DNA from: Moniliella sp. 'wahieum'
Taxonomy: Eukaryota
DNA: 64,000 nt
NCBI GenBank assembly: GCA_003971905.1
Contig: RSEE01000044.1
Span: 186,001-250,000 of the forward strand
Direction: 5' to 3'
Shown here: one piece after another, positions 1-64,000 of the stretch
How the letters are laid out: each line of letters starts with the position of its first letter
How positions within the stretch are numbered: the stretch's first letter is position 1
Made by a program: the position numbers and the translations under genes
Notes under the pieces: generated by a model
Told to the model about the DNA's origin: nothing
The model's database searches: none
The model's input: the letters and a program-made list of their open reading frames with translations, nothing else

Positions 1-248
1 TCAGACCCCGTTGACCGCCGCGGACATCATTGCGATCCAGCGCTTGCGCACCTCGGACCCGGTCAAGTACAACATCTACGCCCTGGCGCGCATTACAGCG
101 TCAAGCCGCTCTGGATCCGTATGGTCGCTCGGCCACCCCGCGTACGCGTGAGCACGCGATCATGGTCGATGATGAGCGGCGCAAGCGGTGGTCGATTGCG
201 AAGCGGATCAAGTACGCCGAGCGCATCGAGAGGAGGAAGCTGTGGTGA
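1..248 (+). CDS. MRPL20: 3' part of mitochondrial large-subunit ribosomal protein mL58 (MRP-L20 family), 5' end outside window
   Basis: Stitched frames read LTAADIIAIQRLRTSDPVKYNIYALAR..YSVKPLWIRMVA..RWSIAKRIKYAERIERRKLW*, which resembles the MRP-L20 pattern (LT.EDI.EIR.LR..DP..W....LA..F...RW...R..R..RK.LW). Confidence 0.75.
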
Positions 249-1069
249 GCCGCTCGCTGTGGTCCCTAGGGATCGCGTTCAAAATTTTGCTTCCTTTTTC
301 TGGGCCATGGTACGGGTGGAGGTGGTGTGCGAGGCCTGTTCAGAGGAGCGACAAGGGTGCAAATGCTGTGTTCTGTGAAGCGAGTAGGGCTCTTTAACAC
401 TGCACTCGCCAGCGTGGCTCGTCGTGTCGAGGAAGCGTCTCCCTCTTTTTGAATCCATACTGGCATTCGCCAAAAAAACACAAAACACAGGGACGTTGGC
501 GAGACCCCCGATCCCTTGGGGCTATCGATGCGGAGAGATAGAGGAGGAATCGCCACAGATAGTGAGTGCTATCGATGACGGGGTCGGGGATGCTTGGGGG
601 GTGAGGCAGGGTAGAGGACGGAACAGCAAGGGAGAACGATGACGAACAATACTCTGTACGGCGCTTCTCATCAGCTTCATCCGTACCCCTAGGGCTAGAT
701 TCAATTTGGAGACGAATTTAATGGCGGCAGCCAGGGTTCCTGACTTACTGGCAACACCATTGGTCTCCTACTAGGGGGAGCGCGAGTGGTCTGCAAATAT
801 GCCGGGGCGAGCGAGGGGACGTCGGTGATCGCCACCCGCTCGGCCTGATCCTCGTAGGCGAAGAGGAGGAGTGACTAGTGATGTAACCAAGGCCGAAGGC
901 CTATGAATCAGCCTGAAATCGATGATCGATCTGATGCGATGCTATCCCATTTTGCGGAGTGTTTCGTGCTTTTTTTACGGTGCATTAGCTAATCATCCTC
1001 GCGCCATCCTTCTCGCCTCAGAGGCCGAAGCAATGGACTTAGGGGCGACGGTATTCGTGTCTTGCCACG

Positions 1070-2529
1070 ATGGCCCTAGTCCGTGCCCTCTCCGCCTCAA
1101 CTCTTCCATCCACCACCCGTTCTGTTCCCCTCCTACGACATTCCACTTTTCCTCTCCCTCATTTCGACGAATCGCCACTTCCTGCCCCCGACATGGAAGT
1201 TGGGATCCGGAAAGGGGGTCCAGGACACGTGCGATGTCTTAATCTTGGTGCCGGTCCAGCCGGACTCAGCGCAGCAATCAAGGCTGCCCAACTGGCTCAG
1301 GAGGAAAAGGACACAGTGCGGATCAGCGTGCTTGACGTTCCTTTCTCGCCCGTTGCGTGGGCAGGAACGTACGATGTGGTCAATACCAGTGCACTGCAAA
1401 GTCTGTTGCCGTCGTGGCAGGCTTCGCAGGCCCAGTTGAGCTGCACACCACTTACGGATGAGCGCGCCTACTTTCTCACTCCTTCCCGCCACTATCCCCT
1501 TTCACTGAAGAAGTTTCGGGGTTGACATCGACGGGCCTGCGGGACCGACAGATCGTCTCTACGACGGCGCTCATCGCGGCCTGGCTAAAGAGGCATCACG
1601 CATGGGGGTGAACATTGTGCCGGCCCAGCAGACGGACGTGATATGGGAGCGACGCCCGAATCGAATCGGCACACAAGATTGGGGTGGCAGGGGTGCTGGC
1701 GGACAAGAAGGAATGGGCAGCGCCGGTGACGCTCCTGGCTGATGGGCTGGAAGGTACGACGAGTGCGGCGGTGGTTGCTGACGCGACTCTTTTTCCCGCC
1801 ACCAAGGGGATACGTTCCAACGCTTCTTTCTACGAGCAAATTTGGCGTGTCGGTCCGGAGCACCATACCCAGGGAGTGTGTTCCATACAATCGGCTGGCC
1901 AGGGAACTACCGTACTTGGTCATTGGCCTCCTTACTTCACCTCGGTGGCCAGGGTCCGACCGACTCGTGTCGGTGCGGCTAGTGAGCGCGGCTATGGGCG
2001 AACAAGCCCTGACCCAACTGACGCGGCATCCTCTCTTTCAACCGATTTTGAAGGGGGCGGAACTGGTTTCATCAGGCCCAGGAGCGTATGCGGTGGGAAA
2101 GCGGTGGAACGACTGCATATACCAGGGGCAGTACTGGTGGGCGGGGCAGCGGCCTGCCAAGTACTGGGGCGGAGGTGGAGATGGGGCTGATCGCCGGCAC
2201 CTCGGCCGAAGAAGGGGTGGCTGAGTTGCAGGTGGCAGAGGATTACCGGTCAGTTGACTGGCGGGGCGACGAGGTGGCGGAGACGGCTGCTGAAGTGGGA
2301 CTGGTGCCTCGGTCCAATGCGGGGTGTGGATCTGGACCACTACTACGCGATTGGGTTGGAGCACGCCACGTCTGTTTTGACCGATGCGGAGCGGCGTGGA
2401 CGTGGCGGCGGCGGGTGGAGGGACGACTGGGCGTATATGGGGCGCTGGCGCAGCGGTGGAGGCGTGGCTGGCTGGCCGGTGACACCGATGGGGTTAGGGG
2501 GTTGTGGTTCCCGTAGCGTCACAAATTGA
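1070..2529 (+). CDS. Divergent, C-terminally truncated ETF:ubiquinone oxidoreductase-like FAD protein with a probable mitochondrial presequence
   Basis: MALVRALSASTLPSTTRSVPLLR presequence-like start. DVLILGAGPAGLSAAIKAAQLA FAD motif. LQSLLPSW..TPLTDERAYFLT, APVTLLADGLEG, EQIWRV, RHPLFQPILKGAELV and LHIPGAVLVG occur colinearly with ETF-QO. Several frameshifts; end uncertain. Confidence 0.7.
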
Positions 2530-2954
2530 ATCCAATCCTGTTTCGACCCTAAAGTTGGCGTGTGTAGGCCCCATTTTCTTTTCTCGCCGGCATCATTTAA
2601 GTTGAAGAGGTGGCAACGGGCGAACACTGGCGCTGTGCGGTGCACGGGCCGACACGCTCGGACACTGCCCCCGCACTGCTCCGTTTTTTTTTTGGGCCGA
2701 GTCTCCGTCACGCAGCGGCGATACATGCGGCTGGGGGCGCACACTGGCGCCGTGCCGGCTCCCCGGTCAATTCCGCCCGGCCCTGGCCGATGCGTCGGAT
2801 TTTTTTTCGTGTAATAAAAGCGGCCGATGTGCGGCCGAGGCGTGCGTCCTTTCCCTTCTCTTTCCTGGTAGGACACTTGGCCTGCCAGGAAGGTTGCTGC
2901 CGCCCCCACCAAACTCCCCTTCGTCCCCACCACCACCCTTGCTCCTCTTCTGCC

Positions 2955-5900
2955 ATGAGCACCGCCACTCCTGCCGCTGCCGCTGCTGCCGCCCCGGCCC
3001 CTGCCACGGCGCCGCGCCAGCAACTGCAACGGCAACCGTTCTGGCACCGGCGCCCGTCAGCGCGGGCCCTGCCCCGCCTGCCACGCGCCCGCCCCCCTAC
3101 GCCGCCCATGCGACCGATGCGGGCGATATGGTCCTGGAGCTTGCCGACGGCACTGCCTTCCGCGGCTTCAGCTTCGGTGCACCCTCAAGAGCGTCAGTGG
3201 AGAGTGTGTCTTCCAGACGGGTATGTACTCACCTGCTCTTTCGGTCTCGGCCGCTTCGTGATCCACCCATGCTAACGCTTGCTGCTCCGTCAGGCATGGT
3301 TGGCTACGTCGAGTCCCTCACCGACCCGTCGTACGAAGGTCAGATCCTCGTGCTTACCTTCCCCCTCGTGGGGAACTATGGTGTCCCCTCGCGCAAAGAG
3401 GTCGATGCAGCGACGCAAAAGCTGCTTGCGCTGCCGTTTGAGTCGTCCCGCATTCACATTGCGGACTTGTCGTGGCGTATTACAGCGAAGACTTTCTCAC
3501 TTTTTGGCCGAGTCGAGCCTGGGCCAGTGGCTTGCTGAGAACGGTGTGCCTGCCATTTACGGCATTGACACGCGTGCCATGACCAAAAAGATTCGTGAAC
3601 GGGGGTCGATGTTGGGCAAGTTGTTGGCTCGGCAGAACTTTTCGTCCTCTCCCAAGGATCCGCTGCGTGCCCTCAAGGCCGCCGCCGCCGCCGACTCGCC
3701 TGCGTTGACGCCTGCTACCAAGCCTGTGACTGGCCTCGCTGGTGACGCTGATGCTCTTTGGCGCGTCGAGTTTGAGCAAATCCCCTTTGCTGACAACAAC
3801 GCCACCAATCTGGTCGCCAAGGTGTCGCTCACCAAGCCAGAAGTTTTCACCTTGGCTACCACTGCGACGAATGACGCCAAAGGGACCGCTACCAGCCAGC
3901 TTTGCACCCCTCTGGTCGCCCGCTTCGGATTATTGCTATTGACGTGGGCATGAAGCGCAACCAGATCCGTGCTTCACCTCTCGCGGGTTGAGCTCAAGGT
4001 GGTGCCGTGGGACTATGATGTGACGACAGAGGAGACTGAGCCCTTTGATGGCGTCTTTATCTCGAATGGTCCTGGTGATCCCACCATGTGTGGTCCGACG
4101 ATCAAGACGATTGAAAAGCTACTCGCCCGGCAAGGCGATGCGGTGGTGCCCATCTTTGGTATCTGCCTTGGCCACCAGCTTCTTTCGCTTGCTGCCGGTG
4201 CTAAGACGGAGAAGATGAAGTTTGGTAACCGTGGCGCCAACATCCCATGCACGGACGTGCTGAGCGGCCGCTGCTACATTACTTCCCAAAACCACGGTTA
4301 CGCCGTTAACGTCGACTCGCTCCCTCATGGCTGGCACGAGCTCTTCCAAAACGCCAATGATGGTTCCAACGAGGGTATCTACTCGTCGCAGGGCCCCTTC
4401 TTCTCGGTCCAGTTCCACCCGGAATCGGCGCCTGGCCCGCGCGACACGGAGTTCCTGTTTGACGTGTTCATCCGTTCGGTGGTGGACTGTGCCGCGGTCA
4501 AGGCAGCTGCCACCTCCCCTGCTCCGGCCTTGCCTCCAGTCCAATTCGTTGGGGGCAAGAAGGCAGACAACGAGGCGGCGCACCCGCGGGTGAATGTGCG
4601 CAAGGTCCTTGTGCTTGGGTCGGGTGGTCTGTCGATTGGTCAGGCTGGCGAATTTGACTACTCGGGCAGTCAGGCGATCAAGGCGTTCAAGGAGGAAGGC
4701 ATCTACACTGTGCTCATCAACCCCAACATTGCCACCATCCAAACGAGCGCCGGCTTGGCGGATAAGGTTACTTCGTTCCTGTCACCCCCGAGTTTGTCCT
4801 GAAGGTCATCAAGCACGAACGGCCCGACGGCATTGCCGTCACGTTTGGTGGCCAGACGGCGCTCAATGTCGGTATTGCCATTAAGGAGGAGCTTACTGCT
4901 TTGGGTGTCACAATTCTTGGTACTCCGATCGACACTATCATCACTACGGAAGACCGCGACCTGTTCGCCAAGGCCCTGGCCGAAATCAACGAAAAGGTCG
5001 CACCCTCGGCCTCGGCTACGACGTGGGAAGAAGCACTGGCGGCTTCCAAGCAGATTGGCTTCCCGGTGATTGTCCGTGCGGCCTTTGCCCTTGGGGGTTG
5101 GGCAGTGGATTTGCTTCGAACGTGGATGAACTTCAGAAGCTCTGCACGGCCGCTTTTGCCAACTCCCCGCAAGTGCTGGTGGAGAAGTCTATGCGCGGGT
5201 GGAAAGAGGTCGAGTACGAAGTGGTTCGCGACGCGCAGGACAACTGCATCACCGTTTGTAACATGGAAAACTTTGACCCGCTCGGCATCCACACTGGTGA
5301 CTCGATCGTTATTGCCCCCAGTCAGACACTGTCTGATGAGGATTACAACATGCTCCGCACCACCGCTGTCAATGTCATTCGCCACTGGGTGTGGTGGGTG
5401 AGTGCAACATCCAGTACGCGCTCAACCCGCACAGCAAGAGTACTGCATTATCGAGGTTAACGCCCGTCTGTCGCGTTCGTCGGCACTGGCGTCCAAGGCT
5501 ACGGTACCCGCTTGCCTTTATCGCTGCCAAGTTGGGTCTCAACATTCCTCTTAACAGATTCGCAATTCAGTGACCCAAGAAACATCGGCGTGCTTTGAGC
5601 CGTCACTCGACTATGTTGTCTGCAAGTTCCCTCGCTGGGATCTGCGGAAATTTGTTCGCGTCTCGTCCACTCTGGGCTCTTCAATGAAGTCTGTTGGTGA
5701 GGTCATGTCCATTGGCCGTACTTTCGAAGAGGCAATCCAGCGGGCCATTCGCTCGATCGACCCGTCCTTCCCTGGCTTTGCTACCGTACGTTTCCTGAGA
5801 CTAACACCCTTTTGCTTCATGTTATTATTGTAGGCTCAATTACTGACATTCCCTACCCTATACCCAGAACGACTTTGTCAAGGATGATGAGATTGATCAA

Positions 5901-8900
5901 GAGCTTACCGTGCCGACGGACCGCCGCATCTTTGCTATTGCCAATGCTCTTGGCAAGGGCTACTCGGTCGACAAGATCCACGACGCAACCTCGATTGACC
6001 GTTGGTTCCTCCGCAAGCTCGAGCGCATTACCAAGGCTGCCAATTGGTTCTCGAAGCAGACGCTGTCGCAGTTGAGCGCCGATCAGCTGCGGGCCGGTAA
6101 ACAGCTCGGCTTTTGACAAACTGCTGGCCAAGTGCATGGGCAGCACTGAACTTGCTGTCCGTCGCGTTCGTAAGGAGACGGGGATCATGCCTTTCGTCAA
6201 ACAGATTGATACGGTTGCCGCCGAGTTCCCAGCCTACACCAACTACCTTACACCACCTACCACGCCACTGAGCATGATGTGGACTTCAACGACAAGGGTG
6301 TCATTGTGCTTGGCTCGGGCGTGTACCGTATCGGTTCGAGTGTCGAGTTTGACTGGTGTGCTGTGCGTGCGTGCGCACCCTTCGCTCTCGGGGTACAAGA
6401 CGGTCATGATCAACTACAACCCTGAAACGGTGTCACGGACTATGACGAGGCGGACCGCTTGTACTTTGACGAGATCAGTCTGGAGACGGTTTTGGACATC
6501 TATGACCTTGAGCAGTCAAGCGGCGTGATCATCTCGATGGGTGGAGGTACCCAACAACATTGCTCTTCCCCTGCACCGCCAAGACGTCAAGGTGCTCGGT
6601 ACGTCGCCGGAGAACATTGACATGGCCGAGAACCGGTACAAATTCTCCGGATGCTTGACAAAATTGGTGTGGACCAGCCCATGTGGAAGGAACTCACGTC
6701 GTACGATGACGCCTATTCGGCTTGTGAGCGCTTTGGCTACCCCGTTTTGGTGCGCCCGTCGTATGTCCTGTCGGGGGCTGCGATGAACGTGGTTTACTCT
6801 TCGGATGACCTTTCCTCCTACCTCTCCCAGGCCGCTGCCGTTAACCGTGAACACCCGGTTGTCATTTCCAAGTACCTTGAGGGCGCCAAGGAGATTGAGA
6901 TGGACGCTGTCGCCCGCGATGGCAAGCTGGTGATGCACTACATTCGGAGCACGTCGAGAATGCCGGTGTGCACTCTGGTGACGCTACCCTCATCTCCCTC
7001 CGCAGGATCTGGACCCTGAGACGGTGCGCCGGATCACCGCCGCGACGGCCAAGATCGCCGAATCGCTCCATGTTACGGGTCCGTTCAACATCCAGTTCAT
7101 TGCCAAGAACAACGAGATCAAGGTGATCGAGTGCAACGTCCGTGCTGCGCTCCTTCCCCTTCGTCTCGAAGGTAACGGGCGTGGACGCGATTGAGATGGC
7201 CCGAGGTGATGCTGGGCCTGCCCATTGAGCCGTACCCCAAGATGACGTTGCCGAAAGACTACGTTGGTGTCAAGGTTCCGCAGTTTTCGTTCAGTCGGCT
7301 GGCTGGCGCTGATCCGATTCTGGGTGTGGAGATGGCCTCGACGGGTGAAGTGGCCTGCTTCGGTCACGACAAGTACGAGGCGTACCTGAAGGGCATGGTC
7401 GCATCTGGCCTTAAGCTGCCAACGAAGAATGTCCTCCTGTCGGTTGGGTCGTTCAGCGAGAAGCAGGAGCTGGTTCAATCTGTACGGACGCTGCACCAGT
7501 TGGGCTACACTCTCTACGGCTCGAGCGGTACTGCAGACTTCTATTCTGAGCAAGGCATCCCAATCATTCAGCTGGAGGCCCTGCCTGAGGATGAGGACTG
7601 GAAGGGAGACGACAATAAGATGTCCAGCTACTCGTTGCTCTCGCACTTGTCGCAAGGTGTCTCGTCTCTCTTCATTTCGCTCCCGAGTAAGAACAAGTAC
7701 CGCCGTCCCCCTACGTTCACTTCGATTGGTTACAAGGCCCGTCGTCTGGCGATTGACCGCTCTATTCCGCTCATCACTAATGTCAAGAACGCCAAGCTCT
7801 ACATTGAAGCTCTGGCGCGCTACCGCCGTGCTGGCTCTGACTTCTCCATCTCGAGCATCGACTTTAAGACTCGCACCAGACCCACACCTTCCCCGGTCTG
7901 TTCAACGTTGGCGCCTTCCTGCCTAACATTGCCGACCCGACAGTGGGCGCTCGCGACCTGGCTGAGTTGACCAAGGCTTCGCTTGCCGCTGGGTTCACCA
8001 CCGTCCACCTCTCGCCTCTGGGGACTACCAGCGTGGTCCGAGACGAACACACGCTCTCGATCGTCGAGGGCAAGTTGGCCGGAGCGGCTTATTGCGATGT
8101 GTCGTTGGCGCTTGCCGTGCCCCGACGACTCAGCCGGACGAAGTGGCTGCCCTGTCGGAGCGTAGCCGCACTCTCTGCGTAGTACCTCCTACCCGAACGG
8201 GGAGACCGTTCCTCTTGCTACGGCGGCAGCCAATGCCTCTGAGTGGCCTGCGGACCGCCTGCTGGTGACAAGCACCAAGGGCAACGACCTGGCCTCCGTT
8301 CTTCTCTTGGCCAGCCTGCAGCAGCGTGCCATTCACGTCACTGGTCTGACTGATGCGGCCGACCTGAGCCTCATCACCCTTGCCAAGGCTAAGGGGCTCA
8401 AGGTCTCGGTGGATGTGCCGATCTACGCTTTGTTCTTCAACCGTGGTACCTACCCTGAGGCGACCGTCCTTCCGACCGAGGCGGATCAAGCTGCACTATG
8501 GGAGAACCTGGCGAACATTGACGTGCTCACGGTGGGAAGCTTGCCTACATGATGGGTGTTCAGCTTGGCCACTCTGTCTCGGCTGCTTCGGGTATCGTGG
8601 AGAGTATGCATCTCCTTCTCGATGCAGTCAACGAGAAGCGCCTGCAACTGGAGGACATTTACGACAAGCTCTTCAAGGCCCCGTGAGATCTTTGGCTTCA
8701 TCGCCCCGCCCGATGCGGAAGTGCAGGTGGATGTCGACCGCGCCGCCCCGCGTCCCACTGGCACGATTTGGTCGCCGCTGGCGACGCGCACGACTGTTGG
8801 CGCGGTTTCGCGTGTGGTGAGCAAAGGCAAGGCCGTCTTTGTTGATGGCGAGAGCGTGTCGCGTGGCCCTGTGGGCCAAAACGTGTCGACCTCGTTTGGG

Positions 8901-9976
8901 GTGTCCAAGGCTACGCGCCACCTTCGTCGGGTGTCTGTGGCGGAGAGCGAGATGCCAATGTCGCCTGTGATGGATACGACAAGCGAGTTGGTGCGGGTGA
9001 GTGCTCCGACTCCGGCCCGCGAGCTGAGCCCATCTTCGGCCTTGCAGCTGGCGCACGCCTCCTTCAACCGTCGCCACATGCTCTCGGTGAAGCATTTACC
9101 CGTGATGATCTCCACGCCCTCTTCTCGGTTGCCCAGGAGATTCGCATGGGTGTGGAGCGGAATGGGATGCTCAAGATTCTGCGCAACCGCGTGCTCTGCA
9201 CTCTTTTCTACGAGGAATCCACTCGCACCTCCTCTTCCTTTGAGGCGGCCATGTACCGTCTCGGTGGTCAAGTGCTCCCGGTCAAGAGTCAAACCTCGTC
9301 GGTGGCCAAGGGCGAGACGTTGGAGGACACGGTGCGCACGCTTGGTTCCTACGGACGCGATTGTCATGCGCCACCCTGCGGTGGGTTCGGCTCAGAAGGC
9401 AGCGCGGGCCTCGCCGGTGCCCATCATTAATGCTGGCGACGGCATTGGAGAGCACCCAACCCAGGCATTGCTCGACGTCTTTACCATCCGCGAGGAGCTG
9501 GGTACGGTCAGCGGACTGACGGTCACGTTGCTGGGTGACCTCAAGAATGGTCGCACAACGCACAGCTTGGTGCGCCTTTTGGCGCTGTACGGTGTGACGC
9601 TCAACTACGTTTCGCCTGCGGCGCTGGCCATGCCGCGAGAGGTCAAGGCGGAGGCAGCGCGACGTGGGGTGGCTCAGTACGAGACGACGGATCTGCAGAG
9701 GTGCTGTCGACGACAGACGTGCTGTATGTCACGCGGGTGCAGAAGGAGCGCTTCAGCAACCCGTCCGAGTACGAGGCGGTCAAGGACGCCTACGTGGTCA
9801 ACAACGATTTCTGACCCGTGCCAAGAGAACATGATTGTTCTGCACCCGCTCCCCCGCGTCAACGAGTTGGCCGAGGAGGTGGACTTGTCGGAACACGCAG
9901 CCTACTGGCGCCAGGTCAAAACGGAGTCTGGGTCCGCTGTGCACTCTTGGCCCTTGTTATGCACAATGCCCAATAA
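2955..9976 (+). CDS. URA2: Multifunctional pyrimidine biosynthesis protein (GATase-CPSase-pseudo-DHOase-ATCase, CAD/Ura2)
   Basis: [123 protein letters not shown]. Introns 3221-3293 and 5786-5867. Many indels. Confidence 0.97.
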
Positions 9977-10435
9977 ACGCCTAACGCACCAAGGGCCGGT
10001 ACCAATGGCACGATGGTGCCCCAAATCGCCTGGCATGGATCCTCACTCCCACCCCCACCCCCAAACCTCCTCCTCTCCTCGTCTTTTTGGTCATGCCTCC
10101 TCTCCACTCTTCTCACTTCTGGTTTCGATAGTTTTACTTGGATGAATGTTGAATTGCGCTCCGAGAAAGGTGATGCAATTGCGTCGTGCCATCCCTGCTT
10201 TACTGTTTACCGCTTACCATAGATCGTTCTGCGCTGTCCAGAGCGAGCCCAAAAAGCCCAAAACATACATGAGCGTGGGTGCAGATGGTCATGTACCATT
10301 CAATTCGCACCCACTGGGCAGCTCACCCTGCCTATGCTATGCCCACGCCATCAACGTAGCACATCAACAAGATCAGTCCAGGGCTTAACATGAGTGCTTC
10401 CATCGCCTCCCTCCCATGTCACCGCCGGGGTTCTA

Positions 10436-13400
10436 CTACAGACCTTCAGCAGTTGGGAGCGGTGGCGAGGATTCGGAAGGCAGCTGAGCACGAGTATCCT
10501 CTTGAATCTTGGGCGCATCGTCTGGCACGGTCAACGGATGGGCATCCTCATCGTCTTGGGCGCCTCCACGGGCTCGGCCGGTAGCTGGGCTTCCTCTTGG
10601 ATTTGGGCGCATCGCCTGGCTCGGCCAACGGCTGGACTTGCTCTTCCTTCTTGGGAGCCTCCACGGATTCCGCCGGCAGTTGGGCTTCCACTTGAGTTTT
10701 AGGCGCTTCGCCTGGCTCGGCCAACGGCTGGGCTTCCTCTTCCTTCTTGGGTTGCCTCTACGGGCTCGGCCGGTAGCTGGGCTTCCTCCTCCATCTTGGG
10801 CGCCTCTCGCTGCTCGGCCGGGGGAGGGGGCGACCCAGAGGGCTCCACGGCCGTCTCCGTAGCTGAAGGTGTTGCTGTGGCGGAAGCTTCAGAGGTAGGT
10901 CCAGTGGGCGGCTCGGGGCCTTCCGTCACAGAAGGAGACACATCTTTTGCCTCTCCCGACTCTGGTGGAGATGGAGCGTGCGGGGCATCCTTTGTGTCCG
11001 GGGCAATTACAGGCGCCTGAGCGAGCTCATTCGATGCAGGAGGCGCAGTGGCTGTAGGAGCAGGGGGGCGTGGCTGGGGTAGCAGCCACGGTGGCCGGGT
11101 AGGCTTGTGAAGGTGGTTGGTCTGTCGAGCGACAAGGGCAGCGTACTCTTCCCTTCGTGGACCATTCCTGTTGTCGGTGGATCATGCCCTGAACCCAAGC
11201 CGCCAACGCAGAACGAATGTCCTTGATGCGCTCGTGGTCAAAATTGGCCACCTCGCGTTTGCAAGTGCGGGAGATGGCATCAAATCGGTTGTGGCGGCGC
11301 ATGACCTCAGCCTCGCGCTCAACCAAGTCCCGACGATCCGCATGCGCCCCTTCGTCCCGCAGACGATCGTGCTTGGCCACCACCTTGCTTAACTCGTCAG
11401 CGGCCCTGCGCCACGCGATCCACGCATCCTCGCGCGTCTGGAATGCTTTCCGCACACTGCCCACCATCCGCTCGTACTCGTACACGATCGAGCCAAGGTC
11501 ATGGACATCCGCTTCAGCTTGCACCTCCCCACATCGCGCGGCCAGGGCTGTAGTCTGCCCCACACCTGCGAAGCAGGTACAGGTTGCCCTCGATAACGAG
11601 CTGGTTGAGAGAGCGGAAAATTGCTTGGCCAGCTCCTGCTCGGCCTTGGCTCGGTGACGGCGCTCTTCGCTCAATGTTTGGACTGCCTTGAAGAGGGTAC
11701 GTAAGTGGGTCTCGAGACTGTCGAGGTACACACGTTGCTTGTCGAACCACTCATCCGTCTCGACAAAGGGGGCCGCCCGCCCCCGTAACACTCACTAAGC
11801 TCGATCCCCAGCCGAGATAGGTCCGTTGTTCTGGCGTGGGCACGGGACCCTTGACCATATCGCGGGCTCGTACATCCGCGGCAAAGTTGTCACTGGAGAG
11901 AAAAAGGGCAAAGTCATCGTCCGTTTGCAACTCTGCGTGATTGGCAATTTTATTGATGCACAGTTCCAACCCGACCCGACGAGCTTCCACCAACTCCGGG
12001 TTGAAACGGCCCAGCTTGACCTTCTCTGGGACAGGTGGAACAATCACGCCCGGGTGGTTGTGGACAAGCGCAGCGTGGAGCCAACGGAAATCACTGTACC
12101 GTCGCAGGACAGAGAAGTGCAGGGAACGGAACCGCTCCGAGGTGGTCCGTGTACGCATCGTGTAGACGGTGTGAGCCGACATGGGCGCTCCGACTGTCTG
12201 AGGATCGCCAACCTTGATCTCAAACCATGCCTTGGGAGGATGGCCATTGACACCAAGGGTGAGCGATTGCGCAACATGCACTTTTCCAGGTGCCACAGCT
12301 TCCGCCGAATGCTCCACCAGCGCCGGCTTGGGTCCAGGCACAGCACGTGCTGCAGAGGACGTGGGAGATGGAGCACCATACCGTTCTGAATCACTGTCCC
12401 CCCCACTTGTACGCTTACCAGTGGATCTCCGCGCAGCTAAAAGACTTCCCAGAGGCGCATCGTCCTTCGGGTCGTCCTCTTCATCGTGGATCTGGGGCTC
12501 AGCCAGGGCGATATTTCCGGAGGAGTGGGATGGGCAGCGAGAGAGTTGAAGGATGGGTCGGGCGAAAGGGCAGGGGCCTGCAAATCAGGGTGAACTGGGC
12601 CCTCGGGCTCTTCGAGTGGGGAAGGAGGTGCGGCTTCAGGGCCGGAACGTGCCAATGTTGATGCCTGAAGAGAAACTGACTGGTCCTCAGAAGCAGGCCC
12701 TTGTGCTGAACGAGTGCCGGTAATTGTGTCGCCCGTGTCAGAAGCATCGGTCTTTTGCTTTGTTTCATCATCCGCGGACGGTGAGCCAAGAGACGTATCC
12801 GAAACCTTATCCTCTCGTTGCTCTTGGTCGAGTACCTGGCCGGACTCACCATCTGCCTGAGCGTTCGCTTCAGGCAGGTTGGGGACATTGACTGGAGGGG
12901 GGTCACCTTCTGTTCTCCATTCTCCACATTGACGACCTCATTCTCAACGTTGCCTGTTCCTCCCCTTCTTTCTCCTTGCTCTCCACCGCGGCCTTTTCCT
13001 TTTGGCGCATCTCTTCAGCCTCGATCGCTTCCCTCTTCTGGCGCTCTTCGGCCTCTGCCTCTTCTTGCTTGCGCGCTCCTCTACCTCGGCTTCTTCCTGC
13101 TTGCGGCGCTCCTCAGCCTCGGCTTCCTCCTGTTTGCGCCGCTTTTCCGCCTCGGCCTCTTCTTGCTTGCGCCGCTCCTCAGCTTCAGCTGCTTCCTGTT
13201 TTCGGCGCTCCTCAGCTTCAGCCTCTTCCTGTTTCGGCGCTCCTCGGCAGCAGCAGCCTCGGCAGCTTCCCGCGCAACTCGCTCTTCTTCCAAGCGTTTT
13301 TGACGCTCTGCTTCTTCTGCCAGTGCTTGGCGGTGTGCTTCGGCAGCCTGTCTGCGCTCCTCGACGACTTGGGCTACATGCTGTTTTTCATGCTGCGCCA

Positions 13401-14649
13401 CCACAAAACGGAAACAGGGGTTAGACAAAAGGGCTGGTTCGGGCCAGAAGGATACGAACCTCGTACAAGTAATCGGCCCACCACGTCTCAAATTCGACAT
13501 AGTCGCTCGCCACACCCAGGCGGGAAGTCTCGCTAACATCAAGGCGAGCATTCAATGGCCTAGCGGTCGCAGCTAAGGGTCGGCGTCGTACAGGGGTTCG
13601 AGGTGCGCCGTGGAGGCTGCAGGTCCTTCCTCATCCTCTTCTTCTTTTTCTCCGCCCCTTCCTCACCTTGTTCCTCACGATTGGGGTGGTCCGGGTCGGA
13701 TTCGAGAGCAGACGTAGAAATAGGGGTGGGGGGGAGTTCGCGCCAGGCACGCGCGCGAGCCCCGTTCCACACACGAGCCAACACGATGGACATGATGTAC
13801 TTCGTCATGGCTTCTTGGGCACTAACGTGTACAATGGCTGGCAGAGTGGGCAGAGTGAGAAGCTGAACGATGGCTTTAGCCACGTCCTCAACACAGGTCG
13901 GGTATCGGGTCTGGTTGGCGTCCATCGCCTTGGAAACCTCTCCTTCGGGACGGGGGAGGCGGATGGCATTGAGGAGGATGCTTACCGCACTCTCCTCGGG
14001 CGTCTCGACCTTTCCATAGCTGCATAATCAAAAGAGTTAGCCTTCAGCGAGAACTAGATAGGTGGAGGGGAGGAGGGGAGACATACAGGATGGGCACTCG
14101 CACCACAACGGTCCGCCCTTCAGGCCCAGCCGATGCGACGGCTCGCTCGGCACGCGCCTTGCTGTGACCATAGGCGTTGAGGGGGTGGGTGGGGGCGAGG
14201 GAAGATAGGGCGGACTAGTGCCGTCAAAAACATAGTCGGTCGACATGTGAACGTGAATGGGCGGCCGCTCCTGGCTGGCGCACCAGCGGGCAATGGCGTG
14301 CGGGAGATGGACGTTGAGCGCGTCGGCAGCCGCAGGGTCGGCTTGGACGCGGTCGGGGCGGCGCTCGGCAGCACAGTTGACAATCGCGCGGGGAGCAAGC
14401 CGGTTCAGCAGCGCATCCAGATGCGGGAAGGTCCAGGCTGCGGGCGCGGCATCGGAGCCGCCCGGGACAGGGGCGGGGGTCGCATCGGTCGCATCGGCGA
14501 GCAAGTCGACGGCCTCGAGGGGTGGGGGCAGGGCGGGCATGGGCAGTGCCCACGACGGGGACGCCAGCCTGGAGGAGGGACGCATGGACGGCGCGGCCCA
14601 AAAGGCCGGATGCGCCGAGGACAACGACGGGCCCAGGGGCGGCATCCAT
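10436..14649 (-). CDS. Apparent fusion protein: RmlD/MAT2B-like SDR domain + E/R/K helical repeat + acidic linker + Vps5/SNX1-type PX-BAR + 16-aa C-terminal repeats
   Basis: SDR part: VVVLGASGLLGRAV, NCAAERRPD, HMSTDYVFDG, NAYGHSK, RYPTCVEDVAKAI, ARPLNARLD..DYVEFETWWADYLYE. A phase-0 intron (13393-13459) leads into HEKQHVAQ..., then a low-complexity frame continues into the PX domain with no intergenic gap. Confidence 0.7.
10495..10812 (-). repeat. Coding tandem repeat, about 48-bp/16-aa unit x ~7, alternating two variants
   Basis: EAPKMEEEAQLPAEPV / EATQE.EEAQPLAEPG / EAPKTQVEAQLPAESV / EAPKKEEQVQPLAEPG / DAPKS.EEAQLPAEPV...; DNA motifs ggctcggccggtagctgggcttcc and cctggctcggccaacggctgg recur. 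Confidence 0.9.
11160..12230 (-). other. VPS5: PX + BAR (Vps5_C) domains of a retromer sorting nexin (part of the CDS at 10436-14649)
   Basis: WFEIKVGDPQTVG..HTVY..SVLRRYSDFRWLHAALVHNHPGVIVPPVPEKVKLGRF..VEARRVGLE (PX). FVETDEWFDKQRVYLDSLE..EYERMVGSVRKAF..FDAISRTCKREVANFDHERIKD (BAR). Confidence 0.92.
12984..13245 (-). repeat. Coding tandem repeat, 33-bp/11-aa unit (EERRKQEEAEA) x ~8
   Basis: Minus strand reads gaggagcgccgaaaacaggaagcagctgaagct and variants in tandem. Confidence 0.92.
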
Positions 14650-15316
14650 GGGCGCAGGAGGCGGTGGTGGGGGCGCGCGGCTGGGAGCCTGCACGGCCAC
14701 TCAGGACTCGGGACTGCCTGGCCGCCGCCCGGGCACCACACCGCCCCTGCAATGTTCAAATCCACGCCGCCGCCGCTTGCGTCTGGCCGCCGCCCACGTT
14801 GCACCGACTCGCGGCGCCACCCGCTGCGGCTGGCCGCTCACACATCGCATCACCGTAGCCAATGGGCACGGCGTGGGCGACGCGTGGAGCGCATGCACGC
14901 ATCCACACCCACTCCCATGTCCGCCGTCCCCACCCCCCCGCCCGTTCCCCGCCGGCCCCACCACCGCCTCGGCCTCCTCCTCGACCAGCCACCCAAGTCG
15001 GCGAGCTCCAGCCAATGCCAGCGGCACGGCCGCGTCCAGGACACCGCCCCCCTCCCCCGGCAGGCTGCAGCCCGGGGGCAGTGCCCAGCGGGGCATTGGC
15101 GAGCGGAATGCGCGTTCCGCCCCGCCCGCTCGGGGGCAGTGTGGCGCACGTGGTGCGGCGCGCGGGGCGGTAATTTTTGCCGATTTTTTGTTCAGCAACC
15201 TCCGCCATCATCATCATCGCCGCGAGCGGCTGCGACGGCGTCAAGGAGCAGCGAGCACCCGTCCCCGCCGTCCCCACCGTCCCACCCCACCGCGCACCCC
15301 CCGCGCACCCTCCCAC

Positions 15317-18132
15317 ATGGCCCAGCCCCTCTTGTCCCGCCCCGCCTGGCTCGCTGAGCTGGGCGACCGCGTCGCTGCCCATCCGCAGCTCTCGCCAGCC
15401 TCCCCCCCCACTTGGCCGACCTGCCCTTTGCCCCCTGTCCCTCCGACTCATCTACGCCCGCGCCTGCCGCACAGGACGCAGCCCCATCCGCACCGGGGCC
15501 TACCGCGTCGTGGTCCGAGCACCAGCGCTGGCTCCATTCTCAAACCCGCGACGCCGTCAAGGCTCTGTTTGATGCCGGCGTAGCCGGCGAGTCCGAGGCC
15601 CGCCTGCCATCCAGGCCTACCTCCTCACCGCTGCTGGCCACGCCGCACCGTATCACGCCACCCGTTCCACCTCTGCCAAGCGCAAACGGCCCCTCCACAC
15701 CGGGTCCGACTCCGAGTCCGACGCGGAGGCAGAGCCGGATCTGTTACCTCCGCCAACGCCGCTGGCGGAACTCTATGTCCCCCCGCCCCCTCCTGCCGAG
15801 TCGAGTGATACGGCCGATGCAGTCGAGGCTGCGCAACTATGGACCCAGCTCGAACTTCGTCACGCTGGCCTGGATGGGGTGTGCGAGCAAGCCGTGCAAA
15901 TGGACCAAACAGAAGATGATGACGAGGAAGCCGAGGAGCGCCTGGCCACTGCCGAAGCCGAGTCCGAGGAGGACGAGGAGGATGTGTCCGAAGAGGATGA
16001 TGACACCGATGAGGATGCATCGGACGAAGACTTGGCTCGCCTAGCAGCTATGACGGATGCCCAACTGAAGGCAATGGGTTTGCGCCGCGCGAGATTCTCA
16101 AGGTGCGCGCCGAGTTGCGCAAGCGTGGGTTTACCTTCGAGTCTTCAGGCGCACCCCACAATGCGGAAGAGGCTGAACTCGAGGACGCTGAGTTGGAGGA
16201 TATGTCTGACGACGAGCTTTATGGACCGGAAGAGGCAGACGAGGATTCCCAGGTGCATCGGACTTGTCGGATGACGAGGAGGCGAGCCGGGGTAACTATG
16301 GAGCCACTTCAAGACGAAGAGGAGCAGCTGAGAAGGAAGGATATGTTTGGTGTTGTGTCCGAATCCGACTCGGAATCCGACTCGGAAAATGAGTTGGAGC
16401 AGAGGGCATACAAGATACTGAGGTTTCCGCATCAGCCCCCTCGTCCAGCCTCGATGATGGATTTTTCAACTCTCTGCATTCCAGCGGGACACAATCGCGG
16501 CGAGGCCAAGGAGCCGGAGGTGGACGTGGACATGTTTGCAGACCCGTCTACCTGGGCTTCGGACGAAGAGGAGGAGGAGGGTACCGATCTCATGTACGAT
16601 CAATTCTTTGCTCCTCCGGCCGCGGCTGGACGATCGACCGGTCGTAAGTTGATTCGGTTGGTAAAGGCAAAACAGCCTTACCGCACCCAGTAGCGCCCCA
16701 TCAACCAGTGCCGGTCGCGGGAAAATTCGCTTTTCGGACAAGTTCAAGTGCGTCGGATCAAGCGAGCGCCAGGTATGCGCGAACCTCAAGACTTTTCGTT
16801 TCCTCCTGCTTCATTGCATCACTTTGACGTGGATCTTGATTCGGACGGAGATGATGAGGCGGAGAAGGAAGACGAGGAGGACGAAAATGACGAGGAGGAT
16901 GGGGACAGTGACCAAGAACAAGAAAAGGCCAGCTTCATTCTCTGGGCCCTTCCAATTTGGGCGAAGAAAAGATGAGTCTGGACGCGTCGGAGGACGACGA
17001 TGAAGAAGAAGAGGAAGAGGATGCGGACGACGGAGAAGAAGAGGAGGACGATGACGATGAAGGCTCTATAGAGGGCACGGCGCGTCGCGTGGCACAAGAT
17101 TTGTTTGCCGACCAAGATGAGGGGGATGATGTGGCGGATGGACTGTCCACACACGAAAAGCGGCAAGCGGCGCTTGAAGCCGAGATTGCTGCACTGGAGG
17201 CCGAAAATGTGGGGACAAAAGAGTGGGAATTGAAAGGTGAGGCATCGGGCTCGTCGCGGGCCAAGGATGCTGCCTTGGACATGGACATGGACTTTGTTCA
17301 TGCGCTCAAGTCGGCCCCTTTGGCGACGGCAGAAGAGAACGAAGAAGTGGAAGATTTGATCAAGCGCCGCATCCTTGCCGGGGAATTTGACGATGTGCCG
17401 CGCCGCTTGGCGCTAAGCGAGAAAGAGTTTTTGCCTTCCAAACTCGCCTCGCTCAGTGACCAAAAGTCCCAGCAGTCCCTTGCTGAGCTGTATGAGCAAG
17501 AGTACACTCAAGCGCAGACGGGCGGGGCGCCCACTTCCGAGGCAGACAGTAAGTTGGCCGCAGAGCATGCTCAGCTAACGGCTGGTGGAGAATGTGTTCC
17601 ACCAGCTCGACCGCCTCTCCAATGCCCACTACACTCCTCGTCTGCCGACGTGCACGCAGGGCAAATTACGGCTGCGCCCGCGGAGGCGTGGCGGCAATGG
17701 CATCCGAACAAGCGCTGCCTATGCTCGCTACGTCCAGCCAGGCCACACAACAAGCTCCGCGTGAAGTGTACGATCCTTCTTCCCGGACTGGGGTTGCGAC
17801 GGGTCCAGGGTCGCAGGGCGCACGCGTGTCACGTTCCTTTGCGGGAGCCCGGGACGAACTCACGTCCCAAGAAAAGAAGCAGGAACACACACGTCTCCGC
17901 CGGCTCAAGCGCGCTCGCAACCATGGCCCTTCTTCCGGTCCGACGCCGACGATCAAGCCCAAAGCGGGAGGGGCACGCGCAGAGAAGCAGGCGGCGCTGC
18001 AGGCGTTGGCGACGCAGCCCGGGGTGTCGCTGGTCGGAGCCGATGGTCAGCGGAACACCATGGTCAAGAAGCGTGGGCTTTGGAGCGGGCCAAAGCTCCC
18101 CACCAGCGCAGGGCGGGCAACTCAAGCTGTAA
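15317..18132 (+). CDS. MPP10: U3 snoRNP/SSU processome protein Mpp10
   Basis: Very acidic central region. LSTHEKRQAALEAEIAALEAENVGTKEWELKGEA, EDLIKRRILAGEFDDVPRR, LSDQKSQQSLAELYEQEY, LDRLSNAHYTP, ends QLKL*. Confidence 0.93.
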
Positions 18133-18263
18133 CCTACAGGAACTCTCCCCTAGGCTGCGTTACATTACATACACGACTTTTCCCCCTGCATTCTTCCCAC
18201 GTCCCCCCCCCGATCTCATAGTGAAAAGAAGCAGTGGTAGTAGCAGTAGGCATAGCGATTGAG

Positions 18264-19132
18264 TTAGCGGCCATAGCGTTGGCCAGCCCCCGAAAGTTGG
18301 TGCAAGGCCACCAGAACATCGGTTGCTGCATCGGTCTGTGCGGGCAGGGCACGAGTTCACTCAAGCCAATGCTCCAGGGGGGATAGTCTGGCAGCTGGGC
18401 CAGAGTGACGGGTGCCGCAGCGTCCTGCTGCCGCCTTGAGCAGCAACACCTGGGGGGGGGAGAGACGTTGATTGTAGACAGCCCGGACTTTTCGGTAGTA
18501 ATGGAGGAGAAAGGGTATTAGCCAGCGAGGCCAAGGTCGCCTTGCCATCTTGGGAGGAAAGCAGAGCCACTTGTATCCCTCCCGCTGCCTCGCCCGCAGG
18601 CAAAGGCACAAAGCGGTGCGAAGCCACCGAGGCACGTACGCGTGGGCCAGGGGAGCTGGGTAGCGTAGGGAACGCCCGCGCCACCACGCCGGCCGAATCG
18701 AACCAGCTGAACTGCGTTACACCGGCCAGGCGGCCGCTTGGGCATAGGCCCGCATCGCCTTGACTTGCTCGGCGGCGTCCGTGTCGTCCGGCCGGGGACG
18801 ACAAGCGCCAAGTGGAGCGGGACCTTGAACGCGCGGCCATCCAGCTCCACCGCCCGCTCGCCCTGCTGGACAGGGACCGTTTCAGGGAGCAGCCCCAGAT
18901 TCAAAAGCACCTCCTCCGCCGTTTCGTCGGCGTTGAGCAGGGAGCAGGCTGGCGAGCTGGAAGAGAGCGTGTGGCACACCCGCCGGACGATAGCAGCAAC
19001 GAGAGAGTAGGCGTGCCAAACCAGCAGCACAACAGCTGCCGCGGGCCAAGCAAAGGGCGCCAGAGCGGTCCGCAACGGGTGCGGAGCCGGTGTGGATGTG
19101 AGCCAGTCCAGCCTCGGCCTGAGCGGGTGCAT
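18264..19132 (-). CDS. NUS1: Cis-prenyltransferase (DHDDS complex) subunit Nus1/NgBR
   Basis: N-terminal hydrophobic segment. KVPLHLALVV, IQVALLSSQDGKATL, PDYPPWSIGLSEL, and C-terminal QRYGR* (RxG motif). Confidence 0.85.
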
Positions 19133-19991
19133 GGTCGATGGGTGACGAGGGATGGTGGGGGTGAAGATCGGAGCAGGGGGGAGGGAAATCCCCACCAGAA
19201 ATCAACAAGTGAAATCCATTTTAGGCTGGCGGCCACACAGAGTACGACAGCAGTAAGTATGCTTGGCCGGCAACAAGTGTCCCGGTAGCAAAACTGCGAC
19301 GGCAATTCTGTCTGGTCCAATTCCTGTGCCTGGTCTACAGCTGCGAGCAACTGATCTAGGGTCAGAGCTCAGGTCAACCTGACCGCGCTCTCAGCCTGAA
19401 GGAACGGCGCTGGTAGTGGGCCCTCCTTAGATCTTATTCCCATGCCCTCTCTGATTCTCCTTTTTCTTTAGTAGTTCCTTTGGCCAACCCTCCGTTCGCC
19501 GTCTGATGGCCAGAGTCACAGGGCACTTTCTCCCTGTCATATCATCTCGACCAAATCTCTCGGGTTGGTCAAAAAATGCGTCGGCCGCGCGTACGTACTG
19601 CATGCCCCAGTACTAGTAGGGGGTGCTGCTGCAACGATTTTGCGTCCTGTGCCATACAGAAGAGACTTATTGGCATCATAATACTGAGGAGGGCATCATT
19701 GTCTACAGCAGCAGTAGCCAGCAGTACGGGATGTATTGACCACAAGTGTTACAGACCACACTACGGACTCCCAGTACTGATCTCAGTCTCTAACGGTGCG
19801 GCAACGAGAGTTCACCCAATTCAACACAAAAGGGGGTGGAGGAACAGCAGAAGAAGTCAAGACAATGAGGTAAGGACCTGAAAGGCGCAGAGCATGGCCG
19901 CCTTTCCTGATCCATTCTGGTCTTCGCATCGCCCAGAAGAGGATAAAGCGGAGGAAGAATGGGGTGTTTAGTTGTGGTTTCTGTTCATCAC

Positions 19992-22668
19992 TTACTTCCA
20001 AGAACCCATGGGCCCACCAAAATAACCTGAGGCAGGCAGGTCGTTCCAGGAAGTACCGTTGTTGTCGTAAGTGTTTTTCCATACAGTATTTCCCCACCAA
20101 GAAGGAAAGTTGACGCCTGGACCATAGGTGACACAGAAGAAGATTACAATGCCTGTAGAGGGAAATGGTCAGTCCAGCGTCGAAGGTGGGCGGGATGGGC
20201 TGCAACGAACCTGAGATGGCCAGGCCTGAGTCGAGGGCAGCGGCAAAGGCATACATCCAGCTGAAGAACCCTTGAAGATGAATTTGGTGCAGATCAAGTT
20301 AACCACAAACCAACTCGAATAGTTACACCCGTGGCGGGCGGACGATAGGTGCCAACCCAAAACAGAGGCCAGTTGATCAACTTCAGCCACTTCCACCCGG
20401 TCTTTTTGTACAGCACCCAAGTGATGACAGGTGTGATGGCGCCAATCCAAAAGAAATGGAGCATTGGGGAGTACATCTGGCCAGCCCCGAATGTCCTCCT
20501 CGTTCCAACAAGGCCCCAGACAACGGAACTGCTCATGACCGTTTGGCCATTGGGGCAGACGAACCCATTGCTTTGATCGGGGTTGCAAATGTCCTTCACG
20601 TGGCCCAGCATCCAGATGGTGACGCCTGCCTGGGTGAGGGCACCTAATATTGTGGCCGAACCTTGCACCCAAAAGAGAAGACGAGGGGCAATGTGAAGGT
20701 AATGCGCCAACTTCATGTCTTGGGCAAATACTGCGCTTGCCCCACCGTGTCGGTGGAAAGCATCTTGAACAGCATGTTAGCGACCGGCTTGCCTTCAAAC
20801 AAGTAACCACCGATAAACTCGCTCAACTAGAGGCGGAAGTGAAAGAAGAGAGTCAGTGCATGAGAAAAGAAAAAAGGACTGAAGGTAAACGAGACGGCAC
20901 ATACCACATTGAGTTGGTTGGGGTTTACGTTGGTCACACCCAAAATGATACCACAAGGGATAAAGAAGATGCAGGGGATGATCCACCCCAGGAACAAGCC
21001 ATACACCGGAAGATCAGTGTGGTAATATTCGATGAGGACTTGAAGAAGAAAAATATAGGGTGGTTAGATCAGTGAGTTCACAAAATGGAGAGGAAGGCTG
21101 GATGGATAGAAGGAAAGAAAGAAGGATGGATGGATGGATGGATGAAAGGAAGGAACATACCGATAGATAGAGCACCAAAGATGGCGATGCAGGTTGTCCA
21201 CCACCACCACGGTACTTTTTGGTACTGCTCATTGAGGCGGGTGTGGATGTCCTTTCGGCCTGTTCCTTTGAAGGCATGGACCAGGTCGCGGTAGTTCCAC
21301 AATGCAACATGAACCAAGACGCACGTCAAACTGGCAAATGACAGGCCATAGACAATGAGGAAAGTGATGGGGAGGTACGGCTGGGAGTATTGACGGTATT
21401 TCTCCACATCTAGCGTTCCGTTTGACATGACAGCAGATACATCGTAGATGGCACCGGTTCGATCGTACACTTGGTCAGAGAGAAAGGCAGATAGGATGTG
21501 AAACGGTAGTTTTTCACATATAAGATGGGTGCTACAATCCAAAAGATAACCGCAAACCCGATAAATACGTTGGTGCATGCCGAGAGAGGTGGAGGAGCGG
21601 GTTGCTGTTGTAGGCGATCATGCTCCAATCGAGAGTTGATGGGACGAGACCCATGCCCGTCACCTCACCAAATACGAGGTTGACCGCTGAAATGCAGTCC
21701 CAATGAAGCAAAGGTAAGAAACACGAGGACCCTGGGAAGAGGGAAGTGATAAGGAAAGGAACACACCTTTGTGTTTAGGCCAGATCCAGCAAAAGAAAGT
21801 GAAATAGCTAAGCCCAGTAAAGATCAACCCAGGGAACCAGTACCACGTCCAGGCAATTCCAAACACGATCCAAAAGAAGCGAAGACGGGTCATACGGAGT
21901 CCAAAGGGCGCGGGTTCTTGAATGCGGGCATGCATGGAGGAGAGAAGAGCAATGTTGGACAGGTTGGCTGGCCAAACGACATACGATGGCTTGACCAAAA
22001 AAGGTACGCCCAGCCCAGCGATGCCGTACCCGAGCATCTGGCAGCACAGCACAGCCAACACCGCTTCTCCTGCTGGAAACTTGATTCCATACATGCGTGC
22101 CGCCTGAATCAAGTTGGTACTGTCTGCGCTAGTACCGAGACCAAAACTGACGTTGCTAGCAATGACAATCAAGCCGTGCTCTTTGATGTTGAACTTGCGG
22201 TCAGGGTTGAGCCGGCAAATGGGCAGAACACGAGCGAGAAAGATGCCAAATGGGAAAGCGATGAGTTCAGAGACGAGGGAGACAAGGTGGACACCTGGAT
22301 AGCGGAGGCTGAAGAGTTGGTTGACTCCGCTCCCGATCAAGACGAAGATGATGGAGAGGAACCACATTCGGAAAGTGTTGATGGGCATGTCGGGATCGTC
22401 GGTCTCAGGGACAACCGCGCGCACTTCAGGATGGGCATCAAGCCCCGATTCGCCATCATCCGAATTGTAGTCCGGTGCGACGGAGGTGTCCTTAGACATG
22501 GGCAGCTCGCCCTCGTAGTTAAGGTTATCCATTGCAGCCTTCTCCTCTGCACCAACAGCAAGCAGATCAACATCAGCCTTTTTGTCGTCCTTGTCGACGT
22601 CTTCGGATACGGGAGAAGTGGCTTCGGGCGTCGACGCCCCGGGGTCGACGAAAGAATCCCAGTCGCAT
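19992..22668 (-). CDS. OPT-family oligopeptide transporter (multi-intron)
   Basis: HPEVRAVVPETDDPDMPINTFRMWFL, NQLFSLRYP, LNPDRKFNIKEH, WYWFPGLIF, DIHTRLNEQYQKVPWWW, DMKLAHYLHIAPR, SSVVWGLVG, AAALDSGLAIS, FPSWWGN. Confidence 0.93.
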
Positions 22669-23833
22669 AGCGAACGCAATGAGAATAGGAGGAGGACCGA
22701 CGAGGAAGCGGTTGGTGGAAGAGGTGAAGACAACAGAAGGGGGCAACAGAATGGGACAGTAGAAGGGGACTACAGAAGGAGACACGCCTTTGAATATCGG
22801 GCCGCTATGCATGCAAGTAGATGTCGTGTGCTCGTATTGGTGCAGCAGGGAGCCAGTATGATCGACGGTTGCACCTTTTGGACGGTTTGGCTGTTCCTGG
22901 ACGAGCCACAGGGGAAGTGGCTGGATATCTATGAGACAATCAGAATGGCTCGGCGGCCGAAGGACTTTATTCTCATACTGCCGCAGTGCCGGCCGGGAAA
23001 GATGAAAGAGCGCGACAGGCGGATAGATTGCGTTTCGGATAAACGGCTTGAAGGATGGGATAGTAAGTACCCTTATATTTGGCCTTTTTGCCGCAGGGCC
23101 TTTGGCCTTATCCTTCCCGGGGATCCGGTTCCTGGATACCGGGAACCGCCCGTGGCCTTAGCGCTAAGGCTTAGCGCTTAGCCTTGATTAATCCTTGCTT
23201 AGGCTAACCTTAGGCCTTAGGCCTTAGGCCTTTGAGCCTTTGGTCTTAGCTGTTGTGACATGTGATCTAGCTGTTGTGGTCTAGATCTAATGTGTCTAAT
23301 GGCCTTATGCTTGCCTTGTGCAGTGCCACCGTCCCCTTATGCGATGGTTGCCACACAAGCGGGCTCGCACACTCGCCGTGAAAGACAGACGTGTAAGTGT
23401 GATCATCGGCTGTCATCCATCATCATGCATCAACACGCACTTATCGATTATCGTCCTCATCCACCTGATCGACTGATCGATGATCGGTCTCTCGGTAAAC
23501 GCCGATTCCGGGCCACCGTTTTTCTTCGTTCTTGTTGCAGCTCTCGTGGCCGCGGTGTGTTACGTCGTATGGCGAGGACGTTGGCAACTGAATAAGAGCC
23601 GAAAGGAGATATGGCTCTTATCGTTTCTGTGATTGGAAACGATAAAAACAGGGCAGAAACATGGACCAAAGAATGAAGGAGAAAGGAAAGGGAGATCTAG
23701 GATCTAGCGGAATTGATATGCACCTGCACATGCATGCAGTTTTCACGCTCTTTTACATGTGAGCCATGTGAACGGATATTGACTACGGCAGGCGAGAGCG
23801 GGGAATGTGTTGAACGTCGTTTATGTTTTTTAG

Positions 23834-24073
23834 TGTTGGCCTAGGGAGCCGGACGGGCAGAAGGATGAGGAGAAGGTGATGGATTGGAGCCAGAGTTGGG
23901 TCTGGGTACAGAGGCATCTATATAGGAGGCTGGACTAGGCACAGGGACAGTGAGTCACACAGGAGAGAGTGCAGGGCACAGGGACAGTGACACGCAGGGA
24001 CGTCAGCGTGGAAGCCGATGGAACCGAGGCGAACCTGGTCTACCGACTGGGAGCCAGAGGATCACAGTCAACA
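23834..24073. repeat. LTR copy 1 (240 bp)
   Basis: tgttggcctagggagccgg...gatcacagtcaaca; contains CTATATAG. Confidence 0.95.
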
Positions 24074-24790
24074 CCCCGCTGGCCAGGGAACCCGGAGACA
24101 TCGGTTGTGGGATGAGCTCCTGCCAGTGGATGTAGAGAGGGGAGGACTTGAGTGGCAACCGGGACGAATGGCCTGGAGTTGTGCATGGCCACACGACTGG
24201 CCTACACCCCCGCTGTCCAGGATGACACCTGAACGAGCCGAGCGCTTGTGGTTGGTGTATTGTGCGACCGCCAGATGCTTGTAGAAGTCTTAGAAGTAAA
24301 AGTAGTAGGGGTTGCGCCCCGAAGCGATTTGGTGGGCAAAAGTAAAAAGCACCAGTTATAGGTGTAGTGAAAGAAAATTGGAAACTTGGAGTAAATGCGG
24401 TCCAAGGTCGTTTGGCATCAAAATTGGATGCGTTTGGTAGTTGTTTGGTTCCGCATGCCTGGTGCCAGTGGGGTCCATTGGGCATGGGAAATGAACGGGC
24501 GCTATGCGTCAACCGTCTTGATCTGTTTGGGTTCTCTTTGTTGTTGAAAAAGAGGAGTGGAAGAAGTTGGGTGACCACCCCCCCCATCCTTTCCCCAGGT
24601 GCCCCGGATGAATTGGCAATCCGGGGCGTGTAGCCGTGGGTGGGGCACTTGATGAGCAGCCACCCCCGCTTTCTGCGATTCGCCTGCGCCGTTTTGTCGT
24701 TGGAGGAATTTCGTCTCGTTGACGATACCCGACACGTTTTGTTCCGTCGTGTGTTGTCCCTAAAAATCATTGCCCCATCTGTGGGGACGA

Positions 24791-24870
24791 GTGTGCCGAT
24801 TGTGGCGGTAGTATGCCGATTGTGGCGGTAGTATGCCGATTGTGGCGGTAAGGTGCCGATTGTGGCGGTG
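24791..24870. repeat. 20-bp tandem repeat x4 inside the LTR element
   Basis: Unit (gta)tgccgattgtggcggta repeated four times. Confidence 0.95.
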
Positions 24871-24990
24871 GTGTTGTTGGGCGGGAGGACGGGTGTGTCT
24901 TGTGGGCTTGGCGGCTTAGCTTGGGCTTGTAGGCTTGGGGGTGGGCTTGCTTGAAGAGCGCTCCCCTTCCGGGGGATCAGATTGTAGCTC

Positions 24991-25230
24991 TGTTGGCCTA
25001 GGGAGCCGGACGGGCAGAAGGATGAGGAGAAGGTGATGGATTGGAGCCAGAGTTGGGTCTGGGTACAGAGGCATCTATATAGGAGGCTGGACTAGGCACA
25101 GGGACAGTGAGTCACACAGGAGAGAGTGCAGGGCACAGGGACAGTGACACGCAGGGACGTCAGCGTGGAAGCCGATGGAACCGAGGCGAACCTGGTCTAC
25201 CGACTGGGAGCCAGAGGATCACAGTCAACA
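24991..25230. repeat. LTR copy 2 (240 bp)
   Basis: Identical to 23834-24073 on manual base-by-base comparison. Confidence 0.95.
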
Positions 25231-26034
25231 TGTAGACCATCAAAGAAGGCAGCAAGTTGATGAAGAGAAAACATCCAGATTCACAATATTCACACCGTAT
25301 TATGTTTCGGAAGAGCGCTGCCTATAGCACGCTATAGTCCCCCGGGTCGTCGGGGGAATGCAACGGAAAATACACCTGTTGCCAAGGTGATATTGATAGG
25401 AGATCCGATAGGAGATGATGCTGATGATGTAGAAAATCAAAATCATCCAACTCCGGAGATGAACAGGATCATTAATCATTCGATCTTGAAAAGACATGCC
25501 GCAGGCGCGGGGGATTTATTGGGTGTGACGCCGTCCGTCGCAAAAGCATAGTATCAGAGAACGGAATGTGAGCACCATCCAGCCGAGTGCGGAACTGGAG
25601 GCAGAGAGGAGCATGATAAAACGTTGCTGATACACCGGTGAGTGTCACATGTCATGGTGCCCATGAAAGCTGTGGGCTGCCGGGTCAGAGTGACTGATGG
25701 ACACACCGGTCTCGGGGACATGCACAAGTTCAAGATGGTGACAAAGTGTGGGGTGGGAGCCTACCATTTTGCCCATATTCACCCTCCTATCGCTAGCAGT
25801 TGTCGCTGTGCACCAACAGGCTCTAGTACATCTTTCGCACTCTCTTATTTGGGCAGATTTGGTCGAACAAGCAGTACACATCGCGGGATGAGTGAGACCA
25901 GTCAAACGCAGTGCCTCTTTGGCCCAGCCGTAAAGCTCTGCAGATGCTATGAACGCAATAGAGGGAGAATGCACTAGTTTGCGCTCATGAGCACAACGAC
26001 GATAGGTATACATTGGCATATGATTGTGTCCAAC

Positions 26035-27034
26035 TTAAGCCCCCAAAAACGGCGCCACAATCGTTTCCACTTCCTGGTGTGAGAGCCGTCCCCGGCGCCG
26101 GGCATACTGCTGCGCCGATAGTTTTGTTCCGTCGCCCTGGGTGGTGGGCATGCGCGCATCGGCGGCGGCAAGCACTTTGCGAAGTGCAATCAGTTGCCCA
26201 GCCTTTTCGGCCCGCAACCAAATCATTCCATTCGCCCCTACGGCCGCCTCAAAAGGGAAGAAGGAGGAGACAAGTCCCAACAAGGTGTGCCCGCTGCTTT
26301 GAGACGGGTCCGCCGACTCGGAAGGAGGCGGGGCCGGCCGCAAGAGCGCAGCGGCAAGGAGGGGATGGACATGGGCAAGTGTGGCAAAGCCCGTATCCCG
26401 CTCCGCAACCTTAAGCTCTCCCAACCCATCGGATTTTCCAGAGGAGGGATCAACACAAGAGAGTTCAGGTTCTGCATGCACGTCGCACGAAAGTACACGC
26501 GCATAGACGATCGCGCCGGGCCGGAGCGTGGGCTTGGTCCGTTTCGTTGCGCCCTCAAACGCCAGCGCAGGAAGAACACATTGCACATGCGACGTAAGCA
26601 GGGTCACCACGTAGCCCTCGCTGTGCCGGTTGGTGATTTGGCCCACTACGTTGTCACCGACGGCTGGGGTGTACTTATGAAAAAGAAGGTTAGCTGCTTG
26701 CTCCGCGATTCAGTCGTGGCGGGTCACTTACCCTGTTCGATTCTCCCTCCACCCATCGGGCCGCGAGGTACCTCCTTGACCCCTTTGCTCCTCGCTTCTT
26801 CTGAACTACCGCGCCCAATGGACCGGGGACGGTGGCAAGGAGACTGGATCGCACTGAGCCCTCGGGGGCCGGGGTGGCTTCAATTGCGGCCTGCGCCGCG
26901 GAGGAAGAGGAGGCAAATGTTGCCTGGGCAATACCAGCTCCAAGCTTGACGGCAGATGGGAGTGCCGAAGACGCTGCGTGGTCGTCTTGGGAGGTGAAGA
27001 CGTGGACAACATCGCCGGGTAAGACGGTGGTCAT
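26035..27034 (-). CDS. RRP40: Exosome cap subunit Rrp40
   Basis: MTTVLPGDVV, VKLG, LPALAFEGATKRTKPTLRPGAIVYARV, EPELSCVDPSSGKSDGLGELK, PFEAAVGANGMIWL; one intron near 26680-26730. Confidence 0.93.
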
Positions 27035-27356
27035 GATGGCGGTGGCGGAGAGGGTGCCAAAGCGAATTTTTTTGCCCACTTGCGGCAGTAAGGAGCGGAC
27101 AACCCAACTGCAAGCGGCCTGGTTGTTCATTCCGCGTGGCCTCATTCCGCCGCGGCAGGAATAAAATGTTCAAGTATTTTGTGGTTTTGCCTTCCCTTTG
27201 TGGCTGGTTGAGTCATCGTACAATCCCGCGTTCTTCTTATCGTGACGGCTGGAGCAAACACTTATATCCGCCTCCTTCCTCCATCCGGCCCACCTCCAGA
27301 CACGACTTCCCTCCCCTCCGCTTTCTTCTTCCCTCTTGACGACCAGAACCTAGGCC

Positions 27357-28387
27357 ATGGGAGTCTCGCAGCCAGTCAAAGATGTGCTTTCCGGCACCGC
27401 CGGTGGCATCTCTCAAGTGTTTGTTGGCCAGCCTTTTGACATTGTCAAGGTCCGTCTCCAAACTGCGCCCGAAGGCACTTACAAAGGTACGCCCCCCCCC
27501 GCCTCTTTCGATTATCTCATTCCCTATTAACTCTCATCCCTAGGCGTCCTGGACTGTGCCAAACAAATCCTCATCAAGGAAGGCCCTTTGGCGTTCTACA
27601 AAGGCTCCCTCACCCCACTTTGGGTGCCGGTGTGTGCGTGTCGATCCAGTTCGGGGTCGTGGAAGAGATGAAGCGTCTATTTACTCGCCTAGACCTGGGC
27701 GGCAAGACGCCGGTCAATGCTCATGACGCGAAGGCTCTCACAGGCGGACAACTCTACCTCTCGGGGTTGGTGGCTGGGGTAGCGAATTCGGTGGTGGCCT
27801 CGCCGATGGAACATGTACGCATTCGCTTGCAGGCGCAAGGCTCCCTGCACAAGTCCTATGCGGGCCCGTGGGATGCCTTGCGGCAAATTTGGGCAGCCGG
27901 GGGCTTGCGCGGGGTGATGCATGGCTTTGTTCCTAGCGTGTTGCGTGAAGCGCATGGCCTCGGTGTCTACTTTTGGACGTACGAAGTGCTGGTCCGCAAC
28001 GAACTGGGCTCCCGCCCCCGCTCCCAGCTGTCTTCCGCCTCCGCTATGCTCTACGGCGGTGCGGCGGGTGCGACTCTCTGGTTGAGTGTATACCCACTGG
28101 AGTACGTGGCTCGGCTTGGAACGTTTGACTTACCCTGCGCATGATACTCACCTCCCTTTTTCCCCTCTTCTGTCAGCGTTATCAAGAGCCGAATGCAAAC
28201 CGATGCGGTCAAGTCCAGCGAACGCAAGTATCATGGCATGCTGGACTGCGCTCGCGCCATTTGGCGCGAGGCCGGTCCCAAAGGCTTTGTTCGTGGATTG
28301 GTGCCCACTATGATTCGTGCCCCCTTTGTCAATGCCGCCTCGTTTGCCACGGTTGAGTGGGCAGCGCGGCAGATGAGCACCTGGTAA
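27357..28387 (+). CDS. Mitochondrial carrier protein, Ymc1/Ymc2-like
   Basis: KDVLSGTAGGISQVFVGQPFDIVKVRLQ, KEGPLAFYKG, CVSIQFG, SPMEHVRIRLQ, YPL(D)VIKSRMQTD give three carrier repeats; two introns. Confidence 0.92.
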
Positions 28388-29059
28388 GGAGGCATGCCCC
28401 ATTACGTCGGCTTTATTTCCCTTGCCCCTCCCCCCCAAAAGCACTTTTGCCTCGACGACCGCCTCCTTCAAGGCCATCACCCAAAAGCTCCCCAGGAAAA
28501 ATCTATACCAAGACGCACCTACTGCTGAAATCCGTACCCCCGAGTCGTGAGTGCATGAGTGGACTGTAGAAAGAGGGTTTTGTTGCAGTACAAATACCCT
28601 GCGTCTCAGGCTGAAAGGATGACATTGGCGTGCTCACACGCGCTGACGGCCAATGGAGGAAAGGGGAGAAAATATGAAGAGAGGCGGCGAGACGTGGCGC
28701 GCGCAAGGGCAAACCTCGCGCGTTCTGATCAGGGTGGGGTGGGGTGGCATGGTGGTAGGTGTGCTCCAAGAGAGAGAGGCTTAGATGGAGCAGAGGCTGG
28801 CCCGGGCCTCTTGGGACACAACCCTGGGCGCGTTGACGCGACGGCGTCATATGCACGTCATATTCCTCGGCCCCATAGTCTGGCTGGCACGTGCGGCGGC
28901 GGGGCGGGAGGGATAGGGTTGCAACAATGGGTTGGTCGCCCAGTTGAATCACGCCGTCGACGGGTGTTGGACGTTGGGCCGGCATAGATGGTATAAACCT
29001 TCGCCCCCCAGCCTCCGGCAGCCCACCCTTCTCGCTTGCCCCCCCCACCACCAACGGCC

Positions 29060-30409
29060 ATGTCTGAACGCCGCACTTCCGCCCGCATTGCTTCCCAGGC
29101 CAAGCGGCCTGCCCCGCCCGAAGCCCCCGCCCCGACCACCACAACCCCCGCCGCCCCCAAGAAACCGCGCGCCGAATCGGCCTCCCCGCTGCACCTCTTG
29201 CGCTTGGCGCCGTCCTGCCTGCCCTCACCCTCACCTCGGATGCCAACGAGCCCATCCAGATCCCCACCGACGTGAGCAAGGCGGTGCTCTTTACCTATCC
29301 CAAAGCCAACACGCCCGGCTGCACCACCCAAGGCCAATGCTACCGTGACTCGTATGCTCAATTTGAGCAGGCTGGGTGGAAAGTGTTTGGATTGTCGGCC
29401 GATTCGCCCACGGCCCTGACCAATTGGAAGGTCAAGCAAGCGTTCCCTTACCCGCTTATCTCTGACCCGGACCGCACCCTAATTGCGGTCTTGACGGGCG
29501 AGAAGAGCAAGACGCTCCGCTCGCATTTTGTCGTGGATGGGGAGGGCAAGTTGGCGCTGAGCAGCGTAGGAGTCAAGCCGAAGGAGGTACGTTTTTGATT
29601 TCGTACTAAGGAGAGAGAAGAGGAGGGAGGCGAATGAGAGGAGCTGACCGGGGGATTCTTGGCAGAGTGCTGAAGCCACGCTGGCCTTCATTCACTCGGC
29701 GAGTGAGAATAAGGAAGAGAAAGCAGCGCCAGCGACCGAGCCTACCACCGAGCCTACTGCAGACTCTACCGCCGAACCAGCCCCGGAGCCTACTGAAGAC
29801 GCGAAGAGCGTCTCACCTGCACCACCGTCTTCGGTTCCCTCGCTTCTCAGTGTGGGTGACACGTTGCCCGAACTGACCCTCACGACCGATGCCGGCACCG
29901 AGGTGGCGGTGCCTTCCGACCTGAAACGGTCCGTCGTGTTTACCTACCCCAAGGCCAACACGCCCGGCTGCACCACCCAAGGTCAATGCTACCGTGACTC
30001 GTATGCTCAATTTGCAGGCTGGGTGGAAAGTGTTTGGCTTGTCAGCCGATTCGCCCACGGCCCTGACCAATTGGAAGGTCAAGCAGGCGTTCCCCTACCC
30101 GCTCATCTCGGACCCGAAGCGGGTCCTGATTGGTCCCTTGACTGGCGAACGCAGCAAGACGTTACGCTCCCATTTTGTGGTGGACGCCGAGGGTAAGCTG
30201 GCGCTGCAGAGCGTAGGCGTGAAGCCGAAAGAGGTAGGTTTAGTTGATTCCTCGCCCTCTTCCTCCGTAATCCTTCTTATTTGTGTTTGTTTTCCGGCCC
30301 CGCACATCAGGCTAACGTTTTGATTCTCCCCCGCCCCCTTTTCTCACTCCAGTCGGCTTCAGCTACCCTTGCCTTTATCGACGCGGACAATCAAAAGGCC
30401 AACCTGTAG
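29060..30409 (+). CDS. BCP/PrxQ (Dot5-like) peroxiredoxin with two tandem Prx domains
   Basis: Two copies of FTYPKANTPGCTTQGQCYRD..VFGLSADSP..W..KQ..PYPLISDP..RSHFVVD joined in frame by a P/T/E-rich linker. Introns 29587-29665 and 30234-30352. Basic N-terminus (RRTSARI, PKKPR). Confidence 0.9.
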
Positions 30410-30454
30410 GCTGCCGCGCTTTCCCGGAAACAGCACCCGAATTTTCTCCTTGGT

Positions 30455-30525
30455 CTTTCCATCTCCCGTCTCCCGTCTCCCATCTCCCATCTCCCGCTCC
30501 CATCTCCCTTCTCCCATCTCCCGCG
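30455..30525. repeat. Degenerate (CCATCTC/CCGTCTC)n short tandem repeat in the 3' flank of the peroxiredoxin gene
   Basis: ccatctcccgtctcccgtctcccatctcccatctcccgctcccatctccc. Confidence 0.85.
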
Positions 30526-31036
30526 CCTCCTGCAGCCCGTCGTACTGTCTACCAGTAGAGTTTTCTGGGGGAATCCCTCTTGCGTAATGTATCTTCGTAT
30601 GGAGTTCGGCACCCCACTGGCATGCATCAGTACTTAGCGGCTGTTACTCAGTACTGAGGCCTAGACCCAAGGGATTCGCGATCCATGACTCGCGATTGGA
30701 TTCGTGATTGGATTAGCAGGTACCCGATGCAAGTTTCCCTAGCGCACGCGGCCCGACCCACCGAGCATGGCCCACAGTGAGGCGGGGCTGCTGCATACAG
30801 ACTGTACCAACTGTACCAGGCTTGCCCAGCTAGACACTTTGACATGGCATGGATCATGTGTGATGCATGGGATGGGACGCGCAAAGTAGCTTAGGAAGCC
30901 GGGGAGAGCGACGGCTTGGCCGGGGAGGCTAAGGAGGAAGGGTTGGAAGCAACGTGGGGGGAAGAAGAAGAGGGAGTGGGAAAAGGAATTGGACCAGTGA
31001 CAGTGGTTGCAGTAGTCCCCTTGTCTGGCGTACTCC

Positions 31037-33239
31037 TCACTGGTTCGCCGACGCCGGAGAAAGAGCCAATAGAGAGTGAGGTAGGAGCCCAAAACGCCGA
31101 TGGCCGTGTAGATCGAGATGAGCAGCAAGGGCAAAAAAGGAAGACGGTCCCCCCACAAACGGGTGGAGCAGCTGGCCATAGAGCGCGACAGGAATCAAGC
31201 CGATCAAATAGGTGCGCCTGACAGCGACGAGGACCATGCGTACATTGGACACGAGCAGGTTGGTGGCGGTGTACCGACGCAGGGCTACCCCTTCCAACAG
31301 CAACCAGAGCGAAGCCAAGGCCAGCGCTGCGCCAGCCTCGGTACCGCGGATCAGAAGCGGGAGCAGGCTTACTGTACCTGCGGTAGCCAAGGTGGTGAAG
31401 ACGGCGGCATGCTCGCTGCTCAGGGGGGCAAGGTAGGTAGCCGGCAAGGTAAGTAGCAGAACCGCCTTTTCGTGCACATGCCAGCCCAGGGCGAACGAGG
31501 CGCCAGCACAAAGAACGACAGTATGGATAAAGGAGAGGTATGTCGGCCGCCGCGCGAGCATTCCCAGCGCAGGTAAGGACACGGCCAGTGTCAGGAGCGC
31601 ACATGCTCGCGGAGTCACGTTGGGCAACACGCCGAACGCCACATCGCCCACGAGCCCACGACTGGCGGCAGGGAGGATGAACCCACGTTCCTTGGCGCTG
31701 GCTACGTGCGCGCCCAGAAGTGGTACTCTGGCGATCGCAACCTCGGCCAAGGAAGGCACCGTTCGGAAGAGCGTGAGCAGTACCCGGTCCAAGGCAGTGT
31801 ACCATGCCCACACGTTGGGAGCCCAGTACGCATGGGTCAGACCGCGTCCAAAGGGAAACATGCGAGAAAGCAGTTGTTGGATTTCCTCCACAGGACTGTG
31901 ATAGGGGTACGGGTTACCATCCTTGGTCATCCCACTGAGTGCCAAAGGCACCAAGGAGAGCACGACAGGGAGCAAGGTAAAAAACGCCACGATCACCAAC
32001 CGTTCGGCTACACCGGCAAAGGAGCGCAGGCTCGACCCGACGGGCACGACGTAAGACCGCAGCAAGAAGATAAAGTACGCAGGGGCCATGTAGAGGTAAA
32101 TGTGTTTAAAGTTGAGCAGACTCGAAAACAGAAAGGCGCACAGAAGGGGACGGCGCTGTGGGGAAGTTCAACACAAGGTCAGCGAGCCAGTCAACACCCA
32201 CATAGGGGACTCACAACCACGTACCTGGCGCGCAGCCCAAAAGGACCAGAAGAGAATGCCAAACAGGAACCCATTGTACTGGAAATGAATGTGATCGACA
32301 AACAACAATCCTGGATGAAGAAGCAAACTGGCAAAGAGAACGAGACGAACGCCCCGTTGCTCCTCGGCGGTCCATCGCGTTTCTTGCACGATCTGGTTCT
32401 GGATCAAAATACCGGTACCGCTGCCGTTGCTGCCCGCGGCCGCGGGGGCAGGGTCGGGGTCGTCCAGTCCATCCGGTTCGGCGGAAGGGGAAGGAGGTCG
32501 GCCAAGGCCCACACCGCTGCCACGTACACCAGCTCCGATACGATGACGGTGGAGCGAAGGTAGACTTTGGCAGGCCACGCTGCATAGTTGAGGTTGTCCA
32601 GTCGCAGCAGCTCAGGGCAGAGGAGGCGCGGGTTGGGCCAGGAGCCATTGAAACCAGGCGAAAAAGGGAGGGTAGTCCAACGTCCATTCCGAGCCTTGGT
32701 CAAATACCATTCGCTGAGGGGCAAGGTGTGGGTAATGGCAAGCCAATTGCGATGCACTTCCATGTCGGTCGAATGGTACGAGGGCAGGAGCAGCAGACGC
32801 AGACCAAGCGCGACAAACATGATCGCGCCCTCGGGGCTTTCGAGCCAGGGAACGCGCAGCCGATGTCTGTCGCGCACAGGCTTGCGTGCCTTGGCAGGGG
32901 TGAGGACAAGAGGCGGCGTGCCGGCGGCGGCGGGGGTCGAGGTCAGGGCCGAGAGACTGGCCAGGCTCGCGGAGCGTCGGGGGCGGGTGGCAGAGGCGAG
33001 GCGGTGGGAGGGGAGGGAGGCAGGTGGGCGTGGCAGGCGCATTGTCGACGCCGGCAGCGGAGGGGAGGCGTGGGAGCGTCTGCTGGGAGCGGAGGTGGGG
33101 CGACAGGCTGGACAAGTCGCGGCGGGGGGTGCTGGCGGTGCGGAGGACATCGACGGAGGCGTGCTCGTGGAGCCGGCGGCGGGCGGGCGGGTCGCGGCCC
33201 AGGGGGAGGAGGTGGTGCGGGGGCGAGGGGAGACGACAT
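31037..33239 (-). CDS. ALG8: Dol-P-Glc:Glc1Man9GlcNAc2-PP-Dol alpha-1,3-glucosyltransferase Alg8
   Basis: [85 protein letters not shown]; both ends approximate. Confidence 0.93.
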
Positions 33240-33497
33240 GGAAGCTCGCCCGGATGGCCGCCAGACAGGATGGGATGCCGAGTGAAGGGCGCAGGAAGGG
33301 CGGGCGAGCGGGCGATGGGCGCAGCCTCGGCTGCTCGCTGCCTCGCCTCAGCGGCGCGGTGCGTACAGCAGAGTGGGGCTGGTGGGTGCTGTCCGTTTCA
33401 AAACACATCCCTGCGCCTCCGGTCACGTGTGCTGGGCTACGCTGTACATGGTTATATGCACCCCGCGCTCCCACCCGCCGCCCCCACCCCCACCACC

Positions 33498-34525
33498 ATG
33501 CCCAAAGCAACGCCCGAGGCCACCTCTGCCGCCGGTACGCTCCTTCACATGCATGCCGCCTCTTGCTGACCAGTGCAGCCGAGGAGACTGTGCTGGCATA
33601 CATGCGCGCCCAGAACCGGCCTTACACCGCCAACGATGTGCATCTCAACCTCCACGGCACCGTGGCCAAGACGCCGTCATGCGCGCCCTCATCACCCTGG
33701 CAGACAATGGCTGTCTGAGCAAGAAGGAGTATGGTGTGTTATCCGTGCCGCTGAACCTCTCTGCGCTGGGGCGTTGTCCAGGCCTGCGGGGCTACCACGC
33801 TGACCGGGCATTCAGGCAAAGCATTCTCTTTGTTCCTACCCAAACCTCCCTCCCCGTTTTGGACGAGCACAGATGGCCCAACTCAAGACAGCCACCAAAG
33901 CCCACAAGGCTGATTTGGAACAGGTTCAACGCCAAATCCGCACAATCCAGGCTGGTGCGCTTCCTCTGCTCTCTCGCCCCGCCCCCGTCTTGCCTTGTGT
34001 CCGGAGGACGAAGCTGACTGGTTCACTGGCGAGGAGCAGAGACGAGTGCCCTACTGGCCACCCCCACCAGTGAAGACATGCCGACCCAGATTGCCTTGGC
34101 GGAAAGCAAAGTTTGTCTTTCCCTTCTTGTGGACTGCAAGCAAAGATCCCAACGTACTGATCTATCTCTGCAGCGTGACGCTTTGCGCGCCCAGTTGACC
34201 CAAAAGCAAGCTCACCTCGACCACCTGCCAACTTGACCCCCGAGCAGGCCAACGACCTAGGCCCCTCGCTTCAGTTCTGCGCACTAAATGGCTGGCACGC
34301 CGACAAGCCGAAACGGAGTGCGTCTTTCCTTTCCTCTCCCTCACGTTGCAACCCCTGCAACTGACTGCGTGCCTTTTCTTGCCAAGCCTCACACGCCTGA
34401 TTCTCGACGCAGCGCGGGACGCTGGGGGCCAACTGGCTGCTGAAGCAGACAGCCTCGATGACGGTCTCTCCCTTCCCAAGGACGAGGCTGTCGAACGGGA
34501 GCGTCAGTTCCACCAGGCCACCTGA
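33498..34525 (+). CDS. HOP2: Hop2/TBPIP meiotic recombination factor (multi-intron)
   Basis: AEETVLAYMRAQNRPYTANDVHLNLHGTVAKT..VMRALITLADNG.LSKKEY(G)KSILF winged helix followed by a coiled coil; exon boundaries and end approximate. Confidence 0.8.
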
Positions 34526-34655
34526 CATGCAGCTGTGGCACTTGCCCTCGGTACCATCTGGCAGTGGCAAGGGGGCCGATCTGTTTTACCACCTAGCCCA
34601 GTCTACTTGTACGCGTCTGGGGTCCGATAGGGAAATTGATACGTGACGCGACTGC

Positions 34656-35122
34656 CTAAACCCTCGACTGAGGCGATACCTAGAAGGAAAGAAAACGGTA
34701 GTGTTAGTATGCTGCCATGCTCTGTGGAGGGACTGCTGGGCAGAGGAACGGGAAGAGAAGAGCGTACCATAATTACGCCGTCGCCGCGAACAAAGAGCAT
34801 TGGGCTAGCACGCGATACAGTCTAGGCGCAAGCAAAAGGGTCAGTGGGCAAGGAGGAGGGGGAAGAAGGTGAGGGCAGAGGATGCATGGCACGCACCTGC
34901 ACCGATCCGTCGGTCGGGTTGACCGTGTAGATCGTTTCGCGCACGTCGCCGAGGATCATGTTCATGTGCCCGTCGTAGGCGTGCAGCAGGCCCGTCAGCT
35001 CGCGGTCGCCGCGTAGCTTGATGAACACGCTCGCTCAGTGCCAGACGGATCAGCCCGAATGGCTCGGTGACGCCGTGCGCAGCGGTGGTGCTGGCCAGGG
35101 CAGAGGCTACGTCGGGAGCCAT
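34656..35122 (-). CDS. LSM3: U6 snRNA-associated Sm-like protein Lsm3
   Basis: [66 protein letters not shown]; two introns. Confidence 0.95.
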
Positions 35123-35371
35123 GGTGTGGTGGTCGGTGCTGGGGTGCAGAAGGCCCGCGCCGACGCGGAACGCCAGCCAGCCAGGGGGATTTAATTTCTT
35201 TCCATTTGTTTTTTCGCCTGGGTGGCGCGCTGCCCGGCCGACCCACGCACTGCCCACGCCCAGCATGGGCAGCACGCATCATGGCATGGCGTCCACGACG
35301 CCCATCCTCAGCACATCCCTCAGCACCGCCACCGCCACCACCTCCCGCCTCTCCCGCCTCTGCTTGCCACC

Positions 35372-36865
35372 ATGGCTGCCGCGCACTCGCCCCTGTCCGC
35401 CACAGAGCTGCCTGTTGCACTCATTGCGCCCCTGCCGCCTTCTGCGCCCCTGGCGTCCCCCGCCACCACCCGGGTCTGGGACGAAGCCGATCTGCCCCTC
35501 TTCCTCCACTCTCCTGGCATCGCCCAACTCCAGCGCTTCCTTTCGCGCATCAGTGCCGCCGCAGTGGGGCACCCCACGCTCGTTCTGACCCCTGCGCAGG
35601 AGCAGCAGCTGCCTGCGTCGGTACAAGCCGTGGCCACCATCCTCCACACCTTGCGCGGCTGGATTGATGACTTCCCGCCGCGCACGGACGCCCAGCGGTT
35701 CGGCAACTTGGCTTTCCGCGACTATGGGCGGTACGCGGAGCAGCACACGGCCCAGCTGCACCGCAACCTGCTTCCTGCTTCGCTCCATGGGTTTGTGCCT
35801 GAACTGGCGCCGTATCTGGTCGCGAGCCTGGGTTCGTTTGTGCGTCTGGACTATGGAACGGGCCATGAGCTCGCGTTCGTTGCCTACCTCACCTTCCTTG
35901 CTCGTTTGGGCCTCTGGGGCGAGATGGCACAACCAAGGGGAAGGCGAACGATGTGCCCGTGGCCGTAGGTGAGATGGACCGGCTGGTGGGGCTCTACTTG
36001 TTCCCGCTCTACCTACGCCTGGTGTGGACGTTACAAGACGTGTACCGTCTCGAACCCGCCGGTTCGCATGGCGCTTGGGGACTGGACGATTTTGTTTTGT
36101 TCCTTACATTCTGGGCGCCGCCCAGTTGACCGGGCAGGAGAGCGGGTACGAGCCCCGCCATATCCCCTGGCGATGCACCAGCCACCGGCAGTGGCAGGCC
36201 AGAGAAGCACAAGCGGACCTCGTCCACCGTGCCACCCGAAGCTCCTGTCGTTTGTGCCCGCTCCGTCGCTGACAGTGACCGACCTAACGTCCGGTCCACC
36301 TTGGGCCAACTTATTTTCCACTGCTGTGGCCAGGATCCATGTCCTGAAACGCGGGCCCTTTAACGAGCACAGCCCCCTGCTGTGGGACTTATCCGGCACA
36401 GTCCACTCGTGGAACAAGATGTACATGGGGATGCGCAAGATGTGGACTGCCGAGTGCTGGGCAAGCTCCCGGTTGTCCAACACTTTCTCTTTGGTCATCA
36501 TGCCTTCCCTTGGCCTGGACCTAACCGCCCCAGCGGCCGGAGCAGCACACGAGGCGCGACGACCCATGCGCAATCGCATCCCCTTGTCGCACCCGGCCGA
36601 CAACATGGGGGACCACCGCTGTTGGCAGCTACTAGGCCTTCGGCCGGGACTACGGCCCCTTGGGCCCTCAATTCCTCTACTCGTTCCGGTCCTCAGGGCC
36701 ATTGGGCCGTCCCTCGCGTCTGCCACCTGCTTCAGCTACGTTTGTTGGTCGGCCGCGCCCGCGCCTCGCCCCGGGGTTGGCACCCAGGCGCCTTGGGTTG
36801 CTCCCTCCACATCCGCACCGACCGCCAAGCCGCCTTCCCATACCCACGACGAGACCAAACTGTAA
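35372..36865 (+). CDS. RRD1: PP2A phosphatase activator PTPA (Rrd1/Ypa1-like)
   Basis: QRFGNLAFR, LGSFVRLDYGTGHEL, YRLEPAGSHGAWGLDD, KRGPFNEHSPLLWDLS, VLGKLPVVQHFLFG. Confidence 0.9.
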
Positions 36866-36973
36866 CTGTAATTGTAACTGTAAAGAACCAAACCAACTAC
36901 GATCCGAAATCGAAAGAAAAACAAGGCCCAAGTACCATTCAATCAATCCTCCTGTGCCCCCTTCACGACCCGG

Positions 36974-39335
36974 TTAGACAATGGGCTTGAGCGGGTACAT
37001 GTCGTCTGAACGTCGGTGTTCATGTTGTCGGTGAGGACGGGCAACTTGTACATGCAGTCCACCGTAGTGGCCGACTGGGCAGCAGCGTGGTACCCTGGCT
37101 GGTTGCGGCCCCAACCTGCTTCTGCGCTGCCTTGTCCTTCTTGATGGCCGCCTTGGACACGGTAGGTGCCGGCGCATGCTTCGAGGCGACGGCAGCCGCT
37201 TGCCATCGGGCACCTTGATGAACACGCGTTTGCCCCCCGGACCTTGAACCTGGTCCAGAATGTAGTAGCCCTTGCGCTCAAATTGCACATGGTCACCTTG
37301 CTTGAGCGTCGCCACGTCGGCGGCGGCCAGGGCAGTCGAGTCAAACTCGTCTGGGGAGTGAGGTAGTCACCAAACGCATCGTCCTCGTCGAGCTTCTTCT
37401 TGGTGATAAGGTAGTCAAATTCCTGCAGCAGAACCGGGACGAGCGGGCGAGAGGCAGAGACCTGGTCGGTAGAAAGCCAGGTGATCTTCTTGTCCGTCTT
37501 GGTAAAGTCACCGTCCAACTTGGCTTGGAGGTCGAGGGAAGCAACGGAGCCATCGGAAGCAAGGTGTTTCTTGGTAACCACCGCGTTGCCCCAGTCCATC
37601 AGGGTGAACTCCTCACCTTCCTGCAGAGCCTGGGCATCGGCCTGGTCCAGATGATGTGCGGGCCAAAGACCGTGAGCTTGGTGCCCACGTCGGGATTCTT
37701 CTTGTGCCGCGGCATCTCCTTTTCGTACGCCTTGTCCGCCACGCCGCCAGCCAAGGTGGCCTTGACCATCCCCTTCTCCTCCACAGCCACAAAGCGGGGC
37801 ACAATGGGATCAATGATGCGCTTGTTCAACGACCAAATGCCATCCCACTCCATGTTGATCACTTGCTGACTCGGACCGGTAGCAAGGATGAACTGGCGAA
37901 TGCACTCGATCGTCATACCGCGACGACGGATCCCACGGACCGTAGGGAAACGCGGGTCGTCCCAGCCGGAAACGTAGCCATTGTCCACAAACCATTGCAG
38001 TTTGCGCTTGGACAGCAGGGTGTAGACAAAGTTCAAGCGGGCATAGTCCCAATACGCACGTCACGCACGCAGATGAAGGTGCTGGATGAACCAGTAGTAC
38101 TGCGGGTTACGGTCACGGTACTCGTTGGACGAAGCGAGTGGGTCACACCTTCAAGCGAGTCAACGATGGGGTTGGCAAAGTCGTACGTAGGGTAGGCCTT
38201 GTACTTGGTTCCCGTACGGTGGTGGGGGAAGTCAACGTTAGCGGTACAGGACGGGGTCGCGCATCGCCTTGTTGGGATTATCAACGCTCATCTTGGCTCG
38301 CACACACCACCTGCGTCCCTCGGTCGAGCCCGTCTTCATCTCCTGGAACACCTCCCACGTCCGTTCGGGCGTCATGTCACGGTTTTGACGCAATGCCCTC
38401 GCCACGCTCGTAGCGCATCTGCTCCAGCGGGGTGTCATCGGCGTACATCACCTTGGAAGACAAGTTTGTGCAGCTCCTGCTCAATCTGCTCAAAATAGTC
38501 CGAGGTGTGGGAGATGGGCACGCCATCGGCATTGATGCCGAGCAAGGTCAGGTCCTCAATGATCGCATTCTCGTACTCCTCCTTCTCCTTACGCGGGTTG
38601 GTGTCGTCAAAGCGGATGAGAAGTTTGCCATTGTACTTTTCGGCAAAGTACTGGTTGAGAATGGCAGCTTTGGCGTGACCAATGTGAAGGTAGCCCGAGG
38701 GCTCGGGCGGGAACCGGGTGACGACCTGCGAGCCGGGAGGAAGGTCGCCCAGGAAGAGGTCAAAGGACGAGGCGGCCTTCTTGGTGCGGTCCTTGTTGCT
38801 CTTGGCGGCCTGCACGGCCTGGAGGGCCTGGGCAAAGGCAGGGAGGGACTCGAGGAACTTGTACCAGCGAGTCACATGCTTGTACGAGTTCTTCTTGATC
38901 ACACCCAACGCTGGCAGGTTCAGACGGAACGCAGACCAAAGCGCCGCATCGGCAGCGGACACGGTGGAGCCGACGAGAAGGTACGCAGAGCAAGGTGGTT
39001 GTCCAGTGCATCCGCCGTCGCCGCAACGTCGACAAACTTCATGCCCACCACAACGGCGGCCTGGTCAATGTACTTGGCGACCTCGGCCTCCTCGGCAGAG
39101 GATGTGCCGAAGAGGTGGGCCAGGGACGAGCTGGCTGAGGGCGCGGAGGACGGGACAATGCCGGTGGCCGGGTGGGGGCCGGTGAGGCTGGGCTCGGCAT
39201 CGGGCTGGGCGTCGGCAATGGCGACGGGGGGGCGGCGCTGTGCTGCGCATTCGCGAGGTTGGCGGCGATGAGGGGGAGGAGGGGCGCCTTGGCGCTGTCC
39301 TTGGAGGCGAAATCGACGGCCAGAGTGGCAGCCAT
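36974..39335 (-). CDS. GUS1: Cytoplasmic glutamyl-tRNA synthetase
   Basis: [20 protein letters not shown] (HIGH), [55 protein letters not shown]. Confidence 0.97.
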
Positions 39336-39564
39336 GGCGACGACGCAGAGGGGGCTGGTGGGCGGGGGGCGGATGCGGCGGCGGTGGGCTGTTTCTTAAC
39401 AGCTTGGAACGAAAAAGAAGGACGAGTCACACGCAGAGTAGGGTTGGGCAACCCTAGTGCGTGCTTGTCAGTCGGGACAGGGCCGGGAAGGGGTACGTCA
39501 TGGCACGTGATGCTGGGGGCGTGTTGGTTGCTCTGTTCGCCTGGTGGCTGCGTTGCTCTCCGCC

Positions 39565-42500
39565 ATGGACGCGCTGCTGCTCCCGCCGCTGCCCGCCGCG
39601 GCCGCCGCCGACGCGCTCCCGCCCTTCCGCCTCCCGCTCCTCCCGCCCGCCGACGCGCCGCCTCCGCCTCCGCCATCGCCGCCGCCCGCGTCGCCCCCAC
39701 CGCCCCCACCCGCGCCCGCCCAGGACGACAGCCCCGCCGGCAGCAGCGCCCCTCTGCGCGCCGCCCCACCTGGACGCAGTGGCACGAGCTCCAGCACGCC
39801 CCCTCCTCGGCGGAGATGCTGCGCACCCAACGCATAACCGATCCGGATCCTCCTGTGTCTGCGTCTGCCTCCGCGTCTTCCCAGGCCACGCGTCTCGAGG
39901 GCCTGATGCACAGGTGAGCCCCCGCGCCCGCATCCCGGACCACGCTGACCCGACCACCCCTCCTCTTTCTCCCTGCAGTGTCGAGAAGCACGTCATGCGC
40001 CCCAGCGGAGGCCGATTTTCCGTCCCGCGTCCTGCGCCCGTGCACGACATCACCGCCGTACTCGCATCGCTTGTGGCCGTCGCGACGAGCGGAGTGGGGA
40101 ACGATCTGTTCCAGTGGGACGCGTCTCGTGCCCAGTACCGCTGGGCCGGCACGCTGGCCCAGCAACAGCGCACCAAGCAATACCTCGCCGTTGTCAAGAC
40201 CATCCTTGCGGAACAGCCTCACTCCCACTCCACCGTACCACCCTTTCCCGACTGGAAGGGCTCCGAGCGGATCGAGGGCATGAGCGCCCCCGCCACCCAA
40301 TCCCTTCTCCGCCCTTTTCTCGATGTGGGCACCATGCTTCGCCGCCTGCAGCAGCAAGGCATCGATCTTATTCACGCCGATCCCCCAGGACAGGAGCTTC
40401 GGGCGCTTGTGCGGGCCGTGGAGGTGGTGTTGGCGTGGGTGGTGCAGCGTTTGCGGCGCTGGCTTCCCCGGGGCGGCGCACTGTCTCTCTCCAACGAGCT
40501 GGAAGAGACCAAGGCGATTCTTCTGGCTTTGTGCCGTTTGCTCGACTGCTCGCCCCACCGTTCCCCACCTTTCAAGATGTCTTTTGATCCTGCTGTACCA
40601 GCCAAGGTACTGAACCATGTCTATGCCCACTACGTCTCCTCCCTCCAGGGAAGCGTCCCAATGGTGCAGCGTACCCTCCTCTGGGTCCTGGAAAAGGTCA
40701 CGTACGACTGGCGCTCCCAAGTTGCCGCTTGGGTAGGCTGGCCCGGAGCCGAACCCCACCCATCCCACCAAGTCGGCGATGAGGCGGTCGTCACCCTCAC
40801 GCAAAAAGTAGCCGACGCCCCGTTCCGCACCTCTGATCCATGGGCCGGGGCACGAGTAGAGTGGACAGTGGATTCGCGCGGGGAGGAGGATGTGGGGTAC
40901 CGATTGCTGCCGTCCAAGCTACCGTCGTTTGTCTCGGTTGCCAAGGCGCGTTCTGTGTTGGAGGCAGGACGTGCGGTTCGTTTGTTGCGCAAAGCGGCCC
41001 GGCCCGATCATCCGCTCGTCCAACTCCTCGGCAAGAAGGAGGAAGAGGCTCTCCCCCTCCCCTCCTGGCTTTGCTCTGAAGAAGAACATGCCCAGCGTCG
41101 AGCCCAAGCCCAAGCCCGGATCCGTGAGCTCCAGCACCGCGTAGCGGTCTGGCGGCACAGTCGTACTGCCCACTCTGATGTTACTGGTATTGCAGGCGAG
41201 ACCACCCCCCGCATGATGCACACAGAGGTTGATCATTATTCTATTGTGTCCTCCCGTCAGGACAAAGAAGACCCATTCGCTCTTTTGCCATGTGCGACTT
41301 GCCACCGCTTGACGATGACGAGGAGGATAAAAGTGATGATGAATTTCAGCAGTTTGCTCGGTGGATCACCTCGCCCACTGTCGCTGGGGAAAAGCCGGCG
41401 CATCGGTGCTCGAACTACCCCTCCTTTGGTCCCAATTGATCTCGGGCGCTCTGATTAGCGTTTTCTTCCGCGATGTGGGACTGCCCACGTACCTCGACAC
41501 GTGCCGACACTTTCTCTTGCTGGGCAGTGCCCCCTTTGCGGACCAAATGCAGCAGCTCCTCTTTTCCGACGGCATCAATGTTCGTCCTTTGGCGCAGGGA
41601 CTCAACCCTGCCTTAGGTCCCCTCTGGCCGCCCTCGGCGGGGACGATTGCACCCCGGTTCAATGCGGCGGTGCTGGAGGCCGTGGCTGGCTGGCGCACCG
41701 CTTGGGCACGCCAAGAAGCCAGCACGCGGGGTCAGAAACGGGACGTGTTGCTGGATCTGGATGAGCGGCTTTCGTTTGCCATTATCGATCCGCATCTGAC
41801 TAAAATCCGAGGCCGGAAACGGTCCCATTGGCAACACCCCGAATGTAGGTCCTCTCGTTCCCCGTTTTTTCCTCTTCCTTCTCCTCTCCTACCCCTTTTG
41901 TCTGTGCAAGCTGACCATGTGATGTTTTTAGCCATTGATGCCCTGGATTGGCTTACCCTGAGTTTTACGCCGCCGGCGTTGATTGCGCCGTGCTGACAGC
42001 CCAGGCGCAGCTGAGCTACCAACGAGTGCTCAACGTTCTGTTGCGTGTCAGCGTCTGCAAGTGGTTTCTACGCGGCTTGTACACCACCCTCTTCAAGTTA
42101 CGAGCTGCGCGCAGCGATGTATTTTTTCTCTTCTTTACCCGAGCCCAACACTTTGTCACCCACCTTGGCGCCCACGTGGAGCAAGTGGCAATCAAGGATA
42201 TGTGGGATACGTTCCAATCGCGCCTAGCTCAGCTGCAAGCCCACGTGGAACGACAGGATCAGTTCCTTCTCGTGGACGAGGAAGCAGACGAGGAGGCCGA
42301 TGAAAGCGACGAAGGCTCCGCCGCACCTTCCTTTCGCAGTCGCGCCGTGTCTACCAGGGGGACGCAGTCCAAGGGGACGTGCATGAGCTCCGCGATATCT
42401 TCTCCCTGGCGCGGTACCATGAACAGGTCCTGGACCGGATGGTGGGGTGTCTGTTCCAAAAGTCGGCCCAGGCCAATGTGGGCAAGATGATGGACGAGCT

Positions 42501-42871
42501 GTTCCAGCTGATTCTCAATTTTGCCAAGTTGGTCGCAGCCGACGACGACCCCTCACACACCGAAACCGAAACCGAAACCAAGGCCCATACTCTGTTGTGT
42601 CAGTTTGATACCCGCTTTGCCACTTTGGTTCGGGCCCTGCGTATTGTGGAGCGGTCGGGGCGCGGGTCGCGGTCGGCCGAGCCGGCTCAGAAGCCCGCCG
42701 TTCCAGCTGGCTTGGACAAAGAGTCACGCGACGAACTGCAGCGCAACTCGACGAAGCGGAGCAAGACCTGCGCCTGCTTCAGGTCGAAGCTCGCACCCGA
42801 TCCCAGAGCGAAGCCGAATGGGCTGCCCTCTCGTCACCCGGCTGGACCCGATGATGCGCTACCCAGACTAA
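39565..42871 (+). CDS. Gamma-tubulin complex component, GCP6-like (Spc97/Spc98 superfamily)
   Basis: LPSFVS...LEAGRAVRLLR, LPTYLDTCRHFLLLGSAPF, GLN..WPP, ERLSFAI, IDALDWLTLSF.PP, YQRVLNVLLRV, AQHFV, HEQVLDRM match grip2-type motifs; subfamily assigned from memory. Confidence 0.78.
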
Positions 42872-42954
42872 CAAGGGAGGTATGGCCTGTATGGAATCCT
42901 GTACATGTATGTATTCGCTCGTGCTAGACCGCTAGACCCCTAGGCCCCTAGCCC

Positions 42955-44423
42955 CTAGACCCCGTCCAATAGCGCCACGGGATCCACCACTTCCCATAGA
43001 TGGTACCGGCCTGTGCTGGGGGGGGACGAGAGCGGCGCGGGCTGCTCCTCCTTGCCTGGCGGCAGGTCAGGCACGAACAACCGCGCCGGCGCCAGGGTAT
43101 CAATGGCAAAGCGCGCGCGCGCCGGGCTGGGCAGCGACAGTTTGGCCACGGCAGTTTGACGCGCACCCGCATACGCTTCCTTGCATGAACCGACAAGGTT
43201 TCCCGTTCCACCTGTTCTTCTTCCGCCCAGTCGGGCATCACGCGTCGTTCGGCCGGACCCAGCCCCAGCGGCTCCACCACACTTGATGGAGTAGCGTCCA
43301 GCGTAAAGTCCAGGTCGGGTAGGGTGATTCCTCGCCGGGCACGCTCCGACGGCGCGCCATCGGTGGTGCGGGACCGTAGCTTGCGCAGCGTCAGGCTCGC
43401 GAGTGTTTGCAGGTGGTCCTAGGTACGGCAGAAGGGGAGAGAGAAGAAGAGAGAGAGAGGAGAAAGAAGGGAACGTTGAGCCTTGGAGTGGTCGTGAGAG
43501 CAAAGGAAAATAGAACGTACCTGGAGAGCAAGGAGCAGGATGGACGCCGCTTGGGGGTGCACACCTTGCGTCAAGCCGTGCTTGACCGCGACGAGGGTCA
43601 TGCGGTCGCGTAGTGTCTCCGTGTCGGGCAGCTCTTTGGCGGTGAGGCAGAGTGGTGCAACGGTAGCGCGCTGAAGCGATTGCTGGACACCTGTGCAAAT
43701 GTAATAAGCAGGCGGGGGAGGGGGAAGAGGAGGAGGAGAGTTAGTACGCGCACCGAGACGCGCATTGCTCATTCACGTACTGGCCGGCAGGCGGTTGTGG
43801 GTCGCCTCAACGAATTCGTGGCCGCAACAGCATCAGTGTGCCAGTCGCGCGCACCGATCGCGGTGCGCGTTTGGCGGAACCGTTTTTTCTCCTCGACCTG
43901 CCGGCGACGGTCGTCGTCGCGACGCTTGCGCTCGAGCAGGCCAGCGGCCATACCGGCCCAGTCGAGACTGACGTCGGAGGAGCCATCGGGCGCAGTGCGA
44001 CGAACGCCAACAGCCTTCAGCGCCGAGCGTTCGCGGTTCGTCAGAGCGGCGACCATGGTGCGGAGGCGCTTGTGCGGCGGGGGCGGGCGGTGTGGTCGTC
44101 GGCATCGGCATCGGCATCAGCAAAGGTGCGCGCGGAGGCGAAGCGGTGCGCAAGCGTGGGGCCAGGCACGCCGGGGCTGGCGTTGTAGAGGAGGCCGACG
44201 ACGAGGGCATTGTGCAGGGCAACGAGGTCGCGCGTAGGCAGAAGCGGCTGGGCGAGGTGGGCAAACTCGGTGCGGGAAATGCGGCCAGAGACAAAGTCGA
44301 CGAAGGCGGCCCAGTAGGCGGGGGCGTCAGCGGCGGGAGGGCTGTCTCGAGCGCGGCGCGGAGGCCGACGGTGTCGACGCGGCCGATGCGGGGGGGCGGG
44401 GGCGCGGGCGGGCGGGAGGCCAT
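42955..44423 (-). CDS. HFI1: SAGA complex subunit Ada1/Hfi1 (Tada1)
   Basis: RVDTVGLRAALE..YWAAFVDFVSGRISRTEF..LHNALVVGLLYNA, and APLC..KELPDTETLRDRMTLVAVKHGL..AASILLLAL(Q)DHL histone-fold region. Confidence 0.82.
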
Positions 44424-44557
44424 GGGCGCGGGCGGCGGCGGACGAGGCGGCGGTGGTGTTGGTGTTGCGGGCGGTTTTTACGTCGGTCTGTGTGCGATGG
44501 AATCGGCTATGGGCGCGGGAGGAATTGGAGACGCATTAATTAAGCCACCGCTAGGAT

Positions 44558-45641
44558 TTACACCGACAACACCTCGCTTAGCCAACTCGCAAACCGACGC
44601 GCGATCTCCTGCTCGCCGCCGGCCTGCGCCGCCTCCGCGCGCGCCGCCTCGCCCACCGCGTTGACGGAGGCCATGCCGGTGCTGTGCATGCGCACGAACC
44701 CACGCCGGTGCCGCTCCAGCAGCGGCCGCCCCAGCGGCCGTCCCAGCGCCGGCAGCTCCACCACCACCACCGCCACCCCGCCCCCTCCCCCAGCTCCACC
44801 CGCAGCTGCACCGGCCCCCCCGCCTCGGGCAGACCCAGGCTCTGCGCGCGCTCCAGAAGCGCCCCCACCACGGCCTGCGTCGCCGTCTCGAGGAGCGTAA
44901 GGTAATTTCCTGCTGTTGGTTGCTGCCGCGCGACCACCCCCGGCGCTCGTACCGCGGCGCCCTTTGTGACCGCTTGCCAGATCTCCTCGATCGGCAGGGG
45001 CTCGGCGCCTGGGGTCCGTCACTGCGCCGCCTCTTCGTCTCCCGGCATCCGCGCGGGAACGGAGGGGACGACAAACAAGGGCTGGTCCCAGCGCGTCATA
45101 TTGTTCGGCTCCTCGTACCGCTGCAGTAGTTCGTCCAGGCTGCGCGTCGGTGTTAGTACACTGTTGTGTTTGTCTGTCTGCCCATACAGCCTCCCTCTCT
45201 GGTGGGGGACCCAAGGAGCACCAACGCACGTATCAGCATCGTATCCGTCCGCACCCGTGGCCTTTCGCGCCTCGTTCCACTCCCGACACGTTTCCGGCGG
45301 CGCATGCACCTGCACCGACACACAGCGCACCTGCTCTTCCCGCGCCGCACACCACAGCTGGTAGCGGAACCCCTTGATGTTCAGCCCGGCCCCACCATCG
45401 GCAATGACAATCGTGTCTGGGGCGAGGTGACGCGTCACTGCCGAGAGGTAGGCAGCGCGGGCGGGCTTTTCGGTGCGCTGAGTGGCATAGCAGGAGCGCG
45501 CGTTGTGCGCCGTTGCGTCCGACACGAGCACGACCGAGCGCAGCGGCGAGTCGGCAAGGCGGCGCTCCAGCTGCGAGCGCAGTTCCTCAGCGCGCGTGGT
45601 GCGGCCGGAGCAGGGCAGGCCGGAACAAGGATGAGCGCCAT
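44558..45641 (-). CDS. KTI12: Elongator-associated ATPase Kti12
   Basis: MALILV(S)GLPCSGRTTRA, EKPARAAYLSAVTRHL, IVIADG..LNIKGFRYQLWCAARE, RYEEPNNMTRWDQPLF, HRRGFVRMH. Confidence 0.92.
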
Positions 45642-45848
45642 GGCGGTCAATCAAATGGGGGCAAGTCGGTGGAGGGAGCAGGACGGCTGAAAAGAAAAAA
45701 AATGACCCTCCTGCGGAGGAACCAAAGCGGCGACGGCAAATTTAAAACCACTACCACTACTACGGCTGCTGGCCACGCTAGTCGAGCTCATCACGTTGCA
45801 CACACAACCAACAAGTATACACATCCGCCATCAAGTCATCCACATCAG

Positions 45849-48605
45849 TCAGAACCACTTCGTCGCCTCCAGCTTGTTGGCCAGCGGCGTCGCGGCCGGG
45901 TTGTCGGACGTCGCCAGCTGGTCCAGCACGTGGAGGTAGGTGCGCGAGTGCTTGGTCCAGGCGCTCGCCACCTGGCCCAGGAAGGGTTCGACAGATGGGT
46001 CCAGCTCCAGCTCGTCCGCGTCCGTCGCCGCATCGGCCTTGTCTTGCTCCTGCATCAGTGGTCACGCAGCTGGGTGGAGCACGTCAACATGTACTCCACC
46101 ACCTGTCTGCCGCGCATGCCGCTTCACATACTCTGGGTTGGTCAGCATCAGCGCTCGCCGCGCCGTGTTGAGGAACCAAAAGTGGTGCCGCATCAGTTGG
46201 TCCACCGTCTGCACCGCATCGATCCGCACCAACATCTCGTTCCAGGTTGGTTCCAGCACCTCGCACGTGGCAAATGGAGGGTGGACTGAACCCAGAAAAG
46301 CATACTGTGTCGCAGAAAGAAGATACGCCGCTTCCACTGTTCCAATGCGGGGAACCGGCGCACCCGTCGCGTCCAAAGCCGCTCGCCATGCTCGGCCCAC
46401 ATGCGCGAAAGTGGTGCTCCAGCACCTTGAGGTGGACCACAATACGCTGCAGATCCTGCCACCGCACGATCGAGCTCTTGCTCAGCACTAGGAGACGGGG
46501 AACTGAACGTTGAGGTCAAATTGGAACACATCCAACACCCCAGTTGTTCGTCCGCCTTAGGCAACGCAGGGCGCTTGCCCAGCGTTCCCTTCGTCTCTCC
46601 GACACGGATCAGATAGGTGTACACTTTCTCCCGGTGGCACTCCACCACCACGTCCTCCTTGTACGGATCGGACCAGCCGACAGTGGTAGAGGAGCCAAGA
46701 ACCATGCCCAATTGCTGGCTTAGGCGCATCGGCGCATGCCCCGCGCGACCCGAAAGAACGAGCTTGCGAAGATCCGGAAGACCTTGCTCGTAAAAGGAGA
46801 GGAAAAAATCGGCTTGGTCCATGACAAAGTAGTGTTTGGCGCTGCGCAAACGTCCCACAATGTCCTGCTCTACCAGTAGCACCTTCAACAACCGCTCATT
46901 TGCCGATTGTACGCTCGGTCAATCAGGGCAAAGAAGCGTGGGTCGTGCAGGTCCGGTTCCTCACCTTCCTCTGATGACAGTGGCGGCAAGTCCATCCCAC
47001 ACTCGCGCAGCACATTCAAGTATTTGCCCGCCAAGAGGATCTTGTGCTTTCCATGCCTCGAGGAACGCAGGAACCCGCGCGCCTCCTGTAAAAATCCCAC
47101 GCGGTGTTGGGCCGTCCGATTCGTCCGGGTCGATACCGCGCTGGCGCAACTGTTCCCGTTCGGCCAGCAGTCGCTCGTCCCGAAGTGTGTAGCGCAGCTC
47201 CCAGTACTCGTCGGTCGGGCGCTCAGAGAGAGAAGCTTGGGTGACCGAAGTGTCCTCCAGAATAATGAACTCGTCGTAGGGATCCGAAAGGTGGCCGGTG
47301 GTGATCCAACGGAGAAGAATGGTACGGTAAGGGTGCGAGGCATCAGCAAACAAGGTCACAAAAGTTGGTGAGCTGCAGGATCACCCGACGTTTTCGCCAC
47401 CCGTTCCCATAGCAGTGCAAGGATCTCCCCCCTTTGACCAGGCCACCAATGATCCCGTCGTGTTCCTCCTCGTCCTTGTACCCAAGAAGCTCGCGGCGCT
47501 GCCGTGCCAGCTCGGCGTACTCCTCATTTTCATCATCGTCATCATCATCCCCCTCCTCATCATCGTCATCCTTCTCCAGAATGTCGGCGTGGGATATCGT
47601 TGCCACCTCCGCAGTAAAGGCATGCAGAACAGTAAATGTGCGCAGCGTCTTGTGTACGCATAGCCATAGTTTGTGCAGCGTAAACGTAGCGAGGTGGACC
47701 ATTCGTGTTCCAACTGGGCAAGGAGGATGGTGTAATTCTGCACAACAAATACCGTGTTAGTTGCTAACCATCACTGCCCATACCCCCACCCCGCAAGACC
47801 CAAAAACGAAAATAACGTACGTGGATAACTTTGCGGATCGATGCGCACAGCGCGTGAACGACCGTACCAAAGTTCAAGTCTGATTCCAGCTCGACAAAAG
47901 CTGTGATGGAGACATAGTATTTGGCGAGCGGGAGGATGCGCTGGACCAAGTCGCGCAGCGACGCGTCAAACGCCTGGTCCACCACAAACTCAGGGCCAAC
48001 TAGCTGATGTTCTCGCTTGGCAGGGTTGTACGAGGGCGCAAAGGTGATAAACTCGCGCCTCAATGCCTTGGAGAACAAAAAGAAGGTCTTGGATCAAAAG
48101 GGCGCCCTGGGTGTCCAGGTCGCCCACCGGCACCGCAAGAGAGGCAGGTGCCGTACCCACTGCATCAGAAGCATTGGGAAAGAGAGGGCGCGCGTAGGCG
48201 AGGAGGAAGGAGGAAGGTGGGTTGGTGCGCGAGCCGCCGTTGCGCGTCGACGCGGCACGCTCCTTGGCGGCGCGCTCTTGGCCCGAGGCGTGACGGGCGC
48301 CAGGCGCGAGTTGAGCGGGTTGTGCACAAAAGACTTTTCGGCGACAAAAGACGAGGGCACCGCGGGGCCCGATGGGAGCTGGGGTTGCCCGTAGGGAGCA
48401 TCGATGCGGCGACTGATCCAATACTCGACGTCCCCGTCGTTGGCGTTGGCGGGGTGTCGGGGTCGCCGTCGTCGCCAGGCAGGCTGGGGGCGCGGGTGGA
48501 GCGGTCGATGGTGCGCTGGTAGCGCTGGAGCTGGCGTGCGCTCATGACATGGGAGGCGCGCTTGCGGTACGAGACGGGCGTGGCCGCCGCCGGAGCAGAC
48601 GCCAT
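45849..48605 (-). CDS. SPC97: Gamma-tubulin complex component GCP2 (Spc97/Alp4)
   Basis: LLIQDLLFVL.GIE, LRDLVQRILPLAKYY, FGTVVHALCASIR, PYRTILLRWITTGHLSDPYDEF, EYWELRYTLR, KILLAGKYLNVLRECG, LRSAKHYF, EVLEPTW. Confidence 0.9.
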
Positions 48606-48810
48606 GGCACAGAGCGGGGAGAGGCGCGACGAGGTGGTGGGGGCGCGACGAGGATGGCCGCCGACGCAAACAACACGCGAGATGCAATTCTGAAATGTTG
48701 CCACCGTGGCGCGGCGCGCGCGGCGAGCTGGCCAGCGAGCTTCTGGGGCTCCACCTCCGTCTCCACCCCTCCACCTCCACCTCCACCTCCATCTCCATCT
48801 CCTCTCCAGC

Positions 48811-50065
48811 ATGGCCGCCCTTGATGGGCCACCGACGCCGGAGCACCTCCCCTGCGCCTGCAGATGCTCCGTCCCCGTCCCCCTCCTTCCCCCTCCCCCT
48901 CCGCTCGGCCCCCGCCTCTGCTGTCTCGCCCGGCGCTGTCTGACCGCCACGCGCGCCGCAAAGTAGCATTGCCTACGTATCCACCCTACTCCTCCCGCGT
49001 CGACGCCCGCCTCCGAGCCATTCGTTTCCCCCTCTCCATCGCCCTCGTCTCGCATCGTGCCCAACTGAGCGTCTCCAGCACAACCAGCAGCCCCCCATCG
49101 CTGAACGACTTGCCTTTCCCCGTCCAGCCCGAGACGGCGATGGACAGAACGGCCCCACTTGCTGTCGTCCATAGCATCGCACGAGCAAAAATGCCTCGAA
49201 TTGCGCGAGCAGCTTGCCCGTCACGAGGCTGAAGTTGCCGTTTGCGTGCCGAGTGGAAAGAAGCCATGGCCCAAACCCTGGCTCAGCATCAGTCCTCCTC
49301 TAGCCCCACGGGCACAGCACCAGGAACGGACCCACCACACACTCGCTCCTTCTCCCAAACCCTGTCGAGTGCACTACAATCTGAGGAGGATGGAACACCG
49401 GACCTGGCTGCGATGCAGGCAGCTGCGACCCACGCTTTGAAGGATTGGTCCGGCCGCCTGCACTCGTTTTGGGCGATGCCTTGGCGGCGCCGGCCACCCC
49501 TACTACCCCCACCACCAACTTTGATGTGGACACACCGCATACCGATACCGGGCGCCGGCCCACCCGCGTTTCTCAAGATCGTCCCAGGAACAGTCTCGTG
49601 ACCCAACGCCCACCTTGCCTGCAGGAATTCGCGCCAGCTGAAAACGCGGCTCCTGACAGCCTGCAGCCCACCACCGTCAGTGAGACGCTTCATTCCCTCC
49701 CGAAACCAGACACGGAAGAAACCAAACGAACCTCCCGCTTCGCTTTGTCTTCGTCCGCGTGGGACTGGAGCACACGACTACAGGAAGCAAAGTCGGGCGC
49801 AACGGCGCTGTTAGCAAAGGCGGAACGTGGCCTGGAAGGCCTCATTGTCATTGATGACCCAACCTCCCCGGACTCGCCCTCCCCCAACAAACCTGCGCCC
49901 TCGCTCGCCACCCGTCATGACTTTTGGCATTCAGAAGCCCAGCGAGAACGTGCCCTGTTGCGCAGCTGGGGTACTGATCCCGTCAAGAAGCCGTCCACAC
50001 CGGTCCATACTCGGATTGCACCGGCGCAGCCTCCCAGCCCAGACCACGACAGTTGGAACTGGTAA
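48811..50065 (+). CDS. Fungal hypothetical protein with an N-terminal coiled coil (possibly DUF4048-like); may extend to about 50287 through a final intron
   Basis: LLSSIASHEQKCLELREQLARHEAE..LRAEWKEAM resembles a conserved fungal coiled-coil motif; the remainder is S/P/T-rich. Confidence 0.55.
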
Positions 50066-50583
50066 CTGAACCGAGACGGACGATTCGTTTTGCATATATC
50101 CCCTCCCCCTCCCTTTCAAGCTTCAACTTGCCCCCTTTCCCCCTCGTGCCCCCTCTCGCCGGGCTTTCGCCGCCCTAGTAACGTGGGCACTTCCCTTCAT
50201 TAATCTTCATTCTAACGTGCTCGACCAGATGGTGATGATGGCTTCAAAGGCACTGCGCCGATGCCGAGAAGTGTATTTGTTCCGTAGAACTACTTTTCCG
50301 TAAGCAGTTAACCCGCTGACGCGGGAGGGTAGTCGTGTTGGTCTTCGAATAACTGAGATGGAACAGTCCCTGGGATCCCTTAATTGCGTCCCAACTGGTT
50401 ATCGACGGGTTGGTCAAAGGTAGTCTTTCCAGGCATTCGCATGACGTTAAACTTCCTATTCCCTAAAAAGGAGCACCCGCACCCAGCAGCGCGGTCCCGT
50501 CTCCTAGCGGAGCACGAGCGGGAAGCGATACCAACTGCACCCCTTTCGAAAGTGGGATGTGTCATAGATGCATCAATCCTCTT

Positions 50584-52459
50584 TTATCTTCCGGCTCTGC
50601 CTATTTTTCGCCATGTGACCTGCCACAAAGTGAGACGATACGCCCTTGTCGCGCCCTCGGTCTCGCTGTCATTCCCCCCTAATCCATCGATCCTCATCCC
50701 CCACGACTGGGCGAGAGAAGACAGCAGCCTGGTACGGGGGAGGGGGGGATGGTTCAGGTTCGGGTTCGGGTTGAGGCCCAGGTTCTGGTCCTGGTTCTGA
50801 TCTTGGTTCTGGTTCTGACTTAAAACCAGCCACCGGTCCACGGCACTACGCTGCGATGACGACAAGCCTGCCGCCATTGAATAGTTGGGCAGACTCACAT
50901 AGTCCTCGGCCGTAAGTGAGTGTCCAAGTGTAATGGGAGTCTCAAGCACAATGTCAAACAACTTGCCCTGCGTATCCAGTCGCTTGACACGGAACACGAT
51001 TCGGATGAAATGGGTAACCTTCAGACTGGACGCCTTGTGCGTCGAGGACAGGTTGATTTCACCCTTGGGTATGGTCAGGGAAAAGCCGCCTCCCAGGGAC
51101 CGAGCGGATCCAGCGTGTGCGCTATCACTTCATCCGATGCGTCGGGGTAGAGGTAAGGTTGGATAGTATCGAGACAGGAGGAGGGGAAAAGGGTGCCTTC
51201 GCCACCCAACTTGAGCAAAGACCAACGTCGAGGCGGCTCATGTCGCACCGCTTGCGGCTTGTGATACGACGTTCGTTCTCCACTGCCACACTCAACCGCA
51301 TCACAGCCACCTTGGCCTGGGGCACAAACTTGATCCATAGCGGGAGCCGGGAGCCGATCGCAAACGCGCGTCCGCTGACCACAGCCATATAGGAAACGCA
51401 TCTTCCCATGTCCTTTGGACCACGATCGGATCCAGAGTTTCGTCGTCGTGAGCCTGGACCAGCGTTACCTCCCGCTCCGACGTGATATTGGGTGTGAGAG
51501 CGCCCCACACGCTCCACAGTGGCCTTGAGCACGTACTTGTTCCACCCCGTACCAGTGTGAAGCGTGGGCGGAAGCCCTCCAGGAAGAGATAGGTTGATTG
51601 GGAAGTTTATAGGAGCCTGTCCATGTCAGCTTTGATCCATTGCACAGCAGATTGTATACATAGGTCATGTCAGGAGAAAGAACGGAAGAGACGTACCAGG
51701 ATTGAAAAGGCGACTGTCCACCTCCTTCTCTTTTTCCTTGTCCTTGTCCTTGTCCTTCTCCCACGGCCGCAATATCCCGCTCAATGGCTTAGTCGTGGTC
51801 TTTGACGAGGCTGGGGAGGTAGCAGACTCTGGTCGAATGCTCCCTATGGCGATCAGGAAGGACGATTCGGGCGGGGCGAGAGCCATCTTCGGGAGGGGGG
51901 TCGTACGAGTAGGAAGGTGGGGGCGGGGCGGGGAAGTACTCCAATTCCCCTGGTGTTTCCAACAGGGACGTAGAAGCTGTGGTGGAGGTGCCGGATGTAG
52001 GGGGAAGTGAGCTGCGACGAGAAACACTCATACTGCGTGCCCGGCGGGAGATCCTGTTGCGTAGCCCCTTTCCCACAACAGGAGATTCCTCCTCCCTCTC
52101 GTTTTTGTGCTCAAGCGGATCGCCACTCCTCTTCGGTGACCGCTCTACCGGCTGGGCATCCCGCGCAGAAAACAGGGTAACGGTCAAGTTCAATAAGGGT
52201 TGGTCATGCGTCAAGTCCAGGTGGGCGCCATGTGCAGTTGTATCGGGCCAAATGGAGTGCGAGGTGCCGGTCAGGGCAACCTTGATGGAGCGAATCTTGG
52301 TTGAACGCGCACAGTGCAAGGTCAAGAGCGCGCGGACCTGCGCTCCGCTCGTAGGGTTGCCGGCCTGGGTGGCCGGGGACGGAGCCGACGAAGGAAGGGC
52401 ATGCCGGAGAAAGACGGCAGGCTCAAGGTCTGTAGCTTGAGGGTGGTCGAAGGCGCCAT
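50584..52459 (-). CDS. Alpha-arrestin (ART/Rod1-like ubiquitin-ligase adaptor)
   Basis: LTLHCARSTKIRSIKVALTG, EREVTLV..IVVQRTWED..SYMAVVSGRAFAIGS.LPL.IKFVP, VTHFIRIVFRV, FDIVLETPITL; PPPSY and LPNY PY-type motifs; ends uncertain. Confidence 0.8.
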
Positions 52460-52781
52460 TCCCTGCGCGTCAGTCGCGATCGCGCGGTAGAAGCGTGCCG
52501 AGGAGGGGGTGGGGGTAGCGGCGGCGGTGGTGGTGGTGGTGGGGCAGAAACGGGGCGCGGTGGTGCTGGCACAGCCCAGTGCCCTGGTACCGGCGTGCGC
52601 TCGGGGATGTTACGCGTTACTCATGCTGCGTCTCGGATACAAGGTGATTTGGATTGTCAGTCATGTGCTTCCCATTATTAGCGTTATGGTACCCGCTTCG
52701 CACACCAACACGGCCCTCTTCGCACTATCAGACTATCAGCGCAGCGTCCAGCCCAATGTTCAACCCAATCTCGATTGATTT

Positions 52782-55700
52782 TTACCGCCGCGCCTTCTAC
52801 CCTTCTTGCCCTTCTCCGCCTTGGGCGCCGCCTTGGGCTTCTTGGTCCCCTCTCCTCCTCAAGCGGAGCAGAGCGCTTGACACTCAGTGTCGAGTTCCCG
52901 CCTTGGAGGACCGCACACGCGCCTCCGCCTCGCTCCAATCGCCCTCTTGATCGATGCGGTAGCGGTCGAGATGCAGCTGCGAGAGCAGCTGGCGTTGCTG
53001 CTCACGGGTTTCCTTGCTCTTCTCTTCCTTTTCCGCGGTCTCTCTCCTCCTCTTCCTCCTCCTCCTCTTTCTCCTCCTCCTCCTCTTTCTCCTCCTCTTC
53101 CTCCGCGTCCTCCAAAGTACCCTGGCGCGCGGCAACAGGAGCATGGGCCTTCATCCCCAGCTCCTCCTGGATCGACGGAACGTTCTCTTTCACCTCCAAT
53201 CCAGTCTCGAGCGACTGAAGAATGACGTTCCGCTGCACCAGGCGGAGAGAGGCGACGATTTGGCGGATGCCCTGGGTGAGGAGGGAGGTGAGCTGGCTCT
53301 GGTCAAGCAGAAGCTCGGCACTAACCTCAGACAGCTCTTTCCTCTGCAGCCCAATAGCCAACAGGGCTGTGCTCTGGACAGCAGAGAGGATGAGTCTGCC
53401 TTCTCCGAGGGATTGCGAAGACGTCCACTAAAGTACACCTCGGCCACCTTGGGGAACAAGTCGGTGACAAGATAAGGCTCCGCCATGTTCTCTGCGTATG
53501 ACTCGAGCCGTTTCAGGTCAAAGGGGGAGAAAAACAGGGTGACCTCATCGGCAGTCAAGGGCTTGCCGGGGCAACCGCCGCCTGCAACACTTGGTACGCC
53601 AGCGTGGCAGCAAAGGCACGGAAACGGTAACCCAGTAACTGAGAGAAGCGACGGAAGTCCTCGGCATATGCGGGCAACCAGCTACCCTCTTCCTCCATCA
53701 CAGGGCCGACTTGGACACAGGTAAATTCCCCCGTTTGGGCTGCGGGCGTCTGGCGCACATACAACGGCGTCAGCCCCAACTTCCTCCAGAACCGGAAGAG
53801 CGTGGCTGACAACCCATAGGACACACCCAGCCAATCAACCGCCTCAGGCCGCGTCTCATGCAGGTGCTGCAACAGCGGTGGCAGCTTGTCGCCCGTGCGC
53901 ACTGCCACCTCGTCTCCGACTGAGTTGGGCTGGCAGGGCTTCCTTGGCCAACAACGCATCCGCATCCAGTAAATTCCCTGGTAAAATTGCCGGAGGAGAT
54001 GCATGGCGCGTGTTGCATACCCCATCCGGGCATAGTCGGGGTGCGTTGCAATCCGCACCACCCTCGCCCCTGACAACTGGGCAAAGTCCGAGTCCTGGTA
54101 ATAAGAGGAAATGAGCCAAGGGATCAAGTCGCCCCGCCTCTCGCGTACCGCGGGCCAAACCAGAGAGGATGGCGTCACGGGCCAGCGCGCCTTCGAGCGC
54201 GACCTGTACACACACAACACCTCGACCCCCTTACCCATTGGAAGGGTCAAGGAGGACAAACAGTCGTTGCCCCGGTGCATCCGAAAGAAGCTGCATGTCG
54301 TTCGGCGAGTTCTTGTAGTGCCCGCCCACATAGAGCGCCATGACGTCTTGCAAAAACTTCTCCGAAGTGGGGTGGAAGGAGAAGAGAGCGTCTCGATTAA
54401 CTTGGAACAACTGGCACTGGCTCGGATGCGGTGCCGTCTTGCCCTTGCGCTGACTTTAGCGTCGAGGCAGAGGAGCTGGGTAGCCATTGCTCGACCGGGT
54501 CCCCGGCCGCATACCGAATCGGGTCGGTCATGTGCACTCCTTGAGCTGGCGTGTGTGTACGGCCGTGGAAAGCTTGCCCTTGGTAAGCTTGAGGTGCGTT
54601 CCACTCTCCTGGTCCAGACCAAGGCCAGCGACCGTCTCCCCTCCCTCGTTGCCAGCAGCCTGGCGCAGTTGCTCCAACAGTTGAGGGAGAGACTGCGGCC
54701 CGTTCCTTCGTACCCTGAGATCGTAGAGGAAAGGAAAACAAGGTACTGGCCCTGCCCCATCAACTCACGCACAATCGGCAAGGGAATCGCGCCGCTTCAT
54801 CGATCACGACCAACTCGGCATTGTAGCCCAAGAGCGCAGCGTCGTCCGGAGAGATATACTGAACCACTTGCTTGTTCTGGCCTTGCCCCGCCGCGGTACG
54901 TTGAACGTTGACGCGCAAGATGGTGTCTTTCAGCTCGGTCCCTGGAGCGCCCTTGACCAGACTCCAGTCCGCGCCTTCGTTGTACCCGAGCGCAGTAAGT
55001 CCCTTGACCAGGAACTGGAAGAGCGTCGGACGTTCTGGGGACTGGGCGAGGTACAAGACGTTTGCATACCCATATGCAATCGAGGCTGTGATAGCCAGGC
55101 CCAGGCGGCCGACTTGCCTCGTCCACGAGCGGCCGTCAGGGCAAAGGTGGTGCTGAGGTCGCCCCCACTAGCGGCGGAGAGGAATGTCAAGCATGGTGAG
55201 CATGGCAAGTCCCTGGTCGTGTGTAGGCAGCCTGAGCGAGCAGGTCAGACACTACCTGGGTCCCGGCCACGTCAGAGCGAAGTTGGGCCAGTTGAGCCTT
55301 GCGTTCTTTTTGAGCATCTTCGAGCGGGGTGTCCATGGCGTGCTCGGGCTTAGGGGCCCGGCCAGAAAGGGACACCGGGAGGACATTGAGCTCGTCGTCG
55401 CATACCAGGGCGTTGGGGCACGCGCAAGGGACAAAAGGAACCGCTCGTTGAAGCGTGCGACCGGCTCGTCGTCCGTCGCGGAAGAGCGGTACTTGGCGTG
55501 GACGTCCATGCTGAGATTGTACAACTGGCGCAGACTGCTCATCGTCTTGAGCAAGAAGACGATTACTCCCCGCCTTCGACCGTCTCAATGGTTCGGGCGA
55601 GGAGGTTGGGGTCAAGGCCTCAAAATCCTGGAGGACGAGCATGCCATAGGTGTTACCGAGGATTTTGTCCGAGTCCTTGTAGTAGCGGTAGGAGATGTCG

Positions 55701-56002
55701 GTGACGCCAACAAAGAGAGCAAAGGGATCGGCAGCGAGTCTTCTTTGTTCTTGGAACCTTTCTTGAGTGCGCGCTTAAGCTCACGCTCGCGCTTTTGGCG
55801 GTGGCTGCTGAAGCCAAGCTCCTTGCGGTAGCACCACAGTACCGACGGCCGAGCGGAGACACGGGTCTGAGAGAGGAAATAGTGCAAGTTGACGACTGGT
55901 CGCGCGCATGATCGCCGACCAGGACAAAGATGGAGCGCTGCCGGTGGCAACGCCGCTGCGGATGAGAGCGGGGATGCGCTCGTCGAGCTGCTTGCGCACC
56001 AT
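52782..56002 (-). CDS. KRE33: RNA cytidine acetyltransferase Kre33/NAT10
   Basis: MVRKQLDERIPALI, RPSVLWCYRKELGFSSHR, LVLQDFEALTP, RFNERF, LTAARGRGKSA, ELVVIDEA, GYEGTGRSLSL, HYKNSPNDMQL, GARVVRIATHP, PFDLKRLESY. Confidence 0.97.
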
Positions 56003-57186
56003 GGGAGGGGGTGTTCGTGGGGGAGCTCAACAGGCCCCTGCAAGTACAGCATCCTAAAAAAAAATACTCGGGCCGCGGACAGCCAGCTGAGACCCGCCTC
56101 ATTCCGCCCATTCCGCTGCTTCGGTGCAAACGCCCCGCGTAAAGTACACTCCCAGCCCCTGCACCCTCCCTCTCCCCGCCGCGCAGGCACGCCCACTGCC
56201 GCAACCCCCGGAACACCACACAAACCCTCGCAACCACGAGTCGGTGCTTGCCGCGTCCCCCGTCTCGTGGCCTCTTCGACCAGGACACCAAGGCCAAGCC
56301 ACTGCTTTGGGAAGGATGTGTGTTATTGAAAGCCCCCCCCCCAGCTTCGCCCCGGCGAATCCTCCATTGCTCCCCTCGTCCCATAAGTTCAACCGCCTTC
56401 AACACGGACACCGCCGCACCCTTGCATTAACATTGCTCTCCACCGTTTTGGCCCCGCGCCCTGTTTCATTGGCACGATGATGATGAGTCCATTCTTAGGC
56501 TAGCGATCGGAACGATCTCTGTTTAACGCGAGCGAGAGCGGGCACCTACCTACTTTGAGCGAATAAATAGTTTAAGTTGAAGGGAACCACTAGTGCCTTG
56601 CTCAGTGGGCCACTGGTCACAGATACTGGTGACCGGTTGAGACCAGGTATATTGGTGCCACGCTTCATGCTGCTTCTCAGCCAGACGTCAGAAACAGAGA
56701 AGCCTCGGCTCGTATTCCCCTCGTCAGTTACTGTGCCGCATCCCGCAAGCTGAATGGAGACAGAAGGAATCGGGTGGAGAGACTCGCTGGGGAAGGAAAA
56801 AATCCAACGTTCAGGTGGTGTTGAACGTTGACCGGTGACCGTTGAGGGTTGAGAACGTTAGGAGGACGTTGGGACGTTGAGGTCGATCAGCTTCGTGCGC
56901 AGCACACTGGGAAGACCGGTTCAAGCAAACCAGTGCAGTGGTGGATGCACACGTGTAGACTTCAGAGGGAAGAGGAGGGACAAAGGGTGATGGAGGTGAT
57001 CAAGCGCGTCTTAGCACACACACCCTACCTGGGCTGTCAGACCGCCACTGGCGCCACGACATTGCTTACCTAATTGTAGCTTTGTCCAGCCTGCCAGTGC
57101 GCCCGCTATCCCCATGAAGCCTCACGCCTTACGCCTTGGGCCTTGAGGCCTTACTGGTTACCACTCGCCCGGATCCTTCCCCCACC

Positions 57187-58959
57187 ATGCCGGGCAATAC
57201 GCCGAGGTGCCCGGGGAGGAGTATGAGCTCCCGAGACACACGTGCTAGCCCACTCCCAGTCGGTCCAGTCTGCCGACAGCGGGCCGGGGCAGGCGGCCGT
57301 CTGCGTCACGCGCCCGACGAGGCGAGATGGGCGGGAGATAACCGTGTCGATGCCTCCTGATCTGGCCAAAGGCAAGTCAAGCACAGACCGAGTCGACCCA
57401 GCGGAGCAGCGCCAGCACCGAACTTTTTCGCGTCACCTTCAGGCCCATCTGGCTCGCTGGGCACTGCTTGTGCTCGTTCTACTCCTCTTCCTCCTCGTCG
57501 TGGTCGCCCTCGGGCTCGTCGGCAGAGAAGCTGCGTGCTAAGCTCAAGGGTGCCGCACAAGGGTGGGGATACACTATCGCACCCAACGCTCGCATTCTTG
57601 CCCACACCGCACCACAGTACGAAGACGCTTTCAACCCCGACGATCTCACCTTGACCGAAGAGGAGTGCGATGCCTATTTCCCCGGCCTGTGGAAAGAAGT
57701 GGATCGGAGTGTGGCGTACTACACTAAGCACCGTATGTGCCCCCCTCTTCCCAATTCCTTCCATTCTGTGTTTTACTTCTTTGCTTGTTGAGTGTGTGGG
57801 TGGCAAAGCTCTGACGTGAAGACAGGTTGACAAAGAGTACCTTGAGATTTCGTGCGACGACCCCGACATGACCCATATGCGCGTCAAGATCTACAGCAAC
57901 CGGCTTTACATCCGGACCTACACCCAATCGGACTTTTCTCGAACCCAAGCCACCTTGGCGCTCCTGCAGCAGTCCATCATCACAGCCCGGGAGCCGCTTC
58001 CCAACGTGGAATTTTGCATTGGCGTGCAAGACTGGCCTGGGCAGGGCAAGTTTAGTCTGGACCGACCCCCGGAGATGGAAGATGTGTGGCTTATGCCGGA
58101 TTACGCGTTTCTCACCTGGCCCGAGCACGTGGGTACCTACCACGACATTCGACACCGCATCGAGGCAGTGGAGCAGGCCATGCCGTGGGAGAAAAAACTG
58201 CCACGATTGATGTGGCGCGGCTCGATGGCCGTTGGTACCGCCGATCGCGAAGCGATGGCCAAGGCAGCTCAGGGGTACCCTTGGAACGACATTGAGCCTG
58301 TGGATTGGGATACCCGAAATGGAATTAAAATGGAAGACCACTGCAAGTGGAAGTTCCAGCCTTTGCCGATGGAAACTCGTACAGGTACGTCCCCATCTTT
58401 CGTCTTCTTTGCCCCTTGTCTTCCCCTTCGTGTTGGCGGTCGTTCTTCAAGCAAACTCGGGGCAGAGGAAAGGCTTAGGAAAAGGTGCTAATCGCGTTTG
58501 GATGCAGTGGTCGACTCTTGTACCTGCAAAACTGCAAGACGGTCATTATCACCCACCGGCCGCGCTGGTTGCAGCACTGGACCCATCTGTACAACAGCGA
58601 CTGGTCCTCGGACGAGCAAAACATTGTCCTCGTTCCCGAACCCACCGAAGCGCCCCTGGCGACCGAGGATGGGTACCTGATCGAAGATGACAACCGTCTG
58701 TGGCAACGCTTGCCCGAAACAATGGAAAGGCTGTTGCAGAACGATGAGCAGGCCAAGCGGATTGCTGCCAACCAATGGACATTTTTCCGCAACCGCTACG
58801 TGTCCCCCGCGTCGGCGGCATGTTATTGGCGTAAGGCCATCAAGGGCTACGGCTCGGTTCAAAATTTTACGTCGACCTGTCCGGGACGGAAACGTCGTAC
58901 GAGTCCTGGGTCACCAAGGGAGGAATGCGCGACAAACATGGCGCGAAGGCGTGCAATAA
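57187..58959 (+). CDS. Glycosyltransferase family 90 (CAP10/Cxt1/KDELC-like), type II membrane protein
   Basis: N-terminal TM segment. LTLTEEECDAYFPGL, EPLPNVEF, WLMPDY, PWEKKLPRLMWRG, MEDHCKWKF, SGRLLYLQNC, AKRIAAN..FRNRYVSPASAACYWR; two introns; end approximate. Confidence 0.88.
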
Positions 58960-59099
58960 GCTATGGGGTCCAAAGGAAGGGCGGGGCTGCGGCGCGTAGT
59001 CCGATCCATTGCGCTTGGCTGAAGCTTGAAACATCATGAAAATGGCTGAAGAGAATGGGATGATGCATGCGTGGTAACGTAGCCAATAAGTGACAGCGC

Positions 59100-59501
59100 T
59101 TAGTTGCCCCCACGCAGCGCAAGTACCAACTGCGTGACAACAAATAGGTGAGTGGGAGCGAGCCTAACAGAGTGGGGGAAGGGGGACGTACGTGGAGGGT
59201 GGTACCTCCTTCAACGTTCATTTCCTTGGCTGTTTTATCGTCCGGCCTGAAACGGTTAGCGATGCTGTGTAAGAGAGGCAGGTGGGGACATACATTTGCT
59301 TGCCGCTAAAGATGAGGCGTTGCTGCACAGGCGGGATGCCTTCTTTCTCCTCCACCTTCTCCTTGATGCGGCTGATCTTGTCTGTGGGCTCAATGTCCAG
59401 TTCGATCACTAGTCCCCCAGTGTGTCAATATAGCGCGTGGGAGATATCCAGGGGGGCTACAACGTACTGCGGCCAGTGAGGGTCTTGATCTTGATGAGCA
59501 T
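59100..59501 (-). CDS. NEDD8: Ubiquitin-like modifier Nedd8/Rub1 (three introns)
   Basis: [70 protein letters not shown]. Confidence 0.96.
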
Positions 59502-62500
59502 CGTGGCGAACGCTGGAGGTGGTGGTGAGATGTGTCCGACAACGAAAATGACGCTTGCAATTACGACCTTTCGCACCGCTTCCATTTCACATTTCAATTT
59601 CCTCCCTCTGGAGTATATGTGGCGTCGCCCTGCCACACACCCAGGTCAAAATATTGGGGGGGAGGGGGGGGACGGCCACCGTCGACCCCAAGTCCCACCC
59701 ATCGATCACAGGATGGAGTGGACTGGGAGGGAGCATGAGGGTGGATGGCAGTTACAACTTGGGTATGACATCCCGGATATAACTGCTGCCACAGCCAGTC
59801 CCTGCAGAGAGCTCACCGCAAACTGGTTCAGAATGCCACAGGCTCCAGCTCTCCGTACCCCGTGCCGGTCCTCGCGCAGCGAGTGCAAGTGGTCCCGTGT
59901 CCTTTTAAGAACTCATTGGTTGCACCCACTCGCACCCGCACCCACAGTCCAAGCTTAATGTATTGCACACGAGAGGCTGTACGGAGATCCTCAAGCTCGT
60001 ATGCTCCATCTCCCCGATACCCACATCCACAATGAGCTGACGGCTATGGATGCGGACTAGATAAAGTGTAGGAGGGCAAAGCGTGTATACAAGCAAGTGG
60101 TGGCGTCTGCAGCATCTGAGGATCAGGAATGCAGGTGGACCACATTGCGCGACTCGGGGGCACGAGGGACCACGGTTTGCGTATGCCGGAGGGGTGATAC
60201 ATATGAGAGAATCGCAAAGCTGTTGAACTTGCCGGAGAAGGAGCTGCTTCGTTAGAACAAGTAGCAAAAGAAACGCCAAAAAGTGCCAGGGGCCCACTTA
60301 AGAGCCTTTCTTTCCCTTGGTTATGAGGGCATGAGATACTACAGTATGCCACTAATACAGCGAGAAATGTCAGGGGGGCGACGATTAAGTCGCGCCACCT
60401 CCACTTCCTCATGTGTCGCTTCTCGCTTCTCGGCTTCTCTTCCTATCACTACTCACGTTTGCTATTCTTCGCTCTCGTGAGTCGGATTCTCAGCACATCT
60501 ACAAATCCATAACAAATCGTCTCTTCTCCGCTCGCGCTCGTCTAAAATCCAAACACTACACATGATTTCCACTCTCGCCTCGATTCTCGTCTCGGGTCCG
60601 CTTTGCCCTTGACCCTAGCCTCGTCTCTCACATCATGCCTCTTGCGCTTGGTCCTCACTTCTTCCCTTTGACTCGTTTCCTCTTTGCTGATGTAGACATG
60701 TTGGTCTTCCTTTGTTCTCTTTCTCTTCTATCAAACCTGCCTGTTCTTAGATCCAATTGTGATGGCCCAAGCCGCCCACCATTCTTGTCATAGTTTGGCT
60801 GATCTCGCTCCCATTTCCAATTTCTTCGTCTCGAGCGTCTCGCTCCTTCCCTGTTCCTTCCACTTCGCACCATGTCCTCTGTTCTTGCTTCTTCCCCACG
60901 AACGATTGCTACACCCCTTGGCCTAGTCCGATCCTGGTCTCCCTCGCCTTAGCCCCGACTGTGACAATTCTGATTCCTTCCTTTCCCCTTATTCATCCTT
61001 TTTCTAGGCAAACTCCACTCTGGAAGAGCCACCTTTCCAATCAGCTCGCTTGCCCTCCCTCTCCCATCGGGACTCTCCCGCTTTTTCGTCCGGCCCCTAA
61101 CGTGCAACCTCCCCGCGGACGCTGCCTGTGGCTCTGCCCGACGAACAGTAGAGCACTACTCACGACCCTCCAACGTTCACGCCAGTGCTCCTTGGTCTTT
61201 GGATATGAAACGCGTTCAGTCCTCTGTGAATCTTGTCCCGATGGGCAGGGAATGTCTCCGCCTGGGAAGCCAACAACCTCGTCACAAGAAAGATGTTTGC
61301 CTGGATGACCGTTGGCAAGAATTAACGGATGCATTTCATTGGAAATGTCGTTCACCACACGTTCACTCTCGTATCCACGCGCGCTATACATACATTCGGG
61401 TTCAAAGCGTCTGGAGGGCACTACAGGTCGTGACTTGCTGGTGACCCCCAACTGGTTTCCTAATTAGGTTGGGCGCCAACAAGCAGCACAGGCCAGATGA
61501 AAGGCAGGTTTAATATAGGGGCAGCGTTTCATGTCTCGTCAGGCGTAAACGCTCTGTGAATGATATGAAATGCAACAGGAGGGATTGTCATCGTGCGGAG
61601 AACCGACAAGTGAACTCTGACGTGGCACAAGAGGCGTTGACAGAAGGTCCCAATAAGGTAGAGGCTCTAATAAACAGGGTTCACAAAGGATGGGCAATGG
61701 ACTTCGATGTGTGGGGGGAGCCTCCGCGCTCGCGTGAGGAAGGATAGCGATTCGCTCGACCTATACGCTCGTCCTGTTCCAGGATTTTTTTCCCAGACCG
61801 ATTCCTCCAGTACCAGCGAGCCATATGGTGACTTCAACGTACTGTGCACAGTTGCCTTTCTTGGCGTATCCCAATACCTAGTATGACTTCCTATTTTGTA
61901 AGTAGATTTGGGAGAATGCGAAAGATATAGATTGATACAGTCTTGGCGCTTGGGAAGGATCAGGTGTGCATTAAAGGGTCACAAGCGGTGGATGATATCA
62001 AAAGGATAACGGAGCGGGTTCTCTGCCAGCAGGGATTGAACTGGAGGTACAGTGGAGCTTGTGGCTGTTGCGGCGAGAAGAGACAGGGAATGGTGGAAGA
62101 CTGAGAAGGAACTTCTGAATTATATATACTGGTCCGGTTTCATCCGAGTCCGACAGCGCAATACAGGATGAAAACGTTGCATTGAGCGTAAGCAGTATCC
62201 CGACGGGGGCGAAAGTGGGCGTCGCCTCTTCTCATATTCCCAATGAGGAAGAAGCCAGTTGAACCTACACGATGTGTGGTGAGAGGCAAGAACAAAAGGA
62301 GGCCGGGAAAACTCAATGTAATGTATAGTGTGAAGGGCCTCTATAGAAGCAGAGACCTGCAATGGCGACGGCAGGTGGTATAGGCTTACGCCCCATATAC
62401 CACACACCCCTTAACGGAAGAGAGCCAACGATCCCGAAAGCAGGCCCAGATATACACGTGTGAACTTCGAACGCCAACAAAAGAAGGCAAAACAGGGTAT

Positions 62501-63329
62501 ACAAAACCCGTGACATATGTCTGCAATTGGAAGGTCCCACAACACAAGGAAGTCATCATGGCCTCTTCTTGGCCTGCCATGTAAAAATGTACCGCGGTTT
62601 TTTGCCTTTGCGGGTGCATGAACGAGATAAACTGTTGGTCCTTTATACTCCGGTTTGTACCTTTGGACCACCATCGTACCTCGATGAGGAGACCTCATCG
62701 ACCATTAGCCTCATCCCTCTTCCTCCATTTGTTTGCCCTTCCGCAGCCTGGGACAGTTCAGACAGCCACACCGTAGTCGCCACCACCTCCCCTCGAGGAG
62801 AGCAATTATTACCCATTCCATCGAGGATGGTCAATGCGTGAGAAACAACCAACATGCTCTTTGAGCTAGACAGGCACGCGGCTCAGTGTTGAGCCACGGG
62901 GTTGTGCAATGGCTCGTGCTTCTGGCCAAGGTCTTTTATGAAGGTCTTTTCAGATCCTATTCAGGCCTAGGAGCATATCGATATGGGTTCTTCTCCCGTT
63001 TGCCTTCCTTTTGTTCCATCCCGTCCCGACGGTTGCGCGGCCTGGATAACTAATGGCATGCTGAAGCGTCGATGTCCCGGCAGGTGTTTGGTTGGGTTTA
63101 AGACCACCACCATCTCACCATTGCACCAATGGTTCGATTGTGTTACCCTCTATAGCCCCCAGGTCGCGTCGTCGGCGCCCAAATCATGCATGCCTGGATA
63201 GCTGTGACTGGTGGTTGGTTGCTGGGGACCGGGGAGGGGATGCCGATGCCGATGAGGCCATGAGCATGTCACACCCATGCCTGCCATGCAGCCATGGCAT
63301 ACAACGGATGACGTTGTGTTTGTAACGCC

Positions 63330-63920
63330 TCATTTGTCGCTCGCATGGCCATGTGACATGTCAGTCGGATTCCATGCGTTACGCGCATGCGTTACGCGTT
63401 ACGCGTTACGTTATACGTGGTTTTGCGACTTGCTTGCCAGAGTAACTAGCACTAGCAACCAGTAGCACTGGAGCAAGTAGGTACTCAGCACGCGCTCAGC
63501 CGCGCGCGACTCGTGACACGTGACTAGTGACTTGTCACAGTGACTAGTGGCTGACTCGTGACTTGGCGACTAGTACAGCACAGCGCTCGCATGCACAACT
63601 TGCCAGCTAGTTACTAGTCCCTGGCGCTGAGCGCGCTGAGCCGGAGCAGGCCTTCAAGAATGATTAATGACCGGTGATTAATGATTAATGATTAGTGGCC
63701 GCCTCCGGTCTCCATGCCTGTTGCATCGGTCGTGTGTTCGATCAGAAACCGGCTTCGCTTGGGTTGGTGGGGGCTGGTGGGGGTCGATGCCGTCGAAGCG
63801 CGTCGAAGACGCAGAGAAAAAGAAGCCCATCCCGACATCTGCCACACGCGTGACCTCGTCACCACGTCATCAATCAATTCACAACGTCACGCGTCACGCG
63901 TCACCGGTCACATGTCAGGC
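63330..63920. promoter_or_regulatory. Non-coding tract dense in short palindromes and repeats (ACGCGT, GTGACTAG, TGATTAA), possibly a promoter
   Basis: gcgttacgcgttacgcgttacg, gtgactagtgac, tgattaatgattaatgatt, cgtcacgcgtcacgcgtcac; no credible ORF. Confidence 0.4.
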
Positions 63921-64000
63921 CGTCAGACTCGGGCCGAAGTGCGGCAGCGTGGCTCTTTTCCGCCTCAGCTGCACTATGCCCACATGCCGCGTAGCACAGC

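Follow-up and report, generated by a model that had tools for sequence, protein, structure and literature searches.

The sorting nexin Vps5 acts through its PX-BAR portion, which binds PI3P, pairs with Vps17 and tubulates endosomes; its N-terminus is ordinarily plain and disordered. In MAT2B-like proteins the reductase active site is preserved in full, yet these proteins are not known to have a substrate. In human MAT2B a free C-terminal V-F-H is needed to bind MAT and inserts into the MAT dimer, according to the excerpt of PMC4107924 considered here. In the window – the whole 64,000-nucleotide stretch of Moniliella sp. 'wahieum' DNA that was analysed – the two families meet. Judged from sequence, the fusion is real: a single minus-strand gene (14649-10436) with two introns encodes, in order, a MAT2B-like SDR, a charged helix, a disordered linker, a PX domain and a Vps5 BAR domain.

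The gene starts with an ATG at 14649. Its first exon (14087-14649, minus strand, as are all features below) specifies the N-terminal part of the SDR with the motifs GASGLLG, AAERRPD, STDYVFDG and YGHSK, and contains frame breaks near 14520 and 14198. GASGLLG, STDYVFDG and YGHSK, named in the original prediction, were located at ~14616-14596, ~14243-14220 and ~14172-14158, respectively. The first intron (14020-14086, phase 2, GTATGT...GCAG, with a CTAAC branch site) lies within the SDR, at the site of a VPxLYG motif that is uninterrupted in homologues; the prediction was silent on it. Exon 2 (13460-14019) supplies the C-terminal SDR part (ESAV, RYPT, MTKY), carries an acidic insertion and frame breaks near 13651 and 13580, and ends, as predicted, at WWADYLYE, the last base of which is 13460. 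Pfam RmlD_sub_bind/Epimerase matches four pieces of the SDR. The phase-0 junction intron proposed to follow was likewise found (13393-13459, GT..AG, CTAAC branch site). Beyond it lie a Glu/Arg/Lys/Ala-rich helical repeat of EERRKQEEAEA units (12955-13392), a type of repeat also present in non-Malassezia orthologues, and a disordered linker (12240-12954) with the conserved motifs SPDPSFNSLAAHPTPP (~12565-12518), DDAPL (~12464-12450) and DSDSERYGAPSP (~12398-12363). The PX domain (11870-12239; LRRYSDFRWLH, PEK; PF00787, 82 bits, Pfam core 12131-11889) and the BAR domain (11120-11770; PF09325, 156 bits) are of the Vps5 type that had been proposed, and the best sorting-nexin match of an orthologue, P0018, is PDB 6H7W (E 4.5e-56). 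A low-complexity Pro/Ala/Glu tail with repeats (10436-11119) runs to the stop codon at 10438-10436.

Five frame breaks of one base each (~13235, 13075, 12951, 12900 and 12506) interrupt the region that runs from the junction intron to the PX domain, where the prediction had noted isolated indels. The genome holds a second copy of the gene on another contig, C32, that is 98% identical (3991 matches, 87 mismatches), the Pro/Ala/Glu tail being one ~94-nt repeat unit shorter there. This copy restores the missing base at four of the five breaks; the remaining one, at a six-C run near 12900, is common to both copies and reflects either an under-called homopolymer or an intron of 50 nt (12906-12857) with a weak donor. 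SNPs between the copies fall in the linker at codon positions 1, 2 and 3 in the numbers 5, 3 and 15: since they favour third positions, the linker appears to be coding in the frame of the fusion. Because four breaks are mended and the SNPs are so biased, the breaks of the window look like assembly errors. When the copies are compared, coil plus linker shows fewer frame-breaking indels (4.3/kb) than the adjoining genes (9.0 and 14.0/kb). Many frame breaks, together with two split database models, could suggest that two adjoining genes have been seemingly joined by an error-rich assembly, but the third-position bias, the conserved linker motifs, the unbroken ORFs of relatives and the failure to find any other VPS5 or MAT2B-like gene in the genome make this extremely improbable. 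Among the best candidates scored, no intact VPS5 came up apart from the fused gene in its two near-identical copies; by sequence comparison, this gene is also the only MAT2B-like one found. The search for a second, canonical VPS5 returned, besides the two fused copies, one decayed fragment: this third copy, on contig C57, was not accepted as canonical, since it lacks the SDR, the linker and ~230 nt of the PX-BAR and has eroded PX residues. VPS35 genes were found in this genome.

The same architecture occurs well beyond this organism. SDR, PX and BAR domains are combined in 109 of the 306 proteins of our collected set, and the fusion is found in 33 named Ustilaginomycotina taxa, among them Ustilago maydis (UMAG_05287), Tilletia, Exobasidium and 11 Malassezia, which strongly supports the fusion originally predicted. 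Within the 306 proteins no named fungus outside Ustilaginomycotina has it, and both genes stay separate in the other fungi examined; one plant-labelled fused record groups with Moesziomyces. On Logan/ENA contigs, ORFs were called without a break, probably by non-splicing gene callers; they measure 1249-1250 aa in the U. maydis cluster and 762-842 aa in the Malassezia clade. A metagenome scan gave 80 loci, with identities of up to 43%; in none does the match extend to the Vps5 part of the query. The combination RmlD_sub_bind+PX+Vps5, on whose cataloguing the prediction took no position, is already present in database gene models throughout Ustilaginomycotina. A full-text literature search, with one fungal gene-fusion survey outside its reach, yielded no account of either the fusion or UMAG_05287; by term search, neither Vps5 nor RmlD is mentioned in PMC6926304 or PMC4607519, nor in one supplement of PMC5389616. 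The architecture is thus on record in databases as gene models, with no published description found in the literature searched.

In trees, the fused SDRs group into one clade, as do the fused PX-BARs (FastTree support 100 each; 99 for the SDR clade in a quick IQ-TREE run), the PX-BAR clade being sister to unfused fungal Vps5. Since each domain forms a single fused clade, a single origin of the fusion is probable. Across 24 fused proteins, identity averages 54.5% for the SDR, 63.6% for PX and 44.9% for BAR. The window PX-BAR groups with Tilletiaria (support 96), and the window SDR groups with Malassezia (99) on a long branch (1.05 vs a median of 0.36). In Tilletia horrida a free SDR paralogue is 70% identical, and sister, to the fused SDR; from its place in the tree it is derived from the fused gene, and indicates that the SDR domain is able to stand alone. 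An NCBI model from Violaceomyces palustris, a 323-aa SDR, stops within the junction intron; a model from Tilletia maclaganii comprises the Vps5 half only.

The SDR had been labelled RmlD/MAT2B-like. The second part of the label holds (E 1e-56) and RmlD proper does not (E 4e-17). Comparisons of sequence, fold and residues with MAT2B were run on the orthologue P0018 and its alignment, the motifs of which the window SDR keeps. Human MAT2B provides the closest solved sequences and folds (best fold match TM 0.90, 1.4 A). The NADP-binding Gly motif is present, and all 43 full-length rows share R34, S108, T109, Y111, Y132 and K136; T109, Y132 and K136 we take to be the Thr-Tyr-Lys catalytic triad of RmlD type.

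If the domain had retained a MAT2B role, it would recruit or regulate SAM synthetase at endosomes. The resemblance to human MAT2B and the presence of about six MAT loci in the genome speak for this, but the V-F-H end that human MAT2B requires to be free for MAT binding (PMC4107924, excerpt) has no counterpart here: the fused SDR has neither VFH nor a free C-terminus, and VFH is absent from all 101 free homologues checked. The proposed link to SAM metabolism is weakened by this, and we regard a MAT2B role as very unlikely. The suggested link to nucleotide sugars also loses ground in its rhamnose-synthesis part: no NDP-glucose 4,6-dehydratase was recognised among the inspected PF16363 matches of the genome (12 matches; 28 candidates scored), which, by their motifs, presumably resemble GalE, UDP-xylose synthase or other reductases. 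The portion of bioRxiv 2023.08.20.554039 considered here does not link MAT2B to rhamnose synthesis.

NPF motifs occur in 24 of 32 unfused Vps5 proteins vs 3 of 30 fused linkers, and DP[FW] in 15 of 32 vs none of 30. DPL, described as a Vps29-binding motif in the part of bioRxiv 2024.03.24.586500 considered here, is found in 2 of 30 fused linkers, and the looser [DE]x?PL in 12 of 30; the window linker has DDAPL. An acidic-YGxx[ST]P motif is present in 53 of 54 fused rows and in none of the 32 unfused Vps5: with SLxARPTPP it is specific to the fused clade. The SDR could be a regulator: by binding NADP(H) or a nucleotide sugar it would switch Vps5 or the assembly of retromer, either via these clade-specific motifs or through attachment to a subunit or cargo of retromer. 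Such coupling would fit the loss of the usual motifs (the scarcity of DPL included), the gain of new ones, and the retention of the fusion in three classes, including the compact orthologues of Malassezia, whose linkers measure 55-157 aa. It fits less well with linkers of unconstrained length, varying nearly nine-fold (about 55-480 residues), with the free T. horrida paralogue, or with an AlphaFold2 model of a 762-aa orthologue (pLDDT 87.7, pTM 0.53) in which the linker is disordered and the domains have no fixed arrangement, as would be expected of two unlinked modules. We consider coupling possible, if doubtful.

The position of the junction intron raises a different prospect. It lies six codons past the WW motif, at the place where the free homologues of other fungal proteins stop (a median of 8 residues after WW in 94 of 101), and its position appears to be the same in Ustilaginaceae and other lineages. 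If the intron is retained, or the linker cleaved, the locus would yield mostly free SDR with a minor or processed Vps5, and the fusion would mainly share a promoter. An intron at the ancestral C-terminus agrees with this, as does the 8-aa read-through tail V[RC]xQxxxL-stop, shared by 11 of 12 ORF calls of Ustilaginaceae-like type; yet these calls are related rather than independent and the conservation may reflect splice signals alone, the read-through differs between the two copies of this genome (12 vs 27 residues), and proteins of the U. maydis cluster and Malassezia clade appear to have no intron at the junction. A locus of two products thus seems rather unlikely. A peroxisomal signal in the intron-encoded tail was considered and rejected, the endings DTL, SSL, TSL, ASL, STL, VAL and TAL not fitting the [SAC][KRH]L consensus.

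On balance we lean towards one protein of two independently folding modules: an active reductase SDR tethered to a working Vps5. An upstream MAT2B-like gene would have been joined once to VPS5, at its natural C-terminus and via a phase-0 intron, and would have displaced the former N-terminus of Vps5, which was rich in NPF/DPF. The PX-BAR half would act as a retromer sorting nexin, with the PI3P binding, Vps17 pairing and endosome tubulation established for Vps5, while the SDR half – predicted to be an active NADP(H)-dependent oxidoreductase, its ligand probably a nucleotide-keto-sugar or similar – would ride on a flexible tether of ~55-480 residues, control of the coat not being required. Where the junction intron persists, its retention could also yield free SDR. 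Two things stay unexplained by a passive tether: the lack of any lineage in which the gene has clearly been re-split, and the retention of acidic-YGxx[ST]P. Counted against the tether, too, were the shared 12900 break, the split V. palustris and T. maclaganii models and the long branch of the window SDR.

A whole fungal subphylum, including crop smuts, bunts and skin Malassezia, thus appears to bear a conserved enzyme on Vps5, the retromer-binding region of which appears rewired; fungal MAT2B-like proteins, for their part, keep the reductase active site without the MAT-binding tail. It is a tentative and, in our view, unlikely further step that in all Ustilaginomycotina the sorting nexin is controlled by its built-in NADP(H)-/nucleotide-sugar-binding domain, acidic-YGxx[ST]P replacing the retromer-binding N-terminus. 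Were this true, it would hint that the MAT2B family, human protein included, has a role on endosomes that has gone unnoticed, as well as a catalytic substrate. Since U. maydis is amenable to genetics, UMAG_05287 allows tests of whether the domain is an enzyme, of its endosomal relevance and of the need for a covalent link. The SDR+PX+BAR architecture could, in addition, serve as a molecular marker of the subphylum.

Human MAT2B and free fungal MAT2B-like proteins (~300 aa) share ~41% identity with the fused SDR (TM 0.90), and have in common with it the GxxGxxG NADP site, AAERRPD, ESAV, R[YF]PT and MTKY; unlike human MAT2B, the fused SDR is without VFH tail or free C-terminus and is covalently joined to a membrane-coat protein. 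RmlD (dTDP-4-dehydrorhamnose reductase) shares the Pfam RmlD_sub_bind match and the Thr/Tyr/Lys catalytic residues, but is far more remote than MAT2B (best E 4e-17; fold matches at 20-25% identity). With fungal Vps5 (6H7W) and human SNX1 the protein shares PX, BAR and a long disordered region before PX; it differs in having a folded SDR of 300 aa and a charged helix at its N-terminus, which is thus not wholly disordered as in Vps5/SNX1, residues 1-305 of the orthologue being modelled as a folded SDR. Identical in architecture are UMAG_05287, the 'Vps5-domain-containing protein' of Tilletiaria anomala and Malassezia 'vps5', of which the window gene is an orthologue: database models of the fusion are named after its Vps5 half only.

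The fusion gene lies on the minus strand at window positions 14649-10436. Its product begins with an extended SDR and a charged helical repeat, continues through a low-complexity linker into a PX and a Vps5 BAR domain, and closes with a Pro/Ala/Glu tail. Two minus-strand introns, both GT-AG with a CTAAC branch site, lie within the SDR (14086-14020; phase 2) and at the junction (13459-13393; phase 0). The neighbors, both on the plus strand, are a divergent MPP10 gene (about 15200-18130) and a convergent URA2-like (carbamoyltransferase) gene (about 2600-9900), and both are interrupted by the same kind of indels as the fusion gene. A second copy, with neighbors identical in kind, is present on another contig (C32) and differs from that in the window by 87 mismatches and 44 indel events (3991 matches); in the C-terminal tail (10553-10800, minus strand) a tandem repeat differs between the copies by one ~94-nt unit. 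Merging the two copies yields a single net frame from ATG to PX, with two short patches locally shifted. The continuity from SDR to PX-BAR claimed in the original prediction is confirmed. The second copy mends four of the five one-base breaks between junction and PX. Both copies share the remaining break, in a run of six C near 12900: either a homopolymer was under-called here, or a weak donor opens a 50-nt intron. The claim that linker indels resemble those elsewhere also holds: frame-breaking indels between copies number 4.3 per kb in the coil and linker vs 9.0 and 14.0 per kb in the neighboring genes. Given these rates, and the skew of SNPs between copies across codon positions 1/2/3 (14/9/48 for the whole gene; 5/3/15 for the linker), the linker is judged to be coding. 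Long-read error is the best explanation for the frame breaks; that the fusion is an artefact is extremely improbable, and we are almost certain that it is real.

Searches using the BAR piece and the SDR of an orthologue recovered the predicted RmlD_sub_bind, PX and Vps5 architecture at full length in 33 named taxa, 11 of them Malassezia; the remainder belong to Ustilago (including U. maydis UMAG_05287), Sporisorium, Moesziomyces, Pseudozyma, Kalmanozyma, Melanopsichium, Testicularia, Tilletia, Tilletiaria, Ceraceosorus, Exobasidium, Parajaminaea and Sympodiomycopsis. We take these to span three classes of Ustilaginomycotina. SDR, PX and BAR are all present in 109 of 306 collected proteins, and among the 120 matches listed no named fungus outside Ustilaginomycotina carries both halves. 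One record labeled Cichorium groups with the Moesziomyces sequences and probably stems from contamination. Free SDR homologues of ~300 aa occur in agarics, rusts, Rhodotorula, Cryptococcus, Mucoromycota and Zoopagomycota, and unfused Vps5 in, for example, Rhizoctonia and Schizophyllum. Fused SDRs and fused PX-BARs each form one clade (support 100 each in FastTree trees of 38 and 41 chosen rows; 99 for the SDRs in IQ-TREE quick), and it is thus likely that the fusion arose once. Four short Tilletia horrida models (P0314, P0424-P0426), named 'vps5' in the database yet devoid of a Vps5 domain, share 70% identity with that species' fused SDR, to which they are sister, and look like a free MAT2B-like paralogue derived from the fusion and nested in the fused clade. 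Single models with SDR only (Violaceomyces) or the Vps5 half only (T. maclaganii) may be split annotations; otherwise they count against universal fusion. A MAT2B-like domain is joined to a BAR-PH module in one Rhodotorula mucilaginosa model and to PF10681 in model clusters from two Wallemia species; these (P0089, P0090, P0095, P0103) may be merged gene models.

Past the FxxWW motif, free homologues extend by a median of 8 residues (94 of 101), and the junction intron sits 6 residues beyond the motif: this position, at the natural end of the free proteins, fits fusion through splicing of two adjacent genes. Judged from the protein ends of split ORF calls, the intron occupies the same codon in Ustilaginaceae, Violaceomyces, and one Tilletiaria-like and one Sympodiomycopsis-like sequence. 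Many Logan/ENA calls, 762-842 aa long in the Malassezia clade and 1249-1250 aa in the U. maydis cluster, are unbroken across the junction; since the same sources split other species at the intron, their callers probably do not splice, and these two groups appear to have lost it. In 11 of 12 Ustilaginaceae-like ORF calls (P0148, P0155, P0164, P0166, P0307-P0313), reading on into the intron adds a tail of 8 residues, V[RC]xQxxxL-stop. This tail may belong to a genuine short isoform or just reflect splice-signal constraint; the read-through sequence differs between the window and the second copy. That the locus makes two products is unlikely.

With a 762-aa fused orthologue (P0018) as query, the best solved relative is human MAT2B (E 1e-56), with RmlD far behind (4e-17), and the modeled SDR superimposes on MAT2B with TM 0.90 at 1.4 A; of the RmlD/MAT2B-like label, the second half stands and RmlD proper does not. 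Of the full-length fused rows (11 of 54, partial or with a non-standard N-terminus, were excluded), 42 of 43 retain the Gly motif and all 43 have R34, S108, T109, Y111, Y132 and K136. Mean identity among 24 fused proteins is greater for the SDR (54.5%) than for the BAR (44.9%). By these comparisons the SDR is under strong constraint, and it has probably kept both NADP(H) binding and activity on a substrate. According to PMC4107924, human MAT2B contacts MAT via its last residues, minimally V-F-H. None of the 101 free homologues ends in VFH and the fusion has no free C-terminus; a MAT-regulatory role is thus unlikely, recruitment of MAT by the SDR very much so, and the suggested link to SAM metabolism is weakened. 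As no NDP-glucose 4,6-dehydratase was recognized among the inspected PF16363 matches of the genome, a role in rhamnose synthesis is unsupported. One locus, L007 (G000:C22:345056-348517), holds a GalE-like (UDP-glucose 4-epimerase) reading frame with no evident introns.

Among the best candidates scored in genome searches, the SDR was detected solely at the two fused loci. The second canonical VPS5 that the original prediction would have sought did not emerge: scored likewise, Vps5-type PX-BARs lie at the fused loci and in a fragment on contig C57 (L111, G000:C57:402000-411500, at about 5550-6910). This syntenic fragment is 72-86% identical, has lost SDR, linker and part of PX-BAR by deletion, is otherwise eroded, and is probably a decayed homeologue. 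The presence of five VPS35 loci and about six for SAM synthetase suggests a hybrid, polyploid or multi-haplotype assembly; of VPS5, only two intact copies were found.

Fused linkers range from 55 to 477 residues. In the P0018 model the linker is disordered, and the scores (pTM 0.53, pLDDT 87.7) fit two unlinked modules. NPF occurs in 24 of 32 unfused fungal Vps5 vs 3 of 30 fused, and DP[FW] in 15 of 32 vs none of 30. The DPL motif of ascomycete Vps5 binds Vps29, according to bioRxiv 2024.03.24.586500; DPL is present in two of 30 fused linkers, and the window linker has DDAPL. Of 54 fused rows, 53 contain an acidic-YG motif, in most cases continued by xx[ST]P (strict acidic-YGxx[ST]P: 26 of 30 fused vs 0 of 32 unfused). 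We lean towards a working Vps5 that bears, on a flexible tether, an active NADP(H)-dependent enzyme, in which case neither half would need to control the other; a sensor coupled to Vps5 is possible, if unlikely.

Both halves belong to known families, and the architecture already stands in automatic annotations; a literature search, which covered few subscription papers, found no paper on it. The fusion is real, apparently subphylum-wide and testable: for the literature searched, it joins known families in a new combination.
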